From: Promethearchaeota archaeon
GTDB lineage: Archaea > Asgardarchaeota > Lokiarchaeia > Sigyniarchaeales > SOKP01
NCBI GenBank assembly: GCA_048938025.1
Contig: JBHLMP010000006.1
Coordinates: 23,316 to 87,315, forward strand
Length of the DNA: 64,000 nt
Direction of reading: 5' to 3'
Shown here in pieces: positions 1 through 64,000 of the stretch. The position numbers and the translations under genes were made by a program. Below the pieces are notes generated by a model. It had not been told where the DNA came from and made no database searches. It saw nothing but the letters and a program-made list of their open reading frames with translations. Within the stretch, counting starts at the first letter, position 1. Every line of letters begins with the position of its first letter.

Positions 1-451
1 CCTTCTTGATAGTCGAGCATTTTCTCTAAATTATGTATTTTTACATCTTCCGTAATTAAATCTTTATCTCTCAAATTTCCTTCACAATTAAATTATCAGC
101 TTTTTAAATTAAATAAAGAAATTCTACATATAAAATTAAATTCGAACATGTTTTATCTTTTCACATTTATAATATATTATATGTGTATTAATCAAATTCG
201 AAAATCATTTGATATTTTATGAAGCGAGAAAAAAAAATTGCTATCGTTATCATCGTAACAACAATAATTCTGTTTGTATCTATTCTTTTGTTTATTATGA
301 GTACTTCTATTAGTCCGTGAACGCCTTAAAATGGGAATTAATTTATTTAAAAAAGTGAATGACTCTTGTAAAAAATGTTAGTTACAAGAAGACAACCTTG
401 TGCAGGTTTTAAATTGTTTTAATAAATAAATTTATTTAAGATGATTTTAAT

Positions 452-763
452 ATGAATGAAACATTTTCCGAGCGAGTTAAACAACTAATTAAACAAATTC
501 CAAATGGAAAGGTTTCAACATATGGTCAAATTGCTGCTCGTGCTGGAAATCCGAGAGCTGCACGACAAGTAGCATGGATATTGCATTCTTGTTCGAAGAA
601 AGATAATTTACCATGGCATAGGGTTATTAATAGTAAGGGAAGGATTTCATTGCCTTATGATGGTGGTTATCAAATGCAGAAAAAGCTATTAGAGCTAGAG
701 GGGATTGTTTTTAATGAAGATGATATTATTGATCTTGAAATTTATATTTGTCGAGTAGAGTAA
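452..763 (+). CDS. Alkyltransferase-like (ATL) protein: MGMT/Ogt DNA-binding domain without the acceptor cysteine
   Basis: 103-aa ORF. It has an Ogt-type HTH (VSTYGQIAARAG). The motif PWHRVIN (nt 611-625) sits where active methyltransferases carry PCHRV. Confidence 0.8.
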   Translation: MNETFSERVKQLIKQIPNGKVSTYGQIAARAGNPRAARQVAWILHSCSKKDNLPWHRVINSKGRISLPYDGGYQMQKKLLELEGIVFNEDDIIDLEIYICRVE

Positions 764-795
764 TTTAAAAATTCAAAAAAATTGAGAGAAAAGAT

Positions 796-1248
796 ATGGT
801 AATAAAATATAAAGATATTTTGGATATCCTTGCGCCATGTGGGCTTAGTTGCCGTAAATGTTTTGCAAACTCTAATGGGGAAATAAGAAAAAAAAGCATG
901 GAATTACAAGAACAGTTAGGATCTTTTGATAGATATGCTGAGAGATTCTCAACATTCCTACCCGTATTTAAAAATTACCCCTCATTTAAAGAATTACTTA
1001 CATATTTAACACAAGAGAATTGTAGTGGATGTAGAAAAGGATCTTGTTTTTATCCTGATTGTGGAGTAAGAAGTTGTTATAAAGATAAAGGAGTTGACTT
1101 TTGTTTTCAATGTGATGAATTTCCTTGTGATAAAACTAATTTTGACCCCGATCTTAAGAGGAGGTGGATTCAAATGAATAATCAGATGAAAGAAGTAGGA
1201 TTGAAATTATATTACCAAAATACTAAAGATTTACTAAGATATGAATAA
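796..1248 (+). CDS. DUF3795-type cysteine-rich protein
   Basis: 150 aa with multiple CxxC-type clusters (CGLSCRKC, CSGCRKGSC, CFQCDEFPC) typical of the DUF3795 family. Confidence 0.6.
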   Translation: MVIKYKDILDILAPCGLSCRKCFANSNGEIRKKSMELQEQLGSFDRYAERFSTFLPVFKNYPSFKELLTYLTQENCSGCRKGSCFYPDCGVRSCYKDKGVDFCFQCDEFPCDKTNFDPDLKRRWIQMNNQMKEVGLKLYYQNTKDLLRYE

Positions 1249-1284
1249 AAGGAAAAAAAAAATGAGATAGTTAAATTTAGGATT

Positions 1285-3390
1285 TTATAGCCAAGGCGGA
1301 ATCTGCATAGGTGCATCCACAATCCATTCCGGATAGATATAACCATTTGATGTAACAATTGATTTTGTTCCACCAGATTGCCATTGTACCCATAAAGCGA
1401 CAGAATAAATTGTCTCTGTAATTGGATCATACCCTTCAATTAAATCATGGTATATATTAAATGCAATATTACCTCCAGCTCCTTCAAATGGATTAGTTTT
1501 ATCTATAGTTTCTAATTGAGCTACAATATCATCAGAATCAATGGATTGTACTTTGTTAATCGCGTCTGACAGCATAAAAACAGAATCATAGGATCCTATT
1601 GCTGTATAAAAAGGATCCTTAGCCCATATTGCTGTATATGAATCCCACATTGGTATTGTTATACTTGTTTTATTAGTTCTTGTTGTTGATTGTACTACTA
1701 ATTGATATTTACATGCTCCTGCTGAATATTGCCAGTAATCTTCAAATTCAGACATATAATCAATCCCAGCAATCATAAAATCGGGTTGAAGAGCCTCATA
1801 TTGAGTCATCAATTTGATTCCACCTTGTGCTGAGATGAGAGGAAAAACGATTTGTGCTCCATCAGTGTGTAATTGGTATACATATCCAGTAAAATCTGCA
1901 GAAGTAGCTGTAATTGGATACGCAATTTCACTTACTATTGTAAAATTAAACCAAGGATTAATAGTTAACCCATAGTATCCATAAGGTACATAATAACCGT
2001 GTAAAATGTTTGACCAAGGTGTCGTCCATTCAAGATTTTCCCTTATAATTCCAACTTTAGTCACGTTTACGCCTAATGCTGCCTCCAAGGCAGGTTTAAG
2101 CGTTAAAGCATAAAATTCAACAATTTCCTTCGCTAAAGATGTAGAATTGATAGGCATTGTACGGAAACAATATTTATATTTAGCATAATCCATGGCAACA
2201 GTTGTACAGAATGAATCTGTAGATGCTCCTGTATTTATGAAAATTTTATGCTCGTCCATTACCGCTTCCCGATATGTCATTACTGCTTCTGTTCTATATC
2301 CACCAATGAAAAAATCAGGATCATGTTGAAGGATCAGATTCTCTGCTGCTAAGACTCCCTGACTAACATTTAATAAGGGAATAGCTTCGTAGGTATTTTC
2401 ACCTACAATTCCAAGATAGTAAGTACCATTGGGAAAAGTCGGATCCATAGAATTATAAATTAAAATACCTCCAGCTTCGTTTATCTGTCTTATAGCTAAA
2501 TATGATCCTTGAAATGTACCTTCACCCGATATATCAGTAAAATCAGCAAGGGTTCCAATCTTAATTATATGATCTTCAGGAGTATCAATTGGTGCCCCTG
2601 GGACAAATAAAACACCCGAGTATAAATAAGGAATATCTATGTTTACAATTTCACTATTAGTAGTCTCCTCATTACCAGCGTTGTCTATAGCATAGTATTC
2701 GATGGTGTGATTTCTTTTAGCATAACCCCCTAATGTGAATAACCCAGTATATGATGTCCATGGTCCATTATCTATTCGGTATTCGATGCTATCAACCCCT
2801 GAACCAGTACCATCATCTGCCAATAAAGTGAAGGTCGTGCTATTACTAACTATATTGGGCAAAGATTCAGGAGTATAAGATATAGAACTAGATGGGTTCA
2901 TACTGTCGATGATCAATTGATAAGAGCTTACATAAGCAATATTATTTGTTTCATCAGACTCACTTACATCATTATCACTATCGATAATCCAACCTATATA
3001 AAATATTCCATCTGGGATTCCAATATCTGGAAATATACCACTCCATGTTGAAAAACTATAATTTAAAGAAGATATTGATGGGATTGTATCAACTCCTAAC
3101 AAATAATCATCTACCGTAATAATAGTATTAGTTGAAACGTAATAGCTTACATTAAAGGCACCTGTTGATGATTGCCCAAGATTCTCGACATAACACCATA
3201 CTTGAATTATAGTAAAGCCGGGTTTAACTGCCGTTGGAAAAAAATCAGAATAAAGTGGTCCTCTATCTGTCAAATCTGGTGGACTTTTTTTTCCTTTTGG
3301 CAAAAAACTTACCCAGGTGATCGCAATAGAACTCACACCAATAATAATGGCTATTAAAATGGCTATTATTGTTCTTTTTTGTATTTTCAT
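1285..3390 (-). CDS. Membrane-anchored extracellular solute-binding protein (type I periplasmic-binding fold, Liv-like) with N-terminal CARDB and Ig-like modules
   Basis: N-terminal TM anchor. CARDB hallmark ending ESDETNN. Ig-like module SGVDSIEYRIDNGPWTSYTG...YYAIDNAGNEE. C-terminal ~430 aa resemble branched-chain amino-acid binding proteins (IKIGTLADFTD...QINEAGGI). Confidence 0.6.
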   Translation of the reverse strand: MKIQKRTIIAILIAIIIGVSSIAITWVSFLPKGKKSPPDLTDRGPLYSDFFPTAVKPGFTIIQVWCYVENLGQSSTGAFNVSYYVSTNTIITVDDYLLGVDTIPSISSLNYSFSTWSGIFPDIGIPDGIFYIGWIIDSDNDVSESDETNNIAYVSSYQLIIDSMNPSSSISYTPESLPNIVSNSTTFTLLADDGTGSGVDSIEYRIDNGPWTSYTGLFTLGGYAKRNHTIEYYAIDNAGNEETTNSEIVNIDIPYLYSGVLFVPGAPIDTPEDHIIKIGTLADFTDISGEGTFQGSYLAIRQINEAGGILIYNSMDPTFPNGTYYLGIVGENTYEAIPLLNVSQGVLAAENLILQHDPDFFIGGYRTEAVMTYREAVMDEHKIFINTGASTDSFCTTVAMDYAKYKYCFRTMPINSTSLAKEIVEFYALTLKPALEAALGVNVTKVGIIRENLEWTTPWSNILHGYYVPYGYYGLTINPWFNFTIVSEIAYPITATSADFTGYVYQLHTDGAQIVFPLISAQGGIKLMTQYEALQPDFMIAGIDYMSEFEDYWQYSAGACKYQLVVQSTTRTNKTSITIPMWDSYTAIWAKDPFYTAIGSYDSVFMLSDAINKVQSIDSDDIVAQLETIDKTNPFEGAGGNIAFNIYHDLIEGYDPITETIYSVALWVQWQSGGTKSIVTSNGYIYPEWIVDAPMQIPPWL

Positions 3391-3559
3391 TTTAATATTC
3401 TCCTAATTGGATATTCATTATAAATATATCAATAATAGATTTAAAGTTTTCCTTAAATCATAAATTTTTAGGGGAACTTCTAAATATTTCCTTTCTTGGA
3501 GGTGTTATGATATCTATAGCAAGATAATCACAATATTACCATTCTCTTTTTGTAGTATC

Positions 3560-3821
3560 TTTACTGGTGGATGAGGAAATTAAAAGATTTGTAAAATATT
3601 TATTATAAAAAGGATCTTGTTTATATCCTGATTTTGAAGTAAGAAACTGTTATTAAAGTAAAACTATTGAATTATGCTTCCACTGCGATGAATTTCCTTG
3701 TGAAAAAACTAATTTTGATTCTGATCTTAAGAGAAGGTGGATTCAAATGAATAATCAGATGAAAGAAATAGATATTAAATCATGCTATCAGAAGTCTAAA
3801 GATTTATCAAGGTATAGGTAA
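3560..3821 (+). pseudogene. Decayed duplicate of the 3' part of the DUF3795 gene
   Basis: nt 3612-3821 align base-for-base with 1039-1248. The core gatgaatttccttgtga...aggtggattcaaatgaataatcagatgaaagaa is nearly identical. The copy has in-frame stops and no start. Confidence 0.8.
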
Positions 3822-3839
3822 GATATTTCAAAAAAATAA

Positions 3840-4307
3840 TTAAGTTAAAGATAAAATAAATTTTCTAATTTTGTTACTATATAGTCCTTCTTTAATTTCT
3901 TTTTTATTAATTTCCAGAGTTGATAGTGGTTGTTTATCACATAATTTTGCTATGTTTTCAAATGCTTTATGATCTCCTTTCCCACCCTTAGTACAGAAAA
4001 AGGCAACATTCTTAATCTTACTCCTATACTCTGTAATATATGTTCTTATTGGCGTACTCATTCTTTTACTCCATATAGGCGTTCCAATTATGATTAAATC
4101 ATATAATTCAGGATTTTTTTCAATCTCTTTAATTATTGTTAATTTCTCTCTTGTAGCATCTGCACCAGCTCTAAGAAATCCTATAACTCCTGATCGCTTT
4201 TTAGTATCAAATATTTCTTCATACTCGCAATTTAACTCTCTTGAAATTAATTCACCAATCTTCTTTGTATTACCTGTTCTTGAGTAAAAAACTACTAAAA
4301 AACCCAT
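3840..4307 (-). CDS. Flavodoxin-family protein
   Basis: 155 aa. N-terminal FMN-phosphate loop VVFYSRTGNTKK. IIIGTPIW motif. Confidence 0.7.
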   Translation of the reverse strand: MGFLVVFYSRTGNTKKIGELISRELNCEYEEIFDTKKRSGVIGFLRAGADATREKLTIIKEIEKNPELYDLIIIGTPIWSKRMSTPIRTYITEYRSKIKNVAFFCTKGGKGDHKAFENIAKLCDKQPLSTLEINKKEIKEGLYSNKIRKFILSLT

Positions 4308-4481
4308 AATAAGTTATTTAACTAAAAAAAACTATTAAAACTTTAGATTTCTAATTTAAATAATAGAAATGAATTTTTCAGTAAATTTAAAAGAATTATA
4401 TTGAATAATTTAATATAAACCATTAATTCAAATTCTCATAAGAATATATTTTAAAGTTAACTAAAGTACATTATCCCGATT

Positions 4482-5327
4482 ATGATCATTTGGATATTAG
4501 ATTCCGAATCTGGAACAAAATTATTATATAAATCATTTTTGAAAACGAGTGCCGATGAGGATATTGTTTCTGGTTTTTTAACAGCGTTTCATCATTTTTC
4601 TATGGTTGAATTTAAGCAATCATTAGAATCTATAGAAATGGGTGGATTAAGATGGAGTTATATATTAGAGCCAGAGTATCAATTACTTTTTGTGGCAGCA
4701 GACACCAAAAGTGTAAGAACTGAAATGCTAATGGGGAGATTAAATGTTATAAGAGAAGCATTCGTAAAGGAATTTAAATCCGCATGGGAAAAAAAAGGTC
4801 ACAGTTGGGATGGAAATATTAATATTTTTTTACCTTTTATTGATGTAATTGAGGATTATTATAATCAATGGGAAGAGGTTGAAACATTAACCCATGTTGC
4901 AGATTTTTTTGATATCTTGGGTGTTTTTCAACACATATTAATTTCAATTAGAAATATTATGGATCATAAAATGTATAGTAAGTCCAAAAATGAAATTTTA
5001 AATCTCATTGATAAATCGTATAATACTATTAAAAATCAAGCAAAATACAAAAATCATCCAGAATTGAAAAATATCTCCTATTCTAAAGAGGCTTGGTTTA
5101 ATATAATTGATATAAACCTTATTAAGGGTGAAAAAAAATTAGTTATGACGTATTTGAAATCAATTCTTAGACAAATTGTAACTATTTTAAAGGAAGTAAA
5201 AGGAGAGAATTTATGTTTAAGATATTTTAGCGAAGAACATATTTATGCTTACATTTATAATAATATGAAATTATTAAAAGATTTAAAACTAGATTTGTTT
5301 TTTTTGGAACTTTTTCTATTATTATAA
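4482..5327 (+). CDS. Longin/roadblock-like domain protein with helical C-terminal region
   Basis: The first ~100 aa (IIWILDSESGTKLLYKSF...IVSGFLTAFHHFSMVEF...LRWSYILEPEYQLLFVAAD) have a beta-beta-alpha-beta-beta-beta pattern. They resemble the cytosolic domains of the ORFs at 15169 and 17593. Confidence 0.5.
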   Translation: MIIWILDSESGTKLLYKSFLKTSADEDIVSGFLTAFHHFSMVEFKQSLESIEMGGLRWSYILEPEYQLLFVAADTKSVRTEMLMGRLNVIREAFVKEFKSAWEKKGHSWDGNINIFLPFIDVIEDYYNQWEEVETLTHVADFFDILGVFQHILISIRNIMDHKMYSKSKNEILNLIDKSYNTIKNQAKYKNHPELKNISYSKEAWFNIIDINLIKGEKKLVMTYLKSILRQIVTILKEVKGENLCLRYFSEEHIYAYIYNNMKLLKDLKLDLFFLELFLLL

Positions 5328-5569
5328 TAATTAATCATAGGCTTTTGGTTATATATAGCCCTCATTTTAATTTAAGGAAGGGTCTTATTGCCAATATTAT
5401 TTTATGATTTAGGTACGACTAAAAAGTTTAAATATGATTATGATAATTATATAATTAGTGGAGGTAAAAATAAGAGTTATAAGAGTCGCGTATAATATTA
5501 GATTCAAATGAATAACCTCCCAATAATTAAACATTTTATAGGAATCTAAAAGCATATATAAAATACTTA

Positions 5570-6139
5570 GTGAGAGTAGTGGAAATTATACCGAATTTTT
5601 CATTTGGGTTATTAAATGGATGGATTTATTTCGTATTCTATTTAATTGTTTTTATTTTAGTGTTGAGTACGTGTTCTAAAGAGGTAAAAAAGCGATTATA
5701 CGATAGATCTTTATGGGATAAAAAAATAAAAATAATTACAGCTATTGGGAAATTATTTTCATTTGCTAATATTATCATGATTTTCTTAGCAACTATACAA
5801 TTCGGTACAATAGAGTTTATTATTGGAACGGTATTATATTCGGTTGGTCTAATAGGTTTAGGAATCGCTATTATTAATTATCGAAATGCACCTTTAGATA
5901 AACCAATAACTATCGGATTATATAAAATATCTCGTAATCCACAAATGGTTATGATTTATATCATGTTTGCTGGAATGATTTTAATAATCGGTTCTTGGAT
6001 TAATCTGATTTTTTTATGTATTTCGATTATATGTGCTCATTTCAGTATACTAGGGGAAGAAAAAGCTTTAACTGAACAATATGGAGAATTATATGATAAT
6101 TATAAGACAAAAGTACCAAGATATTTTATGTTTTTTTAA
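5570..6139 (+). CDS. ICMT/PEMT-family integral membrane methyltransferase
   Basis: Multi-TM protein with the C-terminal signature GLYKISRNPQM...GEEKALTEQYGELYDNYKTKVPRY. GTG start. Confidence 0.7.
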   Translation: MRVVEIIPNFSFGLLNGWIYFVFYLIVFILVLSTCSKEVKKRLYDRSLWDKKIKIITAIGKLFSFANIIMIFLATIQFGTIEFIIGTVLYSVGLIGLGIAIINYRNAPLDKPITIGLYKISRNPQMVMIYIMFAGMILIIGSWINLIFLCISIICAHFSILGEEKALTEQYGELYDNYKTKVPRYFMFF

Positions 6140-6154
6140 AAGAATAAGAGCTAA

Positions 6155-6778
6155 TTGAAAATGATTAAACCAATTATTATTAAAATATTTATTATCACAG
6201 TTATTAGTTTCTTTCTTATAGGATTGTTTGTACCTATGGCTATAATAAAAAAAAAAGGCAAAGATCCTCATGGAACACATGAAGGAGCTTCATTACTGAC
6301 TAGATTAACGCCTTATACTATTTTTACTTGGTTAACATATATTATTTTATTTGTCATAGATGGTAAAACAATCTTAAATTTTTTAGTTTTTGAATTTGTA
6401 ATTTCAGACATTTTCATATTTATCGGTATAATTATGATATCTTTGGGTTTACTAATAGATTTATGGGGAACAATCGCACTAGGAACTAACTTTAGGATTG
6501 AACTTCCAAAAGAAGAAATCTCTCTAAATACTACTGGAATTTATAGGTTAATGAGAAATCCCATTGTTATGGGAGTTTATTTGCTTGTTACTGGAAGTTT
6601 TCTTATTATTCCGACAATAATTTCACTGATCTTCTTAATAGCAAACATTTTGACTTTTGATTCAAAAATAAGAGATGAGGAAAGATTCCTTGCTAAACGA
6701 TTTGGAGAAGAATATAAAAATTATTGCACAAAAGTAGGAAGATATCTTCCATTTAGTATAATAAAGAATAAAAGATAA
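6155..6778 (+). CDS. ICMT/PEMT-family integral membrane methyltransferase (paralog 2)
   Basis: GIYRLMRNPIVMG...RDEERFLAKRFGEEYKNYCTKVGRYLP signature. Multi-TM. Confidence 0.7.
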   Translation: MKMIKPIIIKIFIITVISFFLIGLFVPMAIIKKKGKDPHGTHEGASLLTRLTPYTIFTWLTYIILFVIDGKTILNFLVFEFVISDIFIFIGIIMISLGLLIDLWGTIALGTNFRIELPKEEISLNTTGIYRLMRNPIVMGVYLLVTGSFLIIPTIISLIFLIANILTFDSKIRDEERFLAKRFGEEYKNYCTKVGRYLPFSIIKNKR

Positions 6779-6938
6779 CATGTGTTGGTGATAAGATATC
6801 AGGGAATCAGCAAATTATGGAAATTGGGTACCATTAAATTTATTATACTTTTTAATAGGTGCAAATTTAATTTTATTAATCCCTTCCTTATTCCCAATTC
6901 CTCTAATCGTTAGAATAGTATTATGGGTAATTATAGGA

Positions 6939-7562
6939 TTGCTTCTTTTACCATCTTCTTATTTATTTTATTTATTTTATAAATTTTCAGTAAATAATAA
7001 AGAGTTACAATATATGGTCTGGAATTTAGTCATCAATAAATTATCTTGGAATGGACAAGGCAAAGCGCTTGATATTGGCACCGGAGCTGGAGCATTAGCA
7101 ATAGAGCTTGCTAAGAAATTCCCTGAATCTAAAGTTTGGGGAATTGATTATTGGGGAAAAATATGGAATTATTCTAAACTTAAGTGCGAGAGAAATGCTA
7201 AAGTCGAGGGTGTTGCAGATCAGGTTGTATTTCAAAAAGCGCATGCTTCAAAATTGCCTTTTAAAGATGGTGAATTTGATGTTATTATGAGTAATTTCGT
7301 ATATCATGAAATTCGAGATGCAAAAGATAAAACCAAACTCATTAATGAGTCTTTTCGAGTTTTGAAAAAAGGAGGGGCCTTTTCTTTGCAAGATATCTTT
7401 AAAAGTAAAAAGAAATTTGGTGATATTGAACAATTAATCAGAGAGATTAAGAAATGGGGCATTGAGGAGGTTAATTTCATCGAAACAACTCAAGAAATTC
7501 CAATACCTAAGTTGTTGAAATTTGAACTCAAAACAATGGGTTTATTATATGGAGTAAAGTAG
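6939..7562 (+). CDS. Class I SAM-dependent methyltransferase
   Basis: Motif I LDIGTGAGALA, acidic loop GIDYW, post-I VIMSNFVYHE. The start is uncertain: TTG at 6939 or ATG at 7014, and the frame is open from 6795. Confidence 0.75.
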   Translation: MLLLPSSYLFYLFYKFSVNNKELQYMVWNLVINKLSWNGQGKALDIGTGAGALAIELAKKFPESKVWGIDYWGKIWNYSKLKCERNAKVEGVADQVVFQKAHASKLPFKDGEFDVIMSNFVYHEIRDAKDKTKLINESFRVLKKGGAFSLQDIFKSKKKFGDIEQLIREIKKWGIEEVNFIETTQEIPIPKLLKFELKTMGLLYGVK

Positions 7563-7569
7563 ACTTAAA

Positions 7570-8217
7570 ATGGGCTTAAAGCAAAAATTAGTTAATCAAA
7601 TAAGAAAACCTAGTGGAAAAGTAGGACGAATAATTGCCAGGGGTATGAATAAAGGGCATGCAAAATTAGCAAAGTGGGGTTTATCTAAAATTGTTATAGA
7701 ACCAAATTATATTATTTTAGATATTGGATGTGGGGGTGGGGGAAATATAAAGCGTTTTGCTGAGATTATAGTAGATGGAAAAATATATGGAATTGATTAT
7801 TCAGAAACAGCCGTATCGGTAAGTAAGGAAGTTAATAAGAGATATCTTGAAAATGGAACTGTTGAAATATACAATGCTTCTGTTTCATCTTTACCTTTTG
7901 AAGATAATTTCTTTGATATCATAAGTGGTTTTGAAGCTTATTACTTTTGGCCAGATTTACCAACAGATTTAAAAGAAATCTATAGAGTTCTTAAACCAAA
8001 AGGAAAAATAATTTTAGTTAATGAAGGGTATTTATGTAATAATGAGAAAAAAAGAAAAAAAGCTCAAATGTGGTCAGAATTGGGGAAATTTCCTCTTCAT
8101 ACTCCTGAAGAATATAATGATTTATTAACTAATGCTGGTTTTTCTAATATCCAAATTTTTGAAGAAAATAAAAAGGGTTGGATTACAATTATAGGTAAAA
8201 AAATTCGCGTTATATGA
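7570..8217 (+). CDS. Class I SAM-dependent methyltransferase
   Basis: Motif I LDIGCGGGGN, GIDYSE, LKPKGKIIL. Confidence 0.75.
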   Translation: MGLKQKLVNQIRKPSGKVGRIIARGMNKGHAKLAKWGLSKIVIEPNYIILDIGCGGGGNIKRFAEIIVDGKIYGIDYSETAVSVSKEVNKRYLENGTVEIYNASVSSLPFEDNFFDIISGFEAYYFWPDLPTDLKEIYRVLKPKGKIILVNEGYLCNNEKKRKKAQMWSELGKFPLHTPEEYNDLLTNAGFSNIQIFEENKKGWITIIGKKIRVI

Positions 8218-8320
8218 GTATGAAGATGTTATAAAAAAATATGAAAATATGGACTATACAAATATTAAATACAATTGAAAAAATTGAATTAATAAGATTT
8301 TAAAAAATAGCTGATTTAAA

Positions 8321-8818
8321 ATGAATAAAAAACGACATGAGGGTCATGAGAGGGAAATTCCAAATGCCCATATATTTCATGCCATATTACCAATAGGATT
8401 TGCAGCAATATGGATACTAGATTCAAGAATATTCCAATTCTCAACTTTTTTAAACAATTTTGTACCTTTTATAATTCGTTTAATACTCTTTGTATTAGTT
8501 TTTGCGATTGCTATTACTTTTATAATACTGTCTCACCGTGCCCTATTTAAATCACATCACCCACCTAGTAGCTTGATTACTAATGGAATTCTTGGATATG
8601 TGAGAAATCCAATGTATTTTGGCATTTTATTAATTTATGTGGCATTAATATTCTTTTCCATTTCATTAATTTGTATTGGTCTCTTTGTTATAGTATTTCT
8701 GGTTTATAATTGGATGGTAAATTTTGAAGAAAAAATTCTTCTGGATATGTTTAGTAATCAATTTTTAGAATATAAAAAAAAAGTACCAAAATGGATTCCA
8801 AATCCCTTTAAAAAGTAA
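8321..8818 (+). CDS. ICMT/PEMT-family integral membrane methyltransferase (paralog 3)
   Basis: GILGYVRNPMYFG...NFEEKILLDMFSNQFLEYKKKVPKWIP signature. Multi-TM. Confidence 0.7.
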   Translation: MNKKRHEGHEREIPNAHIFHAILPIGFAAIWILDSRIFQFSTFLNNFVPFIIRLILFVLVFAIAITFIILSHRALFKSHHPPSSLITNGILGYVRNPMYFGILLIYVALIFFSISLICIGLFVIVFLVYNWMVNFEEKILLDMFSNQFLEYKKKVPKWIPNPFKK

Positions 8819-8837
8819 AAAGAAAGGACCCGTAGTA

Positions 8838-9236
8838 ATGGTTTCTGAGCAAATATGGAAAAAAATATGGTTGATATTTGGGATTATTTTTTTATTTATT
8901 TCAATTTTTATGTTATTTTTTGGCTCCTCACTAGCTTCAATAACAAGAACCAGACCGTTCTCAGATCGCGCTAGAGCTATGATAAGTTTCTTCTGGATTT
9001 GGATGTTTATATATAATGGAATAGGATTCATTTTACTTTATAAAAATACTGAAAAGTATAAAATTTTATTAATTTTAGCGATTCCTGCGGGAATAATCTT
9101 TACAATTCTTCAAATAATCTATATCATAATAGGGCTTTTTGAATTTGTATTCTCAGAAATTATGTGGGCGGTAAGTTCCTTAATATGGTCAATAATAGCA
9201 ATAGTATATTTTTTTGATAAAAAAAGGCATGCGTAA
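8838..9236 (+). CDS. Hypothetical membrane protein (about 4 TM)
   Basis: 132-aa hydrophobic ORF, co-directional and tightly spaced in the + strand gene array. No recognisable motif. Confidence 0.5.
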   Translation: MVSEQIWKKIWLIFGIIFLFISIFMLFFGSSLASITRTRPFSDRARAMISFFWIWMFIYNGIGFILLYKNTEKYKILLILAIPAGIIFTILQIIYIIIGLFEFVFSEIMWAVSSLIWSIIAIVYFFDKKRHA

Positions 9237-9272
9237 TGCATTTAATTAGTTGAAATTGTGAATTAGAATAAC

Positions 9273-9986
9273 ATGAAGAATATGCATAAATTTGTAAAAG
9301 TAGGATTTACAAACTGCTATCTATTAGAATGTAATTCTGGATATCTACTGATCGATACTGGATATCCACATCATTATGAGAAATTTGTATCCAAACTAAA
9401 AAGAAAGTATAATATTCATATAACTGAAATAAGATATTTGCTTTTAACTCATCATCATGATGATCATGCTGGATTTGCAGCAGAATTACTGAAAAACTCT
9501 AAAGCAAAATTGTTACTCCATGAAAAAGCTCTGAAAAGATTAGAATTAGGAACCACTGAAGAAGAAGGCAAACCAGTTAATTTTAGACTTAAAATTGTTC
9601 TTAAAATATTTAGTATATTTCACGAGTTTTCCTATCCTCCTATTATCACTTCTAAAAATCACATAATTTTAAAAGACTTTGAAGTCAATAAGGATCTTCT
9701 AAGAAATATTGGAATAGATGGAACTATTCTTTATACACCTGGACACACCAAAGATGGAATTTCAGTAATCTTAAAAGATGGTTCCGTCTTTCCAGGAGAT
9801 AATACTATGAATTCATGGTATTTTAATATATTTGGAATAAAAAAAAGACCTATTTATATCCAAGATATCGGGTTAATTTTCAATAGTTGGAAGAGATATA
9901 TCGAATTTGGTGGAAAATTTGTATATCCAGCACATGGTAAACCTTTTGACATTAAATATCTAATAAAATATCTTAAAGAAAACTAG
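9273..9986 (+). CDS. MBL-fold metallo-hydrolase
   Basis: HxHxDH motif (LLTHHHDDHAG) and downstream TPGHT histidine. Confidence 0.8.
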   Translation: MKNMHKFVKVGFTNCYLLECNSGYLLIDTGYPHHYEKFVSKLKRKYNIHITEIRYLLLTHHHDDHAGFAAELLKNSKAKLLLHEKALKRLELGTTEEEGKPVNFRLKIVLKIFSIFHEFSYPPIITSKNHIILKDFEVNKDLLRNIGIDGTILYTPGHTKDGISVILKDGSVFPGDNTMNSWYFNIFGIKKRPIYIQDIGLIFNSWKRYIEFGGKFVYPAHGKPFDIKYLIKYLKEN

Positions 9987-10089
9987 GTTTTATTTTTGGA
10001 TTTTAGCAAAACCTTATTACAAAAGAATACATACAATTCTTAATTGTTGCATTTTTAGCAAATGTACACAATTGTTTTAGGTTTTATCA

Positions 10090-10350
10090 ATGGCAAAAGC
10101 AAAAGGAACAGTAAAATGGTTTAATAGTAAAAAAGGCTATGGCTTTATTACTCCTGATGATGGTTCGAGTGATTTATTTGTTCACTATTCCACTATTCAA
10201 GCCGAAAGTGGCGATTTTAAGATAATTTATGAAGGGGATATAGTAGAATATGAAGTCACTCAAGGACAGAAAGGGCCACAAGCCAGCAATGTCGTAGTTA
10301 TTGAAAAAGGACCTCGACAGAGTTTTCATGGCCGGAAATCTTTTTATTAA
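10090..10350 (+). CDS. csp: Cold-shock domain protein (CspA family) with short basic C-terminal tail
   Basis: [15 protein letters not shown] (RNP1) and DLFVHY (RNP2). Confidence 0.9.
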
Positions 10351-10475
10351 TAAAATAGTTTATTAATTAAGAAAGAGAATAGGTAATAAAAATAAGGAAT
10401 TTTGGAAGATAGTAAATATGTGAGGAAAGATTTGTTAATTTCTTTTTAATATTTCTCTACGTCTGACAGGTTCCC

Positions 10476-10495
10476 TTTTTTTTTTTTATTTTTTT
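10476..10495 (+). terminator. T12-A-T7 tract downstream of csp
   Basis: Read directly. Lies ~125 nt after the csp stop, so the assignment to csp is tentative. Confidence 0.3.
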
Positions 10496-10567
10496 AACGC
10501 TCTAAATTGAAGCTAAGTAATAAAATTATTAAGAATAGTAGTGATTTATAATTAAAAATCATGATTT

Positions 10568-11242
10568 TTGTATAAAATGAGCCAGTTGAATGAGAATAAG
10601 ACATGGACGAGAGAACGAGTTGAAAGATATATCCAATCAACGGAGAAATTAATTAATTATAGATATAAACCATTTGCCAAGCAAGTACTGGATTCTATAA
10701 ATGAGTTTGGTATAGAAGGGATTCCAAAAATTTTAGATATTGGATGTGGGCCAGGCATTCTCTTATTTGAAATTAAGAAAATTATTCCTGACGTAAAGTT
10801 AGTTGGGGTTGATTCCTCAGAACAAATGTTAAATTTTGCCAAAGAGAAAGCAGAACACAATAATATTGATGAGCTTGAACTATTGAAAGGTTTGGCTGAA
10901 GATATTCCATTACCAAATGATGATATAGAGGTGGTTGTATGCCTAAATTGTCTTCATGATTTTAAGGATGCGAAACAGACAATAGAACAAGTATACCGAG
11001 TATTGCGGAGTGGAGGGATTTTTATTTTGAAAGATAAAAATGGTGCTTATCCTCGATGGAAAATGCGTTTACATTTTATTCCATTAATTCTTAGGACAGG
11101 TTTAAAGAGAGCTCGGGCTTATTTAAGAAGCGAGCCATTTTGGCTTGAACCGCATCAAGTATATGATTGGATGAGCCAATTAGGGTTTCAAGAGATTAGT
11201 GTTTCAAATAAACCTGATTATGTTATTATAGGAAAAAAATGA
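10568..11242 (+). CDS. Class I SAM-dependent methyltransferase
   Basis: Motif I LDIGCGPGIL, GVDSSEQM, LRSGGIFIL. The ATG at 10577 is a more likely start than the TTG at 10568. Confidence 0.75.
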   Translation: MYKMSQLNENKTWTRERVERYIQSTEKLINYRYKPFAKQVLDSINEFGIEGIPKILDIGCGPGILLFEIKKIIPDVKLVGVDSSEQMLNFAKEKAEHNNIDELELLKGLAEDIPLPNDDIEVVVCLNCLHDFKDAKQTIEQVYRVLRSGGIFILKDKNGAYPRWKMRLHFIPLILRTGLKRARAYLRSEPFWLEPHQVYDWMSQLGFQEISVSNKPDYVIIGKK

Positions 11243-11244
11243 GT

Positions 11245-11715
11245 TTACAGTTTTAACTCAAAAAATTTAGCACCCTCATAAGGATTATAACGATAAGGAT
11301 CTATTTCTTCAAATCCTAAAGAAAGATATAAGGTTATTGCTTCTTTCATAAATGGAAGTGTGTCTAAACGCATATGTGTATATCCCAATTTCCGAGCAGT
11401 ATTAAATATTTGTTTTGCTAACGCTTTTCCTATGCCTTTTCCTCGATATCTTAATCGAACATAGAGCCTTTTCATCTCACAGATGCCTTCATCAAAATTT
11501 CTTAGAGCTACACATCCTGCTAATTTATTTTTATAAAATGCTAAGAGAAGAGATCCCTCTGGTAATGAATAATCACCAGGTAAGGATTCTAGTTCCTCAT
11601 TAAAATTTTGAAATTCTAAATCTATGTTTAAGTAGTTAGCATATTCTTTAAATAGCTCGGATGCTTGTTCTATTCGTTCTTTAGATGTTACCTGTTTAAT
11701 CTCTAGCATGAGCAT
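11245..11715 (-). CDS. GNAT-family N-acetyltransferase
   Basis: Acetyl-CoA motif A RYRGKGIGKALAK. About 155 aa, a typical size. Confidence 0.8.
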   Translation of the reverse strand: MLMLEIKQVTSKERIEQASELFKEYANYLNIDLEFQNFNEELESLPGDYSLPEGSLLLAFYKNKLAGCVALRNFDEGICEMKRLYVRLRYRGKGIGKALAKQIFNTARKLGYTHMRLDTLPFMKEAITLYLSLGFEEIDPYRYNPYEGAKFFELKL

Positions 11716-11833
11716 CTAAGAAGAACATTTCTGTATAGTTTAAAAATAATTTGAATTTTGATCAAAGAATTTATATAAGATTTAAAAGTATTTTTCTTAA
11801 ATTAAATATAAACAATAGAGGTAGAAATAAAGA

Positions 11834-12286
11834 ATGGTAAAAGTAAAATATGGAACTCAAGAGTTTGCGGATGCTTATCGTGATGCCCTAAATAAAAATG
11901 AGAATTACAAGGACGCTGCTGCCGATTGGGAAGGTGACTTTGTCTGGGTAGCCACTCCAAGCGGAAATTTAGACCATGAACAGAGAATGTGGATTGGACT
12001 TTATCATGGTAAATGTACAGGTTGTAAAGCATTGGATCCAGATGATAAAGTAAGACTTTTACAACCAGGAGAAAAACCGAGTGGAGAAGGGTATGAAGTT
12101 GAATATATATACACTACTGATTATGAAACATGGAAAAAAATCACTATTGGTGAAGCAGATTCTATTAGAATGATGTTAAGTGGAAAAGCAAAACTCGAAG
12201 GAGATATGGCTAAAGTTATGAAATATACTAGAGCAGCTGCTGAACTTACAGTTTCTGCTCAACAACTTGATATAGAATGGCTTTAA
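11834..12286 (+). CDS. SCP2 (sterol carrier protein 2)-like domain protein
   Basis: C-terminal MMLSGKAKLEGDMAKVMKY is the characteristic SCP2 helix motif. Confidence 0.65.
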   Translation: MVKVKYGTQEFADAYRDALNKNENYKDAAADWEGDFVWVATPSGNLDHEQRMWIGLYHGKCTGCKALDPDDKVRLLQPGEKPSGEGYEVEYIYTTDYETWKKITIGEADSIRMMLSGKAKLEGDMAKVMKYTRAAAELTVSAQQLDIEWL

Positions 12287-12381
12287 AAAATAAATAGGGA
12301 AGTTGATAAATATAAAGATTTTTAAAAAGAAACGTTGAACTAATAATATTTAAATTCAAATTCAATTTAAATAAAAAATAA

Positions 12382-12906
12382 GTGAGAAATTTGGCTACTA
12401 CAAAAGGTAAACTTACTCTTTTTTCCATCATATATATAATTGTAGGATTCTTACATATACTAATTCCCGTATGGGGTGTTGTTCTTGAGGAACCATTTAA
12501 TTATGCAGAGTTTTATTGGTATTGGGGATTCTACTTTCATGCTAGTGAGGGAAACTTCGATACAGGGACCATTGGTAATGAAGGTATCCTATTTGCTGGT
12601 AGAACTGCTATGATAATGATGATAATTTGCTTTATAATCCTACTAATAACTTTTATTTTAGCTAGAACATTAGACATTTTTAAAACTGAGAAAAATCTAA
12701 GTCTTTTTGGAGTTATATGGCTCATAATGGGCATTTTACTATTAATTGCTCCATCTATATATGTTGCAGAAGTAAGTGATGACATATTTCATGATTATGT
12801 TTGGGGAGTCGGAATATATTTTTCATATATTCTAGCAATTGTGCCTTTATTACTAGGAATACTTATTCTCTATATGAAATCGAAAGGACAAAAAATTGGG
12901 ACTTAA
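12382..12906 (+). CDS. Hypothetical membrane protein
   Basis: 174 aa with 4-5 hydrophobic segments. GTG start. Followed by a hairpin plus T-run. Confidence 0.5.
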   Translation: MRNLATTKGKLTLFSIIYIIVGFLHILIPVWGVVLEEPFNYAEFYWYWGFYFHASEGNFDTGTIGNEGILFAGRTAMIMMIICFIILLITFILARTLDIFKTEKNLSLFGVIWLIMGILLLIAPSIYVAEVSDDIFHDYVWGVGIYFSYILAIVPLLLGILILYMKSKGQKIGT

Positions 12907-12920
12907 TTCATGTAAATAGT

Positions 12921-12951
12921 ATCTTAATGGAGTTAAGATAATTTTTTTTTT
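12921..12951 (+). terminator. Hairpin (ATCTTAA-N5-TTAAGAT) followed by a T10 run
   Basis: Read directly. Begins 15 nt after the stop of 12382-12906. Confidence 0.5.
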
Positions 12952-12991
12952 ATCTCTTTTTATTTTTTTTTAAATAACAAAAGATATCTAC

Positions 12992-14242
12992 TTATCGCCA
13001 TTCAGTACCACAATGACCGCATTTATATTTATGACCATAAACTCGTGGATATGCAAATATTATATGAGTTTTATCAATTATTTCCCGAATGAGATCTTTG
13101 TTAGCATTTCCACATTTAGGACATCTACGCCTTCCCTCAGAACTTCCCTCTAAAATTATTTGTCCTTCTTTTTCTAGTTCAGGAGAGATGATTGATTTCA
13201 ATTCTTCTACCAAAGAATAAGAAGAAATAGCCTGTTCTGTTTCCTCAACATTTAGCTCTTGGGTATCTATTGTAATCTTTTCTTCCATCTTTAATGCAGG
13301 TTCCATTAATTGTTCAGTCTCAACTTTTAAAGGTTTTTGAGAGGGGACCTTAAGTTCTTCATGAGGTTGAGGAATTGCTACTTCCACTACTTTTTTACCT
13401 TTTTCTTTAAACCTTTTATTTTCATCCTCGAGAGCGACTACTTGTTCTTGTAAAATAGCGATTTCTTTTTCTAATTGTGCAATATCCGGTTTTTGCATCT
13501 TTAAAAAGTCAATGTTATTTCTTAATAAATTGGTTTCGTTTACCAATTCATGGATTTTTTCATTTTTATTAAGAATTAAATTTTCTAATCTATTAACTTC
13601 TTCCATCAAGTTTGCTATAGTATTACGAGTACTCTCAATGAACTCAACATCAGGTTTTTCTTTCTCTTTGAGTATCCTATTATTATCCTCTAATTCAGCA
13701 ATCATTGCTTCTAAATCTATAACTTCTTCCTCTAATTGTGCAATTGTAGCCAACTCAGTTTTTAAATCTCGGATATTATTTTTTAACACTCTATTTTCAT
13801 GTTCTAATTCAGAAGCTTGATTTTTTAATGGTTCAAGATTTTTCTCTAATCTATGGTACTCTTCTGTTAAATTTTCGATTTTTTTAGTATACTCTTTTAA
13901 AATCAGGGGATCCACTGTTTCACCTAAATTTTCTTTTTGTTTCGAAAATTCAAGATTTAAATTTTCAATTTTTTTTTGTAAAATTTCACTTTCATAATCT
14001 TTCTGAGCTAACTCTTTTCGCTGTGAAGAAACCATATTTTTTAAAATTGTAATTTCTTCTGATTCATTTAAACTATCGGCGGTAACTTTGCCACTTAATA
14101 AGGTTCGTGAATTCTGTTCTTCTAATTGAGCATTTAACCTATTAATCTCATTATTCAATTTTTCTATAATCTTTTCCAATTCTGCTCTGTTCCTTTCTTC
14201 TTCTTCAGCTTTATCAATTAAATCCTTTAAATTTTCGCTCAT
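12992..14242 (-). CDS. Long coiled-coil protein with C-terminal CxxC...CxxC zinc ribbon
   Basis: About 290 aa of heptad-rich E/K/L/N sequence with an internal ~52-aa duplication. C-terminus CPKCGN...CGHCG. Confidence 0.6.
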   Translation of the reverse strand: MSENLKDLIDKAEEEERNRAELEKIIEKLNNEINRLNAQLEEQNSRTLLSGKVTADSLNESEEITILKNMVSSQRKELAQKDYESEILQKKIENLNLEFSKQKENLGETVDPLILKEYTKKIENLTEEYHRLEKNLEPLKNQASELEHENRVLKNNIRDLKTELATIAQLEEEVIDLEAMIAELEDNNRILKEKEKPDVEFIESTRNTIANLMEEVNRLENLILNKNEKIHELVNETNLLRNNIDFLKMQKPDIAQLEKEIAILQEQVVALEDENKRFKEKGKKVVEVAIPQPHEELKVPSQKPLKVETEQLMEPALKMEEKITIDTQELNVEETEQAISSYSLVEELKSIISPELEKEGQIILEGSSEGRRRCPKCGNANKDLIREIIDKTHIIFAYPRVYGHKYKCGHCGTEWR

Positions 14243-14405
14243 CGTATTAAAATTTCCATAATTTTATTTAAACATTTCCAATTTTCTAGAAAGATAATGA
14301 AGTTCTAATTAAAAAATTTAAGGAGACTAGATTAAGAATAAAATAATATGAGCATTGCAGAAATCTAAAAAATAATTAATTAAATGTCATATTAATTTGG
14401 ATATC

Positions 14406-14441
14406 AAAGCTTTATAAATAATTAATTAAAGCTTTATAAAT
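14406..14441. promoter_or_regulatory. Tandem 14-bp direct repeat AAAGCTTTATAAAT (BRE/TATA-like), 22-bp period
   Basis: Copies at 14406-14419 and 14428-14441, in the divergent region between 12992-14242 (-) and 14518-15105 (+). Confidence 0.4.
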
Positions 14442-14517
14442 GTTTGAATATTTACTACTCTTACTTTAAGGTTAAATCTTACAATAAAAATAAAAAAATA
14501 AATGAAGGGTAATTAAA

Positions 14518-15105
14518 ATGGAAGATGTAAGTGATGAAATTTTCTGGAAAAATATAATTAAACAGTATTGGAAAATATTCGTCATTTGTATAATCGCAGT
14601 AATCGTATGTGCTATAGGAGTACTTCTAGTCCTTGTTTGGTTTATAGAAACCTCTACTCTTGGGGGGCAAGGTGAATGGACTTTTAATCAGTGGACATTA
14701 AATTATGTTGTTGGCTTTATGATTTTGATAATTCTTTGGGAGTTATTACTTGTAGGAGTTCCAGCAGCCCTATTTTTTGGTGTAGGGGGATATCTATGGT
14801 GGAAGAAATTACCTGATGAAGAAAAACAAGTATTCAAAGGAAGAGAAAAGAGGGAAAAGAAAAAATACAAACATTCAAAAAACTGGGGTGGCGGTGGAGG
14901 ATTTAATATATTTATGTTTATAGCCTACTGTATCGTTATCGCGATTGATGGAAACTATAATACTAGATTTGGACAATTAGATTACAGCTATTTCATTTAT
15001 GCTTGGTTTTTTACTATTATGTGGCTTTTGATAATTTTTGGCATTCCTGTGGTTATTATACTTTTGATTGTTTATTTTAAAGTATGGAGAAAAAAATTAG
15101 AGTAA
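14518..15105 (+). CDS. Hypothetical 4-TM membrane protein with basic loop and Gly5 tract
   Basis: Hydrophobic segments flank KGREKREKKKYKHSKNWGGGGG. A T-run follows the stop. Confidence 0.5.
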   Translation: MEDVSDEIFWKNIIKQYWKIFVICIIAVIVCAIGVLLVLVWFIETSTLGGQGEWTFNQWTLNYVVGFMILIILWELLLVGVPAALFFGVGGYLWWKKLPDEEKQVFKGREKREKKKYKHSKNWGGGGGFNIFMFIAYCIVIAIDGNYNTRFGQLDYSYFIYAWFFTIMWLLIIFGIPVVIILLIVYFKVWRKKLE

Positions 15106-15107
15106 AA

Positions 15108-15130
15108 TTTTTTTTATTATTATTTTTTTT
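15108..15130 (+). terminator. Oligo-T tracts (T8...T8) after the stop codon
   Basis: Starts 3 nt after the TAA of 14518-15105. Archaeal terminators are oligo-T signals. Confidence 0.45.
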
Positions 15131-15168
15131 GCATAAAACCTCTTAAATTCAAGAAAAAAAGATATAAA

Positions 15169-17445
15169 TTATTCTTTAGGTTGAAAGACTTTTTTCTTTA
15201 TCAAATTAAGGATTGTTTCAGCCTCTTTTGCATCAAAACCCTTTCTTATTGATAATAGACTAGTAACAGTAAAATAATCCTTGTTTTGCTTTTTCATAAT
15301 CACTTTAGCTCGACTTGCCATGGATTTTTCATCCGACTTAAGTTTAATATCTCGTTTAATTATTTCTAATGGATATATTAAAGCTGTTTGTAAATGTTGT
15401 TCAAGTAATTCACCGATTCCTTTAAGTGGTGTTATATTTCCATTAAAGCTTTCAATTATATTACCATATCTTTTATTAATATCATAAGATAAAGCTCTAA
15501 TTGATTCTAAAAAGTCATGTGAAGGATTTTCTTTCATAATAAGCAAAATTCTAAAAGTCTTAAATTCTGACATTAAGATTTTTGAATCGTGATATTCCAA
15601 TTTTATTGTCTGAGATTGTTCACTAGCTCCAGTTAATTCAATACCAAAGCTACGAATTGCTTCAAGAAATCCAGCAATTAATGAAGCATCAATAGATTTA
15701 CCAGCATAAATCTGCTCGTATATATTTAACCCAGATTTCTTATGTGTAATAATCAAATAATCTAAATTTAAAACATCCATATATTTATTAAAAATACTCT
15801 GTCTGTATACCTCATGTTTTCTCTTAGAGATTTTAACAAGTTTATATGTGGTAAAACTAGCAATAGATAAAATTGCTACAGCAGATACTATTATAACAAT
15901 TAGCATCGGATCTAAGACAAAAGGAATACTTACTTTAAATTCTTGAGTAATAACACCTGCATCCGTAGCATTATTCCAGAAAATGTAAGCCTTATAAATC
16001 CCTTCATTAGGACTAGATGGAAGTTGATAACTCAGTATGAGATCTTCTGTTCCGATTGAATCTATTATATAAACTTCATCTGGCTGAGCGGGATAACCTA
16101 ATGAATTAATTAACCTAAAAGTAATATTTCCTGGAGGAATTGGAGACAGAACAGAAAATTGTATTTCTTGACCTGCTCCAAACTTTGTTTTTTGTACATT
16201 TAAAGGAAGTTGTATATTTGGAGAATTTGCTGTTATTCTCCAGTCCGATCCCTCTATTATTGTATTATTCTGAAGAAATATAAAGTGATTTATTGGATCT
16301 TTTATAACATCTATGGTAATATTTTCCCATCCAAAACCTATATCTCTATATATAGTTAAATTATACCAATTGTTTGGATATATAAATTTAATAGAATAGT
16401 TACTATAACATCTATCAAACTGTTGAGTCATTATCCAAGTATTTTTCAAATTCTCTTTAATTAATAATTCCCACTCCGTATCAAGAATATTTTGAAGTTT
16501 TATATGATAACTTAAATTGAATAATAACTCAGAGACTCGATTATTTACTATTGGTATATTATATATTTCAGATAAAGGAGAAATATCTTTACTGATATTT
16601 AATTGACCTGTTTCAGGTTCTGTTCCATTTAAGATGGGATAATAAATACCATCAATAATTGCACTCATATTAATTTCCTCTGGATCAAAAGATTTATCTA
16701 CTCTTTGAATTAATTTATATAATAAAGGTTCTCCCTTAGCTTCCCAGTTCCATTTTGCTCCGTCATGTTTTGCTGTATTCAAATTAGCATTAATAGATCC
16801 ACTATCATTGTAATACCAATTATATGCTGTTCTATCACCAGGAATATTCATTTCAGTTCCATTCATTACCAAATAATATTGACCACTTGAAAGTGATATT
16901 GGATTTTCGAAAGTTTGGATATACCAATCAAAATTATTAGTCATATTTATTGGTACCGTTCCATAAATATTATCATCTGGTATGTTTTCTGCACCATTAT
17001 ATCCTTGTATTTGTATATATGCTGGAATTGATGGATCTTCACCACTACGAACTCCATATATATATACTCCAAAAATATCTGTAGGTACGGTAATATTAAT
17101 TTGCACACCATATCCATATTCACCCTTAAAACCGACTGTTTTGGTTTCATCTCCCTCTTCTTCAATTGTTATAATTTCTTTTCCTAACTTTATATCAGTA
17201 AAATTAAGCTCCATATTTGTAATGTTCCAAGTTGCTGATGGTAAAGGAATATTTATTGAACTTATGTCTATACTTATATTTATATTATCTGAATATTCAA
17301 TCATAGGGACGTTTGAATTTATCTCAAGTGATTCATCATTATTTTGAGCATTAACAAAATTGGTGATATAAATTAAACTTACTAAGAAAAGAGTTATGAT
17401 TGTGAATCCTATTATATAAGATCTTGATTTATATACCTCTTTCAA
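15169..17445 (-). CDS. Single-pass membrane protein: sequon-rich ectodomain, TM helix, cytosolic longin/roadblock-like plus winged-helix-like tail (paralog A)
   Basis: N-terminal signal/anchor, about 490-aa ectodomain with many NxS/T sequons, and TM helix LDPMLIVIIVSAVAILSIASF. The 224-aa cytosolic tail (nt 15172-15843) contains LDYLIITHKKSGLNIYEQ...LIAGFLEAIRSFGIEL...IKLEYHDSKILMSEF. Confidence 0.6.
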   Translation of the reverse strand: MKEVYKSRSYIIGFTIITLFLVSLIYITNFVNAQNNDESLEINSNVPMIEYSDNINISIDISSINIPLPSATWNITNMELNFTDIKLGKEIITIEEEGDETKTVGFKGEYGYGVQINITVPTDIFGVYIYGVRSGEDPSIPAYIQIQGYNGAENIPDDNIYGTVPINMTNNFDWYIQTFENPISLSSGQYYLVMNGTEMNIPGDRTAYNWYYNDSGSINANLNTAKHDGAKWNWEAKGEPLLYKLIQRVDKSFDPEEINMSAIIDGIYYPILNGTEPETGQLNISKDISPLSEIYNIPIVNNRVSELLFNLSYHIKLQNILDTEWELLIKENLKNTWIMTQQFDRCYSNYSIKFIYPNNWYNLTIYRDIGFGWENITIDVIKDPINHFIFLQNNTIIEGSDWRITANSPNIQLPLNVQKTKFGAGQEIQFSVLSPIPPGNITFRLINSLGYPAQPDEVYIIDSIGTEDLILSYQLPSSPNEGIYKAYIFWNNATDAGVITQEFKVSIPFVLDPMLIVIIVSAVAILSIASFTTYKLVKISKRKHEVYRQSIFNKYMDVLNLDYLIITHKKSGLNIYEQIYAGKSIDASLIAGFLEAIRSFGIELTGASEQSQTIKLEYHDSKILMSEFKTFRILLIMKENPSHDFLESIRALSYDINKRYGNIIESFNGNITPLKGIGELLEQHLQTALIYPLEIIKRDIKLKSDEKSMASRAKVIMKKQNKDYFTVTSLLSIRKGFDAKEAETILNLIKKKVFQPKE

Positions 17446-17592
17446 ATATAAACCCCCGAAATATTAAAATCAAACTAAAATGCTTAAGAATATAGTCTCA
17501 ATTAGTCTATTTAAATTTTGATTTTATTGCTTATAGGATTCATAAATAATAATTAATAAGTATTCAAAATTAAAGATTTGAAGAATTTAAGA

Positions 17593-19905
17593 TTAAACAG
17601 CAACTTGAAAAATATTTTTCTCTATTAATTTAAGAATTATTTCAATATCTTTAGGGCTGCAAGTTGTTTCAGATATTAAATCTTTAATATGAAAAAAATC
17701 TGTACCCTTTTTTTTCATAATTGATATTGCATCATCAATAAAATATTTCTCATTAGGGCTAATTCGAATTTTCTCTAATTTATCTCCATTAACAAATTTT
17801 AGAGGATATACAATTGATACATTAAGATGTTTTACAAGTAAATCTTCTATAGTTTTAAATTTTCTAACATCTCCATCAAATTGATCAATTAAATTCCCAT
17901 AATTCTTATAGATATCATAAGCTAAATCTTCAAGTGAATAGAGTAAAAATTCTGATGGACTTTCTTTTAATATGAGAATTAATCTAATATTTACAAATTC
18001 GCTCATTAATACAATTGAATTTCTATATTCTAATTTTATGGTCTGAGATTGATTTTCAACTTTCATTAATTCAATTCCAAATGAAGAAAGGGCTTGTAAA
18101 AACCCGGAAATTAAAGTACCATTTAAATCTTTACTTGTAAAACTTTGTTCATAAACACTTAATCCAGATCTCTTATTTGTCACAATAAGATAATCAAGGT
18201 TCATAATATCCATACATTTACTGAATTTTTTATGCTCTTCCTCAATCTTACTAGCTCGAATCTTTTTAATTGTTCGATAAGATATTAATCCCCCAACAAT
18301 CCCTACTATTCCTAGTATAACACCAGTAACAATCCATATTGGATCTATAGTAAAGGGGATCGGAGGTTTAGCTACTTGAAAGTCTTGAGACTGAACACCT
18401 GCATCTGTGTTATTATTCCAATAAATTAAAATATAATATGAGCCTTCACGTGAATTTGATGGAATTGTATAAGAAAATAACTGTTCTGTAGAACTAATTT
18501 CTCTTGTTTCTATTGGTTCTTCATAACCAAAACCTAATGAATTGATAAAAAAGAATGTTAGATTACCTTCGGGTGCTGGTGCAGAAACAGTAAATTGTAA
18601 TTCTTGTCCTGGTTCCCAATCCAAGACAGGAAGGTTTAAGTCAAAAATTATATCTGGCGAATTTGCAGTGATTCTCCATTCAGCACCACCAAGTATAATA
18701 CTATTAGGAATGAGAATTGTATTTGTATTATTATCTATAATGGTACTAGATGTAAGGTTATCCCATGATAATCCTAATTTTCGAGATATTGTAAAGTTAT
18801 ACCAACTATCTGGATAATTAAACTTTACATAATAGTTAGAACCTACACTATTTAAAAGCGGAAATAGTGACCAACGATTATTAGATTCTTCAACAATTGC
18901 AGAGGCTTTAGTTGAAAAGTTATTGTTTAGAGTAATTGAAAAATTATAATCATAATTTAATATCAGAGACTGATTAATCATGATGGGAATATTTAAATCA
19001 ATCTCCTCAGAAAAGTGAGTTAAATCGGATAAATTTAAGAACCCATCCCCTATAGTTAATCCATCAGTTATTTCATAATTATCTCCATTAAATTGAGCAG
19101 TCATATTTAATTCTGAAGGAAAATATAGTTGATTTGGATCAGAAATTTTCAATTTGCATAAGAAACTTGAATTTACTGTACCAATAGCCCAAGAAGTTAT
19201 ATAAGAGGAAGAATGCAAGAAAGGAATCTCAGGATCTAAATCATCTTTCTGCCAAAAATACTTTGCTTGATCATCTATAGGTAACCCAGTTCCGTTCATT
19301 ACTAATGAATAATTTCCAATCGGTAATGTAATAGGATTTGTAATAAAATCTTGATAATACCAATCTAAATCAGTAGATATATTTAAATTGATAGATCTAT
19401 AAATTATACCATTAGGTATGGAATTAATTTCGTTAAATCCTTGAAGTTGGAATTTAATTGTCTCGTTTGCCTGTGGGGTTTTATATGCTTTGATGTACAC
19501 ACCTAGTAAATCGGTTTCCTCCAAAATTTCAATTTGAGTCGCTAGAGCAAAGGTTCGAAAATTAACATTTTTATTCCATACTTGCCCCAATGCAGTTTCA
19601 CTTTCTTCAATAACTCTAACATCACTTCCTAAACTTATGTCAGAAAAATTAATTTGTATATTTGAAATTGTCCAATTTGGTTCTGGTAAATCGATTTGAA
19701 TTGAACTAACATTCTCTTTCAATCCTTCAATTTGACAATATTCATAAAATCCAAATTTAGATGAAATTGTAAAAGGTTCACCATTAGTTTGAGCATTTGA
19801 AAATCCTATGAAATTATTTAAAAATAAAAGAAAAAAGAATAGAACTAATATGATTCCTAAAACAGTTTTCGATTTAGATATACTTAGTCCCATAAAATTG
19901 ATCAA
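17593..19905 (-). CDS. Single-pass membrane protein, paralog B of 15169-17445
   Basis: Same architecture as paralog A. Shared blocks WRITANSP, FINSLGF and LDYLIVTNKRSGLSVYEQ...LISGFLQALSSFGIEL...IKLEYRNSIVLMSEF. Alternative start at 19893. Confidence 0.6.
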   Translation of the reverse strand: MINFMGLSISKSKTVLGIILVLFFFLLFLNNFIGFSNAQTNGEPFTISSKFGFYEYCQIEGLKENVSSIQIDLPEPNWTISNIQINFSDISLGSDVRVIEESETALGQVWNKNVNFRTFALATQIEILEETDLLGVYIKAYKTPQANETIKFQLQGFNEINSIPNGIIYRSINLNISTDLDWYYQDFITNPITLPIGNYSLVMNGTGLPIDDQAKYFWQKDDLDPEIPFLHSSSYITSWAIGTVNSSFLCKLKISDPNQLYFPSELNMTAQFNGDNYEITDGLTIGDGFLNLSDLTHFSEEIDLNIPIMINQSLILNYDYNFSITLNNNFSTKASAIVEESNNRWSLFPLLNSVGSNYYVKFNYPDSWYNFTISRKLGLSWDNLTSSTIIDNNTNTILIPNSIILGGAEWRITANSPDIIFDLNLPVLDWEPGQELQFTVSAPAPEGNLTFFFINSLGFGYEEPIETREISSTEQLFSYTIPSNSREGSYYILIYWNNNTDAGVQSQDFQVAKPPIPFTIDPIWIVTGVILGIVGIVGGLISYRTIKKIRASKIEEEHKKFSKCMDIMNLDYLIVTNKRSGLSVYEQSFTSKDLNGTLISGFLQALSSFGIELMKVENQSQTIKLEYRNSIVLMSEFVNIRLILILKESPSEFLLYSLEDLAYDIYKNYGNLIDQFDGDVRKFKTIEDLLVKHLNVSIVYPLKFVNGDKLEKIRISPNEKYFIDDAISIMKKKGTDFFHIKDLISETTCSPKDIEIILKLIEKNIFQVAV

Positions 19906-20099
19906 TATATATATTCTAATTGTGAAGATGCTTGATTAAATCTTAATAGCAAATCCCCGTATATAAAAAAATTCGTAATATTTTATAAATTTATGTTTGT
20001 TTTATTCACCTTTTTCAGCTAACTTTTTAGAATATCAAAATTTATTCTTTTCTACTCATCTTTTTCTAAGTAGCCGCTATTCTTTTTGGATTTTTTGTC

Positions 20100-20290
20100 T
20101 GAGCTTTAATCGCTTCATGAAGTAATTTATTCACTAACTTAGATCGCTCTATTAGGCATACAGGTTGGATTTGTACAGAAATGATTTGTAAACCTTATAC
20201 CTTCTTTTGCCAATCTATCAATATTTGGTGTCTTTATAATCGGATTTCCAGCAAATCCTAAATGATCTGTTCTTTTAATTTTTCACTCAT
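20100..20290 (-). pseudogene. Sulfatase (arylsulfatase-family) N-terminal remnant, frameshifted and truncated
   Basis: The minus-strand translation of ~20142-20267 reads [41 protein letters not shown], which includes the CxPxR sulfatase signature. The ATG at 20290 is out of frame with it, and the frame ends after ~42 aa. Confidence 0.7.
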
Positions 20291-20340
20291 TTAATTTTAC
20301 TTCGTTTTTTCAAAATATATTATTTTCTCATAATGTTGGT

Positions 20341-21516
20341 TCAACAGTCTTTCAGAGGAGTCATAAATCCACCAGCAGTTCTTTCTGTTAATGGACTCAT
20401 TGAATTGCATTCCTTAATTTGAACATTTGTATCTAAATAAAATGTGCCAATCTTCTGAGCTTTATCATACAACTCGTTTTTTAAATTATCTTCGATTGAA
20501 TTAAATAAATAAAACTTAAAAAGTGGTTCAGAATTTTCTTCAACATCCCAAATTCCGTTTATTTTTCCATTTATCAAAATAGTAGCTGCAGCATTACCGG
20601 ACCGATCAAAAACTCTGTCATAATTACTATAGTTAATATATCTTCCCCGTTCTTTATATCCCATAAGATAAGGATCGAGTTCAGGCAAAAAATTTAAGAC
20701 TTTTTCCTTAGAATTATCAACATCTTTTAATTGATTCATATCAGACTTAAAGATAATAAAATCACCCTCAATATTCAAGACTTTTATTCTCTCTAACTGT
20801 TCTTCGATAATTTTTAATGCTCCTCGTATCTTTGTCTTTGTTAAACCTGTCCACCAAGAAATATCACTTTCAGTTACTGGACCATATGATTTCACATATC
20901 TTTCGACTAGCTGCTTTATTGCATCTTTTTCATTAAATTCTGCTAAATGTATGGTTGGAAACTGTTCACTGAAGAGAATATATTTATTTCGTCTGTCTTT
21001 CCAATCTTTAATGGGTCTACCTCTAATTAATAAGCCATGATTACACATCAATTGAATAATTGCCGGTATATTTGATTCTGAATTCAAATCTTTCCGTATT
21101 TCAGATGCAGATAACTCTTTTCCTTTTAAAATTTTAATAATAGAATTTGATATCTCTTGGTAATCTTTTAAAGAAATTTTATGATACTCCATATATTTTT
21201 GGAAAGTTTTTTCAGAAAGTTTAAATGTTGCAGCATGTACAATAGGAATCATGTTTTTTGTTTGAATAAACAAAGTTCTGCGCATACCGCGAATTCTACC
21301 CATAGTTTTGTTTATGTAGAGTTCTTTTTCTAAATCAGCTTTTTTGAAATTTCGTGTTCTTATAAAAAGTGCCAAATAAGATGTTTTAAGGTCGGTAGAA
21401 TGAAGGCCGCATAGATCTTCAGTTATTTGAATAATATCGTTAGTCTTATTATCTTCAGTTAAATGTTGTTTTTTTAAAACTAATTTATTTACTTGGATTA
21501 AATCGAAAGTATTCAT
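20341..21516 (-). CDS. Winged-helix DNA-binding protein of the AlkZ/YcaQ (DUF1006) DNA-glycosylase-like family
   Basis: 391 aa. Family-like blocks LHSTDLKTSYLALFIRT and LPELDPYLMGYKERGRY (compare the LLPxFDxxLLGYxDR pattern). Confidence 0.55.
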   Translation of the reverse strand: MNTFDLIQVNKLVLKKQHLTEDNKTNDIIQITEDLCGLHSTDLKTSYLALFIRTRNFKKADLEKELYINKTMGRIRGMRRTLFIQTKNMIPIVHAATFKLSEKTFQKYMEYHKISLKDYQEISNSIIKILKGKELSASEIRKDLNSESNIPAIIQLMCNHGLLIRGRPIKDWKDRRNKYILFSEQFPTIHLAEFNEKDAIKQLVERYVKSYGPVTESDISWWTGLTKTKIRGALKIIEEQLERIKVLNIEGDFIIFKSDMNQLKDVDNSKEKVLNFLPELDPYLMGYKERGRYINYSNYDRVFDRSGNAAATILINGKINGIWDVEENSEPLFKFYLFNSIEDNLKNELYDKAQKIGTFYLDTNVQIKECNSMSPLTERTAGGFMTPLKDC

Positions 21517-21566
21517 ATAGTATCGACTAGTAATATTATCATTAAAAATAAAAAAATTGATTAAAA

Positions 21567-22166
21567 TTAAGATTTAATTTTTTTAAGCACAAAAGCAAAG
21601 TTTCTACCTAATCTCTCAAATGTTTGTATACCCTCTTCATCATTCAATACATCTCCCGGATCCTTACCCACTCCAAGGTTCCAATAGCTTGAGCCAACAA
21701 CTATCATCTGCTTTATCAAGAAAAAATAGTTAATGCTAGAAAAGACATGAACCGCTCCTGCTCTTCTAACGGCAACCACTGCAGCACCAACTTTATTTTT
21801 TAAATGTCTTCCTGTAGCATATCCAGCTCTTTCTATTAATGCTTTTGTACTTGTAGTTAGATTTGAGAAATAAGTTGGTGATCCAATGATGATTCCGTCT
21901 GCTTCAAGCATTTTTTGGATATATTCATTCATTTTATCATTTGGTAAAACACATTTTTGATCATCATTGTCTACACATTGTAAACAAGCGGTACATCCTT
22001 GTAATTTTTCCATTCCTATCCAATTATAATCACATTCGATTCCTGCAGCCTTTAATTCTTTCATAACAGTATTTAAGCAATGATATGTATTTCCTTCCTT
22101 TCTTGGACTTCCATTAAATAATACGACTTTCACTTTTAGTACTCCTAAATTATGATTATTTTTCAA
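21567..22166 (-). CDS. NADPH-dependent FMN reductase / iron-sulfur flavoprotein (Isf)-like
   Basis: VVLFNGSPRKEGNT flavodoxin-like start and compact Cys cluster GCTACLQC...C. Confidence 0.7.
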   Translation of the reverse strand: MKNNHNLGVLKVKVVLFNGSPRKEGNTYHCLNTVMKELKAAGIECDYNWIGMEKLQGCTACLQCVDNDDQKCVLPNDKMNEYIQKMLEADGIIIGSPTYFSNLTTSTKALIERAGYATGRHLKNKVGAAVVAVRRAGAVHVFSSINYFFLIKQMIVVGSSYWNLGVGKDPGDVLNDEEGIQTFERLGRNFAFVLKKIKS

Positions 22167-22246
22167 TAATTATTATTATACTATTAATTTTACCAATGAT
22201 TACATTTTAAAAATTGGAAAAAAAGGAGATTTTGATAAATAAGTAT

Positions 22247-22990
22247 TTACTTTTTTTTTAGAAATAATCTTTCCATCCATTTTGGGAGCATAAAGCCTCC
22301 GTAAAATTCGATTGAGCTCGAAATTAAGATCAACCTAGCTACTATTAGTATGATAATTGAAATTCCACTCAAAATTTCTAATACTGAGCCCAAAACAAAG
22401 GATGTAAAAGCAGCAAAAAGCAATTTTCCTTTTAATCTGATTTCAGGACTGCCAGATTTTAAGGATTGGCGAGCAAAAAAGAAACCAGTTATTAGTACCA
22501 TCAAAACAAGGAAAAGTTGGTAAGCTGTAACAAAGAATTCATACTCAGCATCAACAGGACTAGTAACTTCTCCTATTAATGTATGGTCAATTAGGAGTAC
22601 TGTGAAAAATACCATTTCGAATATAATTCCAGTAATTGCAAAAATTAGTAAAATTGTTGTCTGTCTTTTTTTATAGAGAAGATCGGTGAAGGCAGTCATC
22701 CAAATATACGCGGTTATTGGTAATGGAACCACTCCAATTATAAAATAATACTGAGGTGCTGACATATAGCCATTACCATCAGTTAATAATGCGACTAAAA
22801 ATGAAGAAGAACTCGCATACCAACTCGAGACAATTCCAAGCCAAACAAGACCGACGAGTAATATTATTCTATTTTTTGATTTAGGATATTTTGCGATAAT
22901 GGTAATCCCAATTACTATTGATATCAGAACAAAGATTAAGCTAAAAATTCCATTTATAAACTCATCCGGAGTTAAAGTCATAAATATCAC
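22247..22990 (-). CDS. Hypothetical polytopic membrane protein (about 7 TM)
   Basis: 247-aa ORF, hydrophobic throughout. No motif recognised. Confidence 0.5.
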   Translation of the reverse strand: MIFMTLTPDEFINGIFSLIFVLISIVIGITIIAKYPKSKNRIILLVGLVWLGIVSSWYASSSSFLVALLTDGNGYMSAPQYYFIIGVVPLPITAYIWMTAFTDLLYKKRQTTILLIFAITGIIFEMVFFTVLLIDHTLIGEVTSPVDAEYEFFVTAYQLFLVLMVLITGFFFARQSLKSGSPEIRLKGKLLFAAFTSFVLGSVLEILSGISIIILIVARLILISSSIEFYGGFMLPKWMERLFLKKK

Positions 22991-23101
22991 TTTTTTCTAA
23001 TTCATTAAAGATGTTATTCATTGATTTAATATGTGTAATAGTCCAATAAATAATATTATATCACAAATTTATTAATTTATTATTAATCCATTAGAATCTC
23101 T

Positions 23102-23497
23102 CTATTCTAATCTTTCAATTCTAAAAATAACTGGTCTAAACCAATCAGTACATCCCGTAATTACGGTACCCTTTTGTTTCATGCCAATAATATTACCTCC
23201 TGATGCTATGGTCATTATATCTTTACGTATATCTGCCCAAGCCCAATCACAAAAACCTTCCGGTACACTTGCTAAATTCGGATCTATGATGAATTCTTGA
23301 CCATCTTCAAAACGTTCACATAAATTTATATCATGATATCGGTCTATGATGTATTCTTCAATTAAATCTTTATTAATTGAACGTTTAAGTACAGTTATTT
23401 TACATTTTGGCATCTTAGAACCCATTTTGAAATCCTCTTTTTTAATTAAAATAAATTTTCGCTTTTTAACATAAATTATTTTAGAGCTGTTTTTCAT
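23102..23497 (-). CDS. TIGR04076-family protein
   Basis: MPKCKITVLKR...CERFEDGQEF...PEGFCDWAW...GCTDWFRPVIFRIERL matches the family pattern. The true start is probably at 23425 or 23413. Confidence 0.65.
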   Translation of the reverse strand: MKNSSKIIYVKKRKFILIKKEDFKMGSKMPKCKITVLKRSINKDLIEEYIIDRYHDINLCERFEDGQEFIIDPNLASVPEGFCDWAWADIRKDIMTIASGGNIIGMKQKGTVITGCTDWFRPVIFRIERLE

Positions 23498-23531
23498 ATA
23501 TTTTCATATAATAAAGAATTTATTCAAATCC

Positions 23532-24779
23532 ATGAATTCTATCATACTTGAACGTCCTGAATTACTTGCTCCTTGTCAAGATTTTAATTCATTAAGGTTT
23601 GTTGTTGGGATAGCAGATGCTATATATTTTGGAGTAAGTAAGTATAGCATGCGCATAAAGGCAAAAGGTTTTAAAAGTGACGATTTAAGAAAAATTGCAG
23701 AGTTTTGCCATAACCAGAATCCACCTATGAAAGCCTACTTAACTACAAATATTTTAATTTATGATTCTGAATTACAAGATTTAGAAACTTTGATCTTAGA
23801 AGCTAAAGAAGCAAAGATTGATGCTATAATTGCTCATGATCTTGCTGTACTAAAATTTGCAAAACAAAATAAGATGGATTTTCATATATCAACCCAAGCA
23901 AATGTGTCTAACATTGAAGCAGCAAAATTTTATGAAGAATTAGGGGCTGAAAGGATTATTTTAGCAAGAGAGCTCTCTTTAAAGCAAATAAAACTCATTA
24001 AACATCACCTCTCAAAAACTAAAATTGAATCTTTTGTTCACGGTTCGATGTGTACTTCAATTTCAGGAAGATGTTATTTGTCTGCTACTGTTTGTGATTC
24101 TGAGGAATATTCAGCAAACCGAGGAAATTGTGTTCAGCCATGTAGGAGAGAATGGCGAGTTATTGACGATGAGAATAATGAATTTATCTATGATGGTCAA
24201 ATGTTTTTGAACACGAAAGATTTGTGTATGATTGAATATATTCCTCATCTTATTGATGCGAACATAGATGCTTTTAAAATAGAAGGTAGATTGAAGGATC
24301 CACTTTATATAAAAGTAGTAACAGAATGTTATAAAGAAGCTCTTGATAGTTTTTTTAATAGAACTTATACAAAAGAAAGAATTAAAAATTGGCTTCAAAG
24401 ACTATCTAAAGTGTATAATCGGGGCTTTCATACTGGTTTTTATTTTAGAAGACCTACTATTGAAGATATTCAATTAGAGCAAAGAGGTAATATTTCGCCT
24501 TACAAAAAACATTATCTTGGGAAGATTATAGCTTTTGATAAGATGAGTAAAACAGCCAATGTTCTGCTTGAAAGTTTAGAAGTACCACTAAAATTAGGAG
24601 ATGAAATTATAATCATTGGGAATAACACTTATTCAATAGAAACCATAAAAAAAATGATTTATAAAGGTGAGAAGATCAAGAGTATTGTAAGGAAAAGATA
24701 TAGCGATCCAGTAAAAATTAATTTACGTATTGACAATTGCGAAACAAACGATAAAATTTATATCATTTCAAAAACATAA
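23532..24779 (+). CDS. Peptidase U32 family protein
   Basis: ESFVHGSMCTSISGRCYLS fits the U32 signature E-x-F-x2-G-[SA]-[LIVM]-C-x4-G-x-C-x-[LIVM]-S. Confidence 0.85.
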   Translation: MNSIILERPELLAPCQDFNSLRFVVGIADAIYFGVSKYSMRIKAKGFKSDDLRKIAEFCHNQNPPMKAYLTTNILIYDSELQDLETLILEAKEAKIDAIIAHDLAVLKFAKQNKMDFHISTQANVSNIEAAKFYEELGAERIILARELSLKQIKLIKHHLSKTKIESFVHGSMCTSISGRCYLSATVCDSEEYSANRGNCVQPCRREWRVIDDENNEFIYDGQMFLNTKDLCMIEYIPHLIDANIDAFKIEGRLKDPLYIKVVTECYKEALDSFFNRTYTKERIKNWLQRLSKVYNRGFHTGFYFRRPTIEDIQLEQRGNISPYKKHYLGKIIAFDKMSKTANVLLESLEVPLKLGDEIIIIGNNTYSIETIKKMIYKGEKIKSIVRKRYSDPVKINLRIDNCETNDKIYIISKT

Positions 24780-24836
24780 TCAAATGATTTTTGTCAGACT
24801 CCAATCTAATTATAGAAAATATTATCAGATACAATT

Positions 24837-25508
24837 ATGACCTTTGAGGAGAAAAGAAGAAGATTGGTTGAAAGTCTTACAAGTCGAAAAATCTTAACAG
24901 ATCCAAAAGTAGTTAGAGCAATGTTAATAGTTCCTAGACACAAATTTGTACCTGAAGAGGCTGTTTCTTCTGCTTATATGGATTCTCCTCTATCAATTGG
25001 TCAAGGTCAAACAATAAGCGCACCTCATATGAACGCCATGATGTGTGAATATCTTGAACTTAAAGAGGGAGAAAAGGTTTTAGAAGTTGGAACAGGTTCG
25101 GGATATCATGCTGCTTTATGTGCAGAATTAGTTGCCCCAAAAGATTCAGAATCAAAAGGGCATGTATACACAATTGAACGCATCAAACAGTTAGTTGAAG
25201 GAGCTAAACGTAATCTGAAAGATACAGGATATGAGAATATTGTAACGGTAATTCATGGTGATGGTACATTAGGATATCCAGAGGCAGCTCCATATGATAA
25301 GATTTTAGTAACTGCTGCTTCACCTAGCAAAATTCCTCAACCGCTAAAAGAACAATTAAAAAATGGTGGAGTATTGTGCGTTCCAGCAGGTTCGAAAAAT
25401 TTTGCCCAAAACTTATATATTATTAAAAAAAGAGGAGAAAAATTCGAAACCAAACGTGTTTCTGGAGTAAGATTTGTTCCTCTAATTGGAAAATATGGAT
25501 TTGATTAA
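24837..25508 (+). CDS. pcm: Protein-L-isoaspartate O-methyltransferase
   Basis: PRHKFVPE, GQTISAPHM and VLEVGTGSGYHAA motifs. Confidence 0.9.
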   Translation: MTFEEKRRRLVESLTSRKILTDPKVVRAMLIVPRHKFVPEEAVSSAYMDSPLSIGQGQTISAPHMNAMMCEYLELKEGEKVLEVGTGSGYHAALCAELVAPKDSESKGHVYTIERIKQLVEGAKRNLKDTGYENIVTVIHGDGTLGYPEAAPYDKILVTAASPSKIPQPLKEQLKNGGVLCVPAGSKNFAQNLYIIKKRGEKFETKRVSGVRFVPLIGKYGFD

Positions 25509-25813
25509 ATTATAGAATATTAAATTATTCTTAAAATGAGTTTATTCAGAAAAATTATGTTTTAGCTTTTTTTCCATTAATTTTTTACGAACACTTTTTA
25601 CGTATTCGTTATTTTGTATTCTATCTTTTATAGATTTGTTATTATAGGCCCAGCCATTACGCTTTTCAAAGTTATTTCCTTTAATTGTAACTCATTCTCT
25701 TTTTTTAATGTTTCTTTACTTTTATTACTACATTAATATTTAAAAAGATAATCAAAACCGACAGAAGTCCTCCTAATCCTAACAAAATTGTAAAAGATAT
25801 AAAAGTATAAATA

Positions 25814-28003
25814 TTAAAAAATCTTTATTTGGAGAGTAATTTCAAAATTTTTACCTATTTTAATGAGAGGAGTAACATTTATTCCTTGATAGATCTTTTT
25901 ATATCCTTCTTCAGTGTAGGCATATGCAATTATTGGAAATTTATTAATTTTAACTGAATCTACTTTACTCAAAATAGTAAATTCGATATTTAAGTTGTAA
26001 GAATCATCATATGCTTTAAAATGGGATCCCTCATATTGGAAAGGCTCTAGTAGATCTTTTTCCTTATCATCCTTGAGTTCTACTTGAGCACTCTCCCATC
26101 GGAATTTATTTGTATCCCCATTAAAGAAAAAGGGAAGATCAATTGCTAGCTGTAAATTATTAACAATCCTCTCTAGTTCTTCTTCTTGACCAGGGATTTC
26201 CTCAAAATTAACTCTTAGTATTGCTTCAATTTGGTTCTCTTCAACATAAATATCTTTTGTAATCAAACACGGATTTCTAAAATTTGTTTTGGTATCTTTT
26301 ACTGTTCCATGTTTTTCCATTTCTAAAATTGCGAGTTTAACATCTTTTTCACTACTTGTAACCTTAAAATTACCGTCAATAAAATCACCAAACTCATAAT
26401 ATTGATCCGTATACAATTGTTCCAGATTATCATCTTTGTGTAAAAATCTTATCCGCAACATGCTCCGCCTAAATTTATCTACTAAAACCTCTTTATCTTT
26501 AAGTTTTTTACTTTCATGATAAGCTTCTTGCCATCTTGTTAATGTATTAAGTACATTATAAGATTTAGGTTTGTAATCTAATTCAAAAATCGTCCCACCG
26601 TTAGAGGGATTAATATAAAGATTAAGTAATTTTGATTCAATCAAATAATCTGTTTTACTATCTTTGTTAAAATCTAAAGGAGTTATATAAATATATGATT
26701 CTAAAGCTGGATTCATTAGAGTGTTTATCTCATCAATTAACTTCTCAGCATTAATTAAGTGAGAATATACTGAAAATCTTAAAAATTGTAAATAAACTCC
26801 TCCAAAAAGCCCATGCCAATAGCAGTCATTACACTGTGACTTATAAATCTCATCCCATGCTTCATTTATTTTATCTAGAATTTTTGGAATTAAGACGTCA
26901 TCATCGACTTCTATTAATCGTTCTTCTGCCTTAATAAGTTTTTCTCTTACATAAAGCATTTTTTTGTGCATATTATTAGATTCAGGATATTTCACGAGAA
27001 AATATCGCCAAAATCCTCCCTTTAAAAACAAATACTCATCTTGTTTTTCAGGGTCATCTTTCAATGCTTTCCTAATTTTTTTAAAACGCTTTCGAATTGG
27101 TGTTAATAACACCCATTCTTCCATTTTATCATAACTTGCTGTGGGAAGATACACCAATCCTTTTGCTGCAAATTGCTCCATATATTCAGATAATGTTAAA
27201 GATTTAATCCATTTATTATTTTTAATCTGTTCAAAAAAGGAAGGAATAAATGGCTTTCCATTATCACCATCCTTATGTCCTTGGCCTTCAACATAGCAGA
27301 TTTCGTGGGTTGTACCCCACACTCCCATCTTTTCTGCATCTGAGATCAGTAATGCTACTCTATCACCTTGAAAATCTGCCATTTTCTTTAAATAATCAAT
27401 TGAATAATAACTTGGCTTCCATGGTGTCAAATATCTCAGCTCTTCATTGATTGGAAAGACTCTTAACGTTTTTCCATCATCTTCAGTAATATAAGTGTAA
27501 AATGTATTTTCTTCAGTTATCCCTGTTGATCGAAAATGATTGTCATCAACTATTACATATGTTAAACCAACATCATTTAGAAAGGAAGGATAATTGGGTT
27601 CCCAAACTCTTTCAGATAACCATGCACCTTTCACATCTAATCCAAATTCTGCTTGGATTAATTCTGATAACTTTTTTATTTGAGCAATCTTATCACGGTA
27701 TGGTATAATAGAAAAAATAGGCTCATAATAACCACCACCAATTATTTCAACTTGGTTTCTTCTTGCCATTTCCTTTAGCTTTTGAATGAATTCAGGTTTG
27801 TTTTCAATAAGCCATTCCAGCAAATTACCTGAAAAATGTAAAGTAAATTTAATTTCTGGAAATAGATATAAATTTTCTACTAAAGGCTCATAAGACTTCT
27901 TATAAACATCCTCAATAACCCAAATGAAGTTATTAACTGGCTGGTGAAAGTGAAATACAATAGGGAGGTTTATAGTTTTTTCACTCATAATTCTAGATTG
28001 CAT
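25814..28003 (-). CDS. GH57-family alpha-glucan enzyme (4-alpha-glucanotransferase / alpha-amylase type)
   Basis: VFHFHQP N-terminus, GGYYEPI, WLSERVWEP blocks, and a long C-terminal beta-rich region. Possible start at 27988. Confidence 0.8.
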   Translation of the reverse strand: MQSRIMSEKTINLPIVFHFHQPVNNFIWVIEDVYKKSYEPLVENLYLFPEIKFTLHFSGNLLEWLIENKPEFIQKLKEMARRNQVEIIGGGYYEPIFSIIPYRDKIAQIKKLSELIQAEFGLDVKGAWLSERVWEPNYPSFLNDVGLTYVIVDDNHFRSTGITEENTFYTYITEDDGKTLRVFPINEELRYLTPWKPSYYSIDYLKKMADFQGDRVALLISDAEKMGVWGTTHEICYVEGQGHKDGDNGKPFIPSFFEQIKNNKWIKSLTLSEYMEQFAAKGLVYLPTASYDKMEEWVLLTPIRKRFKKIRKALKDDPEKQDEYLFLKGGFWRYFLVKYPESNNMHKKMLYVREKLIKAEERLIEVDDDVLIPKILDKINEAWDEIYKSQCNDCYWHGLFGGVYLQFLRFSVYSHLINAEKLIDEINTLMNPALESYIYITPLDFNKDSKTDYLIESKLLNLYINPSNGGTIFELDYKPKSYNVLNTLTRWQEAYHESKKLKDKEVLVDKFRRSMLRIRFLHKDDNLEQLYTDQYYEFGDFIDGNFKVTSSEKDVKLAILEMEKHGTVKDTKTNFRNPCLITKDIYVEENQIEAILRVNFEEIPGQEEELERIVNNLQLAIDLPFFFNGDTNKFRWESAQVELKDDKEKDLLEPFQYEGSHFKAYDDSYNLNIEFTILSKVDSVKINKFPIIAYAYTEEGYKKIYQGINVTPLIKIGKNFEITLQIKIF

Positions 28004-28224
28004 TTTTCCATTAGTTTAATATAAGTAAAAGAGGATTGCTTATAAAAAATAACATTATTAATATTAATTTTTTTTATTATACTAAGGGAAACTGAGACGA
28101 TAACTAAAATTCAAAAAAAAATACAAATTTTATTAATCTACAATAATTTAGTTGATCATTAAATTTTGTGGATTTGGTATTTTTGAAAATCATAGATCTA
28201 TACTTTATAATATTGAACTCTTAA

Positions 28225-29544
28225 ATGGATGGCTTACATATGTTCACTAAAATTAAACGTATGTATAATGAATACCCCAATACATTTAAAGTGCTGACTC
28301 TTGCTAGTTTTATTGACCGCTTAGGAGGTTTTTTATTATTCCCTTTTTTTTCCTTGTATATAACCGATCATTTTGGAGTGGGGATGACCGAAGTAGGAAT
28401 TCTATTTGCAATCTTAGCGGGAGGAAGTATAATCGGTAGTGCTATCGGAGGAGCATTAGCTGATAAATATGGTCGCCGTCTATTGCTCTTATTTGGTTTG
28501 GTTATAAGCGGGACAGGAAGTATATTGATGGGACTAGCCGATGAACTGTATATTTTTTACATACTCGCTGCATTTTTCGGCGTGATAGGTGATCTTGGAA
28601 ATCCTGCACGACAAGCAATGGTAGTGGATTTACTTCCAACAGAGAAACAAGCAGAAGGATTTGGTATTTTACGAGTGGCAGTTAATCTTTCAGCAGTGAT
28701 CGGTCCTAGTCTTGGTGGATTTTTAGCAACCCAATCCTATATGATCTTATTTATTGGAGATGCTGTGGGCAGCATAATTACCGCATTTATTGTTTATAGT
28801 GTCATTCCTGAGACGAAACCTCAAAAACTTGATGACGCACCAGAAGAGACAGTAGCGAAAACTTTCATAGGATATAAAGACGTGTTAAAGGATTGGGTAT
28901 TTGTGTTATTTCTCAGTGTTTCTGCAATAACAGTATTAGTATATATGCAAATGAATAGCACCCTTTCAGTATTTTTACGGGACGTTCATGGATTCCCAGC
29001 ACAGGGATTTGGTTTGTTATTAAGTATGAATGCGATTATGGTGGTATTGTTTCAATTCTGGATAACAAGAAAGATTTCAAAGTATGCTCCCATGAAGATG
29101 ATATCTCTTGGAACGCTGTTATATATGATTGGATTTGGTATGTATGGTTTTGCCTCCACAGTATACATGTTTTTTATTGCCATGGCAATTCTCACGGTGG
29201 GAGAGATGATCGCAATGCCAATTGGTCAAACTGCAGCTGCATCTTTTGCATCTGAAGACAAAAGAGGACGGTATATGGCAGTGTACGGTTTCCATTGGGC
29301 GATTCCAACTTTATTTGGGGTTTATACCGCTGGATTAGTCATGGATAATATTAGTCCATACTGGGTGTGGTATTTGGCGGGGATTCTGTCTCTATTTTCA
29401 GCGGTAGGTTTTTGGCTACTCCATGGTCCTACAAAAAAGCGCTTTTCAGAAGTAATGGAAGTTTCAAAAGTAGTGGAAACTCCAATAATAATGGAAGCTC
29501 CAAGAGTAATAGAACCCATAAAAGAAGATTTACATAAACCATGA
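28225..29544 (+). CDS. MFS transporter
   Basis: 12 hydrophobic segments. MFS loop motif GGALADKYGRR between TM2 and TM3. Confidence 0.85.
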   Translation: MDGLHMFTKIKRMYNEYPNTFKVLTLASFIDRLGGFLLFPFFSLYITDHFGVGMTEVGILFAILAGGSIIGSAIGGALADKYGRRLLLLFGLVISGTGSILMGLADELYIFYILAAFFGVIGDLGNPARQAMVVDLLPTEKQAEGFGILRVAVNLSAVIGPSLGGFLATQSYMILFIGDAVGSIITAFIVYSVIPETKPQKLDDAPEETVAKTFIGYKDVLKDWVFVLFLSVSAITVLVYMQMNSTLSVFLRDVHGFPAQGFGLLLSMNAIMVVLFQFWITRKISKYAPMKMISLGTLLYMIGFGMYGFASTVYMFFIAMAILTVGEMIAMPIGQTAAASFASEDKRGRYMAVYGFHWAIPTLFGVYTAGLVMDNISPYWVWYLAGILSLFSAVGFWLLHGPTKKRFSEVMEVSKVVETPIIMEAPRVIEPIKEDLHKP

Positions 29545-29698
29545 TATTATTAGCGAATATATATTTCTTTATCATTTTAATATAGTTTTATTGCAAATAT
29601 TCCAAAATTTATGATGATTAAATTTAAATTATGGAGATATTAGTAAAAGATTTTTACTTATAAAAGATAACTAGTTATAATACTGAAGATTGGATTAA

Positions 29699-31432
29699 AT
29701 GAATAGTATGTTAAGCTTTATTGATAACAATTTGGTACAAGATATCTTTAATTCTAATGAATTTAAAGGATGGCTTCTTTCAAAAAGATGGTTTGGAGAT
29801 AAATCTGCATTATCTAATCTTGAGTTCAAGATTAACCTAAATTATTTTGAAATTCTTTCTGAAAGGATACTACTAACTGTAATAGATATTCAAAAACCGG
29901 AATATAAAAAATCTTATTTCTTGCCTTTAATTTATTACGAAAAGATTCAAGAAATTCTTGAGCTAAATGAAATAAGTAATAAAAAAAAAATTCTGGCCCT
30001 TACAGTTAATACCTTTAGTAAGAAAATAGTCTTAAATATTGAAGGAGAACAAAAAATATTCACAGTAAATTTAGTAGAAGGTGAATATTGTCTTTTCTTC
30101 TGGAAAAAAATATTATTTGATAAAGAGATCTCTGAAAGCTTTCCATCTCGTTCTTTAGATTTAACACTTTATACTGAACAGTTTCAAGATGAGGCTAATA
30201 TGAAAAAGGTTCAAAATTTAATTGAAACTAGTTTATATCCTGATCGATATTCACTCTCATTGACACAATTAGGAGGGGGAAATACCACAAATACCTTATT
30301 TTTATTATCAATTTTAAATAACAGAATGCCTGATCAAGAACCAAATACATATGTGTTAAAATCATATAAAGAATATTTGGAAAGTTTAGAACCAGCTACT
30401 TTGTTTATTTTAGTACAAAATGAATTTCCAAATGCACCTAAAATATATGGTACAATTAAATTGAGGGATAAAGAAACAATTGGTATCCTTGAAAACGTCC
30501 CTAATATAGGAAATTTGGGAGATATCTATTGGAGTGAACTTAATAACATGCTTAATAGGGAGTTTAAAGATTTTAACAAAGATTTCTCTCAATTAACCGA
30601 AAAATCTAACATTTCTCAAGTAATAAAGGAAACTTGTTATGAAACATTAAAAGTCTCTGATGAAATTGGATACTATATTAAAAGATTACATGAGTCTTTA
30701 ATTTACCCAGAAAGAGAAGAATATAACTTAGAATCTGTAGAAAGTAATAAGTATCTTGCATCTTATACAGAGAAACTTAATTCAATGATTACAGAATTAC
30801 AAAATACAATGAACCTTCAAACTGATAATTCATTTTTTAATTTACCTAAAATTAATTCAATACTAATTGATATTAAAGACATTATAGAGACTCTTAGAAT
30901 TGATTTTAAAGAAATAAAAATTCAAATTCAACCTGTGCATCAAGATTTGCATATGGAACAAATTTTGTATAATAAAATAAATGATCAATATCAGTACTAC
31001 TTTATAGATTTTGAAGGAGATCCACAATTAACTTTCACAGAAAAAAAAGGAAAATTTCCAATTGAAAAAGATTTAGCGTCCTTTTTAAGGGCATTAAGCT
31101 ATATAAAATTCAATACATTTCTTAAATTCATAGAACAAAAAGTGATTAGGAAGGGTAAATATGAAGTTCCTGAAGAAATTCTTTATAACATAATTTTTAG
31201 AAGAGCTGCTAGACCCATAAATAAAACACTTGATGTTGTTCTTAAGGTTTTAAACATCTGGGAATCAAAATTAATTGGAAAAATTTTAAAAAATTTAAAT
31301 GTACATTATACGCTAATTACCTACTTTTACATCGAAAGAGCATTACATGAATTAAACTATGAAATGCTATTTAGACCAAGTAAAATAATTGTGCCAATTT
31401 TAGGACTAAAAGAAATAATTGATAAAAGTTAA
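29699..31432 (+). CDS. Maltokinase (Mak/Pep2)-like aminoglycoside-phosphotransferase-fold kinase
   Basis: N-terminal cap WLLSKRWFGDK and catalytic-loop-like VHQDLHMEQIL, then DFEGDP. Confidence 0.5.
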   Translation: MNSMLSFIDNNLVQDIFNSNEFKGWLLSKRWFGDKSALSNLEFKINLNYFEILSERILLTVIDIQKPEYKKSYFLPLIYYEKIQEILELNEISNKKKILALTVNTFSKKIVLNIEGEQKIFTVNLVEGEYCLFFWKKILFDKEISESFPSRSLDLTLYTEQFQDEANMKKVQNLIETSLYPDRYSLSLTQLGGGNTTNTLFLLSILNNRMPDQEPNTYVLKSYKEYLESLEPATLFILVQNEFPNAPKIYGTIKLRDKETIGILENVPNIGNLGDIYWSELNNMLNREFKDFNKDFSQLTEKSNISQVIKETCYETLKVSDEIGYYIKRLHESLIYPEREEYNLESVESNKYLASYTEKLNSMITELQNTMNLQTDNSFFNLPKINSILIDIKDIIETLRIDFKEIKIQIQPVHQDLHMEQILYNKINDQYQYYFIDFEGDPQLTFTEKKGKFPIEKDLASFLRALSYIKFNTFLKFIEQKVIRKGKYEVPEEILYNIIFRRAARPINKTLDVVLKVLNIWESKLIGKILKNLNVHYTLITYFYIERALHELNYEMLFRPSKIIVPILGLKEIIDKS

Positions 31433-31435
31433 AAT

Positions 31436-31990
31436 CTATTCTTCTTCTATTTCTGGCATTTTAGCGAATTCATATGAATAGTGAGATGATGAACGATCTA
31501 CAGGACCAATCTCTTTTTTGTATTGTGTCCTTAAACTTTTACTAGATTTCATTTCTTCATCAGTATAATCATAAATATCTTTAGGATCATAGTTGATTAA
31601 TTTATAGATGAAAACTTCAACGAATTTTTTTGGTCCCAGTTTCTTTGAAATTAAAATATAATTCTCCTTATCAATGAATTTAGGAAAAAGTCCTAAATGT
31701 TCACATAAATCTAATTTATATTCAATATTATCTATTTGGCCTTCTAATCTTGCTATATCGTTAATAAAGCGAGCTAATTTATTCCCTAATTCCATCTGTT
31801 TTGCTCCATCTAATGGTTCAAGTAGTTTTCTAAAAGTACTCTTTTTTAAAATAATAAAATCTCGATTATTCAACGATTTAATAGCATTATTTTGTATCAC
31901 AAAATATTTTGACATGTCAAGATATTTACGAATGAAATCTGCTTTTGATAGACCTAGCTTAGAGCGCATTTTTTCAATGTTATTGTCCAA
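31436..31990 (-). CDS. Hypothetical protein
   Basis: 184-aa ORF with a coherent, non-low-complexity sequence. Convergent with 29699-31432. No motif recognised. Confidence 0.45.
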   Translation of the reverse strand: MDNNIEKMRSKLGLSKADFIRKYLDMSKYFVIQNNAIKSLNNRDFIILKKSTFRKLLEPLDGAKQMELGNKLARFINDIARLEGQIDNIEYKLDLCEHLGLFPKFIDKENYILISKKLGPKKFVEVFIYKLINYDPKDIYDYTDEEMKSSKSLRTQYKKEIGPVDRSSSHYSYEFAKMPEIEEE

Positions 31991-32824
31991 ATCTTCTTCA
32001 ATCCTTACCGTGATAACAGTAATCTTTTATTTCCTCCAATATTTGTTCATGTAATATTTGTATGCATAATATATCATTAGTATTTAAAGTAATAATAGTA
32101 TATAAATGATTGTTTTTTACAAAAATTACAAAAAATAATCTAAAATAGTATAGTCAGATAAAAGCCGTCTGATAATATTCTTATTCAAATCATTTCATCT
32201 GACGTTCCATATTGTCTATATTAAATATTAATTTGGTTTTATCCCCTTTTCGAAAGAATATTTGAGAAAAACAATTGAAATATTATCAAGTTATAAATTT
32301 TTTAGAGTTTACCTTAAATGTAACTAATATTTTTCTCTTAAATGGGATAGGCTTAATTTTTTTATATTCACATATAACGATATGTAAAAAAAAAATTCCA
32401 AAAAATCCCTTTAGGAACACAAAAATGTTGAAAACTCAATATGGTGGGATAATTATGGTATTTTTAATAAATTTTTATGAACTTTTTATTATTTTTTGAA
32501 TTGAACATAAATGGTAATTTAGTTGAAATTAATAACTAATTTTATTGAAACTTACAAAATTTATGTGATTATAAGTAAGAAGATTCACTTTTAAAGCAGA
32601 GTAAGTTTTTGATTGTTTTATTTTTGTTAAATGTTTATTTTATTTAAATAACTAATTGATAGACTTAAACAAATTTTTACATTTTTTGATATCAATTGTA
32701 ATTATTGTAATCATACTATATCATTAGTCTACAAATAATACACGAGGTAAATATAAATACCCTCTAAAATATTGGTTTCATGTAAATAACCATAAAAGAA
32801 TTATTAAGGGTTGATTAACAAGTA

Positions 32825-33148
32825 ATGGAAATTACCGAAACAGGTATTTTGGAAGTAAATCTAAAAAATAAAACGGATTCACTAACAATCGAATCTGATG
32901 AATTAATTGAAAAAATAGTTAAAGCCTTATCTTCTCGTACAAGACGCCAAATTTTACATCATATTCAAATTGAACCAATGGATGTTTCAAATATAGCTTC
33001 TAATTTAGAAATGACAGAAGCAAATATTTCAGCCCAGATAAAAAAACTTGAGGAGGCTGGGTTAATTTCATGTGATTATGCGTCTGGCGAGCATGGGGTT
33101 AGAAAGATTAGTAAGGTAAAATATGACAAGGTTTTAATTAAATTTTAA
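32825..33148 (+). CDS. ArsR-family winged-HTH transcriptional regulator
   Basis: LSSRTRRQILHHI...MDVSNIASNLEMTEANISAQIKKLEEAGLI is a typical ArsR recognition region. Confidence 0.75.
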   Translation: MEITETGILEVNLKNKTDSLTIESDELIEKIVKALSSRTRRQILHHIQIEPMDVSNIASNLEMTEANISAQIKKLEEAGLISCDYASGEHGVRKISKVKYDKVLIKF

Positions 33149-33302
33149 TTCATCAGAATTATTATTTATCTCTTTTTCTAAAGCATTGTGTAATTTCAAC
33201 TGAAATCAATAAGTTTCATAATCAAATTGTGTTTTAATTACTTAATTTAAATTATTTTATTAATTATATTTATTTACGTCTTATACTAAAGCAACAATTC
33301 AA

Positions 33303-34247
33303 ATGAAAGAAAGAGTTTCTTTTAAAATTCCCGGTCGAATATGTATCCTTGGCGATAAAGTTGATTTATTAGGTAATCCAGTCATAGCCATGGCAATTAA
33401 TTTAATGATGAAGATAAATTTTGTAGCAGAGAAAAATAATAGAGTAACCTTTTATAGCCATAATACCAAAGAAAAGACTGAATTTAGTTTAGGTGAATCT
33501 CCTCCTAAAAATATTGATCTAGGTTATTGGAGTGTTTTATATGAGCGCTTAAAGGAGAAGATCACTAGAGGTTTTTGTATAGAAGTGGATTCTGATATTC
33601 CAATTGGATGCGGATTATCGACTTCCGCAGCAGTATCTGTTGGATTTCTGAGAACGCTAAATGAGGCATTTGACTTGAATTTATCAAAACCTGAAATCGC
33701 TGAACTTGCATACTTAGGTGAGAATCATGATTTAGGAATTCAATGTGGGAGAATGGATCAATATAGTATAGCTTATGGAGGTGTGACTTTTATTTATACA
33801 GATGAAAATCCAAGAGTTGATATATTAGATATAAGTGAATTACCCATTGTTGTTGGAGATTCTATGGAAGAAAGAAAATCAATATCTGTATTAAACAGAG
33901 TTAAAAAACAAATAAAAGAAAAAGATAAAGCAACTTTAGATGCATTTAAAGTCATTGAAGAAGGGGTTTATCAGGGGCGAGAAGCTTTACTTAAAAAAGA
34001 TTTCAAAAAGTTAGGCAAACTAATGAATAGACAACAGGAACAAGAGATTATTCTAAAAGCGGAGACTGAAAAAATTCATACTTTATGCGAAGTATCTAAA
34101 AAGGCTGGAGCTTTAGGAGCTAAGCAAATGGGTGCTGGAGGGGGTGGATGTATGTTAGCAATATGTCCTGGGAAACAACAGGAAGTCGCTAAGGCTATTG
34201 AAGATGCTGGTGGAAGATCGTGGATTTTTGATATTTTCAATTATTAA
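33303..34247 (+). CDS. GHMP-family sugar kinase
   Basis: PGRICILGDKVDLLG N-terminal motif. Phosphate-binding motif PIGCGLSTSAAVSVG. C-terminal GAGGGGC. Confidence 0.75.
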   Translation: MKERVSFKIPGRICILGDKVDLLGNPVIAMAINLMMKINFVAEKNNRVTFYSHNTKEKTEFSLGESPPKNIDLGYWSVLYERLKEKITRGFCIEVDSDIPIGCGLSTSAAVSVGFLRTLNEAFDLNLSKPEIAELAYLGENHDLGIQCGRMDQYSIAYGGVTFIYTDENPRVDILDISELPIVVGDSMEERKSISVLNRVKKQIKEKDKATLDAFKVIEEGVYQGREALLKKDFKKLGKLMNRQQEQEIILKAETEKIHTLCEVSKKAGALGAKQMGAGGGGCMLAICPGKQQEVAKAIEDAGGRSWIFDIFNY

Positions 34248-34293
34248 ATTTTAGGAGATCTAAAGTAATAAGATAAAGTGGAGTAAAATCTAA

Positions 34294-35031
34294 TTGAAGG
34301 CTATTATTTTATGTGCTGGATATGGAACTCGTATGAAACCTTACACTGAAACATACCAGAAAACTATGATTCCTATTCATGGCAAACCTTTACTCGAGTA
34401 TCTTATAAAGGGCATTAAGTTAGCTGGTTTTAAAGATTTCATAATAGTAGTAGGATATAATAAAGAACAGATTATTGATTACTTTCAAGAAGGGAAAAAA
34501 TGGGATGTTAATATTGAATATATAGAACAACATGATTTAAATGGAACAGGAGGAGCATTATTATTATGTGAAGATTCAATCACAGATCAGCATTTCTTTC
34601 TAACTTGGGGAGATACTTTAGTAGCTTATGATGTTTATAGAGAAGTCTATGAAGTGTTTAAAAATGAATCTCCGGATTTTATTTTAGTTACTAATTATGT
34701 TCATGATCCTTATAAAGGAGCTGCTGTTTATTGTGAAGGAAATTACTGTATAGATATTGTTGAGAAACCACGAAAAGGAAAATCAACTACAAATTTAAAT
34801 AACGCAGGCATGTTTATTTTATCCAGAGATATATTTGATATATTAAAGATGCAAACTCCATCAAAACGAGGTGAAATAGAAGTACCTGATGCTATACAGC
34901 ATGGAATAAAAGAAAAGCATTGGAAATTACGAGTTGTTAAAATAGAAAAAGATCAATTCTATGGAGATTTTGGGGATGTTAAGAAATACGAGAAACTTGT
35001 GAAGAATACTGATTGGCTTAATCTCTTATAA
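34294..35031 (+). CDS. Sugar-1-phosphate nucleotidyltransferase
   Basis: KAIILCAGYGTRMKP (G-x-G-T-R signature). TTG start. Immediately downstream of the GHMP kinase. Confidence 0.8.
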   Translation: MKAIILCAGYGTRMKPYTETYQKTMIPIHGKPLLEYLIKGIKLAGFKDFIIVVGYNKEQIIDYFQEGKKWDVNIEYIEQHDLNGTGGALLLCEDSITDQHFFLTWGDTLVAYDVYREVYEVFKNESPDFILVTNYVHDPYKGAAVYCEGNYCIDIVEKPRKGKSTTNLNNAGMFILSRDIFDILKMQTPSKRGEIEVPDAIQHGIKEKHWKLRVVKIEKDQFYGDFGDVKKYEKLVKNTDWLNLL

Positions 35032-35040
35032 TAATCATTT

Positions 35041-37197
35041 TCAAATTGTTACTAGAACTAAAATATAATTTACTATTCCACCTATTAATAAAGCAAGACC
35101 TATTTCAAGAGCAGATATTTGTAAGGCATATTTCCAATTAGTTTCTTTTGCGATTAATACTATTGTTGCAAAACAAGGGATATAAAGCATAGTAACTAAA
35201 CTAAATACAACCATTTGGCTGGGTGATAATAATACTAAGAGACTTTTTCCCATAGAATTTGCTAAAACTGCTAGGAGTACTAGGGTTAATTCTTTTCTTA
35301 AAATCCCATAAATCAAAAAAATTCCTGTAATAACTGGTAAACCTAGCCAAAATCTTGTTATTGGTGATAAAATAAAATTTATAGGATCTAACAAGCGAAA
35401 CTTAAATACTATTTCTAAAATAATACCAGCTATAATTATAATAGGCAATGCTTTATAGACAAATTCTTTAGTTCTTATCCATGTTTGTTTTAAAATTACA
35501 GAGTAATTTGGTGCTCTGTATTCATGCATTTCCATAATTAATTCTGTACATTGACCTGGCATCACCTTATTCAGTATTTTTCCAACAATAATTATAACTG
35601 AAAAATTTATTGAAAATAATATTAAAACCCAAATGATGCCTAGATATCGTCCAATCAAGCCCAAAACTACTGTCATAACCGCTGCACACGGGATTAGGGA
35701 GGTCAAAGCAATTGAAATCTTTTTCTCTCTTTCAGTTTCCATAATCCTACAACCAGCACAAGCAGGAACATTACATCCGAATCCTAAGATCATAGGAATG
35801 ATAGTTTTACCATGAACACCTATAAAATGCATAAATCTATCCAGGAGAAATGCTGCTCTAGGCAAATAACCGGAATCCTGTAGAATCTCAATTATCAAGA
35901 AGAATGGAATAACATATACCAAAACACCACCAATAGCTCCAAAAAATCCACCAATACCACCATCCCAAAATATTAAAACCAATAGATTTTGCTCACCATA
36001 TGTCTGATAAATTTTATCACTCCACATAGTAAAAACCTCCTCAATCAATCCCCCGAAAAAGTTACCGATAAGAAAAGTAAATAGAAATATACCAATAAGT
36101 ACTAATGCTAAAATTACATACCCCCAGAAATAATGAGTTGTTATATAATCAAATTTTTCAGTTAAAGAAATCTTCATTTTTTCTGAAGGCTTTACTATCA
36201 TTGCTTTTTCAATAACTGTATGTATATTATTGTAGATTTCAGCCGAAATTATTGTGTTGATATCTTCACCATGATATTCCTCTAGTTCTTTACGATATTT
36301 ATCAACTAATTCAAGAATACTGGATGTTTTTTCATTACTTTTGAATAATTTTTCTATTTCTTCATCGTTCTCTAAAATTTTAATCGCTAGAAATCGTGGA
36401 GGAAAATTATATTTTGAAAAGTATTCTTTATGAGTATCTATTTTCTTAATTAGGCTCTTAATTTTTATTTCAACTTCTTTTCCATATGAAAGTATAGAAT
36501 TTAAATCTGGAAATTGAAATGTTTTTTTAGCTGAAATATTTTGTATACTTTCTTTTAGAGAATACCTTTTTAAATGTTCTTCGTGAGTCAGATGTTCATG
36601 GATTTCTTTTCCCCCTTGAATATAATGAAAGTGAGGATGATGATACACAACTAATTCTATAGCTTCTTCAAGTAATTGATGTACACCTTTACCTTGAACT
36701 GCAATTATTGGAATAACAGGTAATTTAAAGATTCTTTCTAACTCTTCAAAATTAAGCTCAATATATCTTTTTCGTAAGAGATCCATTTGATTAATGGCTA
36801 ATATCATTGGTATTTTTAATTCTAATAATTGGAAGGTAAAGAATAAGTTACGTTCAAGATTTGTAGCATCTATTACATTAATGATAATGTCCACTTCATC
36901 TGATACAAGATACTCTCTACTTACAATTTCTTCTAATGAATAAGTAGAAAGAGAATAAATTCCTGGTAAATCTACTATATTAAAATGATAACCTAAAAAG
37001 CTTAAGTATCCTTCCATCTTCTCTACGGTTTTTCCTGGCCAATTTCCAATAGTTTGAGAGAGTCCCGTTAATTGATTAAATATTACTGACTTTCCAACGT
37101 TCGCGTTACCAGCTAAAGCTATATTAATTGTATCCTTATACTTTTCTTTCTTTAACCCTAGTTTTTCTTCAGATTTATAACTAATTGCTTTTCTCAC
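35041..37197 (-). CDS. feoB: Ferrous iron transporter FeoB
   Basis: N-terminal G domain GNANVGKSVIFNQLTG and DLPGIYSL, followed by a large polytopic permease domain. Confidence 0.9.
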   Translation of the reverse strand: MRKAISYKSEEKLGLKKEKYKDTINIALAGNANVGKSVIFNQLTGLSQTIGNWPGKTVEKMEGYLSFLGYHFNIVDLPGIYSLSTYSLEEIVSREYLVSDEVDIIINVIDATNLERNLFFTFQLLELKIPMILAINQMDLLRKRYIELNFEELERIFKLPVIPIIAVQGKGVHQLLEEAIELVVYHHPHFHYIQGGKEIHEHLTHEEHLKRYSLKESIQNISAKKTFQFPDLNSILSYGKEVEIKIKSLIKKIDTHKEYFSKYNFPPRFLAIKILENDEEIEKLFKSNEKTSSILELVDKYRKELEEYHGEDINTIISAEIYNNIHTVIEKAMIVKPSEKMKISLTEKFDYITTHYFWGYVILALVLIGIFLFTFLIGNFFGGLIEEVFTMWSDKIYQTYGEQNLLVLIFWDGGIGGFFGAIGGVLVYVIPFFLIIEILQDSGYLPRAAFLLDRFMHFIGVHGKTIIPMILGFGCNVPACAGCRIMETEREKKISIALTSLIPCAAVMTVVLGLIGRYLGIIWVLILFSINFSVIIIVGKILNKVMPGQCTELIMEMHEYRAPNYSVILKQTWIRTKEFVYKALPIIIIAGIILEIVFKFRLLDPINFILSPITRFWLGLPVITGIFLIYGILRKELTLVLLAVLANSMGKSLLVLLSPSQMVVFSLVTMLYIPCFATIVLIAKETNWKYALQISALEIGLALLIGGIVNYILVLVTI

Positions 37198-37277
37198 GAT
37201 TTAATTTTTTGAAAAATATAATAAAATAACCTTTTATTTTGAAAATTTAAGGCGTATGCTCTATATTATTAAAGAGT

Positions 37278-37568
37278 TTAGGTCCTTTCTTTTTTTACCA
37301 TAATTTTAGATGCTAAACCTCTACCAATAACTAAACAAGACCCTTTAACAATTATTTCTATAGGTCCTCTAAAAAGGGCTGATCTTTTTTTTATCATTTT
37401 TACTCCCGGGATAATTCCTAAATTAGCAAGTCGCTTCTTTGCCATATAACCGGCATGTACTCTTAATACTATTACTTCTTCACCATTTTGACAATTAGAT
37501 AATCTATCAATTTGCCGGTATCTATGATGCCTTCTAGTAGAATAATTATTATGGATCAATTTCATCAT
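37278..37568 (-). CDS. feoA: FeoA-family protein
   Basis: SH3-like FeoA pattern (EVIVLRV...RLANLGIIPGVKMIK...GPIEIIVKGSCLVIGRGLASKIMV). Directly upstream of feoB. Confidence 0.8.
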   Translation of the reverse strand: MMKLIHNNYSTRRHHRYRQIDRLSNCQNGEEVIVLRVHAGYMAKKRLANLGIIPGVKMIKKRSALFRGPIEIIVKGSCLVIGRGLASKIMVKKERT

Positions 37569-37909
37569 TAATATGCTTTAAATCCCTAAATATAATATTG
37601 AAAATGAATATTTAAATTTTAGGTTTAACTAAAAGCATTACTAGTATCTTGTAAAGAGAGTTATTTATGATTGTATAGGATAAGTAGTTTAACTTTTTAA
37701 TAGAATTTAATTTTGTTTTAACACTGGAAATAATAAAATTATAATGAATTTAAAGATAAATAACTATACAAATATTAGATTGAAGATCTCGAAATCACTC
37801 CCTTTTACTTAAAAATAAATGAAATCTTATTTTTGTTTATTTCTTATAAGAAGTATAAGCTTGAAAATTTTAACTTAAAACAGTTAGACCTGAAGCAATA
37901 TGAATTGAA

Positions 37910-39058
37910 TTAAAACTCTTTATAATAAGAGATTAATGTATTTTTTATTTTTTCAAAATGTCCTAAATGCACCTTTAAGAGATCATCTAATGTTTCTCGG
38001 AGTCCTGCCTCTTGTACTTTCTTTAAGATTTTAAAATATGGTGATTCTTTGAGATTTTTTTCTAAAGGTTGATTTATTTCTGTACCTTTTAAGAGAAATT
38101 CGAGAGAGTCAACTTCTTTTACATTTATATTTTTTTGAATAATTTCTAACAACATTGTGTCAAAAGTAATCCTTAAAATAACTTCGTGATCAAAATCACC
38201 TGTTTTAGGCAATAGAACCTCCTTAAGAAGTGATATTGACTTTTGAAAGAGAGTAATTGAATCTTGTCCTAATTCTTTTATCTTTTGTCCAAAAGACCGA
38301 TTCTTAGTAAGAGTGAGACATAAAGTAGCTAGTGTTTGATATTCGGCTACAAAATGAATAAAGCGTGCTTTTGTGTTGAGAATTGTGTCTTTTGATTCTT
38401 CTTCACCTAAAAGTTCACCTAAATTATCAATAGATTTTCTGAAATATGTTGCTATTTCTAAGAATTTATTTGCTGAAGCTTCATAATCTTTGGCAGATAA
38501 TAGAAGAAGTGCATTTTTTTCTTCTTGTTCATATAATTCATCAAATTTGTTAATTCTCATAACAGCTTTTAAAATCAATCGTTTTCCTAAATCTTTTTTA
38601 ATACGAGAACGCTCATAAGCTTGTCCTGCTTTCAGAAGAAGAAGAGAAGAAGGGCTATGAAAGTCTTCTGGATCAGCTTTGATCAAATACTCAGAAGCTT
38701 TTTCCCAGCTTTCTCCAGCGGATTCCCAATCATTCATTTTATAAGAGAGATTTGCTAATCGCATGAGTAATTTAGCTGAGATTTCATATAGCTTTAATTC
38801 TTCAGTCTTTCTAATTATTGATTTTAATCGATAAAGTGCTTGAATATTATTCTTAAATTGAGATATAATCTGAACAATTCTAATAAATAATTCATCTAAT
38901 TTGATATAACTCCCTAAATCAATATAAATTTCAGCAGCTTTCTCATAAAGATCGATAGCTTCATCTCCTTTACCTTTATCAGCAAGATTCTCCGCTCTAT
39001 CAATTAATTGAATTGCTTCTAATTCTCTATCATCGTTATATGTATTACTAAACACCAT
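37910..39058 (-). CDS. All-helical TPR-like repeat protein (hypothetical)
   Basis: Repeated helix-hairpin patterns such as EAIDLYEKAAEIYIDLGSY and NDWESAGESWEKASEYL. Confidence 0.45.
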   Translation of the reverse strand: MVFSNTYNDDRELEAIQLIDRAENLADKGKGDEAIDLYEKAAEIYIDLGSYIKLDELFIRIVQIISQFKNNIQALYRLKSIIRKTEELKLYEISAKLLMRLANLSYKMNDWESAGESWEKASEYLIKADPEDFHSPSSLLLLKAGQAYERSRIKKDLGKRLILKAVMRINKFDELYEQEEKNALLLLSAKDYEASANKFLEIATYFRKSIDNLGELLGEEESKDTILNTKARFIHFVAEYQTLATLCLTLTKNRSFGQKIKELGQDSITLFQKSISLLKEVLLPKTGDFDHEVILRITFDTMLLEIIQKNINVKEVDSLEFLLKGTEINQPLEKNLKESPYFKILKKVQEAGLRETLDDLLKVHLGHFEKIKNTLISYYKEF

Positions 39059-39227
39059 ACTTTTTCAGCTTAAAAAGATAAAATGATATTTTGATATATT
39101 TAAACCAGAAATTTTCTTTATTATATTTATATCAAGTAATTATCTAGTATTTTAATTTATAGAATTTAAATAAATAAACTCTTATTTATACTTATTTATA
39201 CAAATAATTAGATGAAGGTTAGACTTT

Positions 39228-40115
39228 TTATTGATGATAAAAGAGCTTAATATTTCGATTTTTAACTATTTTTTTAAATTCGAAGCTTTGGTAAGCAGAT
39301 GAGAATGATTCTTTAGCATCTTCTATAGCTCCATAAAAAATGAAATTAGAAAACCATGTTGCAATAGACATTATACTAGCTCTTCTATAACGTGTATGGA
39401 ATTTAATATTTAGACGCGGTGATGAATATTGAAATAAGAATAGATTAGGTGCTGTGCCAACTGGAAGTTCTAGTGATGAACTAATTAAGCGTTGAGTTTC
39501 TAATATATGGGCTAAACTCTCCAAATTAATAACACCTCCATCAATCCAAATCTTTTTAACTCCTAAGTCTTTTAAACCTTCCAAGAGATTTACATTATTA
39601 GGTTGGTTTTTTTCCGTAATGTAAGCATATCTTTGAGTAGACGTCATATTTTCAGAGCTTATTATTAAAACCACTACTGAAAGTATTTTATATTTCTGAA
39701 TTATTTTTAATTCTTTATCGTTCTTTAAATTCGAAATGGTATTATAAATATATTGGTCGGGTTTAATACCTCTTTCATTAAGATATTCGACTCCACAAAT
39801 TCTAGACTCAAAATTTCCACCTAATACAAAAGGAGGATTAAAATGTTTCAAATAAAAAGCTAGATAACTAATCATAGCCTTGGGTGTAGATGCGGATATT
39901 TCAACTAAATTAGGTATTTTGTATTGATTTGATAATGAAATTTGTGTATTTATTGACTTTAAAGCTTTTCTCTCATCGAAAATTTCACTATTCTTACGAT
40001 TAACAAACGATTGACCTTGATAAAAAAGTGTCCCTATTAATACAGGGGGTAAATCAAAACTCCCTCGACCTACTTTTATGTGTCCGTAGGAATAAAATTT
40101 TGATTCTTTCATCAT
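39228..40115 (-). CDS. MtrH-family (pterin-binding) methyltransferase-like protein
   Basis: PPVLIGTLFYQGQSFV...EIFDERKA, IYNTIS and LPVGTAPN blocks parallel those of MtrH. Confidence 0.6.
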   Translation of the reverse strand: MMKESKFYSYGHIKVGRGSFDLPPVLIGTLFYQGQSFVNRKNSEIFDERKALKSINTQISLSNQYKIPNLVEISASTPKAMISYLAFYLKHFNPPFVLGGNFESRICGVEYLNERGIKPDQYIYNTISNLKNDKELKIIQKYKILSVVVLIISSENMTSTQRYAYITEKNQPNNVNLLEGLKDLGVKKIWIDGGVINLESLAHILETQRLISSSLELPVGTAPNLFLFQYSSPRLNIKFHTRYRRASIMSIATWFSNFIFYGAIEDAKESFSSAYQSFEFKKIVKNRNIKLFYHQ

Positions 40116-40252
40116 AAAACATCATTTTGGGTCTTGCCATTTTTCGGAGGATATAATTAGATATACTTCAATTAATTCAAATATTGCTTGAACATCTTTA
40201 AAACAAGATATAGCGGCTATTATCTTTAAAATTATAAAATTTATCTAAGCTA

Positions 40253-40540
40253 TTAAACAATTCTGTCTTTAGGTTTTCTTGTTTTTTTAATCTTTAACTT
40301 AATATCATGTTCTGAGATAAGCCAGACTAATACATCATAAGGTATCTTACGAAAATAGATTTCTGCCGCTTTTTCTCTGACTCGCTCTTTGTTCGTTAAC
40401 CTTGGATCTCGTTGAACAAGTAATTCTCGTTCGGCGAGCATCCAACATAAATTGTCATATGTGTAGTTCCTTTGTGAAAGATAATATGCAGCAACATTAA
40501 TTTGATCTTCTAAATCTATTTCTTTTCCACTCATTTTCAC
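40253..40540 (-). CDS. Hypothetical small helical protein with basic tail
   Basis: 95 aa. Lies 42 nt downstream of and co-directional with the vWA-zinc-finger gene. Confidence 0.45.
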   Translation of the reverse strand: MKMSGKEIDLEDQINVAAYYLSQRNYTYDNLCWMLAERELLVQRDPRLTNKERVREKAAEIYFRKIPYDVLVWLISEHDIKLKIKKTRKPKDRIV

Positions 40541-40582
40541 TCATTTTTATAAAATTTAATTTTTACTATGATTGCATTTTTT

Positions 40583-41785
40583 TTATTGAAGGTCAAGTTT
40601 GACACCACATTTTTTACACTGAGAATCTAATAATTTAACAAAGCAATCTTCATGGTATAGTTGACCACATTCTGGGTTACCACATTTAACTACTTTTTGA
40701 CCTTTCTCAAAAATAAATTGGCATATAGGACAACTTAAATAGAGATCATCCTCTCTAAGCGCATCAATATTCATTAATTTTGCCGAAAATGTCTGTGGTT
40801 TCTGAAAACTAGTTTCTTTTTTACCTTTTGAAAGAACCCTTAATTTCTGTATTTGGGAAACTTCAGTTGGGATTTTTAATAGATAAAAGCAGTGGGGACA
40901 CCTTGCAGTTCCAGATTTTTTTAATATACTGCTTTGTTGAGAATCTGCCCATGCTGCTAAACAATGAATATGAAATGGAGTTTGACAATTAGGACAATAT
41001 CTACCAGTAATATAAAATGATCCTTTAGTATATGGATTTTTATCAGAAAAGCAGATTGAGCATTTTTTAAAATCAGCTTCTCCTCTCAACTGTTTTATAC
41101 GCTGTTCTTGATCTTTTGTTAAATCTTGAACTCTTAATAAATTTGCAGCTATTTTCCTAAGGAAAGCTGGATTTTCAATATCGATTTTCTTTACTCCATA
41201 ATTTTTTACGTTAGCTTCAGCAAATTCATGAGCAGATTGTAATAAAGTTCCTCCATCATTATTAAAATAATATCTACCTCCTGTGAGATCACTTATTTTT
41301 TTTAAGATATTGACTTGGCTCGCGTCTCCAATTCTAAAAGTATCAATTTTTATATTTAATCCTTCTGCAAGACGAGCCATTCTTAAAGGATCGATAGCTG
41401 TATTTTTTGAATAGTTTCCATCAGAAATAAGAAGTATTTTAGGATTTTTAGCAGCAATTTTTCTTAATTCAGCAATAACAGTTTTAATTGATAAAGCTAG
41501 CCCTTCTCCCATATCAGAATTCCCTCCTAGTTTTATAGAATCCAATGCTGAAAAAAGGCTATTTATAAAAGTTGAAGTTGTAAAGTCTATAACCTTTTCT
41601 GCTATATCAGAAAATTTAATAATTGCAAACGCACTTGAAGTATCTAATTTAAATCTATCAGTTATTAATTTTTTAACAGCTTTAATACAACAAATTAATC
41701 GATTAGGAGTATAATCTGTTCTAAACATTGATCTTGATGTATCGATGCAAATAACGATATTTTCAGGGACTCTTTGCTCAGACAT
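40583..41785 (-). CDS. vWA-domain protein (p44/Ssl1-Rpn10-like) with two C-terminal C4HC3 cross-brace zinc fingers
   Basis: MIDAS DTSRSM followed by DYTPNRL. LTGGRYYF block. Finger 1 (aa 242-299): C-x2-C-x18-C-x2-C-x4-H-x2-C-x20-C-x2-C. Finger 2 (aa 352-393): C-x2-C-x12-C-x4-C-x4-H-x2-C-x8-C-x2-C. Confidence 0.65.
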   Translation of the reverse strand: MSEQRVPENIVICIDTSRSMFRTDYTPNRLICCIKAVKKLITDRFKLDTSSAFAIIKFSDIAEKVIDFTTSTFINSLFSALDSIKLGGNSDMGEGLALSIKTVIAELRKIAAKNPKILLISDGNYSKNTAIDPLRMARLAEGLNIKIDTFRIGDASQVNILKKISDLTGGRYYFNNDGGTLLQSAHEFAEANVKNYGVKKIDIENPAFLRKIAANLLRVQDLTKDQEQRIKQLRGEADFKKCSICFSDKNPYTKGSFYITGRYCPNCQTPFHIHCLAAWADSQQSSILKKSGTARCPHCFYLLKIPTEVSQIQKLRVLSKGKKETSFQKPQTFSAKLMNIDALREDDLYLSCPICQFIFEKGQKVVKCGNPECGQLYHEDCFVKLLDSQCKKCGVKLDLQ

Positions 41786-41996
41786 CTTATTTTGAAAATC
41801 TTATTGAGAATTTTGTTAGACAAAATCTAATAAATCTATTTTATATATGTATATTAATTTATAAATAAATAACAGTCTTCAGAAAAATAAAGTTTTATTT
41901 TCAATTATACTAATATTTAATAAAACGTTTTACAACTATTAAAATAAAGAATATATTATAAAATTAAAAAGTAAATGTAATTTAATCTGATGCATA

Positions 41997-43205
41997 ATGT
42001 CAGAGAATAGTGAAAAAGAGATTATTATTAAAGATTTTTTTAAAAGTAATGTAATTTTCTCAGAATTAGATGAAGTTTTAAGATTAAAGCCAGAAACTAT
42101 GATTGGTATAGATAAAGTAAGTTCTGATAAATTAGTTGAACATAATATCAAAACTGTTGAAGATCTAGCCAATCTATCAGTTGATAATCTCCCTGAGATT
42201 GAAGATTTATTACCTAATATATTTAGTAAGTGGGTCAAAATAGCTCAAGTCATACAAAAAGCTGTAAAAGAACAGTTAAGACGTCATAAGAAGCTTTTAA
42301 TGATCGGCTTAGATGCAGCGGGTAAAACATCAATCCTAGCAATAGTTCAAGATAAATTCTCGATTATAAAATCCTTGTTACCAACTAGAGGTGTAAAAAG
42401 AGAGAAACTAGACTTTTTCGGTTACCCGATTATAAGCTGGGACCTCGGAGGCCAAATTCAATATCGTGAGAAGCTATACTTCAATAGACCAGAATTATTT
42501 TTCACCGAGGCTGACCTTCTTTTATATGTTATTGACAGTCAAGATTTAGAAAGATTAACAGAATCAGCTAATTATTTTCGGGAAGTTCTAAATTCCTTAA
42601 TAGATTTACATGAGCAACCAAAGATTTTAATAGTTCTTAGTAAAAGTGATCCAGACTTTCGTAAATCATTCCAATGGCAAAAAAATGTTGAAAGTATCAG
42701 AAATAAATTTGACAAAGTTGCCGATGAATATGAGCAATTCACTGTAGATTATTGTGATACATCAATATTTCAACCCACGACCATCTGGCAAATGTTTAGT
42801 ATTGCCTTGAAGAAAGTTTCTGAAACTTCTGAAATTATCGAAAATATTCTTGAAGATTTTACTAGTCAGGTTGAGGGGAAAGCATCAAGTTTAGTTTCGA
42901 TGGACGGATTAATTTTTGGCAGTTATACCAAAACTAGTACTGATGAGATGTTAGTAAATAATACAGCACTTCTATTGCAAACACTTTCGAATTTTTATAA
43001 TTCAATTGGTCTTATTAGAGAAAAAACAATAAGTCTTGATTTACCACTTAATGGGTTTACTATTCGGGGTGAAAAATTGTTTGAGTATTCAGAGCTTCAA
43101 ATACCTGTATATTTATGGCTGCTTTCGGAAAACCCAGAATTATTACGAGGTAAAATTGATTATTTTAGAACACAATTATTGCCTTTGATTAACTTGTTCA
43201 TCTGA
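41997..43205 (+). CDS. Arf-like small GTPase with N-terminal HhH-like segment and C-terminal roadblock/LC7-like domain
   Basis: G1 GLDAAGKTS (Arf-type), switch I LPTRG, G3 WDLGGQ, G4 SKSD. aa ~280-402 show an alpha-beta-beta-alpha-beta-beta-beta-alpha pattern (ASSLVSMDGLIFGSY...). Confidence 0.7.
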   Translation: MSENSEKEIIIKDFFKSNVIFSELDEVLRLKPETMIGIDKVSSDKLVEHNIKTVEDLANLSVDNLPEIEDLLPNIFSKWVKIAQVIQKAVKEQLRRHKKLLMIGLDAAGKTSILAIVQDKFSIIKSLLPTRGVKREKLDFFGYPIISWDLGGQIQYREKLYFNRPELFFTEADLLLYVIDSQDLERLTESANYFREVLNSLIDLHEQPKILIVLSKSDPDFRKSFQWQKNVESIRNKFDKVADEYEQFTVDYCDTSIFQPTTIWQMFSIALKKVSETSEIIENILEDFTSQVEGKASSLVSMDGLIFGSYTKTSTDEMLVNNTALLLQTLSNFYNSIGLIREKTISLDLPLNGFTIRGEKLFEYSELQIPVYLWLLSENPELLRGKIDYFRTQLLPLINLFI

Positions 43206-43242
43206 TTTCAACTTTTTTTTAAAATTATCTTACCATTTTAAT

Positions 43243-43455
43243 TTATTCTAATTTCTTATTAGCTGTAAGTAAATATTCATTGCACTTTTCCATCATCTCA
43301 ATTGCTTTATTCAAATCATCAACAATTGAATCTAAACCTTTACTTTTTGCAATATCGCGCCATTTCAAAAATGATTCTTTGTGAGAATCATTGTGATCTG
43401 CCCAATGTTTCAATAATTTAGATAATTTTAAAATATCCTTATCTTGTTTATCCAA
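43243..43455 (-). CDS. Hypothetical small helical protein with HxxxHxxxH motif
   Basis: 70 aa. Contains HWADHNDSH. Lies downstream of cdhA but is separated from it by a T-run. Confidence 0.4.
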   Translation of the reverse strand: MDKQDKDILKLSKLLKHWADHNDSHKESFLKWRDIAKSKGLDSIVDDLNKAIEMMEKCNEYLLTANKKLE

Positions 43456-43570
43456 ACAATCTCACAATTTGAAAACTAAAAATAATATTATAAAAATATT
43501 ATGTATTATACATTAAATTTTTGACTTAAACTTCCAAACTTAGATTAAACTCAATAAATAATGCAATTTT

Positions 43571-43580
43571 AAAAAAAAAA
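43571..43580 (-). terminator. T10 run (minus strand) downstream of cdhA
   Basis: An A10 run on the + strand, 24-33 nt beyond the cdhA stop at 43604. Confidence 0.45.
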
Positions 43581-43603
43581 GAAATATAAAAATTAAAAAT
43601 AAA

Positions 43604-45952
43604 TTATGTATGGCATAATCTCTGAAGGAGAGTTGGATCTATAATCTCTTTTGGTTTCCAGCCCCTTTCTTTTAGATATTCTACGATATCATCTTTCATG
43701 CTAATAGGAATATCTGCCTCTACCCTAATGAATTTTTCTAAATCATTTGGGAATTTAACGCCCTTATATTTGCGTTCTAAGTCAATCCAATGAGAAAGCT
43801 TTATCATTCTTCCTTTCGAATTATCTGCTGGTCTTAAACACATTTTAGCAGTTAAACAAATAGCTTGTTCAATGGTTTCAGCTGTAGTTAATAAGTGTTC
43901 TGGACCAGGTCCAACTAAATGATCAGGAGTTCCATCTCTTGCATTCCATACCCTCCAGCTATCCTCATCGTCAGATCTACCAATATACATTCTTCTATAT
44001 TCTGCTGAATGTGGTCCAACAATTGCTGGTATACCCATACCATTTGCACTACTAGCAATACTAGCTGCTTTTTGGCTCATTGCACCCCACGCAACCCCCA
44101 CAGCTCCAACTCTGTTTAAAATATAATCAGAAATCTCTTCATAATTACCCCGGAGTGGTCTTCGGGCGAAAATGTTAGCTATTTTGATTGCAGCTCCATT
44201 AATGTGAGGATTTGAAACACATGAACCTACATTGACTAAGCCTCCTCTATCAAAATCACCAGGATATCGGTCATATAATGTTTTACCTTCCTCATCTTTA
44301 ACAAGCCCTATATCCATTGCTCCACAGCCTGATACAACTACAATATAATTACGTTTACAAAATTCTTCTGCCATTAATGCCAATTCCTGAATTTCTTTAC
44401 CATAATTAGCACAGCCAATGATGGCAACAACTCCCGGAATTTCTCCTAAGACTACAGGAGCTCCAACATTCCTGATTTCAACATCTTGAATTGGTCCTCT
44501 CCCAACTCTTATATTAAACGTCTCATTTCTGATCTTTTCTCGTCCAGCATACATGAGCAGTGTGAGTGGGGATACGTTCTTCATACAATCGGCTTCACAC
44601 CTACCACAATCTAAGCAATGATCAAAAGCATCAGCAAGAACAGAAAAATCTCCTTCCTTAACTAATCTAATTCCTTCAACAAGAGGTAAATCATTTGGAC
44701 AATTTCTCTGGCAATTTCCACATCCATTACAATGATAAGCCATTTCAATACAACCCTGCTCTTCTGGAACAGCGCTTTTTCCAGCTCTAATTGGTTTTAC
44801 TTTAATAGCAGTTTCAACAGCAACTTGACCTGCTTTTATAGGATCAAGAATTAGTACTCCCTCTGCTTTTCCACTAACTAAATCATCTATAATCTCTTCT
44901 ACTGGATCATCTGTTCTATCAGGCAAACCATTCATATTTTTTTCATTTGTCGCTATAAAAGGAGCATTAACCAGTTTTGCTTGCTCATAACTTCTTAGAT
45001 TTACACATTGTTCATCAACCATAACAACATCTGCTAAACCTGAACGGATATAGTGCATTTGTCGAGAAAGTGAACCAACAACTTTAGCTCCATCGTAATA
45101 ACGAGTTAAATCTAGAGCTGTGCAGCAAATCGCACCAACATCTACTTTATCTGATAGATTTTTTTCTCTCATATAATCGACGAGTTCTATTCCAGGTGCT
45201 ACATTATGACCTATCATTAGGATTGTTGATTTGTTTTCAGTATCCATTGTCCCCATACCTAACTCTACAAGTGGGACATCTGCTTCTCCCATTGGAAAAC
45301 CATATGCTGCAATTTGTACAGCATCTGCAATTTCCATACCGACAGCATCAGCTAAACCTGCTAAAAACGATTTTGCCTCGTAATCCAAATAACTTGCTTC
45401 TTGACCGGTATGTCCTGCAGCTAATAAGTGTGTAATAGTATAATGTACCCATTCCATTGCGGTCTCTAAATCCTCTAACGTTTCAGGTTTCATACCAACA
45501 ATTAAACGTGTACATGGCATTTCAACTTCAATGTTAGTTCCATAATTAATAGGTACATTGCCATATTTTTCTTTTAACCAATGTAATAAGTGATCTCCAT
45601 GAGCGCTATGACATGATGCTCCAATACAACAAGCAATTTCTACAATTCTCGATTGTTGAGTCTCCATATTGATTCCACAGGCTCCTGTTCTGCCTTTTGA
45701 TAAGTTACATTTACCAAAAGTACAAAGACAACACATGTCACAAATGGGCATATAAAATGGCTTATACCTCTCCATTAATTTGAAAAACCAACTACGCAGT
45801 GTAGGAATATGTGGTTCAGGAGTAGGGCCCATAGGTTCCCATTCTGTTTCGTCTCCGTATGAAACCTTTCCAGTAGTCAACTCGAAACCTTTTATTGTAC
45901 CCAAGGGTCCTTTATAAGAGTCTATTTTGAGTTTTGCGCCTTTTTTACTCAT
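43604..45952 (-). CDS. cdhA: Acetyl-CoA decarbonylase/synthase complex alpha subunit (anaerobic CO dehydrogenase catalytic subunit)
   Basis: N-terminal CDMCCLCTFGKCNL...GACGI cluster. Two ferredoxin-type CxxCxxCxxxCP motifs. C-terminal CODH blocks. Confidence 0.9.
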   Translation of the reverse strand: MSKKGAKLKIDSYKGPLGTIKGFELTTGKVSYGDETEWEPMGPTPEPHIPTLRSWFFKLMERYKPFYMPICDMCCLCTFGKCNLSKGRTGACGINMETQQSRIVEIACCIGASCHSAHGDHLLHWLKEKYGNVPINYGTNIEVEMPCTRLIVGMKPETLEDLETAMEWVHYTITHLLAAGHTGQEASYLDYEAKSFLAGLADAVGMEIADAVQIAAYGFPMGEADVPLVELGMGTMDTENKSTILMIGHNVAPGIELVDYMREKNLSDKVDVGAICCTALDLTRYYDGAKVVGSLSRQMHYIRSGLADVVMVDEQCVNLRSYEQAKLVNAPFIATNEKNMNGLPDRTDDPVEEIIDDLVSGKAEGVLILDPIKAGQVAVETAIKVKPIRAGKSAVPEEQGCIEMAYHCNGCGNCQRNCPNDLPLVEGIRLVKEGDFSVLADAFDHCLDCGRCEADCMKNVSPLTLLMYAGREKIRNETFNIRVGRGPIQDVEIRNVGAPVVLGEIPGVVAIIGCANYGKEIQELALMAEEFCKRNYIVVVSGCGAMDIGLVKDEEGKTLYDRYPGDFDRGGLVNVGSCVSNPHINGAAIKIANIFARRPLRGNYEEISDYILNRVGAVGVAWGAMSQKAASIASSANGMGIPAIVGPHSAEYRRMYIGRSDDEDSWRVWNARDGTPDHLVGPGPEHLLTTAETIEQAICLTAKMCLRPADNSKGRMIKLSHWIDLERKYKGVKFPNDLEKFIRVEADIPISMKDDIVEYLKERGWKPKEIIDPTLLQRLCHT

Positions 45953-46096
45953 ATTTTATCATTTTTATTTATATAATTTTTTTATTATTACATATTAAAT
46001 CTAATAATTATTCAAATTATTGATTTTATTAAAGGTATTCTATGAAGAGAATAAAATTGTGAATTTAAAACCTATTTATTATAATTTAAAGCAAAA

Positions 46097-46139
46097 GAGT
46101 GTAAACTTTGTATAATTTATGAGTGTGAAATTTCACACT
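46097..46139. promoter_or_regulatory. Perfect 18-bp palindrome AGTGTGAAATTTCACACT plus an upstream direct half-site GAGTGTAAA (candidate operator)
   Basis: Read directly at 46122-46139 and 46097-46105, in the divergent cdhA / Rab-like GTPase intergenic region. Confidence 0.45.
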
Positions 46140-46318
46140 ACGCCTACTTATATTAAAATTTCTTACATCTACGATATGTTTAAATTCAAAAATAATAATT
46201 ATTAGAATTTAAAATGCAAATATATTAAAAGGAATTATTTTATTAATAGAGTTGAGGAATTCTAGAAAAATGAACCTACCATTCTTAATTCCAAACATGA
46301 GTCAATATAATAGTAAAA

Positions 46319-46858
46319 ATGAGCAGAGCCAAAAGTCCTTTTTATAAAATATGTATAGTAGGAGACACTGGAGTTGGAAAAACTACATTAATGCATCAAT
46401 ATTTAGATTATAGATTTTTAGCAAATATCAGATCCACTATTGGTTCAGATTTTTTTATAAAACATCTTCAATTACCCGAAGATCATCAATCATTTACACT
46501 TCAAATTTGGGACTTAGCTGGGCAACAACATTATAAATGGGTAAGAAATGCTTTTTATAAAGGAGCGAAAGGAATTGTTTATGTATTTGATCTAACTCGA
46601 AGAGACACATTTGAAAATATTCCAAATTGGAAAAGTGAGGTTGAAGATGTTATTGGAGTTGTACCAAATATGTTTGTAGGTAATAAATTGGACCTTATTG
46701 AATCTATAGGGAGATTAGTAACAGATGAAGAAACACAGAAAATAAAAGGTGAATTAAATTCTATTAGATACGTAGAAACAAGTGCAAAAAAGGGTTTTGG
46801 GGTAAAAGATATTTTTCTTAATTTAACAAGAGAAATTTACAGTTCATGTCGAAAATAG
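46319..46858 (+). CDS. Rab/Ras-like small GTPase
   Basis: G1 GDTGVGKT, G3 WDLAGQ, G4 GNKLD, G5 ETSAK. 179 aa. No CaaX box (ends SSCRK). Confidence 0.85.
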   Translation: MSRAKSPFYKICIVGDTGVGKTTLMHQYLDYRFLANIRSTIGSDFFIKHLQLPEDHQSFTLQIWDLAGQQHYKWVRNAFYKGAKGIVYVFDLTRRDTFENIPNWKSEVEDVIGVVPNMFVGNKLDLIESIGRLVTDEETQKIKGELNSIRYVETSAKKGFGVKDIFLNLTREIYSSCRK

Positions 46859-46920
46859 AGTGTAAAAATTCTCAACAATTGTCTAAACCATTCAATAGGT
46901 TTAAATTTATGAACATGACT

Positions 46921-47517
46921 TTAAAGGGTAGAGAGAAAATCAGAAACTGCTTCTTCTGACGGTTCTGGATCGACAACAGAACTATCTAGTTCTTCACCTA
47001 TTATATCAAATGTATATGTGCATTTATCAGCACCTAATAGAACACATTCAGATTCCCTTCCATCAACATCAATTTTTAAGATTTCAAATACCCCTTGGAA
47101 GATGCCTAAGTAAAGTAAGCACAGGTTTTTAGCCATAATGTTATCTTCTTCTTGAGATGCTAGAGGATCATTTACACCTATTTGGATTTTATTTTTTCCA
47201 AAGTGTGCTCTTAATTGTCCATAGCCCATTAATTCCATAGATTCAAGAATACCTAGAAAAACATCTTTTTTAGTAGCAATATTTTCAAGAGCCCAATCTT
47301 TATTGTAAAAGAATTTTTCCATAAAAGATCTTCCCAGGGTTTTTCCTACCCAAGTTAATATATCATCAGCATTTGTACCAGCAAATTCAGTGAATTCGAT
47401 TAAGTCAATAGGTCTTAACATTAATAAGCGCATATCTTTCTTTTTTTCGCCGAAAAATAGTTGTCCTAATTTCTCGTCAATCATTAGTTGTAATTCTTTT
47501 TTCAATCTTTTTGACAT
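46921..47517 (-). CDS. V4R-domain protein (TRAPP Bet3-like fold)
   Basis: 198 aa. LRPIDLIEF...GKTLGRSF and the C-terminal conserved Cys pair ECVLLGADKCTYTF are typical of V4R. Confidence 0.6.
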   Translation of the reverse strand: MSKRLKKELQLMIDEKLGQLFFGEKKKDMRLLMLRPIDLIEFTEFAGTNADDILTWVGKTLGRSFMEKFFYNKDWALENIATKKDVFLGILESMELMGYGQLRAHFGKNKIQIGVNDPLASQEEDNIMAKNLCLLYLGIFQGVFEILKIDVDGRESECVLLGADKCTYTFDIIGEELDSSVVDPEPSEEAVSDFLSTL

Positions 47518-47642
47518 AGCTTTTCCCTATTTAAGTATTTCATTAAGATTATTAGGAATTTATATAATAGAAATTTAAGTGTCTAGATATTTAAATTTAA
47601 TGTTAAAGTTAGTTGAAATCTAAAATTCAAATATTAGGATTA

Positions 47643-48698
47643 TTAAGAAGCGACCAAATTAAAAATTGTTTGGATTACAGCATCAAGATTATGTTTAGTC
47701 TTTACTGAAGTGAAAAGAAATGCCCAATCTCTATGTTTAATATCTTCAAAATTAAAAAAATCATATAATTCTTCTTTTAATTTCTCTAGTTGATTTTCCC
47801 TGCTTTTTTCTGAAGATTTAATTAAATCTATTTTATTACCCACGATCAATAAAGGAATACCGAACAAATCATCTCTATTCACAATATTCCAGAATTCTTT
47901 TTTTGATTCTTCAAATCGTATTTGGTTAGCTATATCGATCATAAATACAACAATATTTGAGTCTTGTAAGCCAATCAACCATTTTTTTCGAAAATTTTGT
48001 TGACCTGGCATATCCCAAAAAGCCAGTAACCCTTTTTCTTGTTTTTCAATATATTCAATATTGAATTTTCGAGTCGGAGCAAAGAAATTATCATTGAATT
48101 CACCTGTTTTTATTCTTCTTACAAGGGATGTCTTGCCAACTTCATCAATTCCAAATAAAAAGACTTTAATAAATAATTCTTGCTGGTAATGATAGACAAT
48201 TTTAGGAGGTTTTTCAATAATTTCATCCCCATATCTTCTAATATCAATGAACATCGAAATTAGCAAATTTTCTATTTCAATTTCATCATCAAAAGAATAT
48301 ACTGTTCCATTAATTAATAATTCACTCAATAATTCTTCAAAAATTTCTTTATAATCATAAGGATTATCTTCTTCATCAAAAATTAGACCAATAAGTATTT
48401 TTCCATTTATACAAGATGTGTATATATTTAAATCATTAACAATTTGTGCAACAGGCTTATCAATTTTATAATGATTTGATTTTTCAGTTAAATCAGGGTT
48501 ATAAATTGATAAATTATTATGGATATTATTCTTGTTATTTAGATTTGCCTGATCATGACCAGTAATAATCATATTAACAAGATTTTTGTCATTGATATTT
48601 ATAATTTCATTTGGATAGCTATAGATATTAAGATCTTTTAAGTCTTGAAATTTTTTCCCTTTAAATAGAAAAATGTTATGTAACAATGAAATTTCCAA
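47643..48698 (-). CDS. Arf-like small GTPase with ~165-aa N-terminal extension
   Basis: G1 GIDEVGKTS, switch I APTRK, G3 WDMPGQ, G4 GNKID. The N-terminal region has no recognised motif. Confidence 0.75.
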   Translation of the reverse strand: MEISLLHNIFLFKGKKFQDLKDLNIYSYPNEIININDKNLVNMIITGHDQANLNNKNNIHNNLSIYNPDLTEKSNHYKIDKPVAQIVNDLNIYTSCINGKILIGLIFDEEDNPYDYKEIFEELLSELLINGTVYSFDDEIEIENLLISMFIDIRRYGDEIIEKPPKIVYHYQQELFIKVFLFGIDEVGKTSLVRRIKTGEFNDNFFAPTRKFNIEYIEKQEKGLLAFWDMPGQQNFRKKWLIGLQDSNIVVFMIDIANQIRFEESKKEFWNIVNRDDLFGIPLLIVGNKIDLIKSSEKSRENQLEKLKEELYDFFNFEDIKHRDWAFLFTSVKTKHNLDAVIQTIFNLVAS

Positions 48699-48869
48699 AA
48701 ATTCTTAATTCCTATAAGTTTGAGAATAAAGCCTAATTAAAAAAAGTTTGGAATCTTGCCTAATTTATAACTTTTAAAGTTTTTGGCTTAATAATTCTAG
48801 GAAAGTGACTTAACTCCTTTAAAAAACCTTATTAATAGATGAATAAGAAAAATTCAATTTAGAATTGTC

Positions 48870-50291
48870 TTATTCTTTGCTATCTTCTTCAACATCTGGA
48901 GTTTCTTGTTTATTATCAGAAGTTTCTGTTTCTGATGGAACCTCCGATTGCGGAGTTGATTTTGATGCTACAGGTGTTCCACAAATAGGACATTTTGACC
49001 AACCTGGTCTTAAACCGTAACCGCATTTTGAGCATTCTTGCATATCCTCATCTGGTTTCCATTCTGGAATATCTAAACCACCTTGTCTTTTACGAGCAAG
49101 TTCTTGTAATTCATCTTCTGTCCAAAACTCCATACCCTCAGGTAAACTGGAACCTCTCTCCTCGGCAAATTTGGTTAATTCTTCTTCCGACCAAATGGGC
49201 ATATCAGGTTGAGTAGCCATTCTTTTTTGTGCTTCTTTTGCTAAATCCTCAGCTGTCCATGCTTTAAGCTCTTGACCTCCTGGAGTTCTTACTACACCTG
49301 GTTGTTGAGGAGAAATTTGACTAGGTGCCTCAGTACCCATAACGCCTCCACTAATAGAAGGTGCACTACAACACTCAGCAGAAAACTTTAAAAGTGCTTC
49401 AAAACATTTTGAGAAGTTATTTGGATCTTTCCCTTCATCACTAACTAACATTAATGTAGTTTTATCAGCTGGTTGAGGAATAGCAATACCACATATGGCA
49501 ATATCTGATTTAAGTCGCCCTGATTCTATACCAGAAGTGAGCTTTTCCATTGATTTTGTCAAATCATCATCGTTCATCAAAAAATCACAGATTGGATCTC
49601 CGTGTCTCTGGAAACTATCATGATATTTAGCTAGTTGAGTTCTTGTTATCGTTGAGTTAAGAGATCTAATAATAGCATCTACATACGAAAAAATTTGAGA
49701 CTTAGGACCTTTTTGAGATCCTTCTAGCTTATAACCACCTAAATCAAGAGCTCCCGTAATAGGAGCAAATAGAGATGTTTCATTCTTCATTTTACCATAG
49801 ATTATTGGTCTTGAAATAACACATTTGATTTCTCCGTAATAGGCAATAGTATCATCAAAAAATTGAACTTTTCCATCATAGGTAATTCGTGGAACACTTC
49901 GGAAAATGACATCAGCCCAAGGCATTTCTTTTACTGGAATTATTACATAACATGTTTTATCAATTAAATCGCGCAATTTTTTAATGAATTCTTTTAAATC
50001 TTTTTTAATATCTTGATAATCTTCTTCGTTTAACTCTTCTTCTGCATTTTTCTCAAATTCTTTAAATTTCTCTTCATTTTTCTTGAGATTTCCCCCAAAT
50101 GATTTAACTTCTCCAACAGTATTACCTTGTAAGATAGATGTTGCATTTTCTATAATTTTTTTTTGAAAATCGGATAAATCAGCCTCAGTTTCACTTGAAA
50201 TAAGATAATCCTCGATATTGAATTGGATTTTATTAATAAAAACTTCAAACAATTTCTGTTCTGACAATTCCTTTACCTTTTTTCTATGCAA
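48870..50291 (-). CDS. Hypothetical protein with triple W-[ST]-x-E-[DE]-L repeat and C-terminal zinc ribbon
   Basis: The repeats are KAWTAEDLAKEAQKR, PIWSEEELTKFAEER and EFWTEDELQELARKR (nt 49086-49265). They are followed by CSKCG...CPICG (nt 48975-49034) and an acidic tail. Confidence 0.5.
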   Translation of the reverse strand: MHRKKVKELSEQKLFEVFINKIQFNIEDYLISSETEADLSDFQKKIIENATSILQGNTVGEVKSFGGNLKKNEEKFKEFEKNAEEELNEEDYQDIKKDLKEFIKKLRDLIDKTCYVIIPVKEMPWADVIFRSVPRITYDGKVQFFDDTIAYYGEIKCVISRPIIYGKMKNETSLFAPITGALDLGGYKLEGSQKGPKSQIFSYVDAIIRSLNSTITRTQLAKYHDSFQRHGDPICDFLMNDDDLTKSMEKLTSGIESGRLKSDIAICGIAIPQPADKTTLMLVSDEGKDPNNFSKCFEALLKFSAECCSAPSISGGVMGTEAPSQISPQQPGVVRTPGGQELKAWTAEDLAKEAQKRMATQPDMPIWSEEELTKFAEERGSSLPEGMEFWTEDELQELARKRQGGLDIPEWKPDEDMQECSKCGYGLRPGWSKCPICGTPVASKSTPQSEVPSETETSDNKQETPDVEEDSKE

Positions 50292-50444
50292 TTTTAGTTT
50301 CTTACTTATAAATATAGCAATGGAATGTATATAAAAATTTAATTGAATCTCGTTTTCTATATTTTGAGTAAAATTAAATAAAACGCAGAAATAATAAATA
50401 AAAAATAAATTTAAAACTTAAATCTAAGACCCTTAGGACCAATG

Positions 50445-51641
50445 TTAGCCCGTATAACATAAATTCCATGTAGGTTCATAATCATGAATAAGATTCATCA
50501 TAATATTATATGCTGCTGGCGTATAATAGTTATCAAGAGGAGGATAATCTCCATTCTCTCTAATCGCGAAATGCACATGTCCTAAGGAATCAAATTGTTG
50601 AAAATCACCAATAGGCCAACCTAGCATGATCCACTCTCCTATATTATCTAAGATATCTATTTTAGATAATGAAGTATTAACATCGTTCATATCACTTGTC
50701 CATAGCTCAAATATATATTCACATTGAATTATTTCATTAAATTGAATTGTTATATTTATAGCATAATTAGTTATAATTTCTAAACTATTTATTACTTGTA
50801 TTGATTTAACAAGTCCAGGTGCAGCAGTATACACCCTTCTATTGTCTTTAAAATAAAAATCAAATCCTAAATGTACTGACCCCCAAGGACAAGCAGTTGT
50901 ATTAGAATAGGTACGCGTTACATTATGAATATTAAGTCTTGAGGTAAAAGTAGTATTTACGTAATCTAATGGTGAGTTCTCATCGTAGCATAAATGTGGC
51001 CATTCAGGATGCCACATATGAACTAAACCCATCATTCTCTCATAAGCTGCTGGAGAATAGTATCTGTCAAGACGAGTACGTACATTATCCTCTATTACAT
51101 CAAAATGTATATGAGCCCCAGGACCAATCTGTAAAAATCTACCAATTTCCTGCCCAATCTCGACCCATTCTCCTACGGAACAATTTATTAATTGTTTTTG
51201 ATGCTCATGTTGGCTACTTTCATTAGTCCAAGGCTCAAAATTGTAATTTACATATACACTATTATTAAATCTTATAGTTACCTCAATCATATATCTATTT
51301 TCTGTAGTTTCGCCCCAATCTTTTTCTCGAATTATGCTTACTTGCCCAGGAGCTGCCGCCAAAACTTTTGAGTTGTTAATCAATGCAAAATCAAACCCCT
51401 CATGGGCTCTTGCCCATGGGCAGCTATTTGTGGAAGCCCAAGCACCATTAACAGCATAATTGTCGGACTCATTTTCAAAAATAACATCCATGTAATCTAA
51501 ACGATCCCATTCGTATCTTTCTCCAGGATCAAAAAACTCTTCTTCCCAAGGTGAATCTTCTAGAATTAGAGGTAATATGAAAAGTCCTGCCATAATTACT
51601 ATGGCAACTATAATAAGTGAAATGATACCTATTTTTTTCAT
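50445..51641 (-). CDS. Membrane-anchored protein with two tandem M23 (LytM-type) metallopeptidase-like domains
   Basis: N-terminal TM helix. Domain 1: AHEGFDF...APGQV...GAHIHFDV. Domain 2: VHLGFDF...APGLV...GHVHFAI. Both match the HxxxD and HxH motifs. Confidence 0.65.
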   Translation of the reverse strand: MKKIGIISLIIVAIVIMAGLFILPLILEDSPWEEEFFDPGERYEWDRLDYMDVIFENESDNYAVNGAWASTNSCPWARAHEGFDFALINNSKVLAAAPGQVSIIREKDWGETTENRYMIEVTIRFNNSVYVNYNFEPWTNESSQHEHQKQLINCSVGEWVEIGQEIGRFLQIGPGAHIHFDVIEDNVRTRLDRYYSPAAYERMMGLVHMWHPEWPHLCYDENSPLDYVNTTFTSRLNIHNVTRTYSNTTACPWGSVHLGFDFYFKDNRRVYTAAPGLVKSIQVINSLEIITNYAINITIQFNEIIQCEYIFELWTSDMNDVNTSLSKIDILDNIGEWIMLGWPIGDFQQFDSLGHVHFAIRENGDYPPLDNYYTPAAYNIMMNLIHDYEPTWNLCYTG

Positions 51642-51993
51642 AGATGAATGAAATAAAAAGAGATTTAAAAATATATCTGCTAAATTTAAATATTCTACTG
51701 ATTAGAACCAATATCCGATACATTTCTTTTTCCCTTTTCTCATGAGAATAAAAGAAAAAGTTATTTAACTTCTGAAGAAAAAATCATATTAAGGTTATAA
51801 TAATTTTTAATTATTATGAACAATATTTAGTTCTGTTCTAAGAAAATATAAAATTTTCATCCAAACTAATCTATTAATTTGAAAAAAAATTTGATATATT
51901 ATAAAATTAATTAAAACTTTTTATACTCAAAAAGAACCTCATAATTAAGCACAAAAAATTGTTTTTAAAAGAGTAATGCTTAAATAAGCCATT

Positions 51994-52015
51994 TCGGTTT
52001 AATATATTAATCCGA
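51994..52015. promoter_or_regulatory. 22-bp inverted repeat TCGGTTTAATA|TATTAATCCGA (one mismatch pair), a candidate RHH autoregulatory operator
   Basis: Lies immediately upstream of an A-rich/TATA-like AAAAAATCTTTATATAT (52016-52035) and ~80 nt upstream of the RHH gene start. Confidence 0.4.
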
Positions 52016-52091
52016 TAAAAAAAAATCTTTATATATTATCTTATCATTAAATGTTATATATAGAAAAAGTTAAGGATTAAGGCGATTCAAA

Positions 52092-52382
52092 TTGAAGATT
52101 GTCACAGTCAATATTCCGGATTCGTTTTTAGACTCAATTGAAAAATTAGTAGGAGAGGATGGTCTGTATCCCTCTAGGTCAGAACTAATTAGAGTTGCAG
52201 TTAGAGAATTTTTATTAAAAGAGTTAGCCTTAGCTAATAGGATGGCTAAGTATAAAGAAAGCGAAATTAAAGATTTTGATGAAAAAAATTACGTGAGAGT
52301 ACCTATTGAGACGACTGATGAAAATGATGAACCTGTAAGGGAGTTCAAAACGTACAAAATCGTAAGACGTTTAGAATATTAG
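52092..52382 (+). CDS. Ribbon-helix-helix (CopG/NikR-type) DNA-binding protein
   Basis: KIVTVNIPDSFLDSIEKLV...YPSRSELIRVAVREFL is a canonical RHH. TTG start. Confidence 0.75.
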   Translation: MKIVTVNIPDSFLDSIEKLVGEDGLYPSRSELIRVAVREFLLKELALANRMAKYKESEIKDFDEKNYVRVPIETTDENDEPVREFKTYKIVRRLEY

Positions 52383-52460
52383 AGGATTTGTTAGATCCTC
52401 AAAATATGAGTTAAAAAGGGATTAAATATCTTTCTCCTTATTCTTTTTATTTTTTTTTTT
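52382..52460 (+). terminator. Hairpin GAGGAT-N7-ATCCTC at the stop codon, plus a T11 run
   Basis: Hairpin at 52382-52400 and T-run at 52450-52460, both after the RHH gene. Confidence 0.4.
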
Positions 52461-52637
52461 AATTTCAGTTGAAATAATATTTAATTAAAAATTTTTCAAT
52501 ATTTTATCTAAGTTAATTCATAATGAAATACTATTTATAGAACTTCGGGTATATAAGAGATAGAATTAAAAGAAGAGGTTATATTTATTTCAGGAAAAAA
52601 AAGTTATGAAAAACAAGAAGTTTATGAGCCTAAATTC

Positions 52638-53870
52638 ATGGAATGGGGTATTATTAATAAAATTAATTTTAAAGATAAAACTACATATGATATTCCGATT
52701 AAGAGATGGGATCCTTTATCGACAGTAAAAATTAAATCTAAGGATTTTGGTCTTGGAAAAAAGCGTGAAAGGCATTATGGGCATTATTCCTACTTAAGTC
52801 CTATTAGAGGCAAAAGACCAAAGGGTTATGATGAAGTAGAAAAAAAAAGTGAACTTGAGCATTGCCCAAAAAAGATTTTTGCAAGAGTAAAGGATGTTTT
52901 TATGGCAGTCACAGAGGGAAAACCTATTTTTGATGATTGGGGTTATCAACTCGGTGATGGTTTCACTATCATTATAAATCAAGATGAAAAAAAGCTTGAC
53001 AATCCTTTTTCAGATATTCCTCATCGAATTAAAAGACTTCCTGATTCTTGTAAAGCAGTTACTTTGATAAATCGATATCCATCAATGGCTCGGATAATAG
53101 ATCCTAAAATAGAGGATTATATTGTTGAAAAATTACCTCCTCATCTAAAACTTGCGAGGGGTATAAATTTAGTAACCATTTCGAGAAAATTTTATCCTTC
53201 ATTATGTTTTAATTTAATCCCTGAAGAAATTATTGCTGCAATTTTTTTATCTATGAAAGCAGCAATCCTCTATTGTGTTCAAGAATCTATAGAACGTGAT
53301 TATTACGATATCCCAATAAATCCTTTTTTTAATATAGGAATGAAAGTAGGAGGGTCACAACCTCGAATACATAGTCAGGTATATGTTGATTTGAATGGTG
53401 ATGGTCATGGAGGTAGATTGGAAGGATATTTAAGGGCGTTTAAAGAGATGGGTAATAAGTGTCATCTATGTGAAACTACACATGGAAATACAGATCGTAT
53501 TATTTTAAATACCGAATTTTGGACTTTTTATACAACAGGAAGTCCAGTGAGAAATTATCACATTCGTTTTCATCCAAATGAGCACTTAAGAAGGTTTTCT
53601 CAATTGAAAATTAATCAATTAAATGATTTAGCAAAAGCTATAAGAATTATCTTTCAGGCACTTGATGATATAGAAATAGATAAGAATAGAAACCTTTTAT
53701 TTAATTGCTGTCCTTTTGGATATGATGATGATTTTCATTTATTTGGTGATATTATTCCACATGAGGTAATTGGTGGAGCAGAAATGGCAGATGACATGCG
53801 AGTTGCAAGGAAGTTACCCCATATAGCTGCAGCTGAAATCAGAAAGGCATTAATTAAGTATATTAATTAA
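52638..53870 (+). CDS. GalT-like (HIT-superfamily) hexose-1-phosphate nucleotidyltransferase/phosphorylase
   Basis: SPIRGKRP block, as in GalT (SPHRAKRP). Active-site-like GGSQPRIHSQVYV retains the nucleophile His and the Gln. Confidence 0.5.
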   Translation: MEWGIINKINFKDKTTYDIPIKRWDPLSTVKIKSKDFGLGKKRERHYGHYSYLSPIRGKRPKGYDEVEKKSELEHCPKKIFARVKDVFMAVTEGKPIFDDWGYQLGDGFTIIINQDEKKLDNPFSDIPHRIKRLPDSCKAVTLINRYPSMARIIDPKIEDYIVEKLPPHLKLARGINLVTISRKFYPSLCFNLIPEEIIAAIFLSMKAAILYCVQESIERDYYDIPINPFFNIGMKVGGSQPRIHSQVYVDLNGDGHGGRLEGYLRAFKEMGNKCHLCETTHGNTDRIILNTEFWTFYTTGSPVRNYHIRFHPNEHLRRFSQLKINQLNDLAKAIRIIFQALDDIEIDKNRNLLFNCCPFGYDDDFHLFGDIIPHEVIGGAEMADDMRVARKLPHIAAAEIRKALIKYIN

Positions 53871-53981
53871 TTTTTTCTACCTTTTCTATACTTATTTAAT
53901 AACTTTTAAATTTCAATTAAACTTAGATTTATATCTATTAATTGTTTAATAATTTGTGAGGATTTTTTTGAGGAAATCATA

Positions 53982-55130
53982 TTGAGAGAATGGTCTGCGA
54001 TAATTTTAGCAGGTGGAAAAGGTAAGAGGTTAATGCCATTAACTGCTTTGATTCCAAAACCACTTGTAAAAGTCACCAATGTTCCTATGGTAGATTATGC
54101 AATCGCTCATTTAATATTTGCAGATATAAAGCACATTACGCTTGCGTTGGCTTATATGGGCGAGGATATAAAAGATTATATTAAGAAAACATGGACTCCA
54201 GATAAATTGGGAGATGTAGAATTAGAATTTGAAATACAAGACAGTAAGGGTACTGCTGATGCTTATAGGCTTTTAAATGAGCATATAGACTCAGAAAAGG
54301 TTGTTGTATCGATGGCAGATATAGTTACAAATCTTCCAATGAAAGATTTTATGAATTTCCACTCTGAAAAAGAAGGATTGGCAACAATTTCAATGAAAAC
54401 AGTTGAAAGTCATATTTCTCAATATGGCGTTGTTTTATTAGATAAAAATAGGAAAATTTATCTATTTTTGGAAAAACCAGCTCCAATGGAATTATATTTG
54501 AGTAGTATGGCTCAAAGAACTGATTTGTTTTTACATACAAATATAATTAACACAGGGATTTATTGTTTTAATAAAAAAATTGGAGATATTCTCCATGAAA
54601 CTGGTTTAATGGATTTTGGGAGTGAAGTATTTCCATATCTCCTCGAAAACCAGTATGATTTGTATGGGTTTGTAAAAAATTATTATTGGCTTGATTGTGG
54701 TAATAATCAAACCTATATGTGGGCAAATTGGGATTTATTGCGGCATTATGCCTGGCCAATCACACCTAATGGGAAAGAATATGATGGAATTTATGTTATC
54801 GGAATTATCAATTCTGGTCAAAATATTACAATTGAAAAGCCAACGTGTTTTGGTGAGTTTGTTCAGTTAGCAAATCGAGTCAAAATTAAAGAACTTACAT
54901 CTATAGGCAATAATGTTACAATTGGAGAGGATACTGTAATTGAAAAGAGTGTTATCTGGGATGAGGTGAAAATTGGAGCTGGTTGTATTATCACTGAAAG
55001 TATAATTTGTAATAATTGCGAAATAGGAGATAATGTGGTTTTAGAAAGAGCAATAATTGCTCCTAATTGCAAAATTAGTGATAATTACCAAATAAGAGAA
55101 AAAACTCTTGAAATTGGTCAACAAGTTTAA
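53982..55130 (+). CDS. Sugar-1-phosphate nucleotidyltransferase with C-terminal left-handed beta-helix
   Basis: AIILAGGKGKRLMPLT N-terminus. Hexapeptide repeats IGNNVTIGEDTVIEKSVIWDEVKIGAGCII. TTG start. Confidence 0.8.
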   Translation: MREWSAIILAGGKGKRLMPLTALIPKPLVKVTNVPMVDYAIAHLIFADIKHITLALAYMGEDIKDYIKKTWTPDKLGDVELEFEIQDSKGTADAYRLLNEHIDSEKVVVSMADIVTNLPMKDFMNFHSEKEGLATISMKTVESHISQYGVVLLDKNRKIYLFLEKPAPMELYLSSMAQRTDLFLHTNIINTGIYCFNKKIGDILHETGLMDFGSEVFPYLLENQYDLYGFVKNYYWLDCGNNQTYMWANWDLLRHYAWPITPNGKEYDGIYVIGIINSGQNITIEKPTCFGEFVQLANRVKIKELTSIGNNVTIGEDTVIEKSVIWDEVKIGAGCIITESIICNNCEIGDNVVLERAIIAPNCKISDNYQIREKTLEIGQQV

Positions 55131-56846
55131 CTATTTTTTAGCGAAAGGTTCAAGATCTAAAGCTTCAAATATTCCATCATTAGCTTTAAGAGTTCCAAGA
55201 AAGTGCCACTCACCTTCTTCTACATTTTCCCCTTTACCATATGTCTCTGCCATATTGTAAAGTCTTTTAAAATTTTCATAATGAAGTGCTACTCTATTTT
55301 CGGCATAGTCTCTCGCGCTCCACGTTGTTATGAGGAATTGCCAATCACTACTTTCTAATAATAATAGTTCTCTCGCCATCTGTTTAAGAATTTTTATTAG
55401 ATTTGGATCAGGAGTATCTTTATATTTTGCGATGATTTCTTCGCTTTTCGCTTCACATTCGTATATTCTTATCCACGTCCAAGTTGTCCATTCGTTTAAC
55501 CACACCCAATGAGAACTTGCTTGCCCCCATGAACCTTCAATAATCTGTACAACCTTATTTGGAGGATTTTGTTCAACATACAACCTTGTATTTGTTAATT
55601 CAATTTCAGGATCATCTTCCATCCAACGAAGAACTCTTGCTAACCACCAGTTTCCCTCAAACCACCAATGTCCAAATAATTCTGCATCATAAGGTGCTAT
55701 AACTATTCCATTTCTCCCAAACTTATTTTTAAAATCTCTTAAGATATCTTTTGTTAGATTTAAATAATGACTAGCATTTTCATCTAGTTTTCCAGGAACA
55801 TCTTCTGGCCAATATAACCATTTTTCTCCTAAATCCAATTTAGGACTGGTAACCTTCCAGTACCTCAATCCAGAGGGCCAAGACTTCTTATGAAAGTCTA
55901 AGTATTCAGCACATCCAGGATAACCATGTTCTCCGCTCCATACTACGATTCCTGTTTTCTCATCTCTCGTAAAAAATCCAACTGGAGAAGGTGTAGATGG
56001 ATCAGTTGATACTAAATATACCTCATATTGAGACTTCTCAAAAGAAGTTGGAATTTCCTGATATTGTGATTCAAATTGCTTCCATAGTTCAGCAAGTAAT
56101 GGAAATCGAGCAGCATAAACTCCTTGAGACTTTCCACCTAAAAGTAGTGTTGTATCTATAAAAAAATATTTCAATCCATTTTTAGCGAGGAAATATTCTA
56201 CACCAGGTCTTTCATATTCTTCTTCAGTAATAGGGTTTTTCCAGCGATAACCAGGGCGATAACCACACTCAGGTAACCAAGCACCAGTGGGGGTTCTTCC
56301 AAAATGCCTTTTATAATTGTCAACAGCAGTCTTAAATTGAGCATCGATGGATGTATCTTTTGAAAGAAGAGGCGCATATCCATGGGTTGCGCCACAAGTA
56401 ATTATATCAATTAGGTTCATGTCCTGAAGTGTTTTAAATGCTCCTACGATATCCTTATTATATCTATGAATAAAATTATCTTTTACGCGTTCATAGAATT
56501 CTTGCCACCATTTAGTTAACTTTATTCTTCCTTCTTCATATTTATTTACGGTAAAGTCTTCATAATCATGAAGTGCAGCATTATATTTTTCATCTATATA
56601 CCCTAAAAATCCATTAATAAAGGATGGGTGACGTAACATTTCACATAGCACAGGTGTAATTCCAACAGTCAATTTTGGGTGATATCCATCATCAATTAAC
56701 TTGTATAATTCTATTAATAAGGGAATATAAGTTTCAGCAGCTGCTTCATTTACCCAGTCCATTCCATGGGGCCAGATACCATGCCCTAATACCCAAGGTA
56801 AATGTGAGTGTAATACTAATGAAAAAGATCCTAATGATTTAGTCAT
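55131..56846 (-). CDS. GH57-family 1,4-alpha-glucan branching enzyme
   Basis: FSLVLHSHLPWV, GYAPLL and AELFGHWWFEG blocks, plus a C-terminal helical (DUF1957-like) region. Confidence 0.8.
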   Translation of the reverse strand: MTKSLGSFSLVLHSHLPWVLGHGIWPHGMDWVNEAAAETYIPLLIELYKLIDDGYHPKLTVGITPVLCEMLRHPSFINGFLGYIDEKYNAALHDYEDFTVNKYEEGRIKLTKWWQEFYERVKDNFIHRYNKDIVGAFKTLQDMNLIDIITCGATHGYAPLLSKDTSIDAQFKTAVDNYKRHFGRTPTGAWLPECGYRPGYRWKNPITEEEYERPGVEYFLAKNGLKYFFIDTTLLLGGKSQGVYAARFPLLAELWKQFESQYQEIPTSFEKSQYEVYLVSTDPSTPSPVGFFTRDEKTGIVVWSGEHGYPGCAEYLDFHKKSWPSGLRYWKVTSPKLDLGEKWLYWPEDVPGKLDENASHYLNLTKDILRDFKNKFGRNGIVIAPYDAELFGHWWFEGNWWLARVLRWMEDDPEIELTNTRLYVEQNPPNKVVQIIEGSWGQASSHWVWLNEWTTWTWIRIYECEAKSEEIIAKYKDTPDPNLIKILKQMARELLLLESSDWQFLITTWSARDYAENRVALHYENFKRLYNMAETYGKGENVEEGEWHFLGTLKANDGIFEALDLEPFAKK

Positions 56847-57018
56847 GTTTATTTAATTTTTGATTTATAATTATAAATTATTTAATTGTGCATTTCTTAA
56901 ATACTAATCATCATTCTAATATTCTTGAAAACACAAAAAATATATATAGTAGATTTAGTATCATATACATACTCTCTATTTAACACATATTAAGAAATTC
57001 AAAAATTACTAGATCAAA

Positions 57019-58407
57019 ATGGTTGAAAATCTCAAGGACATGATCAAAGGAGGCAGAATTGTCGGTAGAGCTAATTATGTCTTTACTCCTGAGATATCAA
57101 GTTCTATTGGCTCTATACACGGTAGTTTATTTGGTCAAAATGAATCAATTGTAATTGGGAGAGATTATCATAATGATAGTAGAATGTTAAAAAGAGCATA
57201 TACTTCAGGAATTATGTCTACCGGTATTGATCTTTTAAACTTATCAGATTGCACATTTCCTATGCTACAATTTACTATTCGCCGTTTTGGTGCAAGTGGA
57301 GGAGTTTACGTTTCTGGGGGACATCTATATAGTGAAGATGTGGGGATTAGATTTGTAAATGCCGGTGGAATTGAATTAGCACAAACAGAAATTCAAAAAA
57401 TAGTTAAATCCTATAATAACTATCCAGAGAATGTAAGAAGAGTTGAACCGAACGAAATTGGACAGATTACAGCAATTCCGCAAACTGATGATATTTATAT
57501 TAAGTCTCTACAGCAATTTGTTAATAAAAAAAGAATAAAAAAAGCGGATTTAAGAATTGTTGTTGACTGTTCTTACGGACCTACGGGAAAAATTACTCCC
57601 CTTTTACTTAATGATATAGGAGTAGAAGTTATAGCTCTAAATACACATTATCGTGAGAGATCACAAAATCCAGTACCTAATATCAACACAATAAGAAATA
57701 CAGCAAATATAGTTAAAGCATCAAATAGTCATTTAGGTATTTGTTTTGATGTGGATGGGTCAAGAATTTTAGTAATTGATGAAAATGGTTTAGAAGTTAA
57801 TTTTGAAGAATTATTAATGCTTTTTGTATCATATGATGAAAGGATTCAAAAGTCAAAAGGAAATACAATTATAACAACACCTTCCATTTCACCTATAGTA
57901 AAAAGATTTATTGAAGATAATGGATTTCCCGTAAAACAAGTTGAAAACCTTCCAGGAGAGATTTCTAGGCAAATAAGAGAAGAACGTGCGTGTTTTGCTG
58001 CCTCTGATACTTTAAAGTTTTATCTACCAGAATATTCTCCATTTTCAGATGGTAATTTCATTCTTATTAAGATTCTTGAGATAATGACTAATCAGAATGA
58101 TTTGCTTAGCTCTCTAACAAGAGGTTTTCCTAAAGGGATAAAAATTAATAAATCAATCTCAATTTCACCTAGTTTGCTTGATACTTTTCATAATCAATTA
58201 ATAGAAGTAACGGAAGAACATAGATTCAAATATATTGATATAATTAATGAATTAAAAATTATTGATAATGATGTTTTTACTACAATAAAAGTTGCTCTTA
58301 ATAGAAGCGCTGTATTATTATCAGCAGAATCTTGTGTCGAGGATACTAATGCGGCAAAAAAAATGATTCAAAACTTAGAAGGGATAATACAGAATATGCA
58401 TGTTTAA
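57019..58407 (+). CDS. Phosphohexomutase (PGM/PMM)-fold protein with degenerate catalytic motifs
   Basis: Four-domain length. GVYVSGGHLY aligns to the xTASHNP phosphoserine loop but has Gly at the Ser position. FDVDGSR replaces DxDxDR. Confidence 0.6.
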   Translation: MVENLKDMIKGGRIVGRANYVFTPEISSSIGSIHGSLFGQNESIVIGRDYHNDSRMLKRAYTSGIMSTGIDLLNLSDCTFPMLQFTIRRFGASGGVYVSGGHLYSEDVGIRFVNAGGIELAQTEIQKIVKSYNNYPENVRRVEPNEIGQITAIPQTDDIYIKSLQQFVNKKRIKKADLRIVVDCSYGPTGKITPLLLNDIGVEVIALNTHYRERSQNPVPNINTIRNTANIVKASNSHLGICFDVDGSRILVIDENGLEVNFEELLMLFVSYDERIQKSKGNTIITTPSISPIVKRFIEDNGFPVKQVENLPGEISRQIREERACFAASDTLKFYLPEYSPFSDGNFILIKILEIMTNQNDLLSSLTRGFPKGIKINKSISISPSLLDTFHNQLIEVTEEHRFKYIDIINELKIIDNDVFTTIKVALNRSAVLLSAESCVEDTNAAKKMIQNLEGIIQNMHV

Positions 58408-58526
58408 AAAGTTTTATGATTATTCTTGTGTCTATCTTTTCTAAATGAGTTTAAAATTTAAAAAACATACAAATAATTATATAATAATATAATATTTTAA
58501 AAATAAAATTATAGGATGATATAACC

Positions 58527-59198
58527 TTGGCAGTTGACGTATATCAAATAATAATATTAGTAACGTTATTCATTATTTATGGGATCTTCTTAATGTTTGA
58601 TTTATTTGGAAGAAACGAGAATTATGGCTATTTAGCATATGTTGTAGCAGTTATCCCCATTAATTATCTCTGGTCTATGGGCTCAGATTATGTAATAGCA
58701 GCATATTTTATACTCTTCATCTTATGGGATATTACATTAATACGCGATACATTTGGGGTTTATTTTAAAAAGAATAAAGAAATTAATGAGATATTATTAT
58801 ACTTGGTTCTTGGAATTATAATACAAATAATAATTTCAGCGATTTTACCTGAAGGAGATTCTGCTTTACAAGTTAATACTGAACAATTATGGTTTTTTTG
58901 GTTGCCTAATATTCATTCAGCAGTTTTTGAGGGAGAATCGCTCATTTTAGGCTTTAAACTTGCAGCGAGTTTAATGGTTTTGCTTATAGTTTTACCATTA
59001 ATTCTAGATATTAAAGATGAAGAAATCCCACTTCCTATGTTTATTATCATCATCGCAATTTTTATCATTCCTTTTCTCTATATTAGTTATATTTGGCTTC
59101 CTGGTCCTGAAACATTAGGGGTTTTAACGTTCTTATTTTCAGTGATTCTATTTATAATCTTACTTCTAATAACTCGGAGTGGAAAAGAGACAAAATAA
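58527..59198 (+). CDS. Hypothetical polytopic membrane protein
   Basis: 223-aa hydrophobic ORF with a TTG start. No motif recognised. Confidence 0.45.
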   Translation: MAVDVYQIIILVTLFIIYGIFLMFDLFGRNENYGYLAYVVAVIPINYLWSMGSDYVIAAYFILFILWDITLIRDTFGVYFKKNKEINEILLYLVLGIIIQIIISAILPEGDSALQVNTEQLWFFWLPNIHSAVFEGESLILGFKLAASLMVLLIVLPLILDIKDEEIPLPMFIIIIAIFIIPFLYISYIWLPGPETLGVLTFLFSVILFIILLLITRSGKETK

Positions 59199-59366
59199 CC
59201 ATAAATTAATAATTATTTATTACTGGGAGTGGTAAAGAAGTTAAATACAAAAATTAATATTTTTTGTTTTTTCTATTAATTTTTTATTATTATTTTTATA
59301 TTTATATAATGATAGAATATCAAATTTAGAGAAAATCTAAATTAAAATCAATAAAAAGAGAATATC

Positions 59367-60365
59367 ATGGCAAAAAAAGTAACCCAATCTGATGAAGAGA
59401 GCGACGATAAAAATAAAAACTCAAAAATTTCACACAGTCTCAAAGATCTTCCTGGTGTTGGAGATGCAACAATAAAGAAATTAATTGATGCGGGCATTGT
59501 ATCTATTAGAACTCTGGCAATGTATCCATTACAAAAATTAATGGATGAAGCAGGGATAGGGGAAAAGACAGCTGAAAAAATAATTAGAGCAGCTCAGGAT
59601 ATCGAAAAAATGGGTTTTAAATCTGCAGATTTAATTTGGGAAAAGAGAAGAGCATTAAATAAATTAACTACGGGAAGCTCGAATTTAGATGAATTATTAA
59701 TTGGAGGTATTGAACCAGGTGCGGTTACAGAACTTTTCGGTGAATATAGAACTGGGAAAACCCAATTAACACATCAACTTTGTGTTAATGTACAACTATC
59801 TTACGAACAGGGGGGTCTTGAAGGAGCGGCTTTATATATAGATTCTGAAGGAACTTTTAGACCAGAAAGAATAATCCAGATGGCGTTAGCTAAAGATTTA
59901 GATCATAATAATATTTTAAAAAACATCATTATCGGACGAGCTTATAATAGCGATCATCAAATTCTCCTTGTGAAAGAAGCTCCGAAAATAATTTCAGAAA
60001 AAAATATAAAAATAATTGTAGTAGATTCATTAATAACGCATTTTCGAAGTGAATATATTGGAAGGGGGACTCTATCAGAACGTCAACAAATTTTAAATAC
60101 TCATATTCATGATTTATTAAGATTGACTGAAACCTATGATGAACTAGCTGTTGTTTTTACTAATCAGGTTTCAGCTAGACCTAATGTGTTTTATGGTAAT
60201 CCTTTAATACATACAGGTGGGAATATTGTTGCTCATGGAGCAACTATAAGAATCTTTTTAAGAAAAGGAAAAGGAGAACAGAGAATAGCTAAGGTTGTTG
60301 ATGCTCCTCATATACCTGAACAAGATACTGTTTTTTCAATAACTGAAAATGGAATTTCAGATTAA
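59367..60365 (+). CDS. radA: DNA repair and recombination protein RadA
   Basis: N-terminal HhH (LPGVGDATIKKLIDAG). Walker A GEYRTGKTQ. Walker B IIVVDS. Size typical of RadA/Rad51. Confidence 0.95.
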   Translation: MAKKVTQSDEESDDKNKNSKISHSLKDLPGVGDATIKKLIDAGIVSIRTLAMYPLQKLMDEAGIGEKTAEKIIRAAQDIEKMGFKSADLIWEKRRALNKLTTGSSNLDELLIGGIEPGAVTELFGEYRTGKTQLTHQLCVNVQLSYEQGGLEGAALYIDSEGTFRPERIIQMALAKDLDHNNILKNIIIGRAYNSDHQILLVKEAPKIISEKNIKIIVVDSLITHFRSEYIGRGTLSERQQILNTHIHDLLRLTETYDELAVVFTNQVSARPNVFYGNPLIHTGGNIVAHGATIRIFLRKGKGEQRIAKVVDAPHIPEQDTVFSITENGISD

Positions 60366-60420
60366 AATATAATCTCTTTTTAAAAGAAAATTATAAATAA
60401 AAGATTATAAATAAAAATTA

Positions 60421-60858
60421 CTAATAATTAAGATTTACCTCAACATCAATTCCTTCTCTCACAGCTTGGGTAACAGTACAATATTGTTCGAACATTTTTC
60501 TACATTGATCTGCTCTTTTACGGGTTTCAGGATCATCAATTTTAGCAAAAATATCTACATCAATTTTCCTTACTCTCCAAAATCCTTTCTCATTTCGAGC
60601 AATAGTTACTTCAGCTTCAGCTTTAAGATCATTAATTTTAAAATCTTTTTTTTGTAAACAAAATATAAAACTCGCACTTAAGCAACCTAATACTGCCATT
60701 GCTAACATTCTGGAGGGATTGGGACCTAGCATATCCACCTCATCTTTATGAGCTTCATCAATATAGCAATCTTTAACTTTGATTTCTCCAAGATCGCATT
60801 TAAATATCATTTCTTCTTCTAAAGTCAATCCTACTTTAGTTTTCATTACTTCCGACAT
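60421..60858 (-). CDS. OsmC/Ohr-family peroxiredoxin-like protein
   Basis: 145 aa with two conserved Cys contexts (LGCLSASF and QYCTVTQAV). Confidence 0.75.
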   Translation of the reverse strand: MSEVMKTKVGLTLEEEMIFKCDLGEIKVKDCYIDEAHKDEVDMLGPNPSRMLAMAVLGCLSASFIFCLQKKDFKINDLKAEAEVTIARNEKGFWRVRKIDVDIFAKIDDPETRKRADQCRKMFEQYCTVTQAVREGIDVEVNLNY

Positions 60859-60990
60859 TAAAATTTACCTCTATTACTAGATTTTTAGATTTTTTTCTAG
60901 TTCCATAATAATAATATAGGAACTAAGAATTTCTTAAATATTTTTTATATACTGTATAAATAAATTGAATTTATAACAATTTTTTAATAA

Positions 60991-61587
60991 TTATTGTGAT
61001 TCAATTTTCTTTAATTTAAAGTGACGATATAAATGGAATAGTATAAATGGAAAATAAAGTAATATGAGTAAGATATATGGAAATGCTAATATTGTTATAG
61101 ATAAAATCATTAAAAAAAAAATTAGAACTTCTATTACCATACAAATTTTATTGTTATAATATTTTTCATCAAAAAAGGAAGCAGGATTTTTATATTTACT
61201 CAAATAGTCAGATATGTTCTCAAATTCTTCTTTTGAAATTAAAAATTTGGGACCTATCTGTTTTTTTTGAAAATAAAAAAAATTTGTACCCCAATCAAGG
61301 GTGTCAATTAATACATGAATTGAGTAACTGTAACCACTTAGATATAAAGCTGGCCAATCCATCATATACCCTAAAATTATAAAAAATAAACTTGGAATTA
61401 TTGAATGTGTGATTAACATTCGGTGGTTTTTATCTTTAGCATATTTGGAAAGTAAAACATCAAAATCACTAATAAATGCAAAAAAGATTATCATAGAAAA
61501 TTCAAATAAATTAAAGTTAAAATAGTAATTAAGAATGGATGCTAAGATTACTCCTATTCCAAAATGAGTATTAATATGTATTAAAAT
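60991..61587 (-). CDS. DUF457 (YdjM-type) membrane-bound metal-dependent hydrolase; the start is probably non-canonical and upstream of the ATG at 61494
   Basis: The frame stays open for 31 codons upstream of the ATG. It encodes ILIHINTHFGIGVILASIL, the family's N-terminal His helix. No ATG, GTG or TTG is present in that stretch. Confidence 0.6.
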   Translation of the reverse strand: MLIHINTHFGIGVILASILNYYFNFNLFEFSMIIFFAFISDFDVLLSKYAKDKNHRMLITHSIIPSLFFIILGYMMDWPALYLSGYSYSIHVLIDTLDWGTNFFYFQKKQIGPKFLISKEEFENISDYLSKYKNPASFFDEKYYNNKICMVIEVLIFFLMILSITILAFPYILLILLYFPFILFHLYRHFKLKKIESQ

Positions 61588-61598
61588 TCACCATAATT

Positions 61599-62582
61599 TT
61601 ATATAATATATCTTCTTTGGTGTATTCTTTTTAAAACTTTTTCTTTTCTTTTAAAACCAGAAGGTCCTTTCTTTTCTACTAAAAAAGAAGCAGCTGCAGA
61701 AGCTAAATGAGCAGAATTCTCAATTTCGTTCCATGATTTATCGGAATGTATAAATTCATATAAAAATATCGAAAAATAGACATCTCCAGCTCCTGTTTCA
61801 TCAATAACCTTTCTAGCTTTAAAAGCCGGAATTTTCAAGATTTTCTCTCCTTTTTTAATAAGCATTGAACCTCTCTCGCCCAAGGTCATAATGAAGATTG
61901 CATTATTATCGTATTTAAGAAAATGATTCATGACTTTATATATATCTTCATTCTCACCTGCTAATAATTTCATTTCTTCTTCTGAACCTTTAAGGATCAA
62001 TTTATCTCCAATTAAATTTATTATTTCATCCATGTTTGAAATTATCTGTTCATCATATACATAAACAACTTCACCATCTTCTCTGATTTTTCTAAGAAAA
62101 CCCTGAAGATCTACACCTAAATATATATTAGGAAATTGTTTCAATATTTGTGAAATATAATCAATTGAAATTTCATTACATAAGGGCACTAGTACAATAA
62201 TATCAGGCGGGTTGTCAAGATACTCTACTGGAATATCATTAAATTTTAAATTAGGACTCCGAGATTTGAGAGTTAAGGTTCTAGAATGGTTATAATAGTC
62301 TAATACAAATTGAGTATTATTTACGTCTGAGTATTTTATTCCTTTTAAATCAATATTTTTATGATTAATTCCATCTAGCAATGAATAATCAAAATTTAAT
62401 GTCCCTAGATGTGAAATTATACTAATATTAACATCTTGAGAATAAGTACTCAAGGCTAAAGAACAATATGATACACTTCCTCCCAAGCTTGGCTTACTTC
62501 TTCGTTTAAATCTTATAATTGTATCAATAGCAAAGTGTCCTGTGAAAATAATGGAGGAGGATTTTTTATTTTGAAAAGTCAT
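61599..62582 (-). CDS. PfkB-family carbohydrate/nucleoside kinase
   Basis: C-terminal DETGAGDVY (GAGD anion-hole motif). N-terminal GGSVSY. Ribokinase-like length. Confidence 0.8.
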   Translation of the reverse strand: MTFQNKKSSSIIFTGHFAIDTIIRFKRRSKPSLGGSVSYCSLALSTYSQDVNISIISHLGTLNFDYSLLDGINHKNIDLKGIKYSDVNNTQFVLDYYNHSRTLTLKSRSPNLKFNDIPVEYLDNPPDIIVLVPLCNEISIDYISQILKQFPNIYLGVDLQGFLRKIREDGEVVYVYDEQIISNMDEIINLIGDKLILKGSEEEMKLLAGENEDIYKVMNHFLKYDNNAIFIMTLGERGSMLIKKGEKILKIPAFKARKVIDETGAGDVYFSIFLYEFIHSDKSWNEIENSAHLASAAASFLVEKKGPSGFKRKEKVLKRIHQRRYII

Positions 62583-63731
62583 TTATGATGATTTTAATTC
62601 TTCAATAATTTTATTCTTTTCTTCTATTGTCAACTTTAACTTATTTATTCTATTCTGCAAATCTTCAATTAAATCAGCCATTGGACCACTAGGGACGGCT
62701 TTCTGAGCAGGTTTTAACGTTTGTAATTTTGTAATTAAAATATCCTTCTCTTTTATTTGTTCTTGAAGATCCTTTACTTTATTTTCAAGATTATTAACTA
62801 AAGTTGCTGGTTTAGTTTCTTCTGATTTTAATTTTAAAGAGTTTTGCAATTTCGAAATTTCATTTCTAAGATCTTCATTTTCATTCTTAAGTTCTTTTAT
62901 CTCATTAGGTTCTAATCGAAAACCGCCTTTCGCTAAAGCTTGCTTTAATTCTGATTTTTCTTCGGTTAATTGCTTAATTATTCCTTTAGTTCGATTTAAA
63001 TCAGATTGTAAATCTTGGCAAAGCAGCTCAAGAGTGGTTGATGGAGATTGAGTTGATTGTGGCTTAATTTCTGGTTCTTTAGATATTTCGACAGGAACTA
63101 CATAATCTATTGGTAGTGTTTTTAATTTTTCAAGTAATTGTTCATTAAGAGCTTCATTTTCTTGCATCAATTCATCAATTTTTGTATCTTTAGTTTTGAT
63201 TGATTCTTCATATTCTGCAATTAATAATTTCTTTTTCGATAATTCTGACTGTAAATCTTCAATTAAAGTGTTAGTTACTGTTAATTCTGAATCCGATTCA
63301 ATACTAGGCTTAGGTTCTGGTTGCCTTGGTGTTGAATAACTTTCTATTCTTAATTCAGCAATCTCTCTTTCTTTTTCATTTAATTCTTCGTCTTTTTCAA
63401 GAATTATTCTTTCTAATGTTTTTACTTTTTCCTTTAGTTTGATGCTTTCTTGTTTGATAATTTCAGTTGCAGCTCCACTTCCAATCTGTCTTGGTTTTAG
63501 TTGTTCTTTTAATCTTTCGTTTTCTTCAATAGTTTCTTTAATAACTTTTTCAGTTCTACTAAGTAAATCAATGTTTTGCTTGATTTTATTTCTTAAATCT
63601 TCGTTTTCTTTTTCTACATCTTTAATTCTCTCAAAGGTATCTCCTATTACACTAGGTTTTTTCATTTTATTTTCCATCTTTTGTTTCCACAAACCGATAA
63701 AATCTTCTACTTTTTCATTATCTTCTGGCAT
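62583..63731 (-). CDS. Coiled-coil protein with three linker-plus-LxEDLQ modules
   Basis: E/K/L-rich heptads. The three modules are LIEDLQSELSKKK, LCQDLQSDLNRTK and LIEDLQNRINKLK, each preceded by a P/S/T/Q-rich linker. Its stop abuts the PfkB ATG. Confidence 0.6.
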   Translation of the reverse strand: MPEDNEKVEDFIGLWKQKMENKMKKPSVIGDTFERIKDVEKENEDLRNKIKQNIDLLSRTEKVIKETIEENERLKEQLKPRQIGSGAATEIIKQESIKLKEKVKTLERIILEKDEELNEKEREIAELRIESYSTPRQPEPKPSIESDSELTVTNTLIEDLQSELSKKKLLIAEYEESIKTKDTKIDELMQENEALNEQLLEKLKTLPIDYVVPVEISKEPEIKPQSTQSPSTTLELLCQDLQSDLNRTKGIIKQLTEEKSELKQALAKGGFRLEPNEIKELKNENEDLRNEISKLQNSLKLKSEETKPATLVNNLENKVKDLQEQIKEKDILITKLQTLKPAQKAVPSGPMADLIEDLQNRINKLKLTIEEKNKIIEELKSS

Positions 63732-63772
63732 TTTTCAAATTTTTTTTTCTTTTAATTATATAATTTATCTCT

Positions 63773-64000
63773 TTATTTTATAATAATTCCAGAGAAATAT
63801 CCAACACAATAACCAAGATTCTCTGTTATATCATAAGAAGTATAATATTGTAAAAATTTACCTTTTTTTGCATCTAAATTTTTACAAGTTAGCATTAATG
63901 TAGTTATCGTGTGTTTACCACATACGCTTCTAAAAGCAGCTTCAAAAGCTTTTTTAGGATTTAATTCAACAAATGCATCTATTAAATTTTGATCTCTTTT
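63773..64000 (-). CDS. 3' end of an unidentified CDS running off the window
   Basis: Open minus-strand frame from the window edge to TAA at 63773-63775. It reads ...CGKHTITTLMLTCKNLDAKKGKFLQYYTSYDITENLGYCVGYFSGIIIK. Confidence 0.5.
   Translation of the reverse strand, partial: KRDQNLIDAFVELNPKKAFEAAFRSVCGKHTITTLMLTCKNLDAKKGKFLQYYTSYDITENLGYCVGYFSGIIIK

Follow-up and report, generated by a model that had tools for sequence, protein, structure and literature searches.

Three neighbouring genes on the minus strand of the window, the 64,000-nucleotide stretch of Lokiarchaeal DNA that we analysed, encode a novel Zn-ribbon protein, a GTPase in which an Arf-like G domain follows a domain that appears to be longin-like, and a V4R-family protein. 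This order on one strand is conserved in Lokiarchaeota. The joint reading that we put forward, at slightly less than an even chance, is that the genes form a conserved Lokiarchaeal cluster in which the V4R protein acts together with the GTPase and is its regulatory or sensor subunit; a TRAPP-like coupling of the two proteins is plausible. With this cluster one can test whether GTPase control in the style of TRAPP may have had an archaeal forerunner: it gives experimenters three defined proteins for co-expression and offers a direct test of whether a partnership of Bet3 fold, longin domain and GTPase predates eukaryotes. We know of no earlier case in which a Bet3-fold protein was tied to a particular archaeal GTPase.

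In the cultured Lokiarchaeon Prometheoarchaeum syntrophicum MK-D1, GTPase genes generally lie outside operons of roadblock, longin or TRAPPC3 genes (PMC10933270), so their partners cannot be read from the genome. The Lokiarchaeota-wide pairing of V4R with a longin-like–Arl-like GTPase, together with an uncharacterised Zn-ribbon protein, looks like an exception to this rule.

Gene order around the V4R gene

A sequence-only reading of the window had described the V4R gene as sandwiched between, and tightly linked to, a Rab-like and an extended Arf-like GTPase gene, and had seen in this a possible forerunner of the Rab–TRAPP relationship. The three ORFs and every motif that it quoted are indeed in the window: a 179-aa Rab-like ORF (46319..46858, plus strand) with GDTGVGKT, WDLAGQ, NKLD and ETSAK; the 198-aa V4R ORF (46921..47517, minus strand), which contains ECVLLGADKCTYTF; and a 351-aa ORF (47643-48698, minus strand) with GIDEVGKTS, APT, WDMPGQ and NKID, preceded by about 175 residues outside the GTPase domain. 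Ras-superfamily genes number only three in the window, all inside 41997-48698. The V4R gene begins 125 nt downstream of the Arf-like gene on the same strand, and the Rab-like gene converges on it, with the stop codons 62 nt apart.

The linkage proved meaningful on the Arf-like side. Among 75 genome loci, 72 have the Arf-like gene as the immediate upstream neighbour of V4R on the same strand, and the gap of 77-197 nt between the two is uninterrupted in all 72. As an independent check we anchored metagenome loci on the N-terminal domain of the GTPase; V4R is directly downstream in 55/61 of these, and the junction is interrupted, by another small-GTPase gene, in one of the 56 that have both genes. 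The immediate upstream neighbour of the GTPase gene is the Zn-ribbon gene in 67/71 genome and 64/65 metagenome loci. These two sets of adjacencies therefore define a conserved Lokiarchaeal trio, and the flanks of the trio vary between loci.

On the other side the linkage mostly disappears. Of 160 related loci only about 8 have a Rab-like gene beside V4R, and in three arrangements: convergent (the window, L001 and L084), co-directional (L014/16/26/33/152, ~52% identity), and inserted between Arf and V4R (L127, where the Rab-like gene is a different one). The Rab-like gene is thus a sporadic, lineage-specific insertion outside the core of the cluster, and because it is incidental the sandwich picture is misleading; as it is one of many variable inserts in the space separating V4R from cdhA, the Rab–TRAPP reading of the locus is without comparative support. 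The gene product itself classes as a Rab by its match to Pfam Ras (PF00071; 7.7e-45, 152.8 bits) and by its top solved relatives, the Thorarchaeota Rab 7ezb (1.7e-35), Rab12, Rab1a, Rab8a and Rab14. It has no C-terminal prenylation motif (CC, CXC or CAAX), ending in …EIYSSCRK with a single Cys at -3.

The adjacent Rab is unlikely to have the V4R protein as its exchange factor (GEF), and we consider it highly improbable that this protein is a proto-TRAPP GEF for the flanking Rab-like GTPase, perhaps for both flanking GTPases. The proposal draws on the fold similarity of the V4R model to Bet3/TRAPPC3 (TM 0.55-0.63 on target in Foldseek), on a gene 62 nt away whose best solved relatives are Thorarchaeota Rab, Rab12 and Rab1a, and on the recurrence of Rab-like genes beside V4R in three arrangements. 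It is opposed by the rarity of that neighbourhood and its convergent orientation in the window, and by the lack of any match to the Bet3 HMM. In eukaryotic TRAPP, moreover, the exchange surface that contacts the Rab is made of longin subunits and the Bet3 C-terminus inside a multi-subunit core, not of a Bet3 dimer alone.

In most loci V4R is followed, on its own strand, by cdhA (TIGR00314, 1076 bits), at a median gap of 298 nt, and the wider neighbourhood of cdhA, a 70-aa gene and a Rag-like GTPase gene is likewise syntenic. Given this wider synteny, and loci that come from one phylum, shared ancestry explains part of the conservation. The pairing also has exceptions in both directions: a sub-lineage (L086, L089) keeps the Zn-ribbon and GTPase genes with no V4R at that position, and three genome loci (L055, L058, L059) have a V4R 57-61% identical without the GTPase. 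In mirror-tree partial correlations with cdhA and the Rag-like gene as phylogeny proxies, V4R and GTPase show no co-variation beyond phylogeny (partial r = -0.03), and the GTPase and the Zn-ribbon protein show an excess (partial r = 0.53).

The position of cdhA, often within ~300 nt of V4R, raises the alternative that the V4R protein serves this gene, which encodes the alpha subunit of CO dehydrogenase/acetyl-CoA synthase, for instance as a chaperone or by sensing CO, redox state or a cofactor, and that the GTPase is irrelevant. Gas and redox sensors do belong to the V4R/H-NOX fold class, and the methanogen output domain MetOD1 (PF18546) is matched by 95 of 120 V4R family members. We nevertheless find this explanation improbable: V4R and cdhA are more than 400 nt apart in 26/62 loci, with a variety of unrelated genes in the slot, cdhA has the opposite orientation in L063 and L070, the partial correlation of V4R with cdhA is 0.003 (mirror-tree), and the upstream regions of cdhA do not make up a conserved unit with V4R.

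A conserved 41-nt element (47562..47602, minus strand) precedes the V4R gene; it consists of two TTAAATTT repeats, spaced 22 nt apart, and a TATA-like TATTATAT after them. Of 74 Arf–V4R intergenic regions, 52 match its 41-mer consensus with at most 8 mismatches; outside these regions no locus comes closer than 13 mismatches, and the element is unique in the window. It probably serves as the V4R gene's own promoter, perhaps combined with an operator. A promoter-like region before the GTPase gene (48722..48786, minus strand) contains CCAAAAACTTTAAAAG, then AGATTCCAAACTTTTTTTAA, then TTTATT, and is conserved at the nucleotide level among loci whose proteins are only 55-65% identical; the upstream control region of cdhA has no comparable conservation. 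An RNA element was rejected here, as the region has no match in Rfam and no consensus RNA structure (in a comparison with one misplaced sequence, L003), and we read it as promoter DNA. Every gene of the cluster appears to be preceded by a conserved promoter-like region of its own. With such elements before the GTPase and V4R genes, and gaps of more than 75 nt, we describe a linked cluster and not a proven operon.

Several of these observations are also what linkage without partnership would look like. Under that alternative, which we hold to be somewhat unlikely, the V4R protein is an autonomous zinc-containing sensor or carrier of small molecules or redox state, like the V4R domains of MsvR or DmpR/PoxR, and its adjacency to the GTPase gene is inherited gene order. 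The V4R gene's own promoter-like element, the absence of excess V4R–GTPase co-evolution, the loci with one gene and not the other, and the synteny of the wider region all argue for it. The contrast between a GTPase–V4R junction intact in 72/72 loci and a V4R–cdhA junction broken in 26/62 argues against it.

The fused GTPase and the Zn-ribbon protein

The Arl8-like G domain of the long GTPase (residues ~176-351; 47643..48173, minus strand) matches Pfam Arf (PF00025) over residues 175-347 at 2.1e-28 and 99.4 bits, against a cut-off of 22.3, and is also matched by the SRPRB and Gtr1_RagA models. Its nearest solved relatives by sequence are Arl8A/B (E=2e-20), and the best fold match of the long-GTPase model is Arl8b (8jc5_A, TM 0.89 on target, Foldseek). 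The P-loop, the switch-I Thr, the DxxGQ with its catalytic Gln and the NKxD are all intact, and GxxxxGK[ST], T209, WDxPGQ and NKxD are invariant in 50 homologues. There is no N-terminal amphipathic helix of the Arf/Arl type; in the AF2 model a ~160-aa folded domain precedes the G domain, with a low-confidence linker at residues 159-173. Gly2, a residue often myristoylated in the Arf/Arl family, is likewise absent, the protein starting MLHNIF. The likely true start of the gene is a TTG at 48686; the TTG is conserved, orthologues begin MLHNIF, and several have an in-frame stop just upstream.

We assign the N-terminal domain (48219..48686, minus strand) as longin-like from an AF2 model of moderate confidence. 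In this model its order of secondary structure, β-β-α-β-β-β-α-α, is that of a longin domain (E6-13, E24-28, H38-56, E83-87, E90-97, E101-107, H113-128, H139-160). A further short helix lies at 17-22, and pLDDT across the domain is ~60-85. The segments DNPYDY and FIDxRRxGDE are invariant. A Pfam search with four N-domains gave no match at E<=10, longin models included, and the Foldseek list for the full-length model is saturated by G-domain matches. A profile search of the PDB with the N-domain returned only alcohol dehydrogenases, which we regard as chance matches.

Arf-family GTPases with an N-terminal longin domain have been described from Lokiarchaeota and other Asgard archaea (Tran 2024 Fig. 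1f, PMC10933270; Vargová 2025, PMC11914678), and the GTPase here has the same architecture, a longin-like N-domain followed by an Arf-family G domain. It differs from them in that its N-domain family is narrow, with 32 clusters found by profile among 1.84 billion representatives, and unmatched by the Pfam longin models. The N-domain sits N-terminal to an Arf domain in all nine distant full-length relatives scanned. None of the distant N-domain–Arf relatives at L081, L082 and L083 has V4R beside it; L081 and L082 have a Peptidase_C69-like gene as neighbour, and L083 an unknown 238-aa gene. As hidden V4R proteins these neighbours were rejected, with an hhalign probability to V4R of <1%. The V4R linkage is limited to this one subfamily.

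The third gene of the cluster (48870..50291, minus strand; exact start uncertain) encodes a 473-aa protein in which Pfam (searched with 25 orthologues), NCBIfam and the PDB recognise the zinc ribbon alone. From the N-terminus, the predicted parts are a helical segment, a conserved core of unknown fold, a P/Q-rich linker, four Trp-acidic repeats (W345, W367, W390 and W411; 'WTEEEL'), a C4 zinc ribbon and an acidic tail. With these Trp-acidic repeats, this protein may well be a likelier candidate than V4R for binding the GTPase directly, as its partner or effector.

The V4R protein

The middle gene had been read as V4R-type, and this holds. Its product matches Pfam V4R (PF02830) at E=2e-5 and 25 bits, below the Pfam cut-off of 31, and the model is matched by 120/120 close homologues scanned (E<=0.01; best 1.3e-9). 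The HMM searches suggested by the sequence-only reading thus gave V4R, Ras and Arf as expected; TRAPP_Bet3 (PF04051) is the exception, matching 0/120 homologues at E<=0.01 and not matching the window protein. There is a weak match to the V4R domain of MsvR (E=1.4e-6). Searched against the PDB, the V4R family profile found no TRAPPC3, Thorarchaeota TRAPPC3, Bet3, PoxR or DmpR at E<=10, and therefore there is no sequence-level link to solved structures; matches to ThsA (E ~0.04) are spurious. Judged by sequence, the protein classes as V4R and not as Bet3.

The predicted structure (AF2 monomer, pLDDT 78, pTM 0.74) has an N-terminal β-hairpin arm, an α/β core of the V4R/Bet3 type, an acidic linker and a conserved VS[ED]FLSTL helix. 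The model matches the Bet3-type α/β fold, in which four helices pack on a four-stranded sheet, and the structure search proposed earlier did recover Bet3/TRAPPC3 (2pwn, E=1.9e-5, TM 0.58; 7b6d_A, TM 0.63; 1sz7, 2cfh, 2j3w). The top Foldseek matches, however, are DmpR/MopR/PoxR, aligned over 205-210 columns, and with H-NOX and Bet3/TRAPPC3 all fall at E 7e-6 to 1e-4; since the sensors and H-NOX score as well as Bet3 or better, the fold cannot separate Bet3 from these.

Homologue alignments show a putative Zn site, C133…E155-x2-C158-x7-C166 (spacing 22/3/8), in which C133, E155 and C158 never vary and C166 reaches at least 90% conservation. The pattern has the Cys, Glu, Cys-x7-Cys form of DmpR, PoxR and MopR, where the zinc ligands of DmpR are C151/E172/C177/C185 (DmpR paper), and it is absent from mouse TRAPPC3.

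The sequence class (V4R/MetOD1, weakly MsvR-like, not Bet3) and the DmpR-type site strengthen the case for an autonomous sensor, as does the view that Asgard TRAPP/V4R proteins are most likely ligand binders (Tran et al. 2024, PMC10933270). With the V4R sensor domains of DmpR, MopR, PoxR and MsvR the window protein shares the V4R HMM, the Cys…Glu…Cys-x7-Cys pattern and an N-terminal arm on an α/β core, although its score lies under the Pfam cut-off. In contrast to DmpR-type sensors, it is a stand-alone protein with no AAA+ or DNA-binding output domain, its acidic tail ends in the VS[ED]FLSTL helix, and its gene is tied to a small GTPase and not to catabolic operons. It also lacks an enzymatic output domain and, as a sensor, would have to act through a partner, which counts against full autonomy.

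A possible partnership and its relation to TRAPP

The TRAPP core is built from longin subunits and Bet3-family subunits, so the longin topology of the GTPase N-domain strengthens the analogy to TRAPP. In the partnership that we favour, the V4R protein would be a Zn-stabilised homodimer with a ligand pocket, as in DmpR/PoxR and Thorarchaeota TRAPPC3, and would dock as a regulatory or sensor subunit on the longin-like platform of the GTPase, analogous to the Bet3-family subunits that flank the longin pair in the TRAPP core. On sensing a small hydrophobic ligand or the redox state, it would then adjust the nucleotide state of the fused and catalytically competent G domain, or where that domain is located.

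A stronger form, a minimal 'proto-TRAPP' in which a Zn-V4R dimer on the longin-like domain makes a self-contained platform that controls the nucleotide state of the fused G domain, with the Zn-ribbon protein as effector, seems to us quite unlikely; if true, it would be the first archaeal case of Bet3-fold and longin modules, the two structural components of the TRAPP core, acting jointly on a small GTPase. Control of the G domain in such a complex could be ligand- or redox-gated.

The likeness to the eukaryotic TRAPP core, the Rab1/Ypt1 exchange factor in which the Bet3 family flanks Bet5/Trs23, consists in a shared Bet3 fold class and in a longin-type domain and small GTPase encoded right beside V4R. 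The differences are as plain: the V4R family lacks both a Bet3 HMM match (0/120) and a profile match to solved TRAPPC3, the linked GTPase is Arl8/Arf-like and not Rab and carries the longin-like domain in its own chain, and the cluster has no other TRAPP subunits.

V4R was proposed as the ancestor of Bet3 by Podar 2008 (PMC2253512), and a longin–TRAPPC3 fusion exists in Heimdallarchaeota (Tran et al. 2024, PMC10933270). The earlier statement that no such module had been characterised biochemically stands in part: structures of Thorarchaeota TRAPPC3-like proteins, Zn-bound, dimeric and with cavities, have been solved, and two V4R/TRAPPC3 proteins of MK-D1 modelled, and that study describes no complex of TRAPPC3/V4R with a GTPase (Tran et al. 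2024, PMC10933270). The window V4R protein, with its putative Zn site, resembles the Thorarchaeota TRAPPC3, which binds Zn and dimerises.

A longin or roadblock platform paired with an Arf- or Rag-like GTPase likewise occurs in SRα SRX–SRβ, MglB–MglA, FLCN–FNIP, GATOR1 and C9orf72–SMCR8. Compared with SRX–SRβ, MglB–MglA and the longin GAP complexes, the platform here is fused in cis, and no sequence homology of the N-domain to the SRX, MglB or longin-GAP families was detected. The N-domain has two invariant arginines, R154 and R155, which, speculatively and by analogy, might play the part that Arg fingers have in longin GAPs.

Gene order at the V4R locus

Translation of the open reading frames upheld the three genes described in the sequence-only reading, in their coordinates and in every motif quoted. 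The Rab-like ORF (46319-46858, + strand) encodes 179 aa with the motifs GDTGVGKT, WDLAGQ, NKLD and ETSAK and matches Pfam Ras at 7.7e-45, the V4R ORF (46921-47517, - strand) encodes 198 aa and contains ECVLLGADKCTYTF, and the Arf-like ORF (47643-48698, - strand) encodes 351 aa, with GIDEVGKTS, APT, WDMPGQ and NKID behind ~175 non-GTPase residues and a match to Pfam Arf at 2.1e-28 over residues 175-347. The Rab-like and V4R genes are convergent, with stop codons 62 nt apart, and the Arf-like gene precedes the V4R gene on the same strand with 125 nt between them. The window is ~29% G+C, and it holds only three Ras-superfamily genes, all inside 41997-48698.

We fetched 80 loci from genomes with V4R as the anchor and mapped the proteins of the window onto them; all related loci belong to Promethearchaeota, as NCBI calls Lokiarchaeota. 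In 72 of the 75 loci with enough flank, V4R immediately follows the Arf-like gene on the same strand, across a gap of 77-197 nt that is never interrupted, and in 67/71 the gene just before the GTPase gene is the one for a 473-aa Zn-ribbon protein (48870-50291, - strand, in the window). Synteny extends downstream to the CODH/ACS alpha subunit gene cdhA, to a 70-aa gene and to a gene for a Rag/Gtr1-like GTPase. In an independent set of metagenome contigs, anchored on the N-terminal domain of the GTPase, V4R directly follows the GTPase gene in 55/61 loci and the 473-aa gene precedes it in 64/65. The adjacency of V4R and the Arf-like gene pointed out in the sequence-only reading is thus conserved in both sets.

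That reading had also placed V4R in a sandwich between two GTPase genes. The Rab-like gene adjoins V4R in ~8/160 loci, in three arrangements only: convergent with it (the window and loci L001 and L084), co-directional at ~52% identity (L014, L016, L026, L033 and L152), or between the GTPase gene and V4R (L127:3277-3789). The last of these, a co-directional insert with 31% identity to the Rab-like protein of the window, is the sole interruption of the GTPase–V4R junction in ~130 loci. Because the Arf-like neighbor is near-constant and the Rab-like one is not, only the Arf half of the sandwich is strongly conserved and the Rab half is incidental, and a Rab–TRAPP reading of the locus is unlikely.

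Some neighboring genes deserve mention. The G domain of the Rag-like GTPase (41997-43205, + strand, 402 aa) is of Gtr1/RagA type (Pfam 6.1e-22). The protein also has a C-terminal region that falls within the Gtr1/RagA model and an N-terminal helix-hairpin-helix-like segment with a weak match to the NusA C-terminal repeat, and its gene keeps synteny with the cluster in most loci, with identities of 58-85%. The cdhA gene of the window (43604-45952, - strand; TIGR00314, 1076 bits) has no other cdh genes adjoining it, and the conserved 70-aa ORF of unknown function that comes after it (43243-43455, - strand) co-occurs with cdhA in most loci. On the other side, upstream of the cluster in some loci only, is a gene for a 398-aa protein (50445-51641, - strand) whose N-terminal segment resembles a membrane anchor; it has an M23 peptidase domain (Pfam 3.5e-10), which by eye seems to be followed by a second M23-like half.

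Family and fold of the clustered proteins

The middle protein had been called V4R-type with a TRAPP/Bet3 fold. The window ORF matches Pfam V4R at E=2e-5 and 25 bits, where the Pfam cut-off is 31, and has no Pfam match to TRAPP_Bet3. Its family is large and strongly conserved, with 612 homologues of 195-198 aa, the best 120 of which share at least 66% identity with the window protein, and a Pfam scan of 120 homologues found V4R in 120/120, MetOD1 in 95/120 and TRAPP_Bet3 in 0/120. NCBIfam gave a weak match to the MsvR V4R domain, and a search of solved sequences with the family profile found no TRAPPC3, Thorarchaeota TRAPPC3 or PoxR. Since the protein fails the Bet3 HMM test, we rejected the TRAPPC3 label, and the protein should not be filed under it.

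In the AF2 model of the V4R protein (pLDDT 78, pTM 0.74), a β-hairpin arm at the N-terminus is joined by an α/β core and by a helix at the C-terminus. Foldseek matched the model in the PDB to the sensor domains of DmpR, MopR and PoxR (205-210 aligned columns), and also to H-NOX and to Bet3/TRAPPC3 (TM 0.55-0.63 on target), all within E 7e-6 to 1e-4; these overlapping scores confirm a fold class common to V4R and Bet3, and the model gives no ground for placing the protein closer to Bet3. In family alignments C133, E155 and C158 do not vary and C166 hardly does, giving the pattern Cys…Glu-x2-Cys-x7-Cys; the zinc ligands of DmpR are C151/E172/C177/C185. According to Tran et al. 2024 (PMC10933270), zinc is bound by Thorarchaeota TRAPPC3 and PoxR but not by mouse TRAPPC3. 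Other features of the family are an acidic linker and, at the C-terminus, a conserved VS[ED]FLSTL motif. By sequence, then, the middle protein is a V4R family member with a DmpR-like putative Zn-site pattern, and its modeled fold is of the V4R/Bet3/H-NOX class. At L077:10001-10623 the V4R match is in two pieces (10001-10144 and 10180-10623), pointing to a frameshift, a short insertion or a misassembly in this metagenome-assembled genome.

In the Arf-like protein, all G motifs are invariant among homologues, including the catalytic Gln, and the nearest solved relatives of the G domain are Arl8A/B by sequence (2e-20) and Arl8 by fold (8jc5_A, TM 0.89 on target). The AF2 model has a pLDDT of 71 overall and ~60-85 in the N-terminal domain, whose predicted topology, β-β-α-β-β-β-α-α, is a longin-like arrangement, described as having no N-terminal helix and two C-terminal helices (Tran et al. 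2024, PMC10933270). This domain matched no Pfam model or solved sequence, so the longin call comes from the model only. A profile search of 1.84 billion representatives returned just 32 clusters, and the N-domain precedes an Arf domain in 9/9 of the distant full-length relatives scanned; longin–Arf fusions have already been reported in Asgard archaea (Tran et al. 2024, PMC10933270; Vargová et al. 2025, PMC11914678). The more distant N-domain–Arf relatives have no link to V4R in their loci, a point against a V4R–GTPase partnership. At L082:5001-7797 and L081:396-2352, such GTPases (454-466 aa) are followed by a ~467-aa gene, suggesting that this distant subfamily has a different conserved partner; in L082 the two genes share 8 nt, and the second weakly matches Peptidase_C69.

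The 473-aa Zn-ribbon protein is predicted to begin with a helical N-terminus. Next come a conserved core (residues ~115-320), whose motifs include IPVKEMPW, YQRHGDPICDF and CFEALLRFSA, and a linker rich in P and Q; four Trp-acidic repeats, in which W345, W367, W390 and W411 are invariant, then lead to a C4 zinc ribbon and an acidic tail. Outside the zinc ribbon the protein has no match in Pfam, NCBIfam or the PDB. The repeats (GQELKxWTAEELAxEAQKR, WTEEELxKFAxERG, EVWTEEELQELAxKRQ and IPEWKPDE) are in tandem, ~22 aa each, at residues ~340-415, just before the zinc ribbon, and resemble short binding motifs or an unfamiliar kind of helical repeat.

Possible V4R–GTPase coupling and comparison with TRAPP

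What chiefly speaks for a V4R–GTPase partnership is a junction that stays intact while the flanks vary. The V4R-to-cdhA gap reaches 3124 nt and exceeds 400 nt in 26/62 loci, with diverse inserts. Against a partnership, V4R is found without the GTPase and the GTPase without V4R. V4R is absent before cdhA in L086 and L089, two loci of one sub-lineage that retain the 473-aa and GTPase genes; their GTPase–cdhA intervals (L086:3634-4660 and L089:1850-2700) are ~1 kb, with only small ORFs of 75-94 aa and no V4R remnant detected. Conversely, L055, L058 and L059 have a V4R of 57-61% identity in another context, lacking the C-terminal motif. In L059, where V4R does not adjoin the GTPase gene, the strand opposite to V4R encodes, 2.4 kb away (12945-14444, - strand), a 499-aa protein whose Arf/Rag-like G domain has a further domain on its N-terminal side and an extension on its C-terminal side. 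A mirror-tree test on 44 loci, a weak test with cdhA and the Rag-like gene as phylogeny controls, gave a partial correlation of -0.03 for V4R and the GTPase and 0.53 for the GTPase and the 473-aa protein, which, between V4R and the Zn-ribbon protein, favors the latter as the closer partner of the GTPase.

Some context favors coupling: V4R has been proposed as the ancestor of Bet3 (Podar 2008, PMC2253512), the TRAPP core is a longin pair flanked by Bet3-family subunits, and a longin–TRAPPC3 fusion occurs in Heimdallarchaeota (both Tran et al. 2024, PMC10933270). The cluster resembles the TRAPP core in outline, in that it would bring together V4R, a longin-type platform and a small GTPase, but its GTPase is Arl8/Arf-like and its longin-like domain is fused in cis to that GTPase. 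The V4R protein may act as the partner of a longin-type platform and small GTPase. The observation in the sequence-only reading is confirmed, and its interpretation, a GTPase-plus-regulator module, is partly supported.

A full-text search for papers that treat Asgard archaea, V4R, GTPases and longin together found Tran et al. 2024 (PMC10933270) only, so the conserved trio of Zn-ribbon, longin-like–Arf GTPase and V4R genes appears to be unreported. That study characterized Asgard TRAPPC3/V4R structures and noted that the GTPase genes of Prometheoarchaeum syntrophicum MK-D1 generally do not share operons with genes for roadblock, longin or TRAPPC3 proteins, a generalization to which the trio would be an exception.

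Conserved intergenic DNA

The trio is a linked cluster whose operon status is not demonstrated. The V4R gene is preceded by a 41-nt element (47562-47602, - strand) whose nucleotide sequence is kept across Lokiarchaeal loci; it has two TTAAATTT repeats 22 nt apart and then a TATA-like box, TATTATAT. The element occurs once in the window and has at most 8 mismatches in 52/74 loci, compared with at least 13 elsewhere in those loci. It may serve as a promoter combined with the operator of some regulator. The longin-like–Arf gene likely starts at a TTG at 48686, a start codon kept in nearly all orthologues, and is preceded by ~100 nt of unusually conserved DNA (48686-48790, - strand) with BRE/TATA-like blocks and a T7 run; the BRE/TATA-like core, ATTCCAAACTTTTTTTAA…TTTTATT, is kept even at ~55% protein identity. 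The region upstream of cdhA, taken as a control, has no comparable conservation. The conserved intergenic DNA matched no Rfam family and yielded no consensus RNA structure, and from its conservation we infer separate putative promoters for the V4R and GTPase genes.
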